NCBI RefSeq assembly: GCF_002105155.1
Contig: NW_019028996.1
Location: forward strand, 372,001-436,000
Length of the DNA stretch: 64,000 bases
Direction of reading: 5' to 3'
DNA from: Lobosporangium transversale
Taxonomy: Eukaryota
This document shows positions 1-64,000 of this stretch, piece by piece. The notes beneath the pieces are model-generated. The model did no database searches. It had not been told where the DNA came from and saw only the letters and a list, made by a program, of their open reading frames with translations. Within the stretch, counting starts at the first letter, position 1, and each line of letters starts with the position of its first letter. The translations under genes and the position numbers were made by a program.

Positions 1-21
1 TAACCCTACTCCTTTATTCTA

Positions 22-640
22 ATGTTTGTCTACAAGCGTGGTAAGAACACTCTTATCCCTAGTTGATTATAAAGCTGAACCTAACATAAAAAATTCCATG
101 ACTGAAATTAATCTCTTACATATCCATCCACATATTCATCCCTCTAATGCCCTCTATCCTTATGCTCTTCGAAAGACGGTAAGGGACCTCATGAGAAAGA
201 CGAAAGCCGCAGTACTTGAATGAATCGAGCAAAGTGATATTAGATGACTAATCGAGTGATACCTTTACCGATATCTATCTTTTCCCTTTATTCTTTTATG
301 TATAAAACAGGTCGACAAGAGCGAGTCGAGTTTGACAAGATTACTTCACGTCTTCTCAAACTTTGCTATGGCCTTGATATGAACTACATTGACCCTGTCC
401 TGATCACTCAAAAGGTAAATAAATATATAAAAAAGCTTACCTCGGCCTGATCCCACCTGATCAAATACAAAATACAAATCAGTTACTATAGTGCTTTTCA
501 TCTATCACTTCATTGACTCATCTATTTTCTCCTTGTTATCTTCTCCCCTCCACTAGGTTATCTCCGGCGTGCATCTGGGTATCACAACAGTTGAGCTCGA
601 CAATCTCGCAGCAGAAACTGTAAGTTACCTTTAAAAGATG

Positions 641-678
<38 letters not shown>

Positions 679-2954
679 AAAAGCTTAGAATCGCATCGCT
701 AACTTTTTTTTTTTTTTTTTTAACTTGAATTATTGGTTTACAGGCCGCGTATATGACCACAAGGCACCCCGATTATGCTATCCTTGCAGCCCGAGTTGCG
801 GCTTCAAACTTGCACAAGCAATCCAAAAATGACTTTTCGCAAGTGATCGAGGACCTGCACCGTTACGTCAATCCAAAGACCAACAAGCCTGCACCCATGA
901 TCAGTGAACAAACTTATGCGGTTGTTATGAGACATGCCGATCAGCTCAACTCAGCCATCGTCTACGATCGCGATTTCAACTTTAACTACTTCGGCTTTAA
1001 GACCCTGGAACGATCATACCTCCTCAAGATCGATGGCAAGATAGTAGAGAGGCCTCAACAAATGCTCATGCGTGTTGCTGTTGGGATCCATGGTGAGGAT
1101 ATCGACAAGGCCATTGAAACTTATAACTACATGTCTGAAAAATATTTTACGCATGCATCTCCGATCCTGTTTAATGCTGGGACCCCAAGGCCTCAAATGT
1201 CAAGTTGTTTCCTCTTGACTATGAAGGATGACTCGATCGAAGGAATTTACGATACCCTCAAGTCTTGTGCCATGATCTCCAAGACTGCTGGTGGGATTGG
1301 CCTTAATGTCCATAACATCCGAGCCTCAGGTTCATATATTGCTGGTACGAATGGTCATTCTAACGGATTGATCCCTATGTTGAGGGTATTTAACAATACC
1401 GCGAGATATGTAGATCAAGGTGGAAACAAGCGGCCAGGAGCCTTTGCCATGTATTTGGAACCTTGGCATGCGGACGTGTTTGATTTTTTGGACCTTCGCA
1501 AGAATACAGGCAAGGAAGAGACTCGTGCTCGAGACTTGTTCCTGGGACTCTGGATCCCTGACCTGTTCATGAAACGAATTGAACAGAATGGCGATTGGAG
1601 TCTCTTTTGTCCTGCTGAGGCGCCTGGTCTACAAGATGTCTGGGGCGAAGAGTTTGAGAAACTCTATATGACCTACGAGCTGGAAGGACGGGCTCGTAAG
1701 ACTATCAAGGCTCAGAAGCTGTGGTTCGCAATCCTGGAGGCTCAAACAGAGACTGGAACGCCCTATATGCTTTATAAAGATGCCTGTAACCGCAAGTCGA
1801 ATCAACAGAACTTGGGGACTATCAAGTGTAGTAATCTCTGTACAGAGATCATCGAATACAGCAGCCCTGATGAGGTCGCTGTCTGTAACTTGGCCAGTAT
1901 TGCTCTTCCTACCTTTGTCATGACTGGTGACAATGGCATTCCAGTATTTGATTTCAAGATGCTCCACAAGATCACTAAAGTCGTAACTCGGAACCTGAAT
2001 AAGGTTATTGATAGAAACTATTACCCAGTTCCTGAGGCCGAAAAGTCCAACAAACGTCATCGTCCAATTGGATTGGGAGTCCAGGGCCTAGCAGACGCCT
2101 TTTTCAAAATGCACATGCCCTTTGACTCGCTTGAAGCCCGCAAATTGAACGTCTTGATTTTTGAGACCATCTATCATGCTGCACTCGAAGCATCTTGTGA
2201 GCTTGCTCAAGAAGAGGGTGTCTACGTGACCTATCCAGGGTCTCCAGTGTCTAAGGGTATTCTGCAACCAGACATGTGGGGGGTCACTCCAACTGATCTC
2301 TGGGACTGGGACACCCTTCGTGACAACATTTCGAAGCATGGCGTCCGGAACTCGTTGCTTGTAGCTCCCATGCCCACAGCGTCCACATCCCAGATCTTGG
2401 GTAACAATGAATGTTTTGAGCCTTATACTTCCAACATCTTTACAAGACGCGTTCTCGCGGGTGAATTCCAGATTGTGAACCCTTGGATGCTCAAAGATAT
2501 GGTCGATCGTGGTCTATGGACCGATTCTCTAAAGAACCGGATCATTGCGGAGAATGGCTCTATCCAAAATATCTCTGGGGTTCCAGATGATTTAAAAGCC
2601 TTGTACAAGACCACGTGGGAAATCTCTCAAAAGGTCATCATTGACATGGCAGCGGATCGTGGGGCCTATATCGATCAATCTCAATCGCTAAACATTCATA
2701 TGTCGGACGTAAACTTCGGAAAGCTGACAAGTATGGCGTTTTATGGATGGAAGAAGGGTCTAAAGACCGGGATGTATTACCTACGAACCCGTGCAGCTGT
2801 CGATGCTATCAAGTTTACAGTTGATCAGCTTTCGATCGCCAAAATCAAGGAGGCTGAGAGAGCGAGCGCGGATGCTGCTAATCAAGCTGCCAATGAAGCA
2901 GCTATGATTTGTTCAATTGACAACCGCGAAGCTTGTGTCAGCTGTAGTGGATAA
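22..2954 (+). CDS. RNR1: Ribonucleoside-diphosphate reductase large subunit (class Ia); exons 22-40, 176-178, 311-414, 557-619, 744-2954
   Basis: Spliced N-terminus [19 protein letters not shown] (ATP cone), [29 protein letters not shown] and C-terminal CxxC tail; GT-AG boundaries read directly. Confidence 0.98.
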
Positions 2955-3146
2955 AAAAGAATGAAAGAAAATATTAGGAGCAATGGACTATCAGTCATCC
3001 TTTACTTCCTTAATCTTCTATTTTTTAGTACAGGTACAATATATATTTGATGTTTATGTATTATTTTATGATGAGGCAAAAATGAGAATCTAGAGAGTAT
3101 GATGCAAAATGATAGGGAAAAATTTGTCTCGAAATGTTTGTAGCTT

Positions 3147-6100
3147 CTAAATCTTTAAAAACTTGCGTTTCTTTTCTGACTCTTGCTTCTTCTCTTCCTC
3201 TTTACGGATCGCGTCCTCGTCAAAGAATTCTGACGTATTATTGGCTTCGTAGTCGCGGTGAATATAGTTGAGTGCAGCTACATTAAAACCAACGACGTCC
3301 TAGAAGCATAAAAAACAAATAAATAAATCAATGAATATGCCATACAGCTCCCCGCTAACCTTCTTTTGGAATGGAAAGAGAATGCCTGTAAGTATGCGAG
3401 GAGATTTACCTTTTGCTTTTGCAAGCCGATCCTCAGGTTGCGTCGCACAGAATCCAGCATGGGTCGCATGATCCTATTGGCAACAATCTGGTTATGATGT
3501 GACTTGACCAGAAAAAATAAGACTCTACAGACAAGGTTGATGTTGTATTCACGCTGCACAAAGACATCTAGCCAGTTCAAGAGACTTGTCACAGCTGAGA
3601 ATGGTAGAACCAACAGAGCCTCATCCAATTCTGCAGGACGGATTCTCTCCAGCTCAAACCAGACATGTTGCTCTGGTGTTTGTCGCATCGAGATCAATAA
3701 GGGTGATCTCTGAGGCTTCGATAAGCCACGCTCACCGCGAGCTATGCCGGCGTTATATTCCTTCCAGGCATTGATTTCCTGGTCCGCAAGCTCAAGAGCC
3801 TCCATAATGCGTTCTCCTGCTTTAAGGGTTTCCATGGTCTGCTTGCCAGCTGATGCTAATTCATCACCGTTATGGGCAGATGGCGCTCCAATATTTCCCT
3901 CACCATGGTCCACCATCCCTGTCTTCTCAAACGAGGCTGTCAAGGTCGCCTCGTACAAGTCATCTAATTCTTGCTCACGTTCTTCCTCTAAGAAAACCTG
4001 ATCCTCAGTCTTTTGCCAGATACGTAATGAGCGGTCATGTGAAGCAGAGACCACAATATTACCATATGTGCCCACAGCTAACGCCCAGACCTCTCCATGA
4101 TGGCCCTCCAGCTTCAAGATGTTCTCGAATTTGTCTCCATCCCAATACTTGACAGTCCTGTCCTTGGAGGCTGTGAAGAAGTAATGTGTATTCCACACAA
4201 ACTGGACTGCCATAACTGATTCTTGATGAGCAAACAGAGACTTATGACAATCTCCGAAATCAAGACCCCAGAGCTTTACGTTTTTGTCAGCAGAACAAGT
4301 TACAAGTAAATTTGAATCTGATGAGATGTCCATAGAGAGCACGGGTAGTTTGTGGCCATAGAGTGATAGGAAGAATTTGAGAGTGTCGTGATAAAAGACC
4401 TTGACAGTTGCGTCTAATAGCGAGACCGCCACTATCTTTTGATCAGGCGAGTACCGAACACACAGAACATCATCTGACATTTTAAGAGTACGCATATGAA
4501 CCAAGGATAGACGTTTTTTGATCGATTGACCAACTTGTTCCTCCACCATATCAAAGTCCCAGAACTTGACATCCTTATCTGCACTTCCTGTAACCAATCC
4601 ACGTCTGTCTGGGCGGACCTGAAGAGACCAGATTGCTCCTTCGTGTGCTTCAATAGATTCAATCATGGAGGAGGATCCGAGATCAAACAGCTCCAAATGA
4701 CCTGTTTTGGTTCCGACTATGACCTAAAAAGTGAGAGAAAAGGAAGAAAGAAAGAAAAAAAAAATCCGCGTATATCTCAGTAAAAAGTCAGCACAGAATC
4801 CAAATACCATATTAGCTATGCCGTGTCAGCTAATCTTTGTCACTTACATGACGGTTTCCAGGCAGGAAAGCGCAGCATAGGGCATATCCACAATCCATTG
4901 TCCTAATGCATGATGTTGTCTTGACATTCCAAATTTTCAATGAGCCTAAAAAGTAAAAGAGGAGTATGGATGTCAGTAGTGACGACGTACACATTAGCAT
5001 AGTAGTTAAATTATTTAGCGATGACTCGGTTTTTAAATAAGAGCACCGGGTCCTTACCGTTGGATGCAGAACATAAAAGCTCGTCGTCAGAACTAAGGGC
5101 AACCGCACGGATATCTGATCTGTGTCCGGCTAACTCTAATGTGTATGCCTTACTGGGCTCGTTCGCCACTTCTTCATTCTTAGTCGCAGTAGGGTGAGGG
5201 ACTGACCAGACCTCCACAGTATTATTGTTCAACGATGCCACCAACTGGATATGTCCTAGCTTCTGTACATCCTTTGCTGGTGCAAAGTCGAATGACCTGA
5301 ATTTGGCTGCTGAGCGAAGGACATGCCAAGGTGTGATCTCATCTGTTGCCTGAATTGTATCATCCACAGGCTCTTCTGCTGTAGCACCCTCAATATCGCC
5401 CTTCTTCAACAACGCCTGCTGCTTCTCACGTTGACGTTTCCTTCTGCGTGACATCTTCTTCTTGATCTCCTCAACCGAGCGTATCCTAAACAACTCAATG
5501 GACTTGTCTGAGGCCTGACAGCCCAAAAAATCTTGTGACGAATGGAATTTCAGGGTTGTTACACGTTCCTTTGATTGACGAGGGATAGATCCATAGAATG
5601 TGATAGCCTTGACCAAGCCTGAACTTTCACTCTGTTCATTATTATGTGAGTCCTCACCAACTTCCTTAGCTTCTTCACCAATGCCCAGTCCAGTTCTAAG
5701 GGCGTCAGCATTGATCTTCCAGACTTTAATATCAGGATCACCGCCTCCGGAGACTAAAATAGTTTCATCTGAATTGACGTCGCAATCCCAAACCTCGTTC
5801 CTGTGAGCAACCAGAGTCTCCATACAATGTTGAGTCGACAGATCCCAAAGTTTAATGAGTGTATCCTTCGAGCCCGATAAAATATATTCATCCGTAGGTT
5901 GACCGCCCTCAACAAGTGCAGGTCGTGACAAGAATCGGACAGAAGTAATCTGGTCTTTGTGGCCACGAAGACTATCAAAAATTCAAAGGAATTAGTTTAT
6001 TCCCATTTTCTTTCGTACGTTGTATAATAAAGAAAACTTGCTTTTCAATAATTGTAAATGAGCCTTTATCTTACCGGTAGAGTCCAACTTCACCTTCAAC

Positions 6101-6595
6101 ATCCCAAACAATTAGGTCAGTGTCTTTTGATCCAGAAACAAGGCGGCTCCCAGACTTGTCAAACGCCAAAGCTGTCACTGCGGAACGATGACCATTAAAT
6201 GTGACAAGGACATCTGAATCTTTCATACTCCAAATACGGATCGAACCATTCGCATAACCAACAGCATAACTATTCCGATCTGTGTTGCGTGCAATGCATG
6301 TGACTTCTGCTTTATTATCGCTATCATGCCATGTTCCAACCTACATACAATAATAAAAAGCTTCAATTCATTAATATCTTTCTTAAAGTCAAAAGTACAA
6401 CAATTCATTAAGCCCTAATTTTTTTATTTTTAATTTTATTACTCGCTCGCCCCTCTTGAGGTCCCAGATGCAAACGTCTTCTAAGGCTGGGCTGATGGCG
6501 TATTTTCCTTCAATGTCATAAATAATGTTGGAGTTCCCACTGGCCACAACACCGAAGGTGGTGCGTGGAGTGTAGCGCTGATATGCCTTGACCAT
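3147..6595 (-). CDS. UTP12: WD40 U3 snoRNP/SSU processome protein Utp12/Dip2 (WDR3), multi-exon
   Basis: Start MVKAYQRY; many WD repeats ([39 protein letters not shown]); C-terminal Utp12 domain ending [10 protein letters not shown]...KRKFLKI*. Confidence 0.95.
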
Positions 6596-6814
6596 ACTAA
6601 TCAATCAAGGATATTGCTATATTCCTTTTCAAAACTCTCTGAATGATACTAAAAAAAAGAATTGTGGGCAGTTGAGAGAATGATAATGGTATGTTGAGTT
6701 TCTGTTTTTAGAGGCTATAGTCGGACGAGGGAGGTTGTTATGCAATGGACTCTTTTGCAATGAGGACGACGAAGCAATAGTAACAAGTTTTGCACAATGA
6801 GACGACTAGGACAT

Positions 6815-6848
<34 letters not shown>

Positions 6849-6997
6849 AAAAAAAAGTGCCTGCTTAAAGACATGTTTACATTTTGGATAGTTGTCAATC
6901 CAAGCCACATGACAGTCCCATTTTAGCTCCACAATGAAAACGCGATGAAACGACTCATCTAAAAACACACGCATATACCTAAACTTTCACTTGCAAA

Positions 6998-8022
6998 ATG
7001 GTAATAAGACAATGAATTACAACGATGTATCTGGCCTAGTCAGATTAAGGAGAAGAGAAGGAAGTAGTGAACCATGTTTAGCAATCCGCTCATTGGGACA
7101 TTCTTAAACAACAATGTATAGCGACTAATTGGATGCATTTTGGAGTAGTAGCCCCAGTAAACGAGAATGAATTCAAAAACCGCAGAAATACTTTCTGTTC
7201 ACTAAAAAAAACTTGTATCTCTCTCTCATTTTTTCTTTTCCTTCTTTACCTGCTAAAAAGGCATCCATCGTTCAATCGCTTTCAGTCCCCTCAACTTACA
7301 AGGATCAGCAATATCAAGGCACGTCCACCCAATTGGCACAAGATTTAGCTAATTCGACCACGCTCTATGTCGGAAATTTATCCTTCTATACTACAGAAGA
7401 ACAGATCTACGAACTGTTCTCCAAATGTGGAGAAATTAAACGCATTATCATGGGACTTGACCGCAATCAAAAGACTCCTTGTGGGTTCTGCTTTGTTGAG
7501 TAAGTTAAAATTTATTATGATTTTTTTGTAAAACTCATCAACTCATCAAGTATAAAATGATATCTTACCATTTCCATTTTTCCTTCTCCTTTCTACTCAC
7601 CTAGATACTATCACCACTCAGATGCGCTGGATTGTATGAAGTATATCAACAGCTCAAAATTAGATGAGCGTATTGTCCGCTCAGATTTGGACCATGGATA
7701 TAGAGAAGGACGTCAATTTGGTCGCGGTCGAAGTGGTGGTCAAGTACGTGATGAGTACAGATTGGAGTTTGATGCTGGTCGTGGAGGCTGGGGCCATGTG
7801 CGTGCACGACAGGAGGCTGAACGTGAAAGGGATCAAAAAGCGAATTATGAAGCCATCACCACTATTCCTGAAGGTGCTAATCTCGATTATAAAGACCGCA
7901 AAGAAGCTGAATCAAACACCAAAAGATCCAGGGATGATGATGATGATGATGACGATGAGCAGCAGCGCGCAAAAGCCAATCCTCGGTTTAGAGAAGGTGA
8001 TGAGGATGATGATGACGCATAG
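6998..8022 (+). CDS. CBC2: Nuclear cap-binding protein subunit 2 (CBP20); exons 6998-7000, 7261-7499, 7605-8022
   Basis: [29 protein letters not shown]...[11 protein letters not shown] and [21 protein letters not shown]-only first exon inferred from ATG|gtaata. Confidence 0.95.
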
Positions 8023-8295
8023 AAGGAGAAAAAAATAGTACGTGGTTTTTAGCGTTGTTCCCATCTCTTAAATTGCGATAATGTATATACACATAGGTTC
8101 GAACAGCAAAGCATCGCAAGCACAATTATTCTTCACTAGTTCTTCGTTTAATCTTGCTCAATAAAGAAAAAAAGAGGAAAAAAAAAAAAAGAAAGTAGAG
8201 AGAAATGGAGCAAACAGTCTTTAGTCTTTATAGTCTTTATATTATTATTTGTTTTATTGAGAAATAGAAAAGGTTCTTTCCTACAAAATAAAAAT

Positions 8296-9234
8296 CTATG
8301 CAGCTGTGCGCATGGGTGCATGAAAAGGATTCAAAGGGTTGGCCATTTGTGTTCCAGGTGCGCTATACCCTGGTGCGTTCTCCATTCGACTCGAGCTGAG
8401 CATGCGCTGATCATTCTTGAAGAACATCTGCAAGGTAAACATCTTTTGGTCTACATCCCAATGGCTCCACAGTTTTTCTTCGGCTCTGTCGATATCCCTG
8501 CTCTGGATCTTGAATGCAATACTCTCATAGGGTTCTGCCGCAATGACTAGATACTGATATGCCTTATTTGGTGCCTGAACCTGTTGCTCATATGCAGACA
8601 TGAATCTGTACCGAGGCTCAACGCCCTGTGCAATCTCTGGATACGCAATCTCAAACAACATGCCAACTTGACGTGAAGCTGGGTCCCGGATCTTTGTGAC
8701 TTTGTAACCGGGACGACCAATTTTAATGATGTTGCGCTTGAATGTTGGTGCAGCATTTGCTCCGCCTTTGAGTGCTTGTTGTTGTTGTGCTGTCAATGGT
8801 GCCATACTATCAGGTTTTTCCATCGCATCCTTGGCTGCACGGCGACCCAGGTTGGTTTGATGCTTCTTTCCTTGTGTGTGCGCAAGATATGATCCTTCAT
8901 TGGTATGTAATGTCAAGCAAAGTTTACATTCGTATGATCCCAAGTGATTCCTCATGAAATATGGGTCCTTGGCCAAATCTAAAATATATATACATAAAAA
9001 AAAAACAGACAAGAGTCCATTTCTTTATTTAGTTCATTAACTCCGGTTTGCGCTCATGTATCCTGTGCATAAAATGTGAATCATCACCAAATACAATAGT
9101 GATGCATTTAGTCTACCAATGGTTTCCAAGGCCAGTTTTCGAAGACGCTCTCTTCTGTCGACATTGCTTTCCGAAGCACCGGCCACACCGGCACTTCCAA
9201 TCTTGGATCCAACACGATTTTGTCTGTCTGCCAT
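8296..9234 (-). CDS. SF3A2: Splicing factor 3A subunit 2 (SAP62/Prp11); exons 9234-9117, 8978-8296
   Basis: RRERLRKLALETIDLAKDPY, matrin-type Zn finger ECKLCLTLHTNEGSYLAHTQGKKH, RFMSAYEQ. Confidence 0.96.
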
Positions 9235-11209
9235 TTGAGTTTATTTCTTATTTAGATGCTGGTTTTCCTTTTGATTTAGTTTTTGGAGGCGAGGTGGAGA
9301 TTATATGTGATCAATTTAATGGTGAAGTGTCAGGGCTACGATGTAAAGAAGCTTGAATAGATTAAAATGCTCAGCCACCCACCAAGGCACGTGCCTTTGT
9401 CTTAACGGCCCAACCTACAGCGTAGGAAACTAACTGCCATGGTCTTCAACTTTGAAGAATGATAGCATCAGCCTATCGTCCGTTACCCGCCAAAAAGAAA
9501 GGCTACGATATTGTCAATGCAAGCATAAATACTATTAGTATGTAGAAACATGGCATAGTTCCATGCGATCCCACTAGAGTCTTTTTTTTTATAAAAAAAG
9601 CGCGTTGAGTAGCCAAGTTTATTTATGCATTGTGGTTATTTGGTAATGCTGACAAAGGCGGCTTTACAGTGTTGCGTCTGCTGATTGCGGGGGAAGTAGA
9701 TAGCAAGTTGAAGTCTCTAGTAAACATGGATATGAAATACATATGGCCTGGCAGCTTCTTAGTCTCTTATAATATGGGAGACGTTATATATCTGAGTTTA
9801 CCATGCTCTGTTTAACGTGCAATTCCGGGAAGAGATGTTACTATCTGTTTTTAAGGACACCCATGCGCTGATAACCTCGAAACAGCATCAGAATCTTTAC
9901 TAGTGGCTTTCAGAATGGGTGCGCCATAGAGATCGGAACATCTTACTCAGATGTCCTCAACTTATCCTCTCTACTCACCCGACACAGCGTTCCTGACGAA
10001 CCTGAATCCCTCGTTTAGATCGATGATTAGAGTAGCCATTATATATGTCGTAAGCTTAGCTGTTCTGCTCATGCTTTTGACCATAAGTAACTGTAGAGGC
10101 ATGGCGGACTGCCAACCGCACTCTTGTTTATTTGATGAAAGTCTGCTGCTCTGCTGCTTAGAGCTATGTTATTTATATTGGACTACTTCTCTCAGGCATG
10201 ATAGAAGGCAATTTTTCATCTGTAAGGGACTGTAAATGTATCCCCAATAAAAGCAAAAGCAGTGCTATTTCGTTAGAGGATGGAAAAGATGAGAAAGTAC
10301 TCAAATAAAGATACGTGAGATATATGTCGAAGCAATGTATATCCTTCTCAGCAAGCTGGCGTATGCAACGCGTCATCCTGTTTCCCATGGACAAGTATTT
10401 TATCACCTTTGAATCTGTAAGGGGTGACATCTTTCCTAGCCTTCGCTTCGTCCAACAAAAATAACAAGGGCAGGTTTGCTTTGCTCCTGAGACAACAATG
10501 TCGATATGCTTTCCAGATACAGATTCAATACGAAGAGCGATTGGTGGATTAGTTTGGTTTATTTGAGAACAAACGAGCTAGCCTGTTCATGTCAATCACA
10601 GGAGCAGGCACAGACGTTGACAGCCCGATACCTCTCCTACTGGACCATTTACTCACGTCCAGTTCCTTCTCCCATTCACTCTTGATACTCAAGTACTCAC
10701 CACTATTGCCAATTTACACAGAGAGCAGCGAGTTAAGAGAGCTGAATGAAGTCTAGAGATGGGCCTTTATCTCCATCTCTCGTCTCGGAACAGGTGGTCA
10801 AATTAGGTTTTTAAAGAACAAGTTCAGTATATTAAATGTTTGCTGGTTTTTTTTTTTTTTTTTTTTTTGATGAGTTCATTGCGCATGTGGGTTGACGCGT
10901 CACGCCTATTTGTAGATCATGGGCATATGTGATATACGTGCGAGTGTTGAATACAACTTGGTTTGTTCTTGATGTGCCAAAGCAGGCGACGCGTTTACCC
11001 GATGTATGCTTCATTTGTGAGGAGCCCATACTTTTTTCCTGATCAATGCACCTCTGTGGGAATATTAAAAATAGCTTCCGTCCAATAAAGCAAACTGCAT
11101 TTAATTTCCATCTTTCTTTTCCATTCTTTTTCATCTCTCCATCTTCCTTCCTTCCTCCTTTCAGACATTCATTCTTTGAAACATTAACCAACTTCAAACT
11201 CATACCAAG

Positions 11210-13567
11210 ATGGCTGCTATCAATGTCGAAAGTCTCAAGGTGCTCTCTGAGAAGTACCCCAAGCCTAGCTATCGCTTCGGCTATGGCACTGCAGGATTTC
11301 GTATGAAGTATGAACATTTTATCCTTGTCGTCATTCATACATACTCGTCATATTTCAAAACGACTTCCAGCATTTTCTTGAGCCGCTTATTTCTGGCCAA
11401 ATGAATGAGCGATAAAAAAAGCTTTATTCGATTCACTATATCCTGAGAATAAAGATAAAAAAAAAGGGACCAGGTCAAGAGGATCAATGAACAATCAAAC
11501 GTTTATCATCGAGAATGATTACTGACACCCTTTTTTATCAATATCCTATAGGGCTGAGCTCTTAGACTCTGTCGTTTTCCGCTCCGGTATTGTGGCGGCT
11601 TTGCGCTCCAAGAAACTCGACGGAAAAGTCATTGGATGCATGATAACTGCCTCTCACAATCCTGCTGCTGTAAGAGCCTTTTCTTCATGCACCTTTGGAC
11701 TGGAGGCCCACAAGATAAAAAAAAGTTTACTTGAAATTTTCACTAATACTTTCTCGATATCTCATTCTTCCTCCTGCATGCATTATTTTGTCTGTGATGT
11801 TCATGTATTTGTAAATATTATAGGACAATGGTATTAAACTTGTGGATCCTTTGGGCGAGATGCTCGAATCCTCTTGGGAGGCTCACTGTACTGCAATTGC
11901 GAACGCAGAGTCAAACGAAGAAATTATCGACTATATCCACACAATGGTCAACAATTTGAAGATCGATCTTACAAAGCCTGCCAATGTCGTTATTGGACGC
12001 GATACACGCCCCAGTGGAAAGGGGTTAGTTGAAGCCTTCATTGACGGCCTTAAAGTCCTTGACGCTACTTACACGGATCATGGTATCCTCACCACTCCTC
12101 AGCTCCATTATATCACTCGCTGCCTCAACACCGCTGGAACCCCCGAGGCATATGGTGAACCTACTGCGGAAGGGTATTATAAGAAGTTGGCCGCAGCCTT
12201 TAAGGTCCTAGTTGAGGGTAAGAATAAGCTTTCGCCTCTGATTTTGGACTGTGCCAATGGAGTCGGAGCTCCCAAGTTCAAAGAATTCCTACCTTACTTG
12301 GGTGATGCCTTGTCCTGCAAGATTGTGAATGACGATATTGACAACCCGGTCAATCTGAACCTCAATGTATGTATTAATGCAATATGAATAACACAAGGAG
12401 CACAGCTTAGGGCTATTATATTTTTGGGATCGCGCTATTGGAGGCAATAGATCAACAACTAATCTGCCTTTCCATTTCATGATTTTAGGCTGGAGCTGAC
12501 TATGTCAAAGTCCAGCAGCGTGCACCCGTCGGACTGAAGACAGCCCCTAATGAGCGCTATGCTTCCTTTGATGGTGATGCTGATCGTCTTGTCTATTATT
12601 ATCAGGATGATGGTAATGTCTTGAAATTATTTAATGATATTATTTCTGAATTCTTTGTTTTGGCTTTTCTCTGATTTTTTTTTTTTTGGTTTGCTATAGA
12701 TGGCACCTTCAGGCTATTGGATGGTGACAAGATTGCAGGCCTTGCCGCCATGTTCATCATCGACATCGTTAAGGCTGCAGGTATTGACAGTATTTCCGTT
12801 GGTGTTGTTCAAACTGCTTATGCCAATGGAGCCTCGACTCAATATCTCCGCAACACCTTGGTATGTGAATGGCATGAGTTATAAGGTTGTTATTGCTTAT
12901 TGGGCTCGCTATAATCATTAGTAACTTACTTTACTGCTGCTCTTTGTTCTTGTTGTATTAATAGAATGTGCCCGTCTCTTGCGTTCCCACCGGAGTCAAG
13001 TATTTGCATCATGAAGCCACAAAGTACGATGTCGGAGTCTATTTTGAGGCCAATGGACATGGTACCGTTCTCTTCAGCCCCACTGCTCTCAAAACTATCT
13101 ACTCTACTGAAGGATCCACCCCAGCTCAAGCTGTTGCCGTTCGCTCCCTTCGTGCGCTTTCGGAGGTCATTAACCAAGCTGTTGGTGATGCCTTCTCTGA
13201 TCTTCTCCTTGTTGAAGCCATCTTGACACAGAGACAATGGACCCCTAAGGTCTGGGACCAGGCATACACTGACCTGCCTAATCGTTTGGTCAAGGTCGTC
13301 GTTAAGGATCGTTCCATTTTCAAGACCGTCGATGCTGAGCGCAAGTTGGTCGAGCCCGCTGGACTGCAGGATGCAATTGACGCCATCGTCCTCAAGTTCC
13401 GAGATGGACGCTCCTTTGTTCGTCCCTCTGGAACTGAGGATGTGGTTCGTGTCTATGCTGAGGCGGCCACTCGCCCTGAGACGGATGAGCTCGCATTCAG
13501 GATTGGTGGACTTGTCTTTGACTACAACTCTTGCGGCTCTGGCACTCGTCCTCGCGAGTTTATCTAG
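11210..13567 (+). CDS. PCM1: Phosphoacetylglucosamine mutase (PGM3/AGM1/PCM1), multi-exon
   Basis: YGTAGFR, MITASHNP (phosphoserine loop), SFDGDADR, GVYFEANGHGT, RSFVRPSGTEDVVRVYAEA. Confidence 0.96.
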
Positions 13568-13805
13568 GCAGCGGAACTACACTATTGCACATACTCCTCC
13601 CTTTCCCTTCCTTTCCATGATCCCATTGTAGAATAGATCGAAGATATAGCATCTGGTCGCAAGTCTTCATATCCCAAACCCTTCTTATCAATGCTTACTT
13701 ATAGCCTTGAACATTAAAAACAAAAAAAAAAAAAAAACTCTTTGATAAACTTTTGACGAGTTTATTGAGACGTGCAACCTCCTCTTTATTTTTTATTTCC
13801 TGACT

Positions 13806-13976
13806 TTAAGCACCATAACCGCGAATCTTCTCGGCAAAGGCCCACTCTGTTTCCACAGACATGGGTTCCGAAATTGTTACGCCTTCTGCTGTAATCTTTG
13901 CCAATTGGAACTAAATCAAGATTCATGATGCTAAATGTTAGCAAAAGAAGTCCTTGCCTTTGTATTGATATTTTTT

Positions 13977-14011
<35 letters not shown>

Positions 14012-15019
14012 ATAGATACCTTGTTCATGCTTCTAGCATCTCTGTACCAAAGGACCTTCATGCTCTTTTTCAAGATTTCGACCGCTTGCTCCTCCGTAAT
14101 GTTATCCTCGCCTCCACGGGTTTCAAGTTCCTTGCGCAAGATGGGTTGAGCAAGATGAGAGCCGAATCCTGTGGCAATGGATGGTGCTTGGTAAGGTGTT
14201 CCTTTCAGATCAATAGCTCCCAAAAAGCTATTCATTTGAAGGTAGACAAGAAATAAAATATATAATAAGATAAAATTTAAAATATTAGATATTTCTCTTA
14301 GACGCTACTATGCATCTTTCTTTTTTTAATATTTTTACCTCTTGCCCTGGTGGACGCCTCCAAGAACAAAAGTGTTCCAAAGTGGGTTCATCTTTGAACG
14401 GCGGTTATACATGACACGCCATAAGTACTCATAAATGTTGGGTGTCGCTAATGTGTGGCCATCATCTGCGTTGTATTCCTTGATCCTATAAAAATTAAGA
14501 AAGATTTAATATTTCTGGAAAAGAATTAAAAAAAAAAAATAAAAAAAAAAAAAAACATACATTTGCGAGTCGATAAGGTGCTTGACGTATTGGTAATCCG
14601 AAATGTCACCACTAGCACCCAGGACAGTAAAGTCGGCCACTTGGTGCAATCTCTCGACGTCACGGAAACGGGCCAAAGACCCATAGGAGGCCAAGTTATC
14701 TGCAGCCATCATCACACCCCCCTTGAACTTGATGCCAAGCACTGACGTTCCTGTGACTACTGGCTGCCTATTCAAGAAGAAGATCCCATCGTTTATCATT
14801 AGCTACTCGGACAACATTGATTTACGGTTATCTTGACTATCACCAGGGAATTATAGCTTACAGAGTATGAGATGTGGGATGACCAGTGGTGTGACCATAG
14901 CCCGCAATTTGGGTGACACTGTGAGGGACCTTTCCAATGTGCGATGAGATAGGATAGGTGTTGTAGCTATCGACATCCTCTGAGCGAGGGTTTCCCCAGT
15001 TCGTTGGAAAATGGTCCAT
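13806..15019 (-). CDS. PRE4: 20S proteasome beta-7 subunit (PSMB4/Pre4), multi-exon
   Basis: MDHFPTNWG start; [14 protein letters not shown]...[27 protein letters not shown]; ends [13 protein letters not shown]. Confidence 0.95.
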
Positions 15020-15377
15020 GATTCCTAGTCTTGTTCTGGTTAGGATATATTAGTTAGTGGAGATGTCAAGAACTTGTCTTTTTTTCTTTTTGAAGGGAAA
15101 ATGAATGAATAAATGAATAGAATGAACAGTTGGTGTCTAAAAATTAGCATGGATAGCGATGAAGGGACGCGTCACACACCCACGCACGAAGACGCGGCTG
15201 TGGACGGTCTTTTCAATATTCCGCGACATTATTTGCTCAATTGATGTCATATGGATGACTAGCCAATCAACGGGCGGAATTTGGGTTGCATATCTTGAAT
15301 GCTAATTTGAATGTTGGTTTTCTGAGCAACTTTCATTGACATTCCTTTATTCCAAACAAGTAACCAAACGCATTGCA

Positions 15378-15489
15378 ATGGGAGGTCCAAGGCTCGAAGT
15401 TTTTAAGGTATGAAATAATAAAAAAACAATGCATGCAGCAACCAATATTTTCTTTTTCTTCTTAACCGCTTGACTCAACGTTACTCTCT

Positions 15490-15520
<31 letters not shown>

Positions 15521-16122
15521 CGTTATTCGGAAACTCTTTCAATGGCGGTATACAGTTCGGTGTCTACATTTTCACACCAGTCATGTTCATGGTGTACTTT
15601 GGTAATAAACTGGATATAAGTTTAGGCCTGATCCTTTACGACTTTAGAAGAATGCCTCAAAAGAAATATGTCATTAACAGAACCTCCCTTTTTTTGTTAT
15701 ATCCGAATGGGCACAATAATTTTAGGCGCACCCGAATTCTACGACAAACATGTTCGAGGCGTAAGTTATCAGAGTGGGACGGTCGGACTCGGTGCACATT
15801 GTCTTTAAACTTACGCCCTACCTTACTTCCTTATTAACGCACCTATATCTTTTGTAACTTACTTAAAACTTTAGTCAAAATTCTGGCCTGCTCCAGAGAC
15901 TGTCAACGTAAGGGGGGAAATATGTATTGAAGTGAGAAATGAATATGCCATGATTTAGGCTTTGAAAGAAAAAGAAGAAAAATAACAGACTTGCTTCCTT
16001 GATCTCAGACACGCACCGGTATTGACAAAAAGGAATTGACATACGAGGTCGAGCGCTTAAAACAGGAACGGCTTGCACGAAAAGCTGCACGGGAAGGTAT
16101 ATCGGGCGACAAAAACGTGTAG
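15378..16122 (+). CDS. PET100: Pet100-like cytochrome c oxidase assembly factor, five small exons (not represented as a whole in the ORF track)
   Basis: Spliced: MGGPRLEVFK|FGVYIFTPVMFMVYFG|APEFYDKHVRG|SKFWPAPETVN|TRTGIDKKELTYEVERLKQERLARKAAREGISGDKNV*; matches the Pet100 LEVFKF..Y...P pattern. Confidence 0.85.
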
Positions 16123-16998
16123 ACACTTTTTTTTTATCTATCGCTACGATGAAGACGTTTGTCCCATTCGATATTTTTATTAATAAACGAAGAAATAAAG
16201 GAGCCTATTCATATTTGTCGCTCGGGAAGTATCTTTATATCTTTATTATTCTAAAGGAGCATAGGTCCATGATTGAGCTTGCGTTTTTGTCCAAGTCTGA
16301 AAGTATGGAAGTATATCTTTAAAAAGGTGTTTATGCATGTGCTTGGTTTGGGATTGCTACCAAAGCCTCTTTTGCCTCGACCAGCTCCTCTATAACGATA
16401 AAAAACAGAAATCGTATTAAACACTGTACGCCTCTAATTAGCAGGAACAGAAAAATGATCCATTAACATGTACATACTCCTCTTTATCTCGGTCAAAATC
16501 GTCTTATTTTCACGAAACAGGACCCTAGAGGATGGTACCTTTTTAGCATATACCGTCTTAAAAGGGAAAAATAAAATAAAATAAAATAAAAGTTAATCTT
16601 TGCGGAAAATATCTAAATGGTATGCTTTATTTTTATTTTCCCACGCATACCGCATTTGGTCTCAAAGATGAAAGTTCTTCAGTAAGAATGTCAAGCTCAT
16701 GAATCTACTCTTCCACCAGCAATAAAAAAAGCATCGCATTAGACTTGAAAAATTTACGAAAAGCATTTCTAGCCGAGTCAGTTTGAGCGGAACTCGCTTC
16801 AAGTTAGCTTTGCATGTTGCACCTTGTTTTTGAGTTCCTCGTTCATGACAATCGTTCAAATGTTTGGACTATTAGATGCGAAAACTCAAGTCAAAAGTGA
16901 AAATTTCAATACAATATGAAAATACGGTCACTTGTTTATTTAATTTTATTTTTTAAGGTTTATTATACAGGTTAAATTAGTAACATGATCAATATTGC

Positions 16999-18562
16999 TT
17001 AAAGGTCCTTCTTCAAGGTGCCCTGGAATTGCTGGCGCTCCTCGCGGGTCTGGAAACGGCCGTGACCGAACTTGGAGGAGGTATCAATGAACTTGAGCTG
17101 GACATTTTCCAAAGCAGAGCGCTTAGTGTGGACTAGAAGAGACTTACGGAGGGTGACAACACGCTTTTTGGTACCAGCGCAGCAACCCTTGATCATGACA
17201 TAGTCCTCATTGACAATACCATAGTGAGGGAAACCACCAAGAGGGGTGATAGCCTTCTCTGTCAAGTCATAGTCAGTCTTGGCATTAGACTTGTCCTCGC
17301 CCTTTCCAATTCGATAAATCTTCTTGTTGACCTCGGTACGGTGGTGGTAACCATTCTGACCAGCACGAGGAACAGAGAACATGACGCGGGAAGGATGCCA
17401 TGCTCCAATACAAGCAACCTTACGAAGACCTTTGTGAGTCTTACGAGGAAGCTTCTTAGTACCCCAACGATGAGTGACACCCTCAAATCCGTGACCCTTT
17501 GTGACAGCAATCACGTCAATCATCTCATCCTGTTCCAGTACAGACGAAACATCCACAGTCTTCTCAAAGTGCTCATATGCAAATTTGACTTTATCAGCCA
17601 CTGATCCTCCGTTTAACTGAATCTCCATGACATGGGCCTTCTTTTGACCAATCTTAACCTTGCGCACCTGGGTATGGACAATAACACGGACGACAGAGCA
17701 GTATTTCTTGATGCGCTCAAGCTCGCGGAGGATAGGCTTAGCACCATTAGCGTGTTGTTTAGCATACTTAGTGAAAGCCTTTTTCTTGGAGCGGTACCAA
17801 TTCTTGTAGAATCGGCGCTTAAGCTCCTCCGACAAGTGCTCGGCCCAAACTGTGGTCAAGGAGCGAAGACCACGAGGGGTCTCGACGTAACCGACAACAC
17901 CAACAACAACCATAGGAGGAGTCTCAATGATGGTCACAGCCTCAACAATCTCCTTCTTATGCATCTTAGAGCCAGGACGGTCCAAATCGCGGACAACATG
18001 AGTCATACCAGCCTTGTAGCCCATGAAGGCAGTCAAGTGCACAGGCTTAGAGGGATCATCCTTTGGGAAGGACTTAGCCTTTCCTCTGTGGCGAGCAGCG
18101 CGCTTACGAGGCAAGAACCCAAGGGAACCGTGGCGTGGTCTCTCAAACTTTCGGTGAGACTATTCAGACAACGGACAGAGGGATTAAACTAAATGTTAGA
18201 TTGTATGCATTAATATTTTAATAGTGATAGTCTGCCTCTTTTCTCAGGTACAATGACTTCTCGTCGATAGCAATGCAATTAACACAGATAAAAAAAACAC
18301 ATAAGCGGCTCTTGGCTTGCTGAGAATGTGTAAGATTGATCGGTTAATTGCGCTGCTGCATCGTAGAATCAATGATGCTAAGTCAATTGGAGGATCTATG
18401 GATGAAGAGGGGATGTCGAAGGCAAGAAGTACGATCAACTGATCAATTGAGGATAGATATTGCAAGGAATGATATGTATATAGATCAGTGGATTAATGGA
18501 TAGATGGATAAATGGAAAGCAAGGTGGATGTTTTGGATATCTGTCAACGTTGGTTGTACCAT
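16999..18562 (-). CDS. RPL3: 60S ribosomal protein L3 (uL3); ATG-only exon 18562-18560, exon 2 18159-16999
   Basis: [58 protein letters not shown]. Confidence 0.98.
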
Positions 18563-19066
18563 TTTTATTAAGTTGAGCGAAAAGAGAAAGAGCAAACCAC
18601 AGCGCAATCAAACATTATAAGTGAAATGTCAAACCACGTGATAAATCGGGGATTGAGCTTCTTAATTTCTTAAACCATGGGGCAAATAATGCCCCATGTA
18701 GAGACTCATACCGATATCGGTATTAGTCAATTATAAGCCTACCACTTAATAAACCTTTTGTAATTGATAGCGGACTAGGCAGCGGTAAGACATCGGTATG
18801 AGCCTCTGCTTTGAACGCTTTCAACAGGATTATGGCGTGCTTTGGGGCGTAGAAAAGACAGCATTGTCTCTTTTGAGCAATGAAGGATATAGGATTTGTT
18901 CTTTGGAGGCAACCTTTTTGAAACTACACCTGTTGCTAGTAAAGACACAAATGGTTCCCGTTTCAGCCCTTCCACAATTCAAAGGCTGTGACGTAGCCAT
19001 CAAATGCTACATATTTGTCGAAGTGTTGACACATCCCTTGCAAAAGTTCAAAGAGTATTGTTTAAG

Positions 19067-19140
19067 GGACGTAGAGAAGTTAATGACATGTGGCAGTGTT
19101 CAAGTGTTTATACAGCACCATTATGGAGTCCGAGCAGTCG
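19067..19140 (+). repeat. Diverged ~75-bp direct repeat, copy 1 (copy 2 at 21335-21406)
   Basis: ggacgtagagaagttaatgacatgtggcagtgttcaagtgtt...gagtccgagcagtcg vs ggacgtggagaagtcaatgacatgtagcagtgttcaggtgtt...gagttcgaacagtcg. Confidence 0.8.
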
Positions 19141-19409
19141 CCATATTCGGATGAATTGCAACTGAGGTGAATATTTAGCATTTACATGAATAGGTAAGAT
19201 GAAAATAAAGTGAATACATGGAGCAATATAGAGAGCTGTAATAAAGCGCTTTATGTTTAATAGATTGCAAAGAGTTTATATATCTGTATGGGTACTGTTT
19301 CTGAGAAATATGTACGCCTTGTTGAGGCTCAGTGGAGGTTAATTGCACATACTTTCAAAAACCACCATGCCGCGCACGGACCACGGGACGACTTTCCAAT
19401 TCTTTTATG

Positions 19410-19489
19410 GAGATGAAATCCAAAGTCGTCCCCGGTTAAATAGTCTCGGCTCACGCTATTTAACCGAGGGCGACTTTGGATATCATCTC
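19410..19489. repeat. 80-bp palindromic (foldback/MITE-like) element
   Basis: 34-bp inverted repeats 19410-19443 and 19456-19489 with 3 mismatches, 12-nt loop; no clear TSD. Confidence 0.8.
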
Positions 19490-19509
19490 AAAAAAAAATT
19501 AATTTAGTG

Positions 19510-21320
19510 ATCATCTACGCGACAGATTCAAACAGGCTCTTGATGGCAAGAAGGCTGGTGATCAAATCATATTGTCTTCAATCGGACAGAAGCCCAGAGA
19601 GTTTGGCGAAGGCTTTCCAGGGGATTCATTTTTCATTACGGAGTAGATGATTGAAGTGTGGAAAGAATTTTCAGCAGAGAGCAAGTATTCAATCCAGAAG
19701 ATATTAGCAGGACCTATGGGAGTTGGAAAATCCTATCTCGCCATTTTCCTTGCTTGCCAAAGCCTATGCGGAAGGGTGGCCAGTACTCTACGTAACAGAT
19801 GCTGGCGAACTAGTTCAGGCAAATGTCGGTAAAACGGGTACAGAAATATGCGAGCGGTTTTTTGCCTTAAGCAAGGATAGATTGACAATTGCTGACTTCA
19901 AGGAGATTCTGAAGATGTTTTCAAGAAATCCAACTGCTGTAGACACTGCGATTTGTACAGCTTCTAGGATCCTTTCATCGCTAGTCTGTCAGGTGGATAA
20001 GAAGACCCTTGCTATCATCGATGAGCACGGCAAGCTTTTTAAAGATGGTAAACCAGTGCCAAACCTCTTCCGACCTCTGATTGACATCCATCTATGGGAT
20101 CCCGCGAGCAATGGAGCTCGAGTGATCTTTACCGTGACGGCGTTTGCTGGCTATGAAACTATAATACTCACCCGCGACGTCGATTCAATCCTAGAGTTTG
20201 TAGGTCCGCTCTTCAATACGATTTTTGACAAACTTTTAGCATCAAGTCCCCTGCTATCAGAGGAAGGTGTTAGGGAGGAAGCGAAGAGAGCCACAAACAA
20301 CGTTTCAAGGGGACTCAACATGCTGGTCGGGTTTCTTAACGAGTCTGGACCCAAAGACGTACACTTGACTACTGTACAAAAAATTAAAAAATTCGAGAAT
20401 GAACGACGCGCATCCTTTGCAGAAGCTACCCAGAAATACTATCAAAAACTTGACGATACGTCGAAGCAAATTCACCTCGAGGCCATTTCACGCATCTTTT
20501 GACCTAGAGAAAATGAAACCTTGCACCGTACGCAAGTTCCAAGTGCATATCAATCCAGGATTTAGGCTTGTTATATCGTGTCAAAGAAGGTGGTATGATC
20601 GTATACCAACTCTTATGTCCATCAGCCAACCTTGCCCTTGTTGATTTGTAAAGACAACAACCTCTTCCTGAAGATATAGCCTTTGCCATGAAAAATGGAA
20701 CATGGAACAATGAACAGTTTGAAAGAGCGATCGAACATGGGCTTTTAAAGCAGAGGAATGTCATTCTTGAAACAACAGATCTCAGTAGAAGACCCAAGGC
20801 TTCTTTGCGTATCCAATCGGAAATTTATGATATGACCACAGCGAAGCCATCGAAAGTGGATGAAAATGTGTTACGGAGGTGCTACAAAGGATACCCTATA
20901 TTTGGTTTCATTTACAATCGCACGTTTATTCAAGTATCACTTCAAAGCTTCGCTGAGCATGAAAAAATTAAAAGCAAACAGATTTCAAAGGCCTTTAAGA
21001 GAAAGAGAGACGATCGTGATGAATCAGCAATGGAGTCCGAGGGACACAAAGGAAAGCGGAGAGTAAGTAGCAAAGAAAGTCGAAGACGATAGAAACCAGG
21101 TTGAGATTTATTTGGATGCAGTCTTTGGAGGAAAGCATGAAGCAAAGATTAATCCTACGACGAAGCTTTTTGAGGCTTCGAAGGATGGCAAGAGATTGGA
21201 TGATTTTAGGATTATTTACATGAGTGGAAAGCCGTTGCCCAAAAATGTGAAAGGCTAAGGAATATCCCGGCCTTTTACATGTAGACTTTAACGAAATTAT
21301 TTGGAGACCTGCATCACAAA
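19510..21320 (+). pseudogene. Frameshifted Crinkler-like P-loop NTPase + restriction-endonuclease-fold protein, N-terminus missing
   Basis: Walker A LAGPMGVGKS, AKAYAEGWPVLYV, Walker B IIDEHG, NEQFERAI, FIQVSLQSF, NQVEIYLDAVFGGKH; stop at 19644-19646 and several frameshifts. Confidence 0.7.
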
Positions 21321-21334
21321 AGAAGATGAGAATC

Positions 21335-21406
21335 GGACGTGGAGAAGTCAATGACATGTAGCAGTGTTCAGGTGTTAGGCAGTATCATATAGAGTTCGAA
21401 CAGTCG
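21335..21406 (+). repeat. Diverged ~75-bp direct repeat, copy 2
   Basis: Aligns by eye to 19067-19140. Confidence 0.8.
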
Positions 21407-22220
21407 TCCCACCTTTCTACAACGAATGCTATTTCTGCATCTATTAGAGTTGTCAGCTTGTTACACCTTTTAATACGGCAGTGCAGCGATTAACCATAGC
21501 ATGAAAACCTACTATCTAAATACCGGTACAGCTCTGTAAGTGTACTGTCGTATAAAACACGTACTCCTAGATATTTAAGAATAAAGCCCACTATACTCCA
21601 GCCAGAAGACATGTCTCGAGAACCAGGCTATATTGTAGCACAGATGCTGAGCACGGCATCAACTATAACTGCCTTCTCATGATTGGGGACTTAGAGAAAA
21701 CCTGGATTCGAAGAATATACACCACCACATTATGGCGGGCTACTACATCTGCAAAGTTGTTCACAGCTATCTGTATCATCAAAGGAGGCCTTTGTATCTT
21801 CAGTTAATCGATTAAAAAGAAGTATACCCCTGAATGGTGCTGGAATGAGTACGTACAGATGTTGAGGATGTTACCAATACTGCTAATAGTTGTACCTGTG
21901 ATATGGAGACAAATTCTGGGGAAGGAGACCAGAGGGTCAAGCCTGTCGCTCTTTTTGGTTAGACCTTTTCAAATTGAAAAGGGCTAACCATAATGAACGA
22001 CAGCAGCAATAAAATAATTTTCGCTTTCATAGAGTCTTCACGTGATGTAAGCGTGACGTATCCTTCTGCCCCTCGCTCGTGGTGAGCAAGTGACATTCAT
22101 TACCTCCCCTTTTTTACTACAATTCCATCTTGTTAACCTGCATTTATCATTACACATCAACATATTTTATACATAATCCCTCTCACTCTCTTTTGCTTAT
22201 CTGTTAGAATATAAAACTAT

Positions 22221-22750
22221 ATGGTAATGACTGAATCGATATAGGGCGTGTCCATAGACGTCAACATTCATATATTTGCATGAAGCAATGAAACCCAATG
22301 AAATAGGACAAGAAAAAAAAAAAAAAACTTACTTTTTTTGTGGAAAATCAATTAGGCCGCATCAAACTCTTCGGGTATTCAGACGCTTCTCGAGGCTGAG
22401 AAAGAGGCTGCCAAGATTGTTCAGAAAGCACGCCAATGTAGGTGATAAAAACTCTTAAAGAGAAAAAAAAAACCCCACGATTTCTGTCATTAAATTCTTG
22501 AAGTTATTTTCACTGAACTATCGTTGGACCTACTTTCATGTAATATGTATTTTAAAGATCGCGTTCAGAGACTCAAGGATGCTCGTGCAGAAGCAGCAAA
22601 AGAAATTGAAGAATTGAAGGCTGCTAAGAATGAGGACTTTAAGCGATTCGAGCAAGAGGTGAGGCATTGGATACACATGGAATTGACATGATAGAACCTT
22701 GGTAACAATTCTTTTACCAATGAAAACTAAACCCATTGGGTATCTATCTA

Positions 22751-22783
<33 letters not shown>

Positions 22784-22959
22784 AGCACGCTGGATCATCA
22801 GATGAAACTACTCATCGCGTCGAAGTTGAAACTGAGCAGAAGCGCGCTGAAATTGAAGCTGCTTTTGCCAAGAATAAGGACGCTGTGCTTCAAAAGTTGC
22901 TAGAAACTGTATACAGTGTGGAGCCCAAGATTCACCGCAATGCACACCTCAACGCCTAA
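22221..22959 (+). CDS. VMA10: V-type ATPase subunit G, four exons (ATG-only first exon)
   Basis: Spliced MAASNSSGIQTLLEAEKEAAKIVQKARQYRVQRLKDARAEAAKEIE...VEPKIHRNAHLNA*. Confidence 0.95.
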
Positions 22960-23449
22960 AAAAAAACTAGATTATATCCAAATTTATGCCTATAAGTAAA
23001 AAAAAAGTCGTGTTGAATATGAGCATTTTTTATCGTAATTAAATATGCATGCCATTGCTTCATAACAGTAAACAACACCATAGGCAAAGCGTAGCAAAGA
23101 CATCTTATCAGATTTGGTCCTTTCTGTAGCGCTGGCCTTAGTTTTTCCTTTTTTAGATCCTTTTTAACTTTTTCAATGTTCATTTTGTCTTGGCAAAAGC
23201 ATGCCTCATCGTCTCATCGTCTACGCAGCGAAACAAAATTCATTCGTCTTGTTAATGTTTTAACACAAGAACACAGCCGGGAATTCATTCTCCCTTGGAG
23301 TCAAAAAAAAATAAAAAACTATTAAAGCTTTGCACGCTGCTTTATTCTTTTTTTCCTTTTTTTTTTTTTAATGCAGCAATTCATTTCATTCTCATCTGCA
23401 TACTTCATCATCTTTTCAGTATCAGCATCGAAAGCAAAATAAAATATAA

Positions 23450-24406
23450 ATGAATTTTGTTCAGGGAATTTTCCTTCAAGTCAAAAAATTGGCTACAGGT
23501 AGTGAGGACCTGGACCTATCAGCATCACCGTTTGTTTCTGTAGCGGACTGCCATAGTTGTGCTACGCCTTGCCGTGAAGAAGATCACCCGCACTACCCAT
23601 CACACCTAAAGATCAACCAGGATAGACCTCTACTCTATTCTGTCAAACCCTATACACGCCATATCCTCATCTCGACCGGCCAGGATGATTGGGAGTCGCA
23701 TATTGATAGAGATAAAGACTCTCTGGCATTTCATCTTTCCAAAGCCATTGATGAGGGCCAGAAACGACTTAAGGACACAGATGACCGTGATCCAGAAAAG
23801 ATTTTAGTTACCAATAGTTCGAGAAAAGCAGAAAATTGGGAAGGTCCTGGATGGCAGGTGATTATTTTACCAGATCAGATCATCGTCAATAATGTCACGC
23901 CGGAGCAATGCAATGATTTCTTTGAGGCATTCCTAAGGCCTGCAGTTGGATCTATCTCGTTTCAGGGAGTGACGACGACATCAACGGATCATAATCAACA
24001 AGGCATTGAAGTAGAAGCAGGCAAAACAGCATTCCGTGCGTTACGCTGGTTGCCAAAGGCTGTCATAATGATCTGCTCACATAAGCGACGGGACAAACGC
24101 TGTGGTGTGACAGCTCCCATCTTGCGCAAGGAGTTTATGCGAGTCTTACGATCTAAGGACCTCTATGGCGATTGTGAAGGTGATGTCGAGATCTGGATGG
24201 TGAGCCATATTGGCGGACACAAGTTTGCAGGCAATGTGATTGTGCATAAGAATGAAGGCATGGCTGTCTGGTACGGACGAGTGGAGCCATGCCATAGCCA
24301 GGCAATTGTTGAGGCGACAATTGAACGAGGCGAGATCATTAGGGAGCTGTATCGAGGTAGCATGAACGGTAGTTTTGACCTACAGATGAAGAAGACTGCA
24401 TGGTGA
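23450..24406 (+). CDS. Sucrase/ferredoxin-like thioredoxin-fold 2Fe-2S protein (Apd1/Aim32 family)
   Basis: ICSHKRRDKRCG and SHIGGHKFAGNVI, WYGRV motifs; intronless ORF of 318 aa. Confidence 0.9.
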   Translation: MNFVQGIFLQVKKLATGSEDLDLSASPFVSVADCHSCATPCREEDHPHYPSHLKINQDRPLLYSVKPYTRHILISTGQDDWESHIDRDKDSLAFHLSKAIDEGQKRLKDTDDRDPEKILVTNSSRKAENWEGPGWQVIILPDQIIVNNVTPEQCNDFFEAFLRPAVGSISFQGVTTTSTDHNQQGIEVEAGKTAFRALRWLPKAVIMICSHKRRDKRCGVTAPILRKEFMRVLRSKDLYGDCEGDVEIWMVSHIGGHKFAGNVIVHKNEGMAVWYGRVEPCHSQAIVEATIERGEIIRELYRGSMNGSFDLQMKKTAW

Positions 24407-24904
24407 AGGATGAAGATTTGAATAGTCTAATAATACTCTATCATTACATTAAACGATTTTACTCAAACAAGTCCGCTATGTCGGCCAAACAGAAGCATCG
24501 CGTTTATATATTCGTTTCTATGTTTCAAAAAAAATCATGAGAGTGGGAATGATGGAGATGTGTAATTACCTTGAATGTTCATTTGAATGTGCTTGTCCTA
24601 CTGGCGGCTTCAGTTGCTTAACTTATTCTTTTTTCTTTAATTACTGTCTCCATATGTTTCTGTCTCTGCTTTTGCGTCTATTGTCATCATAATTGACACA
24701 TCACTTACACTACTTCTTCCTTTCTATTTCTTTCTTTTCTTTTTTTTTTATTTTTCTTTTTGCTTCTTAAATATCTAACATCATCGCATATTTCCCCAAT
24801 TGTCTGCTTTGTCCCTTCGTCTTCTCGCTTGTTCACTTGAACGCCTACACATTTTTCTTGAAAGAAAGAAGTCAAATATATATATAATTACTATCTTAAA
24901 CACA

Positions 24905-30425
<5,521 letters not shown>

Positions 30426-30508
30426 ACAATAATAATAACAAACAATTTATGAATGACCATTCAAGGTGTTTGCTCGTAGTCTCTTTTATTAATGATATTG
30501 TCAGGATC

Positions 30509-33500
30509 TTATAAGAAAATATTCCTACGGGAAACATAGTAAGAGACACTTTTGGAAATATCTAATGTGCTCTGTGTTTGTTCAGCAAGCGACGAGCTTG
30601 GACCTGATGAGACTAATGAGTGCCCATCCGAAGCTCCTCGGCGAAAACTTGCTACGGATGTTGTGCTTCGTTCAGGCTGCTGTAGATGTGCAACATCGCT
30701 CATTGCGCCCGATGACAATGATAATGACGACTGGCTTGATGGCTGTTCGAGCTGTTGCTCCTGCTGTGCCTGTCGTTTCTTGAATGCAATTTCCTCTGCA
30801 AATCGACAGATAAATTCATCATGGCCAACAAGGTCCGGTCGGAAAGAGCGTGAAAGTGTGATGCGAAGCTCTGTCGGTGTTGAGCCCCAGGTCGCGTCTG
30901 GATAAATTTCGATTGACGTCCGAAGTCGATATGAATGTGTCTGTGTCTGTGTTGGCTGAGTTGATAGTGAATCAGTCTCAAGCTTATCGTCTTCAGCTTT
31001 CCCCTCTTTATCCATGCGAGTGAAATGATCTGGTGGTGGATAGTAATGACGCACCACACCCTGTGGGAACGTGATCTGTACTGCAATTCCAGCCGTACTA
31101 CCACCTACATGATTAATCATGCCTTCCACGTTAATTAGGAATGGGAACATTGGATGGATGTCTAGAGGCGTATCTCGATTGGAGATGGGCTTGGTAATTT
31201 GTGCAATAATCCTCTGAAGGTCAAGACTGTGGAAATCGATTTCCATTGGCACAAATCTCTGAAAAAAAATGTTGATTAATATTGCCTAGTCTGTGTAGCC
31301 ATAAAGCTTAAAGGCCTAAAGAGAGAGAAGCCAGTAGCTTACCACAATATTTGACATGAGCTTGATGATTTCACCAGTTGAAGGTGATTCGAATGCTTGA
31401 AGCAGTGATATCCGGAGATCTCCTAGCATTGCTCTGTGTCTTTGAATGCGTTGATGATCAACTTCAGGTTGGTCCATTTGCTGAAGCAGATCTGTTACTC
31501 GCTTGATAGCCAACTTGAGCATCGACTGTAGATACCCCTTGGTTGCTATACGATTCATTTGTCCGGACCCTGAAACTGGTAAAGACGACAAAGAAGCTGC
31601 CGTGAACAGAGCCGATGCCTTATTCTGAGCCATGCCAAAAAACCAAACCAAATTAGCCAAGACACGGAAGTAGCCTACAGAGACTTTCGCCGTGGAATCA
31701 AGGCCCAGGAAGGTATGATCCATATAGTATGAAAGTCGGAAAAGTTGAGCTGAAAGGATCGGAGCTTGTACAATGAACGAAGGGGTATCATAACTATCCT
31801 GGATCTGAATCAAGAGCTCACAGCACTCAAGGTACATCTCTACAAATTCTGCATTTCGCCCCTGCCTTGTATGTACTCTATTAATGTATCGTAAATCACG
31901 CTGGCAAACGGCGATCTGCTGCAAGAGTAGTGTTCGACGGGCACTACTGGCTGCCATCCCTTGCGATACATGTTCATTTCTCCAAAGGATGTAGATGCGA
32001 TCTAGATTGGTGAGGACCTGTTCGTAGAACGATTCTGCATCTTGTTCCGTTTGAACCCTCATAGCCGCGATTGTGGTGGCATAAGCCGACGCTACGCCAT
32101 GTCTAGATTGAGTAGTATCTGAGCCAGGTTGTTCGACATCCATTTCATATTCAGTGCCGTTAGCAATGGTCATTGTAAGTGCGGATGCAAGCTCTTGTAA
32201 AGGCTGCGTTCCTGCACATGGAATTTCCTATGGTAAAAAATAGCGACCGCAACCATAGTAAGAGCTATTGCCATCGTTGACTACCAGATTTATAAATCCA
32301 AGCGACTACCACCTACCGAAGGCTCGGGGAAACAGTTTGGGTATTTATCACGTAGATATGCGTAGTGCTTAAATGTGTATTTCGGCAACATCTGTAATAT
32401 ACGAGGATCCGTAGTTGCAGCATTGAATATTAGAATTAGATGACCACCATCTAAACAAAACAGAACGAAAGAAAGAAAAGAAGCAAGGTCAGTTTTGTGA
32501 TAAATAAAATAAAATAAAATAAAATAAAAGACCCATTATTCGTGGCAAGATCGAATACTTACATTGCATATCCTCGACATTTTGTTCAATCGGTAGATAT
32601 TTCGCATCAAGGTTCAACATTTCAGCAACAATAGATTCTATTAAAGCCATAAGCGGATTAGGCAACAAACAGTCCAAGATGAGATTACATTTTTATAGGC
32701 TCAATGAGCCAAGAAGAGCCATGCCTAAAAAGCAAAACTCACCGATAAAGACGCCATGTCGCCGGCCAACCGATCTGATACATTGATAGATGGAGAGCTG
32801 ATCCTCGGGGAACCTTTTCATGTTCGACTCAATACTAGATAAAAACGACGTCATACCATCAGCAGTCGCCATTGTCACAACCCTGAAGCCAATAAGCAGA
32901 CATTCAGCACCTGGTTAGCTCATTAACACAATTATATTGGCACTCCATAGAGAAACGACAAAAGTTCAAGATTAATACTTACTCCAACATCCTATGTGTT
33001 GACTCTCGCACATCACGATCTGCATCCTCCAAAACACCCAAAGTAATCTGAAGCTGTTCCGTATCGAATGTGATAGGCGCTTTGCTCCCGATTTTGTAGA
33101 GACTTGTCAAAGCATTCAGGCGCACATAATCAATTTCGTCCATGAACATGTCTATGGAAGAGTAGCCCAAGCTATAAATGCTGATAAAAGTATGAATGAT
33201 GGAGTTGAAACAGAGTCATGAAACGCTTAACTTACCAACCATGTAGTCCAGCGCAAGCAAAGAAAACTCAGGGTAATGTAGACACAGCTCGCGGATAGAA
33301 TCTAATTAGAGTTGAAAAGAACGATCATATATCAGCACATCATTACTAGTTGCACTACACGATGTTCCAAAAACATCAAGGGATTCTCTTACCAATCGCT
33401 GCATTTCTAACGTCCTGATATTCGTCTTCAAGCCCATGAACAAACGCTCCACATGCTCCGGAGTCAAGTAACCGAACTTGTTGTGCTGTCACGTCCTGAT

Positions 33501-35687
33501 CACCTTCAGGGGTCGCAATCAATTTGGCTCTCTTTCATCCAAAGATTAAAAAAAAAAAAAAAAAAAAAAAAGAATTAGATCATGTGAACTGCCTATAAGG
33601 CCAGACTTCAACAGACAGCTTTGGTTACCTGAGCCGCCTTTTGAGCCGGTCCAGCAGCGAGATTCTTTGGTGCCACATCCACACGGAGGTGAGCCATGAT
33701 TTGTTTACTAAACGTTTGCGACAAATATTTGTAATCAACTGACCTAAATTGCCCTAATCTTGCGCAGGCCTGTAATTGGATGTGAATATTAAGTTATTTC
33801 AAAAAACACTAAAACTTGTAGAACCAAGTAAGCGTTAGTATACCTTTGCTCGAACAGTCATAGAGCTATCATTAACCATATCGCATGTTCGGATAAACGC
33901 ATCATCCACCAGCCGCGTTGCCTGTAGTTGCGTTAATGATGGGTTCTGGACAGCTGTGTGTGGATAAAGGCTACTCAGGATGCTATAAGCATCAGTTCAT
34001 CAAATGTAAAATGTTAGTGCTTTGTATGGCCTATGTCCTCGCATGCATCCTTTCACACTTGGGGGTGCCGAAAAAATGAGCAAGAACGCTTCGGGCAGAT
34101 ACATACAAGATTAAATCCAGTCCTTCCATGCGAACCTCTTGATAGTCGTCAATAAGTGCTTGAATTGCCACATCGTACATTACCAGTGCAAGCTTAAAGC
34201 CCTGTCTATGGAGCTCAAGTAACGCCTTACAGGCATTCTAGTGGAAGCATAAACACAATATTCAAGCTCAATAACATTTTTTCATAACTATTAAAAAAAA
34301 AAGACCTTCATCGTAGACAGCGATTTCAATACCTTTCGAACTCGCGGCTCCGGATCTGTTACATAATTACTAACAATAAGTTGAATATCGTAGTTTGAAT
34401 ACCCCTCCTGTTGAAGTGGTGTTGTCTCATCTATGAGATCAGTTATCCTAAGCAGTGGTGCTAAACGAGCAACTAGTTGAAGAACTGCAGAACGGATTCT
34501 GTGATGGCGATCATCAAGCTCAGCGATGGACATAGTCATCAACGCTCGTATAGTGTTAATATCGGAAAGACTATTGCGAGAAAGTCTTCCGATCTACTCG
34601 CATAAACAATTGGTATTGGTAGAGTTGAGCTTCCCATCATCATTAGTTTACTCTGAAAATAAGTCGGTTAAGGTGAGTTTATAATTGACACTCGAGCCAT
34701 TCACCTTGATAATGTGGGAAATTGCGTCATAGACCTGGACCCTGACTTCCGTAGAATCCGCCTGAAGCTATCAGAGAAGAATAGAAGCTGTTAAAAAATG
34801 AGAATCGAAAGCGTCGCCAACATACAAATCCTAAAAACTGAAGGTGAATAAACTCGAAAATCGCATACTTGCTCCAACAGATGCTCCACCACACTCCGAC
34901 CATCTATTCCAGTTGCCTCGAGCGTATTTTGAAGGAGTTGTATGAGGAGCACCTAAGACATGTGGGCACACGGAAGCAGTTGAATATGAGTTGAGGCTCG
35001 CCATCACGAATGAATTAACAACACTATTTTGAATTGTAACATTAACCACATTATACACACACCTTTGCACCTTTGTCTCTTTCGCTCGAAAGCAACTTCT
35101 GAGCGACTGCCACAAGACGACCTTGTTCTGCATTATTGAGGTCCGAAAGCCGGTTAAGAAGCAGCTTGAGAGCCTGAGGTTTAAGATAAATACGGAAGTT
35201 TTTTTTAGATCACTACCCACAACAATAACATTGCCTAAAATGATGTGATATTGATCATAGTATCCTATCCTCATTACAATCATTTTTACCTTTATCCGCA
35301 TCCGTGTAAACTTTGAGCTAAGCTTGAGCATCAACTCCTGTTGGATAAACAATTGCCGCATTCTCTGAACCGTTAGCAGGTATGTCGCAAAAAAAAAAAA
35401 AAAAAAAAAGAAAGCCTGTCACCCATTCTCACCTCGTTCGAAGCCTCTTCCTCCAATTCGCTTCCATCATGTTCGTCCTCTCCACTCTCTTCTGAGTTCC
35501 CACTGTACTCTTGCTCTTCTATATGACTATCTTCAATAATTCTATCAGTATCCCTAGTGCTATGTAGAGAAAGTACTGGGTTCTGTTGAACAACTGTACG
35601 CGATCCTGCGCCCTTGCCACGTTGTTGCTGCCGTGAGTACTTCTGGCGCCCACCCCCTTGATCTGCTTCCCGCGTGCTGCGCTTCAT
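30509..35687 (-). CDS. INTS4: Integrator complex subunit 4 homologue (HEAT repeats), many exons
   Basis: RLVDDAFIRTCDMVNDSSMTVRAK, LSQTFSKQIMAHLR, LLDSGACGAFVHGLEDEYQDVRNAAI, DMFMDEIDYVRLNA; the 5' exons are less certain. Confidence 0.88.
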
Positions 35688-35881
35688 GATGATGATGAAG
35701 CGGATGCTTGATCAAGCTAGCAAGTTGAGATGCTTTATTTGCAGCTGAGCAGAACTGTCCAACCATTCCATGTAACTACTGAGGCTAGTCCTGCTGCTTT
35801 CAAGTGGCTGAGTCCGCACGTGCAAGAATATTTAGGAGAAATGGTTTTTTGTTTTTTGTTTTTTCAATCTCTCCTTCAACA

Positions 35882-37452
35882 ATGTCGAATTTCAAGGAAC
35901 AACCAAACGTATTGATTCCCGAACAGGAGTCGAAATCGCTTCCTCCACTGACACAAACAACAGAACAGGAATCAAGTGAGGAGCCTTTTGTATTTGTTAC
36001 TCGCAAAAAAAAGGGCTGCAAACAGAGGAAGTCTTTTTCGAGTCCTAGCTCCCTATCTCAACCTTCTCTATTTCGAACGCCATTTGATAACGATATTAAT
36101 GAAAGTACAAGAGAGAGCAGCAACATGCCTGGATGGCGTGGGAAAAAGCCACCGACGATCAAGAAGAACAGTCAGCGATCTAGGATAGCGGGATTTCGAG
36201 GAATGGAATCTGAAAGGACTATCGACTGGGGTCTTACCATGATGGAGAGTAGGATTACAACATTAAAGCAGTCTAGATTCTATCAGGCATTTCAAGGTAG
36301 CAAAAACTTGTACCATTTTCTAATCTTTTTTCAATCCTCTTTCCCCCTATGTTGCGCTCAACTGTGATTAATACCAATATTATCCACGCTTTTATTCCAC
36401 TGACATTATCAGAATTGGTGGAATTGACGCTCATTCCCTCGTGCAGAAAACAGAGGCGTAAGTCGGCCAGTGATGAGCCATGGGATCGCCCATTGGCAAC
36501 GCAAATAGCAAATGAGGAGCATATTAATTCAAAGAACCACTGCAAGACTGTATCAGACAACGAAAACGATGAGTCATTGTCGATGGACTACTTCGGAGAA
36601 GCACAAGGAACGGGCATAAACCCTATGGACAGCCAGATTCAAAATAATTCAATCCTAGAGATGGTTTTTTACGGCATTGGATCAATTGAGAACTCGCGAA
36701 ACTCTCAGTTTCAGTTGGCCTTGGGAATTTGCTTGAAAGAGATATTACAGGTAACGGAACAAATTTGCTATTAGCTCAAGATATAAACAAGTCCCCTCAA
36801 TAGCCTGTACAGATATAGGGGCGTTGATTCTTTGCAACAATAGCGGTATTGACAATGATAAACATTGATCATTAGGTCACAGGAGCGATATCAATATTCG
36901 ATCCAATTATGACAGAGTACGACAAGGAACTTGTCGAAAAATTGGGACTACAGGTATTGAAGGTGAATGATCAGGCCAAGAAAGTGATCAAAACAAGGAC
37001 GCTTTTATATATGCCTCACTGTCCCAAAGGACTATACTCCCACGTCCTGGAATCCAACTGGGAACGGGAACGACTGAACAATATGGTAATCCTTGGCAAT
37101 CGGTTCACTATGTATGATGAAAGGTAGGAGCGTCCAATCACTGTTTCCTTTATATATTAATCATGATGTTTACTATGTTTATTTGGGCGACGTACCAATG
37201 GTAAGGAATGGTATCTCATGCCTGTGCTATACTTTTTTTTTTTTTGGTTTTAGTCCATCATTCAAGCAATTAGCCAAACAAGCGCCATTTATTTTACCAG
37301 CGCTCTCGATTGCACAGATATCACCCTTTCCTGACGTCAAGTTTGAAGATAATACGATATTTAACGATCTAGCCTTCCATATTTTCCCCACTAGCGAGAC
37401 TGTTCCTGAAGTAAGCCTTTTAGATCAGGAGCCTGATCCAGAAATTTTGTAA
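35882..37452 (+). CDS. SRR1-domain protein (SRRD/Ber1-like), multi-exon
   Basis: MVFYGIGS...SQFQLAL, SIFDPIM, TLLYMPHCPKGLYSHVLESNW, GNRF, FNDLAFH. Confidence 0.88.
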
Positions 37453-37588
37453 AGTCCTTTTTACTATGTAATGTACAAAATATTTATTACTATTAAATGA
37501 TTACGAAGCTGATAGTAGGTATGAGGTATCAATAAAGAAAGACTAGGATATAGAAGAAATAATAATGACCAGAATATTCTCCTACTCA

Positions 37589-38230
37589 TTAAAAGTAGTC
37601 GGGACTTTTTTTGATAGACTTGTTCTTTTTTGTCTTCGTCCTCCGAATTTGATCCTGCTCATCAAGCTTTTGTTCCATAGCATGCTTCCATTGTTGGCTG
37701 TCCACTTGCCAGGTAACCGGGTTTGCTCTTCGACTTCGGTCACTTGTCTTAAAGTTGAGATTATGCTTGAATCGGAAGTGCTCCTCATTATCATTGTTCA
37801 TCTCAAGAAGCTCCTCGTAATCATTATCACTGTCGCTGTCATCATCGCTGCTGATTCCGACAGTACTGCTTTCGCCCTCACTGCTGCCGCCATCCTCAAG
37901 GCTGCTTCTTATCCTTCGGCGATACTCCATTTTAGCATAGATCTGTTGCCTTTCTTCGAGTGAAAATGAGCCTTGCTTGGATTTCTTAATTAGATAATTC
38001 CGTGTGGCACGATCTTTATTTTTTTGAGAAAGGCCCGAGAAGCGGTGCATTCTTCTTGAACGATTCATTTCCTTGAATGCTTCGGGATCTGAGAAGTGGA
38101 AAAGGTCGACAGAGGATATGACTTCGTAGTCTTGAAGTACAGAGTAATAGAGGTTGTCTTCGTAATTGTATGAAGGTGAAGTGGGGTAAAAGAAACTGCA
38201 CTGAGAAGCGGTAGCACTCAAGATTGTCAT
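37589..38230 (-). CDS. Hypothetical 213-aa protein with acidic/Ser-rich and basic segments
   Basis: Open ORF with ATG; TATAAATA on the minus strand at 38391-38398; no family recognised. Confidence 0.55.
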   Translation of the reverse strand: MTILSATASQCSFFYPTSPSYNYEDNLYYSVLQDYEVISSVDLFHFSDPEAFKEMNRSRRMHRFSGLSQKNKDRATRNYLIKKSKQGSFSLEERQQIYAKMEYRRRIRSSLEDGGSSEGESSTVGISSDDDSDSDNDYEELLEMNNDNEEHFRFKHNLNFKTSDRSRRANPVTWQVDSQQWKHAMEQKLDEQDQIRRTKTKKNKSIKKSPDYF

Positions 38231-38500
38231 GTAGGATAAGAGCTGGGTTTGTTGCTTTTTAGTGGGTTTGAGAGAGGAGATTGTGGAGGAAGTGTGTTGT
38301 TGTTGAATCGGATTGAGAGAAATGATGAGGATAATTGTCCTTGTTGTCTTGTACTTGTTGGGTGTTGGAGATTGGATGGATATGAGTGAGTATTTATACT
38401 ACTTTTAATGGACAGTGCGCAATCCGCAATTAGTTTTAGTCGCATAAACTTATTACTTACTCAATTGGACGAGCCAATCATTTAAATAAACCTTAATTTC

Positions 38501-38660
38501 CCGCAGCACTGCGGTTTCTATGCTAGTGGTCCAGATTACCCAACCGCAGTCACACAGGCCATTGTGTTTCCCCGTCATGGGAACGTGGTTTTTAAACACA
38601 CGAAAATTGAGTAAGAGAACTTAGATCCGCTTCATCACCGCACTTCGCCCGTTTAAATGA
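38501..38660 (-). ncRNA. Candidate omegaRNA scaffold (hairpin array) immediately 3' of the Fanzor-like ORF
   Basis: Four consecutive stems: 38508-38516/38542-38550 (9 bp), 38552-38556/38563-38567, 38568-38572/38579-38583, 38584-38602; position matches where TnpB/Fanzor guide RNAs are encoded. Confidence 0.5.
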
Positions 38661-38665
38661 TCCCT

Positions 38666-41270
38666 TTACCGCATTGGAGCCAGCAACCTATCTTTAACGT
38701 CCGATGTTGTTGCTGCTGCTGATGCGATATTAGAGTCTGCAGTCGTGGATACCTTTGACCAAATATATTGTCCTGCCTCGTCAACAGGCTGGAGATACTG
38801 AGGCTGTTCCTGCTGCATGATATAGCTGCGAACAACATTTACGATGTTGTGGGCTCCGAGGACGTCATGGTGCACATGAGCCTTGCAGTAAGCGCAAAAC
38901 AGATAGCAGGACGACACTGCCTACGAAGTTGTGACATGCAGGACACCTCTTGTTCGTATAGTATTCGTTGACATTGAATACAAAATAGTCAAGAGATCGA
39001 GCTTTGCTCACGGAAAACGAGATGAATCTTGTGTGAAGAGATGACAGCTTGTTGTTGGTGGGAAACCTATCAAGGCTTATGGCAATTACCAGCATGCTCT
39101 AAGGGTCTCATTGATGCCCAATGACTCCACCGCTGTTCAGAGCAGCAGATCACAGATTATACCATATTCACCTTTCATGCCCTTATCGGCATCCAACCGT
39201 GCTTTTTGTAGGCACTACTGTTTCCTCCGCAAAAGTTCGTCAAATCATGCTCAAAGTTCTGCTTCAATGCCGACTATCCGCATAAAGGAGACAGCTCAGT
39301 CTCAATGGCATTGATCGTTTTTACTGTGCCGTCGGCGACCATGTCTTTGGAAGCACTAAGTCATCTCTGAAACTTAAAGTGAGGCTGGTTGACTGCTCCC
39401 TCCTCTGTGATCAGATTTCGGAAAGTCAAACATTATCCGTGTTCACCCTCTGGAATATGTGCGTTTGCCTCGGCCAACATTTGCCGGTAGCCTAGCTTTA
39501 ATGGACTCAGGGGGGTTCATTGACAGCCAGATACTAGACACACCATTCTAGGAGCGTGTAGTTGGATGATTGTTTCGAGCAAGCTTCAGTAGGTATTCTC
39601 GAGCCGTGATGCTATTTCACATGACTCGAACCAGCTGATACTCAGTTAGTGAAATAAAAGGAACTTTCCTCATAGCTATGGGCACTGTTTCCCTCTTGTT
39701 TCCGCTCGAGCGGTTGTGGACTAAGAAATTTCCCACGACGGATAGATTATCATCAATGGGATGTCGGGACTATCGGGAAAATCACGTCTTGAAAAATAAT
39801 ATCGACGAAGTCCCGATTTTAACTGTGATGCTGTTGAAAGTAGAAATGCGGTTCCTGAGTATCGTGACCTAGTTCTCAAATGCTCTCTGTCTGTTTCCCT
39901 CAGAAGATTTGTCTTTCAATCGTTTGATGAGATACAGGGCATCGGCTCCTCTGCCCACCATGGTTGCGAGATTTCCTGAGTATAGGAATCTCAGCAGACT
40001 TATTAGAAACCGTTTTGTGTGGATGTCATGCTGGTATTACTCTCGTCTCCCTTGTGCTGATCACCCCTTACTACTGGGTTATCGTCTTGTGCGGCTCGAT
40101 CGTGTGTGGAGGCCCTTTTGTAGATCATATCAAAAAAATGCCCTGCCAGAATCACTGATTGCGATTGTGCCGGTTTTCTCAATAAAGAATCCGATTAGGA
40201 ATTAGTACTTTCTTTTCGTATCCGCGGAGGCGCTGCTGACTTCTTTAGGATAGTTTGGACTCCTTTGAGCAGCTTTCCATCGCCTATAGAGTAGTCACTC
40301 CCGGAGGACCTCCTAATGTTTGCATCCAATGTCCCGACATCCATAGTTACGACCTGATGCTCTTTGGTCGGGCTACGGGGAGCGGACGCTTTGCTGAACT
40401 GGTCACGTCTACAGGGCGGTAATTGCGGTGAAGGCCTCAGTCGTAGGGACGGAGTTACTGCTTCAGGAACATCAATCTTTTGTGCTTTGTACGGCTAGTA
40501 CTTACACAGCTTGAAAGCTACAGAAACCTCATGTTGCTTCTTAAGCGAGCGTTCTCTATAGCTGTACCGAGATGGTTTTTTGACAATGCTGCTGGAGACT
40601 CTACTGCGAACGGCGATGCAGTGGATGGTCTGGGCGTCTATGTTGCAGGGCCAAGGACTAGGATGGTTGTTACTGGGCCGTACAAACATTGCCCAGCATA
40701 TCCTATCTGTCTTCAGACCTTTTCGATGTTGGCATAGGTGAGAGCGTCACTGTCGGGGTGAGGGCTACGTCGTCAGGACCGCAATCGCGTGTAACCTGAA
40801 CGTCCGTTTCTACTTCTTCAAGCACTTCAGTCCACCTTTGTTGCCGTAGATATCCCACCAGCGAGATGTGTGCTTGAAGAGAAAAGTGAAACGTCTTTTC
40901 TATGCTTTTTCTCGCTGTAACGTGCTGCTGTCCTGTTCTCGGCCGCAGTTGAGCAGCACAGCCCTGGAAGACATCCAGAGCGCAACGCAGTAGCGGCTTA
41001 CTATCTCTTGACTCTTTGTGCTGCAGAGTCGCGTGTTTCTCTAACACATCGACGCCGTCAGGGAAAGTCCTTCAAGACAATTAAGTGAAGTCTCTTGTCA
41101 ACGATCCCATTGACGATGTCGGTGGATGCCGTGCTTATTCGTCGGTATAAAGGGTGGATGCATGCTTGCAGACCAGCCCAAATTTTGCCAGAAGGATGAG
41201 ATAACATGGATGAGTATATTCTCGAAGGGTTGTACCCTTTCTTCCGCACCATTGGCCAGGACGTAGATGC
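38666..41270 (-). mobile_element. Decayed Fanzor (eukaryotic TnpB-like RuvC nuclease) gene with an N-terminal FEN1/XPG-like PIN domain
   Basis: C-terminal KARSLDYFVFNVNEYYTNKRCPACHNFV...CAYCKAHVHHDVLGAHNI (RuvC-II E, two CxxC, RuvC-III D-x4-5-N); N-terminal DG.DVLEKHAT..., EVETDVQV, DSDALTY; many stops and frameshifts. Confidence 0.8.
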
Positions 41271-42074
41271 TAACTGTGATGTCTGCTATGGTGCGAGACA
41301 GAGTCAAATGCAGAAAGGCTGTAATAATGATTATAGCAAACACGCTAAAATTCTTGCCTCGCAAACACACACATAAGCACCAGCTTATAAATACGTCGCA
41401 CTTTACGATTATGTCTTTGAGTGTTCAATTCCTTCATGTCAACGACCTGCTACTCTCTCATAATACGAAAAAGATAGAAAAGTGAGGGTCTTGGCACTGA
41501 TTTTTGCTACAGTCTGAGAGGACCTCTCACAAAGGATATAGTATGGAAATAGGCGACACTATCCTTCTGTCTTCGCGGCTTAACTATGACAGGCATAGAG
41601 TACATGGTGTCAAGAGTATATGACGATTTTTATGTTCGATGTGGCGCCAACAGTGATTTTAATCACCACCCAAAATTTAAGTCATTGGTTGTTCCTGATA
41701 TAGTTCTAATCGGCTACAACTGATTAAAACCGGTGAAAGCTGGCTATAACCAGCGATAACTGGTCAACCGGTGGTGGTGCGGTTAACTTTAGATTTTGGT
41801 GCCACCAATGAAAAGAAACTCCCTGATTAAAAATGCTGGGTGGTAATCCCCTTGCATGTTGAACATGAGTACATTGAGTCTAAACACGTTGAACTCGACT
41901 TTGGACCTCTTCTCAAGAGCATTTTATCGCCTGGACGAGATGTGAGCTTAAGAAAAGGAAGAAAGAAGAGACCAGTCCTCGAGCATGCAACATGATGTCA
42001 ATAAACAATAGAGAGGAACGGAAGTAATGGTTTCTTATAACTGTACATATTCTTTTTTTTTTTTTTTTTTTTTT

Positions 42075-45000
42075 TTATCTCGTAGCTACACCATTTGGCC
42101 CTCCAGGTGGGCTGACAATCGTTGATCCAAATAGATTGTCTTGACCTGGGTTATAGGTAAATCCTTTGAACTGCAATTGAACTGTCTCACTCAAGAATGA
42201 CTCTTCTACTACAGAATCCAACGGCTCCTCACTTGTAAATTCTTCGTCAAAATTGGATGTATCTGTTGCAGAGGAGACTGAAGGCTTAAATGGCGGTTGA
42301 AGCTTTTTAGCCATCAATAACGGGAACGAAATGGGCTTAAAGAATACATGCTGTTTAATAGCCAGCGATCCACTGTTACCGAGGCGCTGGTTCGGATCTC
42401 GTGTTAACAGTGCCATCAACAAGGACCGCGCATCTGATGAAACCTCATCTGGGAAACGGAGCTCATCCTGCAAGATCTTGCGATACATTTCATGGATGTT
42501 TTCATCATAAAACGGTGGTAGACCTGTCAACATCTCAAATAACAACACTCCAAGGGTCCACCAGTCCACTGTCTTTGTATAGCCCTGACCTAAAAGCAAT
42601 TCTGGCGCCAGATACTCGGGTGTGCCACAAAATGTGTTGGTTGTCTCAGTTTCAGTCATACCCAGTTTGCAGAGACCGAAATCACAGAGTGCAATATGAC
42701 CTGTGTAATCAAGCAAGATGTTTTCTGGCTTGAGGTCCCTGTACACAACATTGAATCCATGTAGGCACTCTAGTGCACATAGGAGTTCTGCAGCATAGAA
42801 ACGAGACCGCTCCTCACTAAAGCGGCCTTCGCGTTGAAGATGATGGAAGAGCTCGCCTCCATTGACGAATGCAAGGACAAGATATAGTTTTTCTGGTGAT
42901 TGAAATGAGAATTTGAGCGGTACAATAAATGGATTGTTGACTTGAGCTAGTACAGTTCGTTCTGCGAGCGTGTGATTGACTTCACTACGTGAGATAATGT
43001 GGGCTTTCCGAAGGATCTTCATTGCATAGATACGGGAAGTATCACGTTTGCGGACCTGCATGACCTATGAATAAAAAATAGAAAGGGCATTCCATCAGGA
43101 TAGGAAATGTAAATGTTAATTTATGATTTCTTCTATATTCCTGGATAATGTATATAAGAACCGGTAAAATAAAATACATACCTTCCCAAAACTGCCTTTA
43201 CCGATAACTTTTAGCAAGTCAAAAGAGTCAATGGTCAATGCGGTATTAGCCTATTTAAACAAATCGAATAGATAGAAAAGAAAACAACCGTTACTAAATT
43301 TGGTTTCGTTCTTAGTCTTTTAGAATCAAATCCCAATGTTTCTTTCATACATTTCTACGTCTGTATGCCAGCTGCACACGGACTCGTCCTGTACCACCTT
43401 GTAAAAGAAACCATTCGTCCTGCATGCGCTCCTCCCAGTGAGGCACTAGTTTGAGGTTGCCCAGGAACACATCATGATTCATACTATCGATTTCACCTGT
43501 TTTGGGATCCACGTCCATTGCATTAGTATCGGGGATACGGATATAAAGTGACAATACCACATCCGACTCCCTAGATACATCGCTATAATTGCGAAAAGAA
43601 AGAGAAGTGGAAAAGAGAATGTTAGATGAAAATGAAAGGAGTAGTTTGTTGAAATGTCTGATCTGAGTAAAAAATGGGCTATGTAACCATGGACTATAAG
43701 TGGTGAGGCTTTATATCTACACTATATATAACCCTCGGGGCTCCTATCGAGTAAGGTTGACATTACAGGGGGGCAATTGACAAACACACATTGACACACA
43801 CTCATAAATAAGAGGAGTAATGAAGAGGCTGAATTGTTATGAAGTATAAGAAATGTGAAATGATGCAAAACCCACATATGACGGCTTAACGATGTTTCTG
43901 ATGGATATCGTATGGAATGTGAGTCAAGATGAAATCGTTATAATAGTAGGTGGCATGAATAGTCTACCACGATATGATTTGTTGTTCCAAATTAATTTCC
44001 AAGCCCTTATTAAAATACAAATGTGCTTCTACGCACAGCTCAAAAGGTGAGAACAAAATGGGAAAGATAATTATAACCACGATATTCATCCCCATTGCTT
44101 CTTGTTGCTGTCGTTTTCTTTTCTGGTCTTGCCAGAGTAGCTGTAGCTTGAAAATGAATAACTGGCTATTGGTCGCCCAGTTGGCTGAATCAGCACCATA
44201 AACTTGTGTGCTTCTTTTCTCTCCCCATGATATACAAGTTAATTAGGGAACAATAATAACATTAATAATAAACTTGGAGCAGTATGACATTTCCTGGTTT
44301 GAAACTTACAAATTGGCTCTGTATTGCCAAACTGGATTTGATACTTCTCCTCCAAGAGCATCGATCAGGACTTCATTCTTGTCAAACTCTAGAACCGCAT
44401 AAGGTAACCACCATTTGCGTTGGTGCGACTCTCGATTACTGACAGCAGCCTGCTGCTGTTGTTGTTGGTCTTGTGGAATAAAAGGAGAGTTACCAGGGCC
44501 AGAAGGGATAGTCAACCCCCTTGCTTCTACGACTCGAATGATGAGTGTACCTGTTTTGGGAGCCCCTGATGATGTAGAAGTATTATTGCTGGTACTGTAA
44601 CTATTGTTGTGGTTGTAAATGTTTGAAGAGCTATTCTGGATGGCATTGCTGAGTGATCCAGCTGAGGAATATTGCAGATGTTGTGCTTGATGACCATTTC
44701 CTACAACAAAGCCGGTGGATTTGGGTGGAGAAGGTGACTTTATCTGCAAGGAGGATGTGAAATTGGCGGAAAGGGCTGCAGTTTCTTTTTCTCTTTCACG
44801 CTCTTTCTCCTTGTGCTCTGAATTTTGGAAAGAGATAAGAGACATTGAGTTAGAGAGAATGAGATAGAGAGGTTAAGTATCCCCAAGCCAAACATGCATG
44901 CGCAATGGGAAACATTTCATTAGCCACTATTGATAACACCAGGCATGGCACACATGGTACACACAGAGTACACAATAATCATCTTACAATACATAACAAT

Positions 45001-45288
45001 GTGTACAAGATAAAATCAATACACATCCTCAATCTCACACACAATGCAGAGAGTTGCATGGCGCGCTTTTTCTTTGCCCGCCTCCTTTGTTACTTTTATG
45101 TCTCTCAAAAACAAAAACGGAGACAAGACAGGCCGTTTTTTTTTGTGTATGTATGCCGTTGGGATGAAAAAAAAAAATAAGTGACTTTCATCCACACAAA
45201 CACTACTCAATACCTATTCCCTAACACCATGTTATTGTATATAAAAAAGCAAATTGACTGACTTACTCTTGGGATTCAACCAGGACAT
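42075..45288 (-). CDS. YPK1: AGC kinase Ypk1/Gad8 (SGK-like) with C2-like N-terminal region, multi-exon
   Basis: MSWLNPK start exon; LPYAVLEFDKNEV; IGKGSFGKV; YRDLKPEN; DFG; TFCGTPEYLAPE; hydrophobic motif FKGFTY. Confidence 0.95.
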
Positions 45289-45978
45289 GCTGAATCACGC
45301 TGTAGTAATGAACAATACAAAGAGTGTTTTCTTTTTTTCCTTTTTTATGAACTCTTGATGAGCAGAAGACACCGAGGTATGGTAAGTTGGAATGAAACAA
45401 TGAATGAATATAGGTTTCCTAGGTCTGCAATGAATGTAAGTTCTTTTTTATAAAAAAATTCGGAATGATTTGCAAGAGAGTAAGTGAAAGAAAGAAGGTC
45501 GAGAATAAGTTAGAAAGGAAGAATATGAACAATTGAAAAAGAAGGAGAAAAGCAGAGAAAAGCAGAAAAGAAAAAAAAGGAGCGAAAATAGAAGCAACCA
45601 AACGAGGAACTCAGGCACAGACGCAAAAAAAAATAAAAAAAGCGCGCGTGCTGTGTCCTGGCTGGGTCGCTGGCTCGCAGAAGGGGGAGAGAAGCGCACT
45701 GCATGCAGCCTGTCGTTGTTTGTCCAATGGTGTGTTTGTTGTTGAATACCATGCATGGATGATCCATGGTGGGGCTGGGCAAATCAAAATCATGCAAAAC
45801 AAAGTTATGCTTTTATTTAGCAACAAGTAACTAAATTACTAACCAAATTACTAACTAACTTACAGAATGAGACTTGCTTGAACCTTTCATTCGGATTCAT
45901 GGGTTACTTTGTAAAATCCTTCGTCATTACTCACTCACTTGTTCTTATTTTGTCTTATATTCTGTCTCCCACAACATC

Positions 45979-47555
45979 ATGCTTAGACCTCTTGCTTTCT
46001 TGGCCTTGTTAGTCGTTTTGGTCATTTACTTGAAGCAACCCTCTTCAACTCGCCACCTTGACTCTCCTGCCGGCTATGAAAAGTCCAAAGCTGTCTATCT
46101 TAAAAACCAGCCTCAGAAAGCCTTTGTCCAGACAAAACGCACCGTCGCTGTCGGAGATCTGCACAGCGATCTACCTCAGACCCTAGCGGTTCTGAAGCTT
46201 GCTAAGGTCATTGACGACAGTGGCGACTGGGTCGGCGGAACTGACACGCTCGTCCAAACTGTACGCCACGCATTCCTTTTGGATTCGCCTCCTATCTTTT
46301 TGATGGCCTTTATTATATATATAGCTGTAAAGATCGATGTTTATGATCGGACTAACCTGAACCGTTGCCATCGGGCTTTCACTCTCATAGGGTGATCTTG
46401 TCGATCGTGGCCCAGATACAATTGCTGTTTACAATCTCTTTGATAAACTTCGCAAACAAGCTCAAGAAGCTGGAGGAAAGGTAACTCGATGTTTTACTCC
46501 TCAGTATGTATGAACAGAATTTGATTTTCGCACTGCTTGGGAATGTCAACTGACTCACTCCATTGGAAATGAATGTGCTTCACAGGTTGTCAATGTCTAT
46601 GGAAAGTAAGTTTTCATTTTTACTTTCAATGAATTAAAGGTTTTGAAGATTACGGGATGAGAACCTCATCGTCCTTGTAGCCATGAAGTCATGAACTTAG
46701 GTCAAGATCTGCGTTATGTAACAGAAGAAGACTTTGCTTCCTTCGGAGGACGCGTGAAACGTAAGGAAGCTTGGGATGTTCGGACGGGCTGGTTAGGTAA
46801 AATGATCTATCGAAACTTCAACATCACCTACATTCATCATGGACACACCGTTTTCAGCCATGGCGATATGGAGCCTGAGTGGGCACGTCTCGGAATCGAC
46901 ACCTTGAACCGCCTAGCAAGCGAAGCTATCTGGAACTCTAATTACCGGGCATCTATCTTTCAAAGCACAGGCAAGCCCTTTATTTCGTAGAAGGATATTG
47001 CCAAGGAGCAAGAAAATGCATACCAGAAATAGGCTTTCATAATGACTTTTTTTTTTTTTTTGAAAATTAAGGTCCTATCTGGAGCAGGTCGCATGCTTTA
47101 GAGGAAGGGGGTGAACAAGAGACATGCAAGAGGATCGAAGAAGTTAAAAAGACACTTGGGGTAATTCAAACTCATCATGGAGCATATTGTTAAAGGAAAC
47201 CTTGCTCATCTTACTGAAAGTCGTCCATCTTTTTTTTATTCTGCAGGTAAATCGTCTCATCTCAGGCCACACCCCACAATATGAAAATGGTAAAATCCTG
47301 TCGATCTGCAACGGAAGCTATATGGTTATTGATACTGGCATCAGTAGATACTATGGTACTTTGACGTGTTACTTCTTTATCTCCTGAATAACTGTTCTTG
47401 CAAGTTTTTTATGTTTGCATTTATCCCTGACTGGAGATAAAATCTTTTCTCTTGGTCAATTAGGTGGACATTTAGCTGCGCTTGAGATCTTGGAAGATGG
47501 TGATGGCAAAGAAACTGTCTTCGCATTATATCCAGGAGGAAAGCGACAGCTATAG
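45979..47555 (+). CDS. Calcineurin-like metallophosphoesterase of Shewanella-like phosphatase type, N-terminal signal anchor, multi-exon
   Basis: VGDLHSD, QTGDLVDRGPD, GNHE (split by an intron), FSHG, GPIWSR, GHTPQ, IDTGIS. Confidence 0.88.
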
Positions 47556-47701
47556 CAGTAACAACTATTCTTATTCTGCACATAGCATTGACATAAAAGA
47601 AAGTAACAACATAGGAGACTGGTACTTTTATGTACAAATTGAAATAAAAAAATACGATTGAGAAAAGACTAGATTATCACATATTGTAGCACACTAGTAT
47701 T

Positions 47702-49273
47702 TTAACGCGAAAAGCGCATCATGAAGGCGACAATCAGGCCTCCGATAACGACGCCCTCCATGAATCCAAGACCCCCGTTCGATTTGGCTTGAGCTTTCTT
47801 GGTTCGTTCTTCTTGGTCCTTCTTCCATGAAAGCAGTACACTGGTGATGTCCTCCACAATGCCACGGCGTAGCTCCTGAGGGTCAATCACAGGTGTGGAC
47901 CTGTCATGTTCAGCAGTGGAGACCTGTTTTGGATCGGCCATATCTGAGGTACTGATAATGGTAGTTGTAGTCGATAATTGATCCAGGCTATACGTGGCTT
48001 CTGGCTCTGTAGTAGTGGATGGGGTGTGAGGAATGGAATGTGAGGAATCTTCATCCGCTGGGGACGATGAAGAAATGAAGCAAAGGAATGTGAGAGAAAT
48101 GAAGCGGAGAGAAGGATTTGAAAAATAAAATAACTATAAACTCATAACTTACAGCTTGAGCTGGAGCTAGCAGGCACAGTCATAGGCATGGGCATAGGCC
48201 CATCTTTCTCAGGATCGTATCCATCTTCCCAATTCATTTCATCAATACGACTAGCACGGAGCGTCTCGCGTCGGAGCATCCCCACAGCCTTGAGGATCAT
48301 GGAACGCCACTTGAGGTTGATTTGCATGCGCTCTGTAATGTAGACATCGTTGATCGTAGAATGTGAGCGACATTTGGGATATATTAACAAATCTGTTATA
48401 CCCTGTTGTTTTCTCTTCCTAGAATAGGACAGAATAATTTACCTAAATCTTCCTCGCGCAGGTCAATAAATTGTGCTCCAGTCAAGTTAGCACTCTACAT
48501 GAGGAAAAAAAAAAAAAAAAAAAAAAAACTGCGTTAATATCTAATAAATAAAAGCATAGCATTGCATAGCGCAGCATAACAGGCGTAGCAATTTTTTTTT
48601 TTTTTTTTTGATACTTTACCTGTCGGAAATATCGCCCTAGATCCTCAGTGATAGCTCGTGGATAAAGCCGCAAAGTATAGGCTAAATACTCAGCTACATG
48701 GCTACTCGTCCAGGATCTCACGTCTGACGGGAGATCCGGATAGGGCGTTTCATCTAGGATCAATGTCGTCGTAGTCGCTGATCGAGCTGGCTTCGTGAAT
48801 TTATTACCATTGACTCTAGCATCTTTCCAAGGTGATGTCGGAGGCGATGGCATGTATGAGTCAAGTTCTGGGTGAGTAGGCATTGAACCTGGCTTCACCA
48901 TCGGTGTTGAAGAGAATGGCTTCACAGGTAAGCTATTTCGTCGTGCATTACTCCTACTATTACTTCGTCCCCATTGCCTTTGTCCCTGACTCTGAGGGAT
49001 ATTGATGGGCTGAGGAGGGTACGTTGTTGTGGGTGATGTTGCGTCACTATGTTGTTGAGGACTGAAGTATTCATCGGAGGGGGACATGAGAGGTGGATAG
49101 ACATAAGTCTTTGGGGCGCTGATCGCTTCAGATGGATAGTTCAGAGGTACATTGACCTTTTTGTAGTAAAATGATGCTCCTCCTATGGCAGTGGGGGATT
49201 GATCTGTTTCGTTGAGATTATTATTGTGAAATGTATCTGAGGAGGTCGATAGAGATGTGATGATCGGATCCAT
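47702..49273 (-). CDS. Pro/Ser-rich protein with SAM-like domain and C-terminal transmembrane anchor, multi-exon
   Basis: DVRSWTSSHVAEYL...LTGAQFIDLREEDL..ERMQINLKWRSMILKAV resembles SAM; C-terminal GFMEGVVIGGLIVAFMMR. Confidence 0.7.
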
Positions 49274-50594
49274 ATTGATAAAATGAAATATTGGATATTA
49301 GAAAGATGCAGGTTTTTTTGTGGTTAAAAATAAAGGAAGAAAAGGGTCATGAAACTAAGGTCATTAACAAAGAGACGTGAGAGAAAGAGGAATAGTTCTC
49401 TAGGTGACAAAGAAAGGATACAAGGGTAAAAGAGTGAAGAGGTATGGATGTGAGCGAAAGTGTGAAGGAACAATGAGGAAAAAAAAAAAAAAAAAGAAAG
49501 AAAGACATTGCTCGATGGATATAAAAAATTCCAACATGGGTAGTTGTTCAACTGACAAGCTGAGCCATTACACATTCGCCCCTTTTTCTTGGACCAAGTG
49601 ACCACCGCGTAATTATGGACGAAGGGACGAAGGAGTCAAAATGCATGTATAATAATCTTTGTCTAACCACCCCTATTCTTGTCTTTACTCATACGCACCT
49701 CCCTGTCATGATTTGTCTCTTTTTCCCAAGTCCCTTTTACATCACATAAATCATCAGGGACCATACACAGAGAGCACAAACCTCTAGGGCTACGCCAATG
49801 AGAAAACGGTGTGCCTGAGACGCCCATCGCATAACATGCATTATATTTAGAGGCCCTAATTACCTATATATATATATATGATACGTACTATAGTTTTTTT
49901 GTTGTTTTTTTTATTTTTTTTATTTTTTAACAAGGACCAAGAGTCAATCCTATTGCTGCAGTTCTCAATCATCAAAAATTTATTACTTTCCAAGCGCTCT
50001 ATAACCAATTCCGCCTGCTGTCGGTAGTTTGCCGCTCGACGTTGTCCCTGATGAGAACAAAGAATTCATCCCTGCTACACGTGTGCCTACCTGTTCCGCT
50101 ATCTCGAACTCTTTTCTTTATACGTTCATGTTAATGGAAATCATTTAATACTTTCAATAACTTAATATATAAAATATTATAAAGTAACTTATTTTCAGTA
50201 AGCAATACGTTATTTATCATTATTATTTTTATAATAGTTTGCTCTCTAAACGAACAACGCTATAAAACTGAAGAACTATCCAGTCTAAAATGTACTCCAT
50301 GCCCCACCCTCAAGAGAGGATCGCTTTACAGTCACCATAAGTCTAGTCACGTTCCCTCGGTAAGCCTTTCGGGTGCCGCGACTATTGCTACGGTTCATCA
50401 CCGTGTTTAACGTCGAAAACATACTGTTACAGGAAAGAAATCGCCCCCATCCTTTCCATGGTTGTCAATTGTCACTGTCTTAACAAGCTCTGCAACAGAA
50501 CCTTGTCTGCAGCGGATGGGTCTAACGTAGGTCCTGGACAGCACCTGTCGTGATGCGCATCCATTGCCGTACCACAAGGACAAAAGCCTTCTGC

Positions 50595-52080
50595 TTTTTT
50601 TTTTTTTTTTTTCTTTGATAACAAGGACCCTCAGGGTCATGGGATTTATTTTCTACACTCTATGAACAAAATGCTCCAGAAACTATAGTCAATAAACAGC
50701 TATTACTGCGCAAACGACAAGAACCGCTGTATCCATGATTTCATAAACCCTGACCGCCGTGGTTGGTACTCAAAGTCCACCTTTCCGACGTGGCCTGTTG
50801 CGCAACGCGACAAATTATCCGCTATCCATAGTCATCAAAAACTTCATTCCACCTAGCCGCTCCATCACGTCCAGTTTGGTTTTCCCAAGGTAACTGTCCC
50901 GGACTCGGTCATCCGCGATCTTGTAGATCTCTTTTACATTCAGCTTCTGTCTTTGTCTGAGGGAAGGGACAAGGAAATCATTGCTACTACGTCTGTGCTC
51001 CCCAACACAGTTGCGTCCTCTAGCGCGTTTGCTCATAGCAGTGATTCCACGAGCCTTTTCCCATTCAACGGTGACTTTACACCGTTTGTTCCAGATTTCT
51101 GTACGACCGAATTCCTCTATGGCCTTGACGAAGCGCCCTGCCATATATGTAGCTATCCTTGTTGTTGTCTTGAAGCCAACTTTCCAACTCTGAGCAATGG
51201 ACTTGGGCGTAAGTCCATGGTAAATGTCCTGCACAGACCAATCTGGTGTGTGCTCTCTCTTCCTCATCATCGCCGTTCCTATCACCATGGCGTCGTACTT
51301 CTCGCACACCATCGATATGCATCTCCAGAGTTTTCCAAATGTAGTCCTCCTCTGCCGCAGTAAAAGTTGGCTCTTTTGTCCTTGGTGGGTCTACACCTCT
51401 CTCCCTGGCCCTTTGTGCTTGCTCCTGCACTGCTTTCAACTCTTTCCCCTATCACATTCACATTTTGGATTATCTCCTTCCACTTCTCGGCCTGAGTCTC
51501 CATCGTCCTTGGACATCTCCAGATGTGCGATGTGTCTTCATCCTCTGTCCCACACACTCTGCAGTTGCCGTCTTCATAAAGGTCCAGCCTCCAGTGTCTC
51601 ATATATGACTGTAGGCAACATTCCATGGAGTTTCTTGATTCTGTGCGCTCGCTTTTGGCAGTCCGCTGGGCTGGCGAAGAGTCCTTTCGGTAGGTTGCTA
51701 TCATGAACAATGTTCATAGTAGCTCGCCAATCAATTTTTGTCCAATCCTTAACATGCTCCTGCGTCCTGTTCTGGACGATCCAAGTGTGATGTGTACGAG
51801 TTGTTGACTGTAACTTAAGGATCTGCCTTAAGTCATCTTCCGCTGGTACACCGTTGAACTTTGCATGGCAGTACATGTCATTATGCTCCGTTATGTTGAT
51901 ATCCCATAGCTCGCCATAATGTCCATGTTTTGCTGCTTCGTCCGCTTCTTCGTTCCCTCGGTTGCCGGCATGTCCTTTGACCCACTCGACCGTGACTTCC
52001 GATCCTTGTTGAATAAATGCGTTGTGTATAGCTGCCCACCATACTGCATACGGTGATCTAATACGTTGTCGCAACATGAC
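50595..52080 (-). mobile_element. 5'-truncated non-LTR retrotransposon (LINE): RNase H C-terminal half + CCHC zinc knuckle + 3' UTR with possible poly(A)
   Basis: VEWVKGHAGNRGNEEADEAAK; IKKLHGMLPT; CRVCGTEDEDTSHIWRC; EIWNKRC; frameshifts; A18 on the element strand at 50595-50612. Confidence 0.85.
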
Positions 52081-52203
52081 GTCCAGGCAGGACGGGGTGG
52101 GTTTGAGGGTACCACTATAGGTATACCTCTGGTCCTACCTACCATGACGTCACTTGTTATAGGACGTGAGCTTAAGTTGCCTCGATTTAGGACACATTTA
52201 GAA

Positions 52204-52286
52204 GGTGGGATGGCCGAGTTGGTCTAAGGCGCCGCACTCAAGTTGCGGTCTCGAGAGAGGCGTGGGTTCAAATCCCACTTCCACCA
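52204..52286 (+). tRNA. tRNA-Leu(CAA), intronless
   Basis: Acceptor GGTGGGA/TTCCACC, A-box TGGCCGAGTTGG, anticodon arm CCGCA-CTCAAGT-TGCGG, long variable arm, T-arm GTGGG-TTCAAAT-CCCAC, downstream T-run terminator. Confidence 0.97.
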
Positions 52287-52320
52287 TCATTTTTTCTGGT
52301 ATGCAAGTATATTTTTTCTC

Positions 52321-52811
52321 GGATTTATCTATTTGGCAGCCCATTACCAAATAGTATGATCAGTTTTGAAAACTTCTCTTTGGCAGCCCAGCTGCCAAAT
52401 AGCGCCCTCATAAAAAATAGTATTTGCACGGTCCCGTGGAAATAAATAAAAAAAATTATAACGGAGTTGTTTCTTTATGGACACGTTGATACCTCGGTGC
52501 TGTAAGCAAAGTCACTCATTTCAAGTCCAATTGTCGTCGCTCCATCCGAAGCCGCTAACAGGCATCGAAGCGCAACTTATTCATTTGGGTTTTACTCTTT
52601 CTGACAAACACTAATATTTGTAATTACATGGTGAGTGCAACAAGGCGTAGTGTGTGGCCAATCAACCTTTTCAAATTAGTTTTGCAAAACATTATTTGGC
52701 AGCCCAGCTGCCATCTAAGTGTGTGAAGTTCGGTGGCAGCCCCAAAAAATAGGTTGCCAAATAATGGCAAAAATTACTATATTTGATATGGGCTGCCAAA
52801 TAGATTAATCC
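52321..52811. mobile_element. Non-autonomous Mutator-like MITE (491 bp)
   Basis: TIR GGATT(T/A)ATCTATTTGGCAGCCCAT at both ends; 9-bp TSD TTTTTTCTC at 52312-52320 and 52812-52820; internal TTTGGCAGCCCA subrepeats. Confidence 0.88.
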
Positions 52812-52839
52812 TTTTTTCTCTTTCATTTTGGAATGGACG

Positions 52840-52871
<32 letters not shown>

Positions 52872-54077
52872 TGGTTTTCAAAGTGTTTGACTCTTAGAAC
52901 CCACAGTATCTCGAGGATACCTCGACCTCCTGGAAGAACTTCTGACATATCCATGAATCAGGTACTTATATGAGATTGCATTCCTGGGCGGTACCGTAGA
53001 CCCTCATATCCCTCTTGCATCTCTGGATTCATCACCTGGGTTCTGGAGCTTGCTCAATCAGATCTCAGGGTTGGCAAAACTACTTTTGTTTCAAGTGCTA
53101 CTGGCACTCTTTTTTACAATACTACCTGGGAAAATTTGCCTATCAAAGACTATAGGCTTTAACTTACCATGATTTTAATATTCACACTTTTAATAATATT
53201 CATACTTTTAAATAGGAGTCAAACCAATGGCCTTAATGTAGTTGGATCTGCAGATTTGGATGAGAACGTTACCTTAAGGGCTTGATTTTGATGCTGTATT
53301 TGACTGCAAGGCAGCCAACGATAGATGCGGGCTCTCGATGATACCACAGAAGTTGCCTTCAGTCTCATAGCTGTATTTGGGTGATCACTAAATTTACCTT
53401 TTACATGAGCCAGTGCCTAATTGTTTTCAACAGTCTGATCAACGTTCGCTTGAAAGAGTACGTTATGAAGGCTACACAGTCTTGTGTAAAAAAGAGAGAA
53501 AGGCATAGCCTTGAGGCAAGGTATTGAAAAGCTTTAAAAGACACTGAGAAGTATAATTAGAAAAATAGGTATTTTAGAGTGCATAATAATTGAAGAAGAT
53601 AGGAATTGATTATATGGTGTAGGCAAATAGTCCTCATCACACTCGGAAGCATCCAAAGATAAATGAGTTGAGTGGACAAGACCAAGATCTACGCATGTCA
53701 TCCGTTCCTGCATATGCGCACCTCGGCAGTATGCGGCCATATGGCCACACGAGCAGAGAAAGTGAGAGTGTGGGTGACACAAAGTGCATCGCCCGCCCAT
53801 GAGAGGATCTGCAAACTGCATTACATGTCTAAAAATAGGAATCCAGCTGGTCTGAGTCTCGATAAAATGGGGCAAGCCACTCTGTCCACCCACACATTCT
53901 TTTCTCTCTTCATCAACATCCCCTTACCTTTCACAATCTGTGAATTTCATCATCTTAAATTCTCCCTTTTCATCTAATCTTTCATTTTCTTTTTTATCTT
54001 ACGCCTCATACCTTTTTTTTTTTTTTTTTTTTTTTTTTCCGCTATATAATCCTCCTTTCTTTCGTCTTTAGATTCTA

Positions 54078-54926
54078 ATGCGTTTCTCATCATCATCATC
54101 ATTGCTGGGTGCAACTGCATTGGCAGCTCTCGCCATCTCTTCCGCACAAGTTCAAGATACTCCTGTGGCTCCTCCTCACAACACAGATTATGTTGACATT
54201 GTGTACTTGAACGACGGCAACGGCCCGATCGGGACTGAACATGTCCCCTTCAACACTTGCTTTGCCTCTGAGTTGGCCTTTTCAAAATACTCGTTCCTTA
54301 ACTTTGCACCCAATAATGCCACTATCAACTTCTATACAGATTCCAATTGTCAAAATTTCACATTTGGTCTTGATGGATACTATGGTGGCTATCCGGGCGC
54401 GGCCCGTTCCTTCAAGTGGGTTGGCTGGTCCACAGATTCACTTGGAGAAATCTTTAACAAGGCTCCTATTCAAGGTCAAGGCGATGCCGCTACAGGAGGA
54501 AATGGCGGTACACAAGCACCTCCTGGTGGAGTGAACCCTAACGGAGGTACTCCACCACCTGCCCCCGCTCCTAACACAGGCAACAAGGATCAAACTGGAG
54601 ATAACAACGGCACCAACAATGCAGACGATTCGACGTCAGGCTCATCATCTTCAACATTCTTTGGAGGCGTGGTAGGAAGTGTGATCGTTTTGTCTGCTGG
54701 CGGTATCATTTTTTGGAAGACAGCAGGAAAGAAATTGGTGGAGGACAAGGGGAAGGGTGTTTTGCCTTATAACAGGGTTGGCCGCGATGGTGATATCCTC
54801 TTGACTAGCAATAATCGAGGCCATGGTTCATTCGAGATTGGAGATGAGGATGACGATGATGAGGTTGACAGCCGTCCGCAGCGTTCGGGACGCCAGGAGC
54901 GTTACCGTGATGATGACCATGCTTAA
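54078..54926 (+). CDS. Secreted-domain single-pass membrane protein of unknown function
   Basis: Signal peptide MRFSSSSSLLGATALAALA; small Cys-containing domain; G/P/N/S-rich stalk; TM FFGGVVGSVIVLSAGGIIFW; acidic tail. Confidence 0.8.
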   Translation: MRFSSSSSLLGATALAALAISSAQVQDTPVAPPHNTDYVDIVYLNDGNGPIGTEHVPFNTCFASELAFSKYSFLNFAPNNATINFYTDSNCQNFTFGLDGYYGGYPGAARSFKWVGWSTDSLGEIFNKAPIQGQGDAATGGNGGTQAPPGGVNPNGGTPPPAPAPNTGNKDQTGDNNGTNNADDSTSGSSSSTFFGGVVGSVIVLSAGGIIFWKTAGKKLVEDKGKGVLPYNRVGRDGDILLTSNNRGHGSFEIGDEDDDDEVDSRPQRSGRQERYRDDDHA

Positions 54927-55326
54927 TAACTTATTAATAAATAAGTAATCATAAATAGTAGTATGAACCAAACAAGAACGGAAGAAAAATACACATTTAT
55001 ATTTATTCGTTGATGTTTGAGGTGCAGACTGAAAAAAAATGACATAAAATACAAAAAATGCATACAAATATATAAATGTACTTACGCATCCTAAGTTTCT
55101 TTTTTTGCCAGATCATAAAAATGGAAGTAAATGGATAGATAAAAAAAGTCCGATGCAGGACTTTTTTTTTTTTTGGCTCACGAATCAATCTGTACAGAAT
55201 TATACTACAATTTTCATTTTATTTACAAATATTTATAATTCGCCTGCCCTTCATCTACATCATATGTCTGTTTCGTGTTATAGTTTTCTCTCTTGGCAGC
55301 GTGATGATTGTGGCGGTAGTTATTCT

Positions 55327-57084
55327 TTAAGCACAGGCTCCGGGAACGGTGTTCTTGAGATTAACAGTGTAATCGAGCTCACGCTTGAGAGATGAACAGA
55401 AGTCATCCATATGCAAGTCATTGGCGTCCTTGCCGAAGGGGTTCTCGATTTCACGACCGATGGCTTCGACACCAAAGAGTGTGAACGAGACTAAACACAT
55501 CAATGGAACTGTCAACCAGCCAAGAGCACTGATGAAGGTGAAAGGCAAGGCCAGACAGTAAAGATAAACAACTTGACGACTATTTTGAAGTAAGGTGGTA
55601 AATCAAACAAATTAGAATGTTCATTAGTTTAGAGAAAACTGAAATAAAACAGACAGTGACAAAGGAATTTCAATAAGATATTGACTTACAGATGAATGCT
55701 GTAGGCCAATGGAATGGGTGTGTAAACGATTCGTTCCATGTTTGTAAAGATGTCTACCATCGAGTTGATCGATGACAGCAAGTTTCCGATCAATGAGCTT
55801 TCGATCCTGCCTGCACGAGATTCAGTGATGACCCAGAGCGACAGCCCATGTGCAATCTCCAATGGTAATGACATCTGCCCATCCTCATTGCCTGCTACAA
55901 TATTCCAGGGTTCGGCGTCCTGTAGACGGTGGCGATCTCCTATGGCCTTGTCCTGGTAGGGCTTGAGTTCAACGTTTTCGTTGGCACAGGGTTCAAAATC
56001 TTCGGGTAACAAATTCTTGAGATCGTGGTGGCGAATGCCAAATTCTTGACGCAGATGGTGCTTGACTGAGACAGCAAATGCCAGCAATAGACGGATGACC
56101 AAGATCTTTTCGTGATCATCATCGAGATGTCGCTGTTGCTGTGGGCTGTTACCAATATCAATCAGTGTGGCGCTAGAGGCATTCTCTGTGCGACTTGTTG
56201 CGGTGTTTCCATGACAATGGCCATTATGGCTGCTGCTGCGAACAGAGTTTGTGGACTTTTTAGAGTTGGTACGGCCGAACAAATGGTAGTCTCGGAGGCG
56301 GACAGTACCGCCTGGAGAAACAAGGGTTTCATGACGATTCTCTTTCATGCCAACCCAGATCATTCGTGAGAAGTTGCGGATCTGGACATCAAGACTAGCC
56401 CACAGTTTGCGGCCTTCCCAGTATCGATCATAGGCTGTGTTGGTTCGGAAGGCTAAGATAAGACCCACGACGACAGACAACGCAGGGACTTTTTTTTTGT
56501 AATGAGAAGAGTTTAGTAACTTGTATACTCAAAGAAGTACAGGTTCATTTTGTCCAAGGTAAATACTATTAATGAGGGCGCAAAGGGACCTTACCAATCA
56601 TGTTGGGAATATTTAAGGAACCGTCAAAGAACTTTGAGTTTTCAAGGAAAATGACAAAGTAACTGAAGGAGGTGATGACAACCACATCCTTAATCACCGA
56701 GGGAATAACAGATCCGCGAAAACGAAGAGTATCTAGTTTTGAAAGAAAAGATCGGTTTAGTTTTTGTGTCATGTAACAGAGCATTTCACAAGATTTTTTT
56801 GGACAAAATTGGACAAAAAAAGCCATACGCGATACGCGATTTGACATTTGACACAACACAAATGAACACAGGCACAACAGATCTTCCCAAAAAAATAAAA
56901 ATAAAAAACCAGGTTTGATGCAGCCTTCCTTCAATTCTGCTGCGGTAGGTTATATTTTATAACAAGCAAAAAGTATTGATATGAGAATACAGAAAAAAAA
57001 AAACGAATACGAATCCATACCTGGGTATGTCCACAATGACCTGCGGTAATACTCAGCAGGACGCTTGAAGTATGTGCCGTGCAT
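55327..57084 (-). CDS. Bestrophin-like / UPF0187 (RFP-TM) anion channel, multi-exon
   Basis: LRFRGSVIP, LILAFRTNTAYDRYWEGRKLW, ERIVYTPIPLAYSIHL, IGREIENPFGKDANDL. Confidence 0.92.
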
Positions 57085-57452
57085 AGTGAATAAATGAGTA
57101 GACGAATAAGTGTAGATAAGAGGAGAGTAAACGAAGTGGTGTATCAGAGGTATGAGGAGTATCAGAGAAAGAAGACAAGGGCGGTGGAAGAGCAAAGGAA
57201 AAAGAAGAAGAGAAAAAAAAAAAGAGGAAGTTGAGGCGATTTATAAAGGTTTTCTCTTAAAAAAAAAGAAAGTTGGTTTCCTGAGCAAGGATGTTTCCTA
57301 TATGCTGTTAAGAAGAGGGGCGTTTGAAAAATAAAAGAGGAATGCCTTACTCCTAACAGTTTTATTGAAGGGAAGGAGGCGAACCAAGGATGGGAATAAA
57401 GACTAGCTCACCCGCTGTCTTTTTTTGCCTCCTTGTCTCTTTGATAGCAATC

Positions 57453-57487
<35 letters not shown>

Positions 57488-59408
57488 TGATACACTTTAA
57501 GCACCTTTACGCGCCCTCAATGTTTATTTTATTTTTTCTTGTTTGATCGAATTGGTTTTGCTTCGCCCGTGGCAACTAGATCAATATTATTCCCGCTAAG
57601 CTTTTGCCTGCGCCGTATTTTGCATATCCAAACTTCAGTTTAGCAACAGACAGCCCAAATCTTGTTTAATATTTTTTTTGTGTAATAGAGTATTATTGCA
57701 CTGCCTTTTGAGGATAGAATATGCATGACATGTGCATAATTATATATAAAATACCCTCCAGTCTACATGCTGGATGGCCCCGCCTCTAATGATGCCGGAA
57801 GCGTAAAAAAAAGTTCTGCTTATGCTAAAAAAAGAGGAAAATAAATAAATAAATAAATAAAGACAGAGGGTTGATAATTGCCATTTTGGCCATCTCTTTT
57901 TTCTTCTGTCACTTTGGTTCATTAGCATGGCAGATGTAAACTAAAATGCATTGAAAGGATAATAGTATTCGAAAACTCGGCTTACAAACATGTAAGACAA
58001 TGATCGAACAGTGCAGAGTCAATACCACCGCTCTGCACATCGTTTTTTTTTGTTGATATCACAGAAGTATACACATGTACTCTGGATGTGGTGAGACAAA
58101 AAAAAGTGTCTGCAAGCACTTTTCCCAAGCATCTTCCTTAGCATTATTCGATTCAGGTACATCCAAGCATAGGAGAAGGAAAGACAAGTTGGTGTGATCT
58201 GGATTACGGAAAATAATAATAATGCACAGGCACCAATTATTTCTTTGTATTCATTCACTTCACTAAAGACACAGCAACTAGCATGTTAATGTCAGACGAG
58301 CGAGGGCAAATCAGAGAGGAAAAACAAACGATGTTTTTTTTTTTTTTTTTTTTTTTTTTTCTTTTTCGCGTCATATAGAGAGTCAGGACTTAGTTTATGC
58401 TATCTTGGCAGTTATTAGGTTTATTCATTTAAATATTTGTATATAATTAATAATAGTATTATGATAGAGAAGAAAAGTAAAGATAGGAGAAAACGGCGAT
58501 TCCAGACAGATCTGTCTATTAATCAATCTGTCTAATCGTTGTCATCTCAACTTGGGATAGGGACTAGCATACTTTGTTGTTATTGTGCTGGAAAAAAAAA
58601 AGGCCAAAGATACCTTTGGCAGGGCAACTTTCTACGATACGATGGGTCTTGCTGTCATCGCTTGATTGTTTCTAAAAGAGTCCCCCTGTCAGTTTTGAGA
58701 TGTAGTTGTACGTCGCATATGTGGTCAAAAGAATGCCAACCATCACAACAGAGTCTAATATACAACGTTAGCAGAGAGAAAGAGAACAGCGTGAGATATA
58801 GTAAACAATAGCCAGGATGAATCCAAGTTCAGAAGCACACTGTTGTTTGATGTTGTACGAACAAAGTGAAAAAGGCCTTTGCTCATTCACAGCACATATC
58901 CACTTGTGAGTTTTGTGGTTTTTTTTTTTTTTTTTTTTTCATCACTTCATCATCACTTCATCATCTTGTCTTCTGGTTAACTACAGGATCAACAAAATGA
59001 ACTACGTACTAAAGACAGCCTTCTCCCATGGTTCGAGCATATACAGTCCAGTGGTGACTTCATAGCTGTAGTTGAGTTGTTTGACATAGCTTCGGAGACC
59101 CATGATGCTGATCTGGATGAGATTGTTGTTTAAATAGTTGAGCGTAAAAATGATGATGAATAAAAAAAAGGATTAGCGGCTGAACTCATTACCCTTTCAG
59201 AACTCTGCGCTTCCCAGTGACTGTTCTCCACAATACCCTCTTCAGAACATGATCTGGAAGTATATATCATCTGGATCCTTTCGATCTCTATTGCTGCAGT
59301 TTCGTTCCCATTTATTCATTGATTAGGCTTCAATGAACAAAGAGGGACCAAAGAGTAGATTAACCAAAACTGTCAAGAAGTTGGGCCATCGAATAAAATC
59401 ATTACAGA

Positions 59409-61110
59409 TGCTTTTTCGAGCAAATCCGAGAAGGACATCCCTGTTGTGAGTACTATGACATTGACTGGAAACTTACTACGGCCTCCAAGGGAAACGTTGA
59501 TCTCCCTTCACTCGAAGACGGCGCTAGCCCACCCGTCCCTAGCGAAGGCATCGATGCTATTGCGCGACTTGAAAAATAAGTGCTTGGTGAGTTTCTTGCT
59601 GCTCGCAACCAATATGCACCGGAATATCCCGTCACCGAGAATCAATGCCGAATCTTGACTTCATCCATTCATAAAAAGATATCATTGCATGTCATGATAC
59701 CAACATGTGCATTTGAGAACAATCACAGACACCTTCGAACATTCCTGCTTGACTCTTTCGATGATATCAAAGCTGATCAGGATCAGAATGAAGGTAAGCT
59801 GCTCAAGTACATTGATTCAGGTGTATACTCAAGAAGCAGAAGCATTCGATGTCTCAGAAGCTCGAAACTTAAAGACATGGTCAGACATTTCGTCCGTGCC
59901 CCATGGCACCAGGCATATATGGATGCATTGGATGGAGAACTTTTCATCACCAATGTTCGGTCTGATAGTACCAAAGTGGTATATCAGACTGTGGCTAACA
60001 GACGCTCACAACGCCAGCTCAATCAGATAACACAATCATCAACAACACCTGGAGATATGACGCAAACCTTCCAGTTGTCCTTATCTCATGTTGTTGCTGA
60101 TGCTGTCAAGGTATATTTGCGCAGTACAAGTATGCAAGCCAGTATAAGATGATGGAATACAGTGGCGGTATGATTTTCAAGCTGAGACGAGATCGTGCAG
60201 GTCAGTGTGATGTGTGTAAACGGATCCATGACAGAGACAATGCATTTTTGAAGCTTAGGATAGCCGGCAGGATTTACCTACACTATCATCGCTCAGAGGA
60301 TACCAGAAACTGCCGTGGAGATAGGCAGACTCGACTTTTGTCAGACTATAGAGGCCATGGCCAGACTCCCATTAGGAGACCCTTCTACTATATTGAATGC
60401 AGACACCACTTACAATGAGCGTTATGTCAAGCATACTTATCTATCGCCTCCCAAACGCAGCCATCGCGAGTTCAATATAGTGCAGAAACAACCCCCCAGT
60501 TTGATGATTCGATCTGATATAGGTACATTAAAAACAGTATTGGAAGAGCAACCCGTCAAGGCAGATAAGGGATCCAAATTCGTTGCAATCACATGCAGAC
60601 GAACGTTAGCCGATATGCTTACAGTGCGCCTCGTGTTCACTGACTACCGAGACATCAAGGGCAAGCAAGGCACAGGATGGTGACCAGGTAATGATGTATG
60701 AGACAGAAGAGTTGTTGAAGCTTAAAGTGTTAGACTTGTTGTAGGATCGCAAGCGTATCTGGATATTGAGCACACATAGCGCTGAAAATACTGAGTCACT
60801 ACAACAAATGCTCCAGGAAAAAGGTTTTCGTGGGATGTGCGTGACCAAGAATACATCGGAAGTTGACAAGCACAACATAGTCAAGAATAACAACAGCCAC
60901 ATGGCTAACCTTGACTACTTTATCCATGCTCCCAGTATCTCGATGGGTATTGATTACAATGTTGGGAATCGTGTAAACTATGTTATAGGATTCTTCAGCA
61001 CTCATAGTAAAGTCAATATGGAGACATGTGGACAGATGATGCGGTGTGTCAGGCATGTCAAGTCCAACACAACCTGGCTCACCTCGATAGAGCCACAAAC
61101 AATCTACTAA
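59409..61110 (+). pseudogene. Decayed PrimPol-type AEP primase-polymerase + Zn finger + UL9/origin-binding-protein-like SF2 helicase
   Basis: FFEQIREGHPCCEYYDID (motif I), KISLHV (SxH), IDSGVYSRSRSIR (motif III), CDVCKRIHDRDN, IRSDIGTLKT (degenerate Walker A), ITCRRTLA, APSISMGIDY, QMMRCVRHV; stops and frameshifts; no introns seen. Confidence 0.8.
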
Positions 61111-61402
61111 CTTCAGTCCAAGGTGTCCGTAATTAGATCATCAACTAGTACAGCATTATGAAAAGTGGAAAAAGAGGGTTTTTAGGACAAATTACATGCT
61201 AGCTATAGAGAAGGCCTCACGCTATTTGAGCATGACTTCTACAACCAACTGACAGCAATGAGTACCAGGCTGCATATGAGAAGCTCTCCAGCATCAAAGT
61301 CAAACTAAACCATGGTTGAGGTTTACTAGGGCTACAGGAGGCATTTTTATCTGCAGCTATTGTGCAGCCCAACATATTAGATACCGCAGATGAGACCATG
61401 AC

Positions 61403-61500
61403 CAGTGCTCCTATTCGAACTGAAATTTTGTCAATTATGATGTTTCAGATTAAAAAAATAAATATCAATTGACAAAATTTCAGTTCGAATAGGAGCACTG
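61403..61500. mobile_element. 98-bp hAT-type MITE
   Basis: Perfect 34-bp TIRs CAGTGCTCCTATTCGAACTGAAATTTTGTCAATT (61403-61436, 61467-61500); perfect 8-bp TSD ACCATGAC (61395-61402, 61501-61508). Confidence 0.92.
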
Positions 61501-61503
61501 ACC

Positions 61504-61680
61504 ATGACAGAGACAATGCACGAAGGGTACGAGGTTGCTAGAATATTAGACCGCCATGAAGATGACAATGACATGGAGTTTTTGGTTCAATGGAAAGGCT
61601 TTGAGGTTTCTGAGGCAACATGGGCAACTCTGCACCATTTCAACTACAAACAGTGCGTCCAAGACCAAAATCAACTTCTA
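61504..61680 (+). pseudogene. Chromodomain-coding fragment
   Basis: YEVARILDRH...EFLVQWKGFEVSEATW matches the chromodomain pattern YxVExI...Y/FLVKWKGY..E.TW. Confidence 0.8.
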
Positions 61681-62143
61681 GGGACTGGTTTTATGCATTT
61701 TCAAAAAATACCACGTTGCGCACGGACCAGACTGGTGGGTAGAGCGTCCTTTTTGTTACAAGTCTACTCACCGGATAAACATTTCACCGAGGTGGAACAA
61801 TGAAACGGATTCACAATTTTGAACAGAACAACTCTCATAGCTATGAATGAATGGACACTTGAGTGGATCGACAATAGCAATTGAAATAACACCTTTTGTG
61901 ATGCAGATGGCCTGCCAGGCACTGGCATCGTTTCAGCAAATGGAACATGCTCAAGCAGTGTGGCATTTTTTTAAAAAAGCAAACTTTATGAAGGATTTAG
62001 ACTCGGGGCAATGCTGAAATACGTATAATTTATCGCTACTAATCTAGACATTTATGCCACCCGTCCACTTGCATACGTCTTTACTGAGAGGTCAGTAAGC
62101 TACCTGGGATGTGCGTTCTTTGGGACCGATACACCTGTGCTGA

Positions 62144-63995
62144 CTAATTAATAAAATCATTCACCAAAACTTCTCTTGAGGTAAATGATCCTATATTAAT
62201 GGGAGGCATAGCTACTTCAGGGGCCCCAAAAAATTTGTTTTTAAGTTCCGTAGCATTGACATGGAGCAATTGTGGATATTTCTTAACGAGCCCAGTATGG
62301 TTCGGGATATTCAAACATCCACAAATATAGACAATTTTAAAGTCGTCAAGCTCATCTCCATCCCTTGTTAAGTGAAATAAATTTGTGTTAGAATCGATCC
62401 AGGCCCTGTGCACCCCTTCAAACGCACTATCCATATATACCTCAATTTGATTTCTATTTTCGATCGATTTTGTCTTGTCTTTCCCTTAGTCTGGGCGGCG
62501 AGGATCAGGGGGGTTGGAGGGCGCAAAGGCTTTCGTGATGATTGCTGAACTGTCGTCATGATCATCAAATTTTGATATCGAGACTTGAATAATGTCTTGT
62601 CGTAGACATAATCGAACCTCCCAGTACCCTTTGGAAACCTCCTGAGTGTATTTTCTCTAGTTCCTATAGACGGGTCCAAGACCATGTCAGAGGAACGGCA
62701 TCTTCTCCTCCCAGATTTGTTGTATTAAGGGTAAACCCTCTGTAAGAAACGAAAGTTTGGAACAACAAATCCTCGAACTCGTTGGGATCCAAGTTCCCAC
62801 CCCTCAGGGCATTAAAAGAATCTTTAGGGAGTGGCATCTTTCTATATATGTCGAGGAGAGCCTCCTTTGCCGGTGGACATAAGAAATAGTGCTCAACTCT
62901 CCTATTAATCCGACGTAGATAAATCAAGCTAAGATCAATGAACGGAGGCCCATGTACATGTACATCTGGGCGAAATAACGCAGAAAGAGCAGAACGCTGA
63001 GAATTTTGTTGGACCTCAGTGAGTATATGGAAGTATTCCTTTGATTTTTTATAGAATGTTTCGCACCGCGCCGATTCAAATCTGCCGATCTTTTGTTGAA
63101 TAGGTATCGTCATCAAGTCTGCTACCATCACTAATATAGTCTATTAATTTAACGACCTCTTGGGACATTATTGGTTACTCTCTTCACCTCCTTTTTTACG
63201 GTATTCCTCGATGGCAAGGTGCTCAAGGATAGGGTCTTGTCGAAGATATTGTTCGATAAAGGCCGAACAAACTCCACCCAGTCCTCGATATCATCCGAGA
63301 TGTAGACTCTTTCATATGAAGCATGTGCCGTCCCTGTGAAGACAACCCGAACGCCATTCACATCCTGGGGCCATAAAGTTAGGTGAATTAGTGGGTTCAA
63401 AAGGTCAGGCCATGACCAATTGTTCTTGCGGAAAAGTTCGCCATGTTCATCAATGATTATGAGAGTTTTCTTGCTCTTTTGACAAAGTATCTTGGACAAA
63501 ATTATCTCGGCGGCAAAAACTATGGGATCGTCCAGAGTTTTCGTGCAGTAACAACTTTTTAAGGTCTGAAGTAGCCAACAGGTCCTTATTAAGGACAAAG
63601 GATCGGAGGCATATTTCCTTAGCTGCTACAGCGACAGCCAAGTTAGCTAGTTCAGCGGCATTCGCGACATAAAGTGTTGACCAACCTTCTGCATACGCTT
63701 TTCTTGCAAGGAATATTGCAAGGGAGGATTTGCAGACGCCCATCGGTCCAGCCAATACCCTCTTGATTGATCTATTGCTATCCGCGGAGAATTTATTCCA
63801 CAGCTCCATCATCTGTTCAGTAATAATGAACGATTTGCCCTGGAAGCCTTTCCCATAGTGTTTTGGTTCTTGTCCAATATTTGGTAATTCGACTTGGTCG
63901 CCCACATCTTTTCCATCTAGTGTGGCTTTAAATTTTTTACGCGATTCTAACTTGAACCTGTCATCATTGAGCAATTCGATCAAAGTAGAATGCAA
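62144..63995 (-). pseudogene. Second frameshifted Crinkler-like NTPase + nuclease-fold paralogue (may continue beyond the window)
   Basis: VLAGPMGVCKSSLAIFLARKAYAEGW, IIDEHGELF, VFTGTAHA, TNNVPR, EFEDLLFQ, GRFDY, DDFKIVYICG; collinear with 19510-21320. Confidence 0.72.
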
Positions 63996-64000
63996 GGCTA

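Follow-up and report, generated by a model that had tools for sequence, protein, structure and literature searches.

A probable fossil of a Fanzor1 element end and its omegaRNA scaffold in Lobosporangium transversale

Introduction

For the Fanzor1 nucleases SpuFz1 and PpFz1, an omegaRNA made up of a first stem-loop (SL1) and one further stem has been described (PMC11423790). Fanzor1 is further marked by a TDG motif in the WED domain and by an RNA that terminates in a stem and not in a pseudoknot (PMC10711439). Here we compare with these systems a locus in a 64,000-nucleotide stretch of Lobosporangium transversale DNA (the window), in which a sequence-only reading had proposed an omegaRNA at 38490-38665, built as a GC-rich array of four hairpins directly after the stop codon of a Fanzor gene. 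We consider it probable that this stretch is what decay has left of the 3' end and omegaRNA scaffold of a Mortierellaceae-type Fanzor1 copy, one that is dead and likely non-working. The sequence-only reading thus survives in part: the Fanzor open reading frame, the family RNA, the boundary and SL1 were all found, and it is the four-hairpin scaffold, the better preservation of the stems and the activity in trans that found no support.

Results

A broken Fanzor gene in the window

The identification of the open reading frame as a Fanzor relative is borne out by Pfam, by profile matches and by matches to related sequences. Collinear remnants of the element, without exception on the minus strand, span 41258-38627 (Table 1). 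The remnant of the last exon matches the Pfam family Cas12f1-like_TNB too weakly to reach the cut-off (E 1.8e-4); its reading frame shifts near 38905 and is interrupted by a premature stop at 38666-38668. An internal gap of ~135 codons near 39430-39460 removes the TDG and RuvC-I DLG motifs, and by tblastn residues 119-253 of the protein P0006 are without a match in this copy. Ten stops were counted in 733 aligned codons, together with about nine frame switches, and RuvC-I is absent; with these stops and switches, and with the RuvC-I region gone, the window copy holds no open reading frame carrying all three catalytic residues.

Relatives match in frame as far as 38627, beyond the stop taken in the sequence-only reading, and the ancestral stop was therefore probably the next in-frame TAA, at 38621-38623. 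From these alignments, 38624-38665 is probably former coding sequence, and the placement of the hairpins directly after the Fanzor stop has to be amended to this extent. An intron at the 39002/39003 junction, present in 39 relative loci, is precisely absent from the window copy, for which reason a retrocopy origin was considered; the missing intron may reflect either a loss at the level of the lineage or a retrocopy, the other junctions lying in deletions.

Word-based protein searches with two pieces of the open reading frame returned no match, PDB sequence searches with pieces of the window gave chance matches only, and no match to the element was found in the viral contigs searched. A blastn comparison of the element with the window revealed no second copy; tblastn located, at 21717-21863 on the plus strand, a short second piece of this exon type, the last of the Fanzor gene, in a more decayed state. 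The DNA downstream of this fragment is unlike 38490-38665 (score 43.5 vs 50.7 in shuffles) and fits neither of the RNA models. A GTGACGTA motif lies at about 22054, upstream of a gene near this fragment, whose product we take, from its translation, to be V-ATPase subunit G.

Table 1. Features of the window copy and its surroundings, and guide-RNA variants of relatives
Feature	Location	Strand	Basis or remark
Host gene, 213 aa, no Pfam match	37589..38230	-	Start codon side lies 268 nt beyond the predicted end
Flank predicted to supply the guide, given an end at 38499	38484..38498	-	AT-rich; promoter of the 37589-38230 gene
Terminal long hairpin, likely remnant	38499..38559	-	Sense-strand folds
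ACACA/TGTGT stem (second stem of the sequence-only reading)	38552..38567	.	Antisense fold only; no counterpart in relatives
Linker, 24 nt, with short TTCCC/GGGAA hairpin (third stem)	38560..38583	-	
SL1 homolog (fourth stem)	38584..38601	-	3' arm missing one base, loop altered
Last Fanzor exon remnant: RuvC-II E, zinc finger, RuvC-III D, tail	38621..39002	-	tblastn of relatives
WED/RuvC exon remnant, with stops and frameshifts	39003..39757	-	Profile match probability 97.7
Middle-exon remnant	39796..40581	-	tblastn matches to relatives
N-terminal XPG/FEN1-type nuclease remnant	40650..41258	-	tblastn matches to relatives' first exon
Long RNA variants with predicted spliceosomal introns in the scaffold	L002, L006, L017, L047, L067, L070, L076		

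Stems, folds and base composition of the flagged stretch

All of the listed stem arms, and the third CCGCAG copy, are in place. A motif look-up finds the arms ACTGCGGTT at 38508 and AACCGCAGT at 38542; ACACA lies at 38552 and TGTGT at 38563, TTCCC at 38568 and GGGAA at 38579, CGTG at 38584 and CACG at 38599, and the third CCGCAG copy at 38501. Folding of the 176 nt of 38490-38665 gave a z-score of -1.60 for the minus (sense) strand, with 15 of 200 shuffles equal or better, and +0.02 for the plus strand. Only the 9-bp stem is somewhat uncommon, being seen in 23 of 2000 shuffles and 9 of 363 window tiles. Stems of 5 bp are unremarkable, since 311 of 2000 shuffles have as many. The four back-to-back stems occur together in the plus-strand fold only, and ACACA/TGTGT is absent from the sense fold because its 3' arm pairs with the third CCGCAG copy. 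The original observation is therefore partly confirmed: the stems are present, and the fold is barely better than shuffles. An Rfam scan returned three weak snoRNA matches, all far under their gathering scores.

The description of the stretch as GC-rich within AT-rich DNA fits the downstream flank, which has a GC content of 38%, and fails upstream, where the 47.7% of 38490-38665 equals the 47.6% of the element body. The GC level of the element body persists to about 38500 and drops beyond.

Protein architecture of the relatives

A HMMER search with one frame of the broken open reading frame returned 10 proteins at E<=0.001, nine of them relatives, and seven of these nine are named as Mortierella, Linnemannia or Gamsiella proteins; judged by these relatives of the element, and not by host genes, the host is likely a member of the Mortierellaceae. 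With a degenerate pattern made from the C-terminal motif, 83 metagenome loci were collected, comprising 58 relatives and 25 unrelated loci (L026 was added by eye). Intact relatives are multi-exon genes, in which an N-terminal XPG/FEN1-type nuclease is followed by a middle region, a WED/RuvC exon and a last exon.

The N-terminal domain matches Rad2, XPG and FEN1 by profile at E-values of 6e-10, 1e-9 and 4e-7, respectively, the profile matches of this kind ranging from 6e-10 to 1e-6. Eight acidic residues at the catalytic positions of the family are invariant in eight of eight relatives, the positions being mapped to FEN1 numbering. This acidic catalytic set is found in the relatives together with the helix-turn-helix NDY motif, as in members of the XPG/FEN1 superfamily, and Pfam XPG_I was matched, too weakly to reach the cut-off (E 0.007), in one of the two first exons scanned.

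The WED/RuvC exon carries TDG and DLG motifs, the former in all eight loci examined. RuvC-I reads D-L-G in the RuvC exons examined, and D-A-G in P0012, so that the DPG signature given for this site (PMC10711439) is replaced by D-L-G in the relatives. In the last exons, E13, C20, C23, C37, C40, R46 and D47 are invariant in 30 of 30, which places the alternative glutamate of Fanzors about six residues before a C4 zinc finger and RD after it. The best PDB match of the relatives is the mimivirus Fanzor2 9b0l (E 6e-6), and they match Pfam Cas12f1-like_TNB at E 1.6e-13; a profile of the RuvC exon found no solved Fanzor by sequence. Structure models were poor (mean pLDDT 34.6 and 49.8), Foldseek gave no match at E<=0.001 with them, and its top rows were Cas12f and SpuFz at E 0.5-1.1.

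In a splice test on eight loci, removal of GT-AG introns from L005 left a single open frame, of about 1,224 residues; four to five loci were without the anchor motif, and L037 and L076 had breaks. The NCBI gene model P0012, of 1,132 residues, holds both the XPG-type and the Fanzor parts. The Atlas cluster closest to it comprises 58 eukaryotic proteins with a length of about 1,312 residues. Intact relatives are therefore predicted, with good likelihood, to encode an XPG/FEN1-type nuclease and a Fanzor in one spliced open reading frame of ~1,200 residues. The known transposon superfamilies that carry Fanzors (Mariner, MuDR, hAT, Helitron, Crypton, IS607) are marked by a transposase gene, terminal repeats or a target duplication. 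No transposase was seen in the 4 kb examined of relative loci, and no terminal inverted repeat was found in the relatives, whose loci cover no more than about 230 nt ahead of the start codon.

Guide RNAs of the relatives

The 3' ends of the relatives share a layout of SL1 (6-7 bp), an unpaired linker of 11-12 nt and one long hairpin, the first G of which pairs with the last C of the element, so that the hairpin closes at a sharp element end. The sharp conservation boundary foreseen for the 3' flanks of family copies is indeed there: the sister copies L001, L018, L032 and L055 are identical up to that last C and then diverge, and the pairs L014/L059 and L026/L046 also diverge at the predicted element end. 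Covariation exceeds both kinds of control, with 45 cells changed on both sides vs 20.5 in shuffles and 14-21 in slid controls, and for SL1 alone 20 vs 5.4 in shuffles and 0-3 in slid controls; the sequences are related to one another, and the structure was drawn from the same alignment, which biases the controls towards it. In 10 of 11 short relatives, pairing between the final base and the one 11-12 nt past SL1 has P 0.75-0.97, and these RNAs accordingly have the terminal stem of Fanzor1. Halves of the long hairpin bind their cognate partners with a mean of -29.0 kcal/mol vs -17.6 for non-cognate ones, the cognate half being the best partner in 11 of 19.

A family model, built from 21 non-redundant RNAs that form part of the 58 relatives tested, recovers 48 of the 58 (the 21 training RNAs included) and none of the 25 unrelated loci. 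Among the 10 relatives missed, six have little or no DNA past the stop; L045, L078, L082 and L083 are true misses. L078 and L083 form a subfamily that the family model matches poorly in the 3' region. The 3' ends of the relatives thus carry what is expected of an omegaRNA, a conserved structured RNA with a sharp boundary, and its scaffold lengths run from about 40 nt (predicted spliced) to 110 nt. The family layout is that of a fungal Fanzor1: it has two hairpins (three in one relative, L045), and the notion of a four-hairpin scaffold is abandoned.

At a distance of ~25-35 nt from the element end, 25 of 29 relatives retain a TGACGT-type motif, which occurs in duplicate in L006, L017 and L053. 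The motif resembles either a CRE/ATF site or a signal for the DNA end.

Intron-like inserts in some guide RNAs

Seven long RNA variants (Table 1), which represent about three lineages (L002/L017/L047, L006 and L067/L070/L076), all have GTAAG or GTATG 12-20 nt past SL1, and YAG at a distance of either 25-27 or 2 nt from the end. Among 23 other relatives, one has such a donor there. The inserts, at 81-104 nt, are within the size range of the coding introns (74-105, median 86, in 39 loci including sister copies). Unspliced, the long variants form the terminal pair with P<=0.02; with the insert removed, P rises to 0.67-0.97 in six of seven (0.10 in L047). In these six, excision beats all but 1-46 of 740 alternatives, some slides of the same length being as good, and L076 and L067/L070 complete different helices across the splice junction. 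Some guide RNAs of the relatives are therefore predicted, from these folds and splice motifs, to need splicing.

The guide-RNA remnant of the window copy

An SL1 homolog sits at the expected place in the window copy. With an SL1 model built without the window sequence, 38584-38601 is the best local match (8.6 bits, E 0.08 in 381 nt), and it starts 19 nt past the probable ancestral stop, the median of 30 relatives being 28; across the whole window, it is absent among the 13 matches of this model at E<=10. The linker is as long, at 24 nt, as that of L045, which also has an internal hairpin, counted from its predicted fold. L045 is the nearest relative of the window copy by blastn and its RNA layout is alike, and a tree groups the window copy, weakly (26/82 support), with the atypical L045/L067/L070/L076. 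Beyond the linker, the long hairpin at 38499-38559 has a 9-bp core (the first stem of the sequence-only reading, with arms 38508-38516 and 38542-38550) and a base made with the third CCGCAG copy, in which 7 of 10 basal pairs are possible; it is without the closing G-C pair and without the TGACGT motif of the family. A descriptor of SL1 plus long hairpin, with thresholds chosen after the window had been seen, finds seven sites in 128,000 window positions, the strongest being 38499-38601, right after the stop and on the coding strand. On these grounds, 38499-38601 is likely homologous to the family RNA in both SL1 and the long hairpin.

Could the stems be chance folds in a degraded element or in host intergenic DNA, with the true end elsewhere or deleted? 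The fold z-score of only -1.6, the negative family-model and Rfam results and the six other descriptor sites in the window would all be compatible with this. Position, strand, stop spacing and SL1 sequence nevertheless agree with the relatives, and GC stays at the level of the element body as far as about 38500 before it drops; we therefore regard such an origin as improbable.

The preservation of this RNA was judged against simulated decay. The full family RNA model gives at most 2.2 bits locally on this copy, which is absent among the 12 matches of that model at E<=10 over the window, and a sequence profile of the family RNA has no match in its region. Left-out relatives mutated in silico by 10/15/20% kept a median of 27/18/11 bits and lost the profile match in 1/6/22% of 126 trials each. 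In view of this tolerance, the RNA is either at least as decayed as the open reading frame or belongs to a divergent subfamily, and the claim that the stems are better preserved than the gene is not supported.

As to the element end, we lean towards a position of about 38499, inferred from a rule of the family (CT + 6 nt = end), and this falls inside the boundary of 38.49-38.50 kb that had been predicted. A terminal weight matrix scores -4.1 bits at 38499 vs 5.1 at 38410, an alternative end, and an end near 38514 follows from the best of 35 pairwise matches, that to L019 (z 3.4). With an end at 38499, RNA of this copy would have drawn its guide from promoter DNA, at a distance of 268 nt from the start of the 37589-38230 gene.

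There is a further reading, in which SL1 alone belongs to the element scaffold, the ancestor was of the intron type of L067/L070/L076, and the first two stems of the sequence-only reading are intron. SL1 and the linker would then be followed by a 3-bp hairpin (GGG-GAAA-C, 38573-38566) completed by two post-intron bases. The SL1 model does place the family GGG at 38573-38571, in register with L067 and L070, the tree weakly groups the window with the L067/L070/L076 types, and the last bases of the window copy resemble their acceptor context. However, the donor would need four of six bases changed, and the acceptor AG and final two bases are missing, which is far beyond a decay of 10-20%; the intron would measure 65 nt vs 81-104 nt in the seven variants, and the 9-bp stem would have to be a coincidence (about 1-2.5%). 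We therefore think this ancestry unlikely, and keep to a remnant of SL1 and a terminal long hairpin.

Sequencing runs and sister copies

Run X5 behaves as RNA, with three GT-AG joints in an SRR1-domain gene. Its contigs cover positions up to 38375 and 38641-38942 and skip 38376-38640, a gap that carries no weight either way. Another X5 contig matches 40758-40885 with many differences, and a sister copy is therefore present in this run. In the DNA run X1, a sister copy aligns on 38741-38857 and 39003-39048, and at 80% nothing further aligns on 38490-38665, which again carries no weight either way. Since the X1 sister copy matches 40365-40571 and 38741-39048 on opposite strands, an inversion and a deletion are placed there, and the window copy is the collinear one. 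In runs X6 and X7 the differences are almost only C>T and G>A, as from bisulfite libraries, and these runs could serve to read the methylation of the element.

Sister copies matter for the suggestion that the RNA could still act in trans, being made here and serving an intact sister Fanzor, like the ghost omegaRNAs of Spizellomyces. Those RNAs work (PMC10432273), and other copies exist in the genome, as the divergent X5 contig at 40758-40885 attests. Against this, SL1, which is conserved in all three Fz1 structures, has lost a base here, the closing G-C pair is gone, and the region is no better kept than the dead open reading frame. With SL1 damaged and the family model unmatched, activity in trans is unsupported, and we hold it to be very improbable. 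As neither a protein nor a sound scaffold is left, the copy is judged dead, its loss of function being deduced from this damage.

Two near-perfect palindromes, at 61397-61506 and 19398-19500, have arms of about 40 bp and folding energies of -63 and -52 kcal/mol. Part of the 61397 arm recurs in run X1, where it makes up a loose end of the sister Fanzor copy, and this palindrome may accordingly be a small mobile repeat.

Insertion sites and neighbouring genes

C exceeds G in the first 150 nt of 25 of 26 flanks (the window included) vs 208 of 426 window tiles, and the 3' flanks of 26 element ends contain several apparent gene starts within 50-400 nt, one flank beginning a peroxiredoxin gene. Pfam recognised two of 18 flank open reading frames, and a promoter preference therefore rests on the base skew, which suggests oriented insertion upstream of host genes.

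The X5 contig covering the 37589-38230 gene ends at 38375. The same contig holds the SRR1-domain gene, at 35804-37452 on the plus strand with three GT-AG introns, which is convergent with the 37589-38230 gene; this suggests that the two genes have overlapping 3' ends.

Discussion

In an active ancestor, the RNA would begin with SL1 and continue past the element end into neighbouring DNA. The RuvC/zinc-finger surface would hold SL1, the last pair of the long hairpin would coincide with the end of the element, and the ~15 nt of host DNA that follow would form the guide, aiming the nuclease at the empty insertion site as for other Fanzor1s. By analogy with the systems treated in PMC10432273, PMC10711439 and PMC13565253, the protein would cut the empty site, by which the element would be restored or would spread. 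For the XPG/FEN1-type domain, the most plausible role would be to trim flaps or resect ends during copying.

More speculatively, and as a possibility that we would not yet call probable, the family may be a multi-copy element of Mortierellaceae in which one gene joins an XPG/FEN1-type 5'-flap nuclease to a Fanzor1, combining RNA-guided cutting with end trimming for copying and dispensing with a classical transposase. It would land just upstream of host genes, and in several lineages the spliceosome would finish the guide RNA, removing the DNA end motif; the window would hold a fossil of it.

Full-text literature searches returned no paper pairing Fanzor with Mortierella, XPG or Mucoromycota, and matches for TnpB with FEN1 were unrelated, judged by title. 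Searches for Fanzor with splicing terms gave no intron in a Fanzor RNA at the level of titles and abstract openings. XPG is absent from the main text of PMC10432273 and PMC10530073, and FEN1 from that of PMC10432273 and PMC13565253; the proteins themselves may be in supplementary hit tables or in Repbase. The XPG/FEN1-type fusion and the intron-like guide-RNA inserts, both of them predictions, were thus not found in these searches.

As a fossil, the flagged hairpins have little use of their own; the interest lies in the family, a variant of Fanzor1 worth following via its intact members. An apparently intact second nuclease domain bears on what Fanzors do for elements without a recognised transposase. 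The scaffolds form a well-defined natural series, between about 40 nt (as predicted after splicing) and 110 nt in length, which would be useful for compact editors, and splicing-dependent guide RNAs, if true, would tie nuclease activity to the spliceosome.

The closest known systems are SpuFz1 of Spizellomyces punctatus and PpFz1 of Parasitella parasitica, which likewise have an RNA past the stop with a first stem of ~7 bp, one further stem and a variable flank (PMC11423790, PMC10432273). The alternative RuvC-II glutamate just before the zinc finger is shared with these systems, as is the TDG in WED, a Fanzor1 trait (PMC10711439). Unlike most Fz1 proteins, of 600-700 residues, the relatives reach about 1,200 and have the N-terminal XPG/FEN1-type domain; unlike known Fanzor1, their RuvC-I reads DLG and not DPG, some of their RNAs have intron-like inserts, and the window copy is dead. 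In having a scaffold without a working nuclease gene beside it, this copy resembles the ghost Spu-1 elements (PMC10432273); those differ in being numerous, with well-conserved ends and RNAs that work, whereas here the element is near full length but decayed, and its scaffold is damaged. Bacterial IStrons also let splicing and guide-RNA function share the element end (PMC10690162); here, by contrast, a short GT-AG intron is predicted inside the scaffold, and splicing would make, not destroy, the guide RNA. Finally, the N-terminal domain is like the XPG/Rad2/FEN1 5' structure-specific nucleases (PDB 4q0r, 6tux, 5zod) in its profile match (E 6e-10) and its acidic residues (invariant in 8/8), and unlike them it belongs to a mobile multi-copy element, where it stands ahead of an RNA-guided nuclease.

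Follow-up and report, generated by a model that had tools for sequence, protein, structure and literature searches.

The window analysed here, a stretch of 64,000 nucleotides from contig NW_019028996.1 of Lobosporangium transversale, contains a decayed copy of a primase-helicase gene at 59402-61251 on the plus strand, with stops, frameshifts and a deletion of helicase motifs II-III. A chromodomain begins at 61528, 277 bp past the end of the helicase homology and 475 bp past helicase motif VI. The question was whether these pieces derive from one protein, one mobile element or two. The sequence-only reading had taken them for the remains of a single primase-helicase-chromodomain protein, encoded by an endogenous virus or by an unclassified replicative DNA transposon. 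The present analysis points, with a probability of roughly 0.5, to a two-gene PHIS transposon, reduced by deletion, that had carried a virus-derived replication initiator as accessory gene. The locus was read by three-frame translation and by matching to a family profile built from 26 homologues. It comprised the following features.

59402..60110, plus strand: AEP/PrimPol primase-polymerase domain and linker (profile 67 to about 290), truncated at the 5' end, with one in-frame stop
60113..60292, plus strand: Zn-finger module C-x2-C-x3-H...C (profile 264-343), frameshifted relative to both neighbours, 82% identity to P0003
60297..60662, plus strand: start of the SF2 helicase with motifs I and Ia, 87.5% identity to P0003 over 96 aa
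60667..61251, plus strand: second RecA domain and start of the C-terminal part (profile 561-755), with 4 stops and 2 frameshifts
61251..61402, plus strand: C-terminal part of a PHIS (DDE_Tnp_4) transposase, residues ~352-398 of P0035 at 85% identity (61251-61400), with one stop
61403..61500, no strand: hairpin MITE of 98 bp, TIR starting CAGTGC, between two copies of the 8-bp target duplication ACCATGAC
61501..61681, plus strand: chromodomain and end of the transposase ORF, Pfam Chromo E 3e-9, 78-80% identity to P0035/P0031
61699..61728, no strand: candidate right TIR, with GGTCCGTGCGC at 61718-61728 read inward, ending 47 bp past the transposase stop

Profile positions 67-464 matched 59400-60662 (E 4e-115), 264-343, the Zn finger, matched in a shifted frame (E 4e-22) and 561-755 matched 60667-61251 (E 9e-63). 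These matches were far above chance, colinear, all on the plus strand and free of intron-sized gaps, in agreement with the earlier description of an intronless, one-stranded relic. Translation and profile also confirmed the AEP motifs I-III, the C-x2-C-x3-H finger and the SF2 motifs I, Ia, V and VI at the places where they had been claimed. The AEP motifs were intact, with motif I (EYYDID) at 59448-59465, motif II (SLHV) at 59682-59693 and motif III (IDSGVY) at 59811-59828. The Zn finger, CDVCKRIH at 60206-60229, has Tyr as fourth ligand, not Cys as in P0003. SF2 motif I at 60510-60536 was damaged, reading RSDIGTLKT versus RSDTGTGKT in P0003, with loss of the Walker A glycine. Motif Ia was located at 60591-60608, motif V at 60925-60948 and motif VI at 61033-61053. 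Between 60662 and 60667, about 96 codons with motifs II and III, including Walker B, were deleted. Absent from the relic were profile positions 1-66, 465-560 (Walker B, motif III) and 756-1039, so that the last ~285 residues of the primase-helicase are missing. In-frame stops totalled six across eight homologous segments. The L. transversale gene model P0002 showed 100% identity to part of the relic, and its predicted introns bypass the breaks. With Walker B, the C-terminal end of the helicase and all of the DDE core lost, the window copy is inert.

Upstream of 59402, paralogous contigs carried on with other, ORF-like sequence in all four runs, and the left break was therefore placed there. 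The extent of the relic was corrected to a start at ~59402 and an end probably at 61728. In run X5 (guessed to be RNA), a paralogous contig over 59402-59556 (record 27) had a depth of ~1,036 versus ~12 elsewhere along the helicase. Identity values show the relic to be a mosaic, with the AEP closest to P0012/P0004 (64%) and the part from Zn finger to motif Ia closest to P0003 (82-88%). Since the segments are closest to different homologues, recombination occurred at this locus.

The window itself is fungal chromosome with ordinary genes, namely those for ribonucleotide reductase, WDR3, SF3A2, AMG1, a proteasome subunit, RPL3, muskelin, INTS4, a kinase and bestrophin. GC content was even across it (0.37-0.48), and the value at the relic (0.40-0.44) was like that of the rest. 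On the minus strand, from 59103 to ~58680, the host also encodes a small subunit of serine palmitoyltransferase (PF11779, E 3e-12); 300 bp separate the start of this gene from the relic, which lies upstream of it. The gene's intron at 58755-59009 was skipped by a contig of run X5. A retroelement-type RNase H fragment (E 3e-7) at 51577-52134 on the minus strand adjoins a tRNA-Leu(CAA) gene at 52204-52286.

The source of the chromodomain was identified by a similarity search, which gave four clusters. The longest member, P0035 (459 aa), was a DDE_Tnp_4 transposase with a C-terminal chromodomain; its DDE_Tnp_4 domain was assigned to residues 172-324 (E 2.5e-7), and an Atlas structure search agreed. 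As regards PHIS membership, a DDE_Tnp_4 transposase with a DDE triad was found in P0035, the candidate triad motifs being LDGHD, LDGG and IEG. Window positions 61504-61665 matched P0035 398-451 at 78%, and the remnant as a whole comprised the last ~108 residues (~352-459) of the 459-aa protein. Relative to its paralogues it has an 11-nt deletion at 61665, just before the stop at 61679-61681, and paralogue contigs showed a loose end at 61665. Truncated transposase copies were present under eight accession numbers in one L. transversale assembly. The aromatic cage Y-W-F of the chromodomain was retained in the window, at positions that we take to be equivalent to those of HP1. By homology, the chromodomain is the C-terminus of a PIF/Harbinger-type (PHIS, DDE_Tnp_4) transposase. 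An origin from a Ty3/gypsy (chromovirus) integrase, in which the chromodomain closes an RT-RNase H-integrase polyprotein, was rejected, all four clusters being short DDE_Tnp_4/chromodomain proteins or fragments. The chromodomain had been linked to the helicase: it is indeed present downstream, and it belongs to another protein. The earlier proposal had foreseen its own failure through a separate Ty3/gypsy fragment and intact homologues without a chromodomain; the homologues do lack it, but the source is a PHIS DNA transposase.

The MITE proved real. It splits the transposase remnant and is a later insertion. A paralogous transposase contig lacked exactly 106 nt at the MITE site (skipping 187 letters, with 81 between), and taking out these 106 nt, MITE plus target duplication, joins both transposase pieces in one frame. 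Terminal inverted repeats and an 8-bp target site duplication were found, as in hAT-type MITEs, and the element was classed as hAT-like because of the duplication length. Its summed depth was ~51,000 versus ~120 in run X2, and several hundred-fold single-copy depth was reached in three DNA runs. In this genome, the hAT-like family to which the MITE belongs is large and young.

The 30-bp stretch behind the transposase stop ends in GCGCACGGACC and is a putative right TIR of the transposon. A second copy of this 30-mer was located at 19353-19382 (25/30 identical), with the GGTCCGTGCGC part at 19372-19382. Alignment of the two loci scored 55.5 versus a shuffled maximum of 54, and only the 30-bp core was therefore taken as shared. 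No inverted partner representing a left end was present in the window.

At 61251 the transposase (frame 3) follows the helicase (frame 1) out of frame. Contig record 1 of run X2 (60988-61309) bridges this junction with zero differences at single-copy depth, and an assembly error is thereby excluded. Since the transposase match starts where the helicase ends and in another frame, the chromodomain belongs to a different protein. A profile search detected no helicase C-terminus downstream of the transposase, as a nested insertion would leave. One deletion of ~2 kb explains the junction.

The relic belongs to a multicopy Mortierellaceae gene of ~1,050 aa with a PrimPol-type primase, a Zn finger and a UL9-type SF2 helicase. 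A search with P0003 gave 26 long homologues of 795-1,066 aa, 23 of them from named Mortierellaceae. PF02399 was present in 22 of the 26. The AEP residues D/D/H/D were kept in 25, 25, 26 and 24 of the 26 members, and the Walker A K and Walker B DE in all. Among the hits there were up to four diverged copies per species, with four each in Linnemannia gamsii and Haplosporangium gracile, and on a quick tree same-species copies were scattered, not grouped by species. A profile search of 1.84 billion representatives retrieved 1,148 proteins with E-values no higher than 1e-30. The top 150 listed included 144 new ones, of which 49 had 40% identity or more to the family, most of these being incomplete or gapped sequences. 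The primase-helicase behaves as a multicopy mobile gene, as these results support. A chromodomain was absent from 26 long homologues, 29 alignment members and 37 further relatives, and the same three partly overlapping sets held no integrase domain.

An N-terminal AEP of PrimPol/D5/UL52 fold with motifs I-III, as in NCLDV-type primase-helicases, was found, and a PF02399-type SF2 helicase with motifs I, II and VI was present in the family; the window copy has lost II and III and retains a damaged I. The AlphaFold model of P0005 (pLDDT 78.8) matched giant-virus origin-binding proteins and HSV-1 UL9, and the model of the N-terminal half of P0003 matched human PrimPol (E 8e-10), poxvirus D5/E5 and the herpes (HSV) primase. 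The helicase core matched UL9 (PF02399, E 2e-14) and the UL9 fold (PDB 9hgi, E 3e-15). The NCBIfam model of the plasmid initiator CyRepA1 (NF042913) scored 218.6 bits at a cut-off of 200, and two of the three family members scanned, P0005 and P0041, were above the cut-off. HSV-1 UL9 and CyRepA1 thus share a helicase core or model match with the fungal protein; HSV-1 UL9, unlike it, has no primase domain. The top named fold matches in BFVD were proteins of Marseillevirus, Bodo saltans virus and Klosneuvirinae. In the Atlas, the cluster nearest to P0005 had 268 members, most commonly Mucoromycota, followed by viral clusters (Nucleocytoviricota, Preplasmiviricota).

The closest named relative outside the family was the Marseillevirus origin-binding protein P0093, with 24% identity over 891 aligned columns (probability 100). 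In a 98-row FastTree of the helicase and C-terminal profile columns, midpoint-rooted and excluding shorter and gappy rows, the 11 Mortierellaceae-type rows formed one clade (support 1.0). A wider clade (0.987) united it with four other proteins and P0093. AEP plus UL9-like SF2 origin-binding proteins of Nucleocytoviricota, whose Marseillevirus type presumably corresponds to NCVOG0024, have the same domain order and length as the fungal family. The fungal gene differs from them in being multicopy and chromosomal, with no viral genes adjacent. Fold matches, tree and Marseillevirus alignment uphold the earlier call of a virus-type enzyme and support a primase-helicase of giant-virus type, not of cellular PrimPol type. 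The gene presumably passed from virus to fungus. Cellular PrimPol, a single-copy AEP and Zn finger without helicase, was also considered as an identity and rejected: here the helicase is fused, with up to four copies per species among the hits. Three distant relatives, P0095 (from Logan contigs), P0123 and P0162, have an AEP and a Zn finger but a different C-terminal half replacing the helicase.

Whether primase-helicase and transposase belonged to one element or to two was about even on the evidence, slightly favouring one. Both genes lie on the same strand, in the order helicase, transposase, TIR-like end, and the primase-helicase has no integrase of its own. The missing helicase tail downstream and the sufficiency of one deletion at the junction also speak for one element. 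According to the available text of PMC4482050, most PHIS groups carry a second ORF, which likewise counts for one element. No Myb/SANT or YqaJ ORF was seen here, and the primase-helicase occupies that position. In run X2, the paralogous contig of the helicase 5' part had a depth of 731 and the transposase contigs depths of 712 and 683, about 6-fold the single-copy depth of ~120 (single-copy contigs 91-133); contig depth is not copy number, and the similarity is a rough hint only. Against one element, total depth at 61552 in runs X1 and X4 (25.9 and 27.1) was lower than the helicase paralogue depth (43.6 and 40.3).

The proposed element would work as follows. By analogy with PHIS/IS5-type enzymes, the DDE transposase would cut at the terminal inverted repeats and then integrate. 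The chromodomain may bind methylated histone H3 and steer insertion to heterochromatin, as in chromovirus integrases, whose targeting by a chromodomain is summarised in the accessible part of PMC10799480. The AEP-ZnF-SF2 protein, going by its homology to UL9, CyRepA1 and PrimPol, would resemble the origin initiators of plasmids or herpesviruses in function and bind a site within the element. Its UL9-type motor would unwind the element DNA, the AEP would prime DNA synthesis and host polymerases would extend. An excised or looped copy could then be duplicated, raising copy number. That Mortierellaceae carry such a self-priming, polymerase-free and replicative PHIS transposon of ~5-6 kb, with two genes for a giant-virus-derived primase-Zn finger-UL9 helicase and a chromodomain DDE transposase, is a tentative proposal that falls a little short of even odds.

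The strongest competitor, which we regard as less probable but substantial, is that two unrelated elements met here: a primase-helicase element mobilised by a different enzyme or through recombination, and a PHIS transposon with a chromodomain transposase as its single gene that inserted just behind it in the same orientation, the remains of both being fused by a later deletion. The site is a nest of repeats, with the MITE, the repeat at 61771-62015 and an adjacent broken P-loop gene, and chance adjacency is therefore plausible; the mosaic relic itself records recombination at the locus. The transposase family also looks narrower than the helicase family, because the 268-member helicase cluster has no close transposase counterpart in the Atlas (best 0.85) and because the chromodomain search gave so few clusters. 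No intact copy with both genes was found, and a metagenome contig scan gave one locus of 1,180 bp; prokaryotic genome contigs gave no loci. None of the locus tags returned, few of which came from the same assembly, were neighbouring helicase and transposase tags. No transposase match occurred among the 144 new representatives, and the one of the 49 close representatives whose gene model had an extra segment carried one unrelated to the transposase. Contigs of the four runs, which break at repeats, showed no joint linking helicase and transposase in another copy. Two separate elements would, however, require a same-strand insertion close behind the helicase gene plus a deletion, would leave the multicopy helicase without a known integrase and would not account for the similar paralogue depths in X2.

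The end of an unknown ORF was observed at L001:2-169, on the same strand and 220 bp before the start of an intact helicase. Its peptide had no Pfam match and was not the P0035-type transposase. It may represent a further gene that the element carries.

That the primase-helicase is left over from an endogenous giant virus or Polinton-like virus, and that the transposase jumped into the provirus or next to it, is improbable. The match to the Marseillevirus protein is full-length and colinear, the Atlas neighbours include Nucleocytoviricota and Preplasmiviricota clusters, and giant-virus insertions are described for Rhizophagus and zoosporic fungi in the available portions of PMC10640383 and PMC13533422. 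Yet no capsid, packaging ATPase or polymerase was found among the 43 + 16 ORFs scanned in the window, which ends 2.3 kb downstream, so that the search for viral hallmark genes came back empty. The neighbours are ordinary host genes at host-like GC; neither the hallmark gene cluster nor the distinct composition of a giant endogenous viral element was found. The family forms one Mortierellaceae clade with many dispersed copies, and viral contigs gave no matches to A1, P0035, the L001 upstream peptide, P0059 or P0075. Of the two origins first suggested, the virus is therefore unlikely and the replicative transposon survives, in a two-gene form.

A duplicated host gene family decaying here, such as a domesticated PrimPol-helicase for repair or mitochondrial DNA, would fit the strongly conserved catalytic motifs but is very unlikely given the scattered positions of a species' copies on the tree, the many fragmentary relatives and the near-identical multicopy paralogues in this genome; cellular PrimPol, moreover, lacks a helicase. 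That a single ORF once encoded a primase-helicase-chromodomain protein is refuted for the intact family and hardly credible here. All parts lie on one strand within 2.3 kb, but taking out the MITE brings only the two transposase pieces, chromodomain included, into one frame. Transposase sequence makes up the 50 residues in front of the MITE, the helicase is in another frame and no homologue carries a chromodomain.

The helpers found on known fungal DDE transposons are RecQ helicases, exonucleases or chromatin enzymes, and known self-synthesizing elements carry a family-B polymerase. If the two-gene PHIS transposon is real, it would pair a cut-and-paste transposase with a primase-helicase initiator and so bridge helper-carrying DDE transposons and self-synthesizing elements. 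The role of PHIS second ORFs would become testable, with a clear biochemical prediction, and a giant-virus gene would have persisted in fungi as mobile cargo long after loss of the virus. Even if the two genes are unlinked, two families not found described remain, a virus-type initiator gene of Mortierellaceae and a chromodomain-tipped PHIS transposase.

With the PHIS superfamily (PIF/Harbinger, ISL2EU, Pangu, Nuwa, Spy) the proposed element shares the DDE_Tnp_4 transposase and the usual two-gene layout. PHIS transposons typically have paired TIRs that begin with G/A or GG, and their target site duplications measure 0-3 bp (TWA, AT, ANT, CWG, TNA). Its candidate TIR starts with GG, as in ISL2EU and Pangu, but the second ORFs described in the accessible text of PMC4482050, which also gives these termini, are Myb/SANT, YqaJ, SET or TET proteins and not a primase-helicase. 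AcademH and KolobokH likewise combine a fungal DDE transposase with an SF2 helicase; as far as the available parts of PMC9587614, PMC10045372 and PMC10799480 describe them, the helicase is RecQ-type without a primase and the transposases are of other superfamilies. Polintons/Mavericks, casposons and Teratorn couple an integrase to replication genes, as proposed here; Teratorn, in the accessible text of PMC6431247, combines a DDE transposase with genes of a herpesvirus. Unlike these self-synthesizing elements, the proposed one has no family-B polymerase, capsid or packaging ATPase, and its predicted unit is only ~5-6 kb. In text available from the respective papers, PIF/Harbinger elements were reported in Mortierella (PMC5751038) and AEP-UL9 fusions in mobile elements of prokaryotes (PMC5862659). 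A figure legend of PMC9963178 lists chromodomain and Harbinger domains for Mucor elements, the bearer of each not being distinguishable. The accessible literature, with Repbase Reports and most subscription journals outside its scope, held no description of the helicase family as a fungal mobile gene. It likewise held no PHIS element with a primase-helicase or chromodomain, although the supplements of PMC5751038, PMC4482050 and PMC12730594 may list some.

Among 20 helicase-bearing records shorter than 20 kb, five were 5.5-6.0 kb and five were 8.9-9.7 kb long, as plain counts. Directly after the second TIR-like copy, a hairpin was present at 19384-19500 (34-bp arms, -33 kcal/mol). Sequence related to it forms a loose end at 61771, where a multicopy repeat extends over ~61771-62015. 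The motif GPMGV(G/C)KS occurs in two disrupted P-loop NTPase genes, presumably Crinkler-like, at 62144-63998 (minus strand) and ~19480-21089 (plus strand). Both genes were multicopy by contig depth, and each lies near a TIR-like 30-mer.
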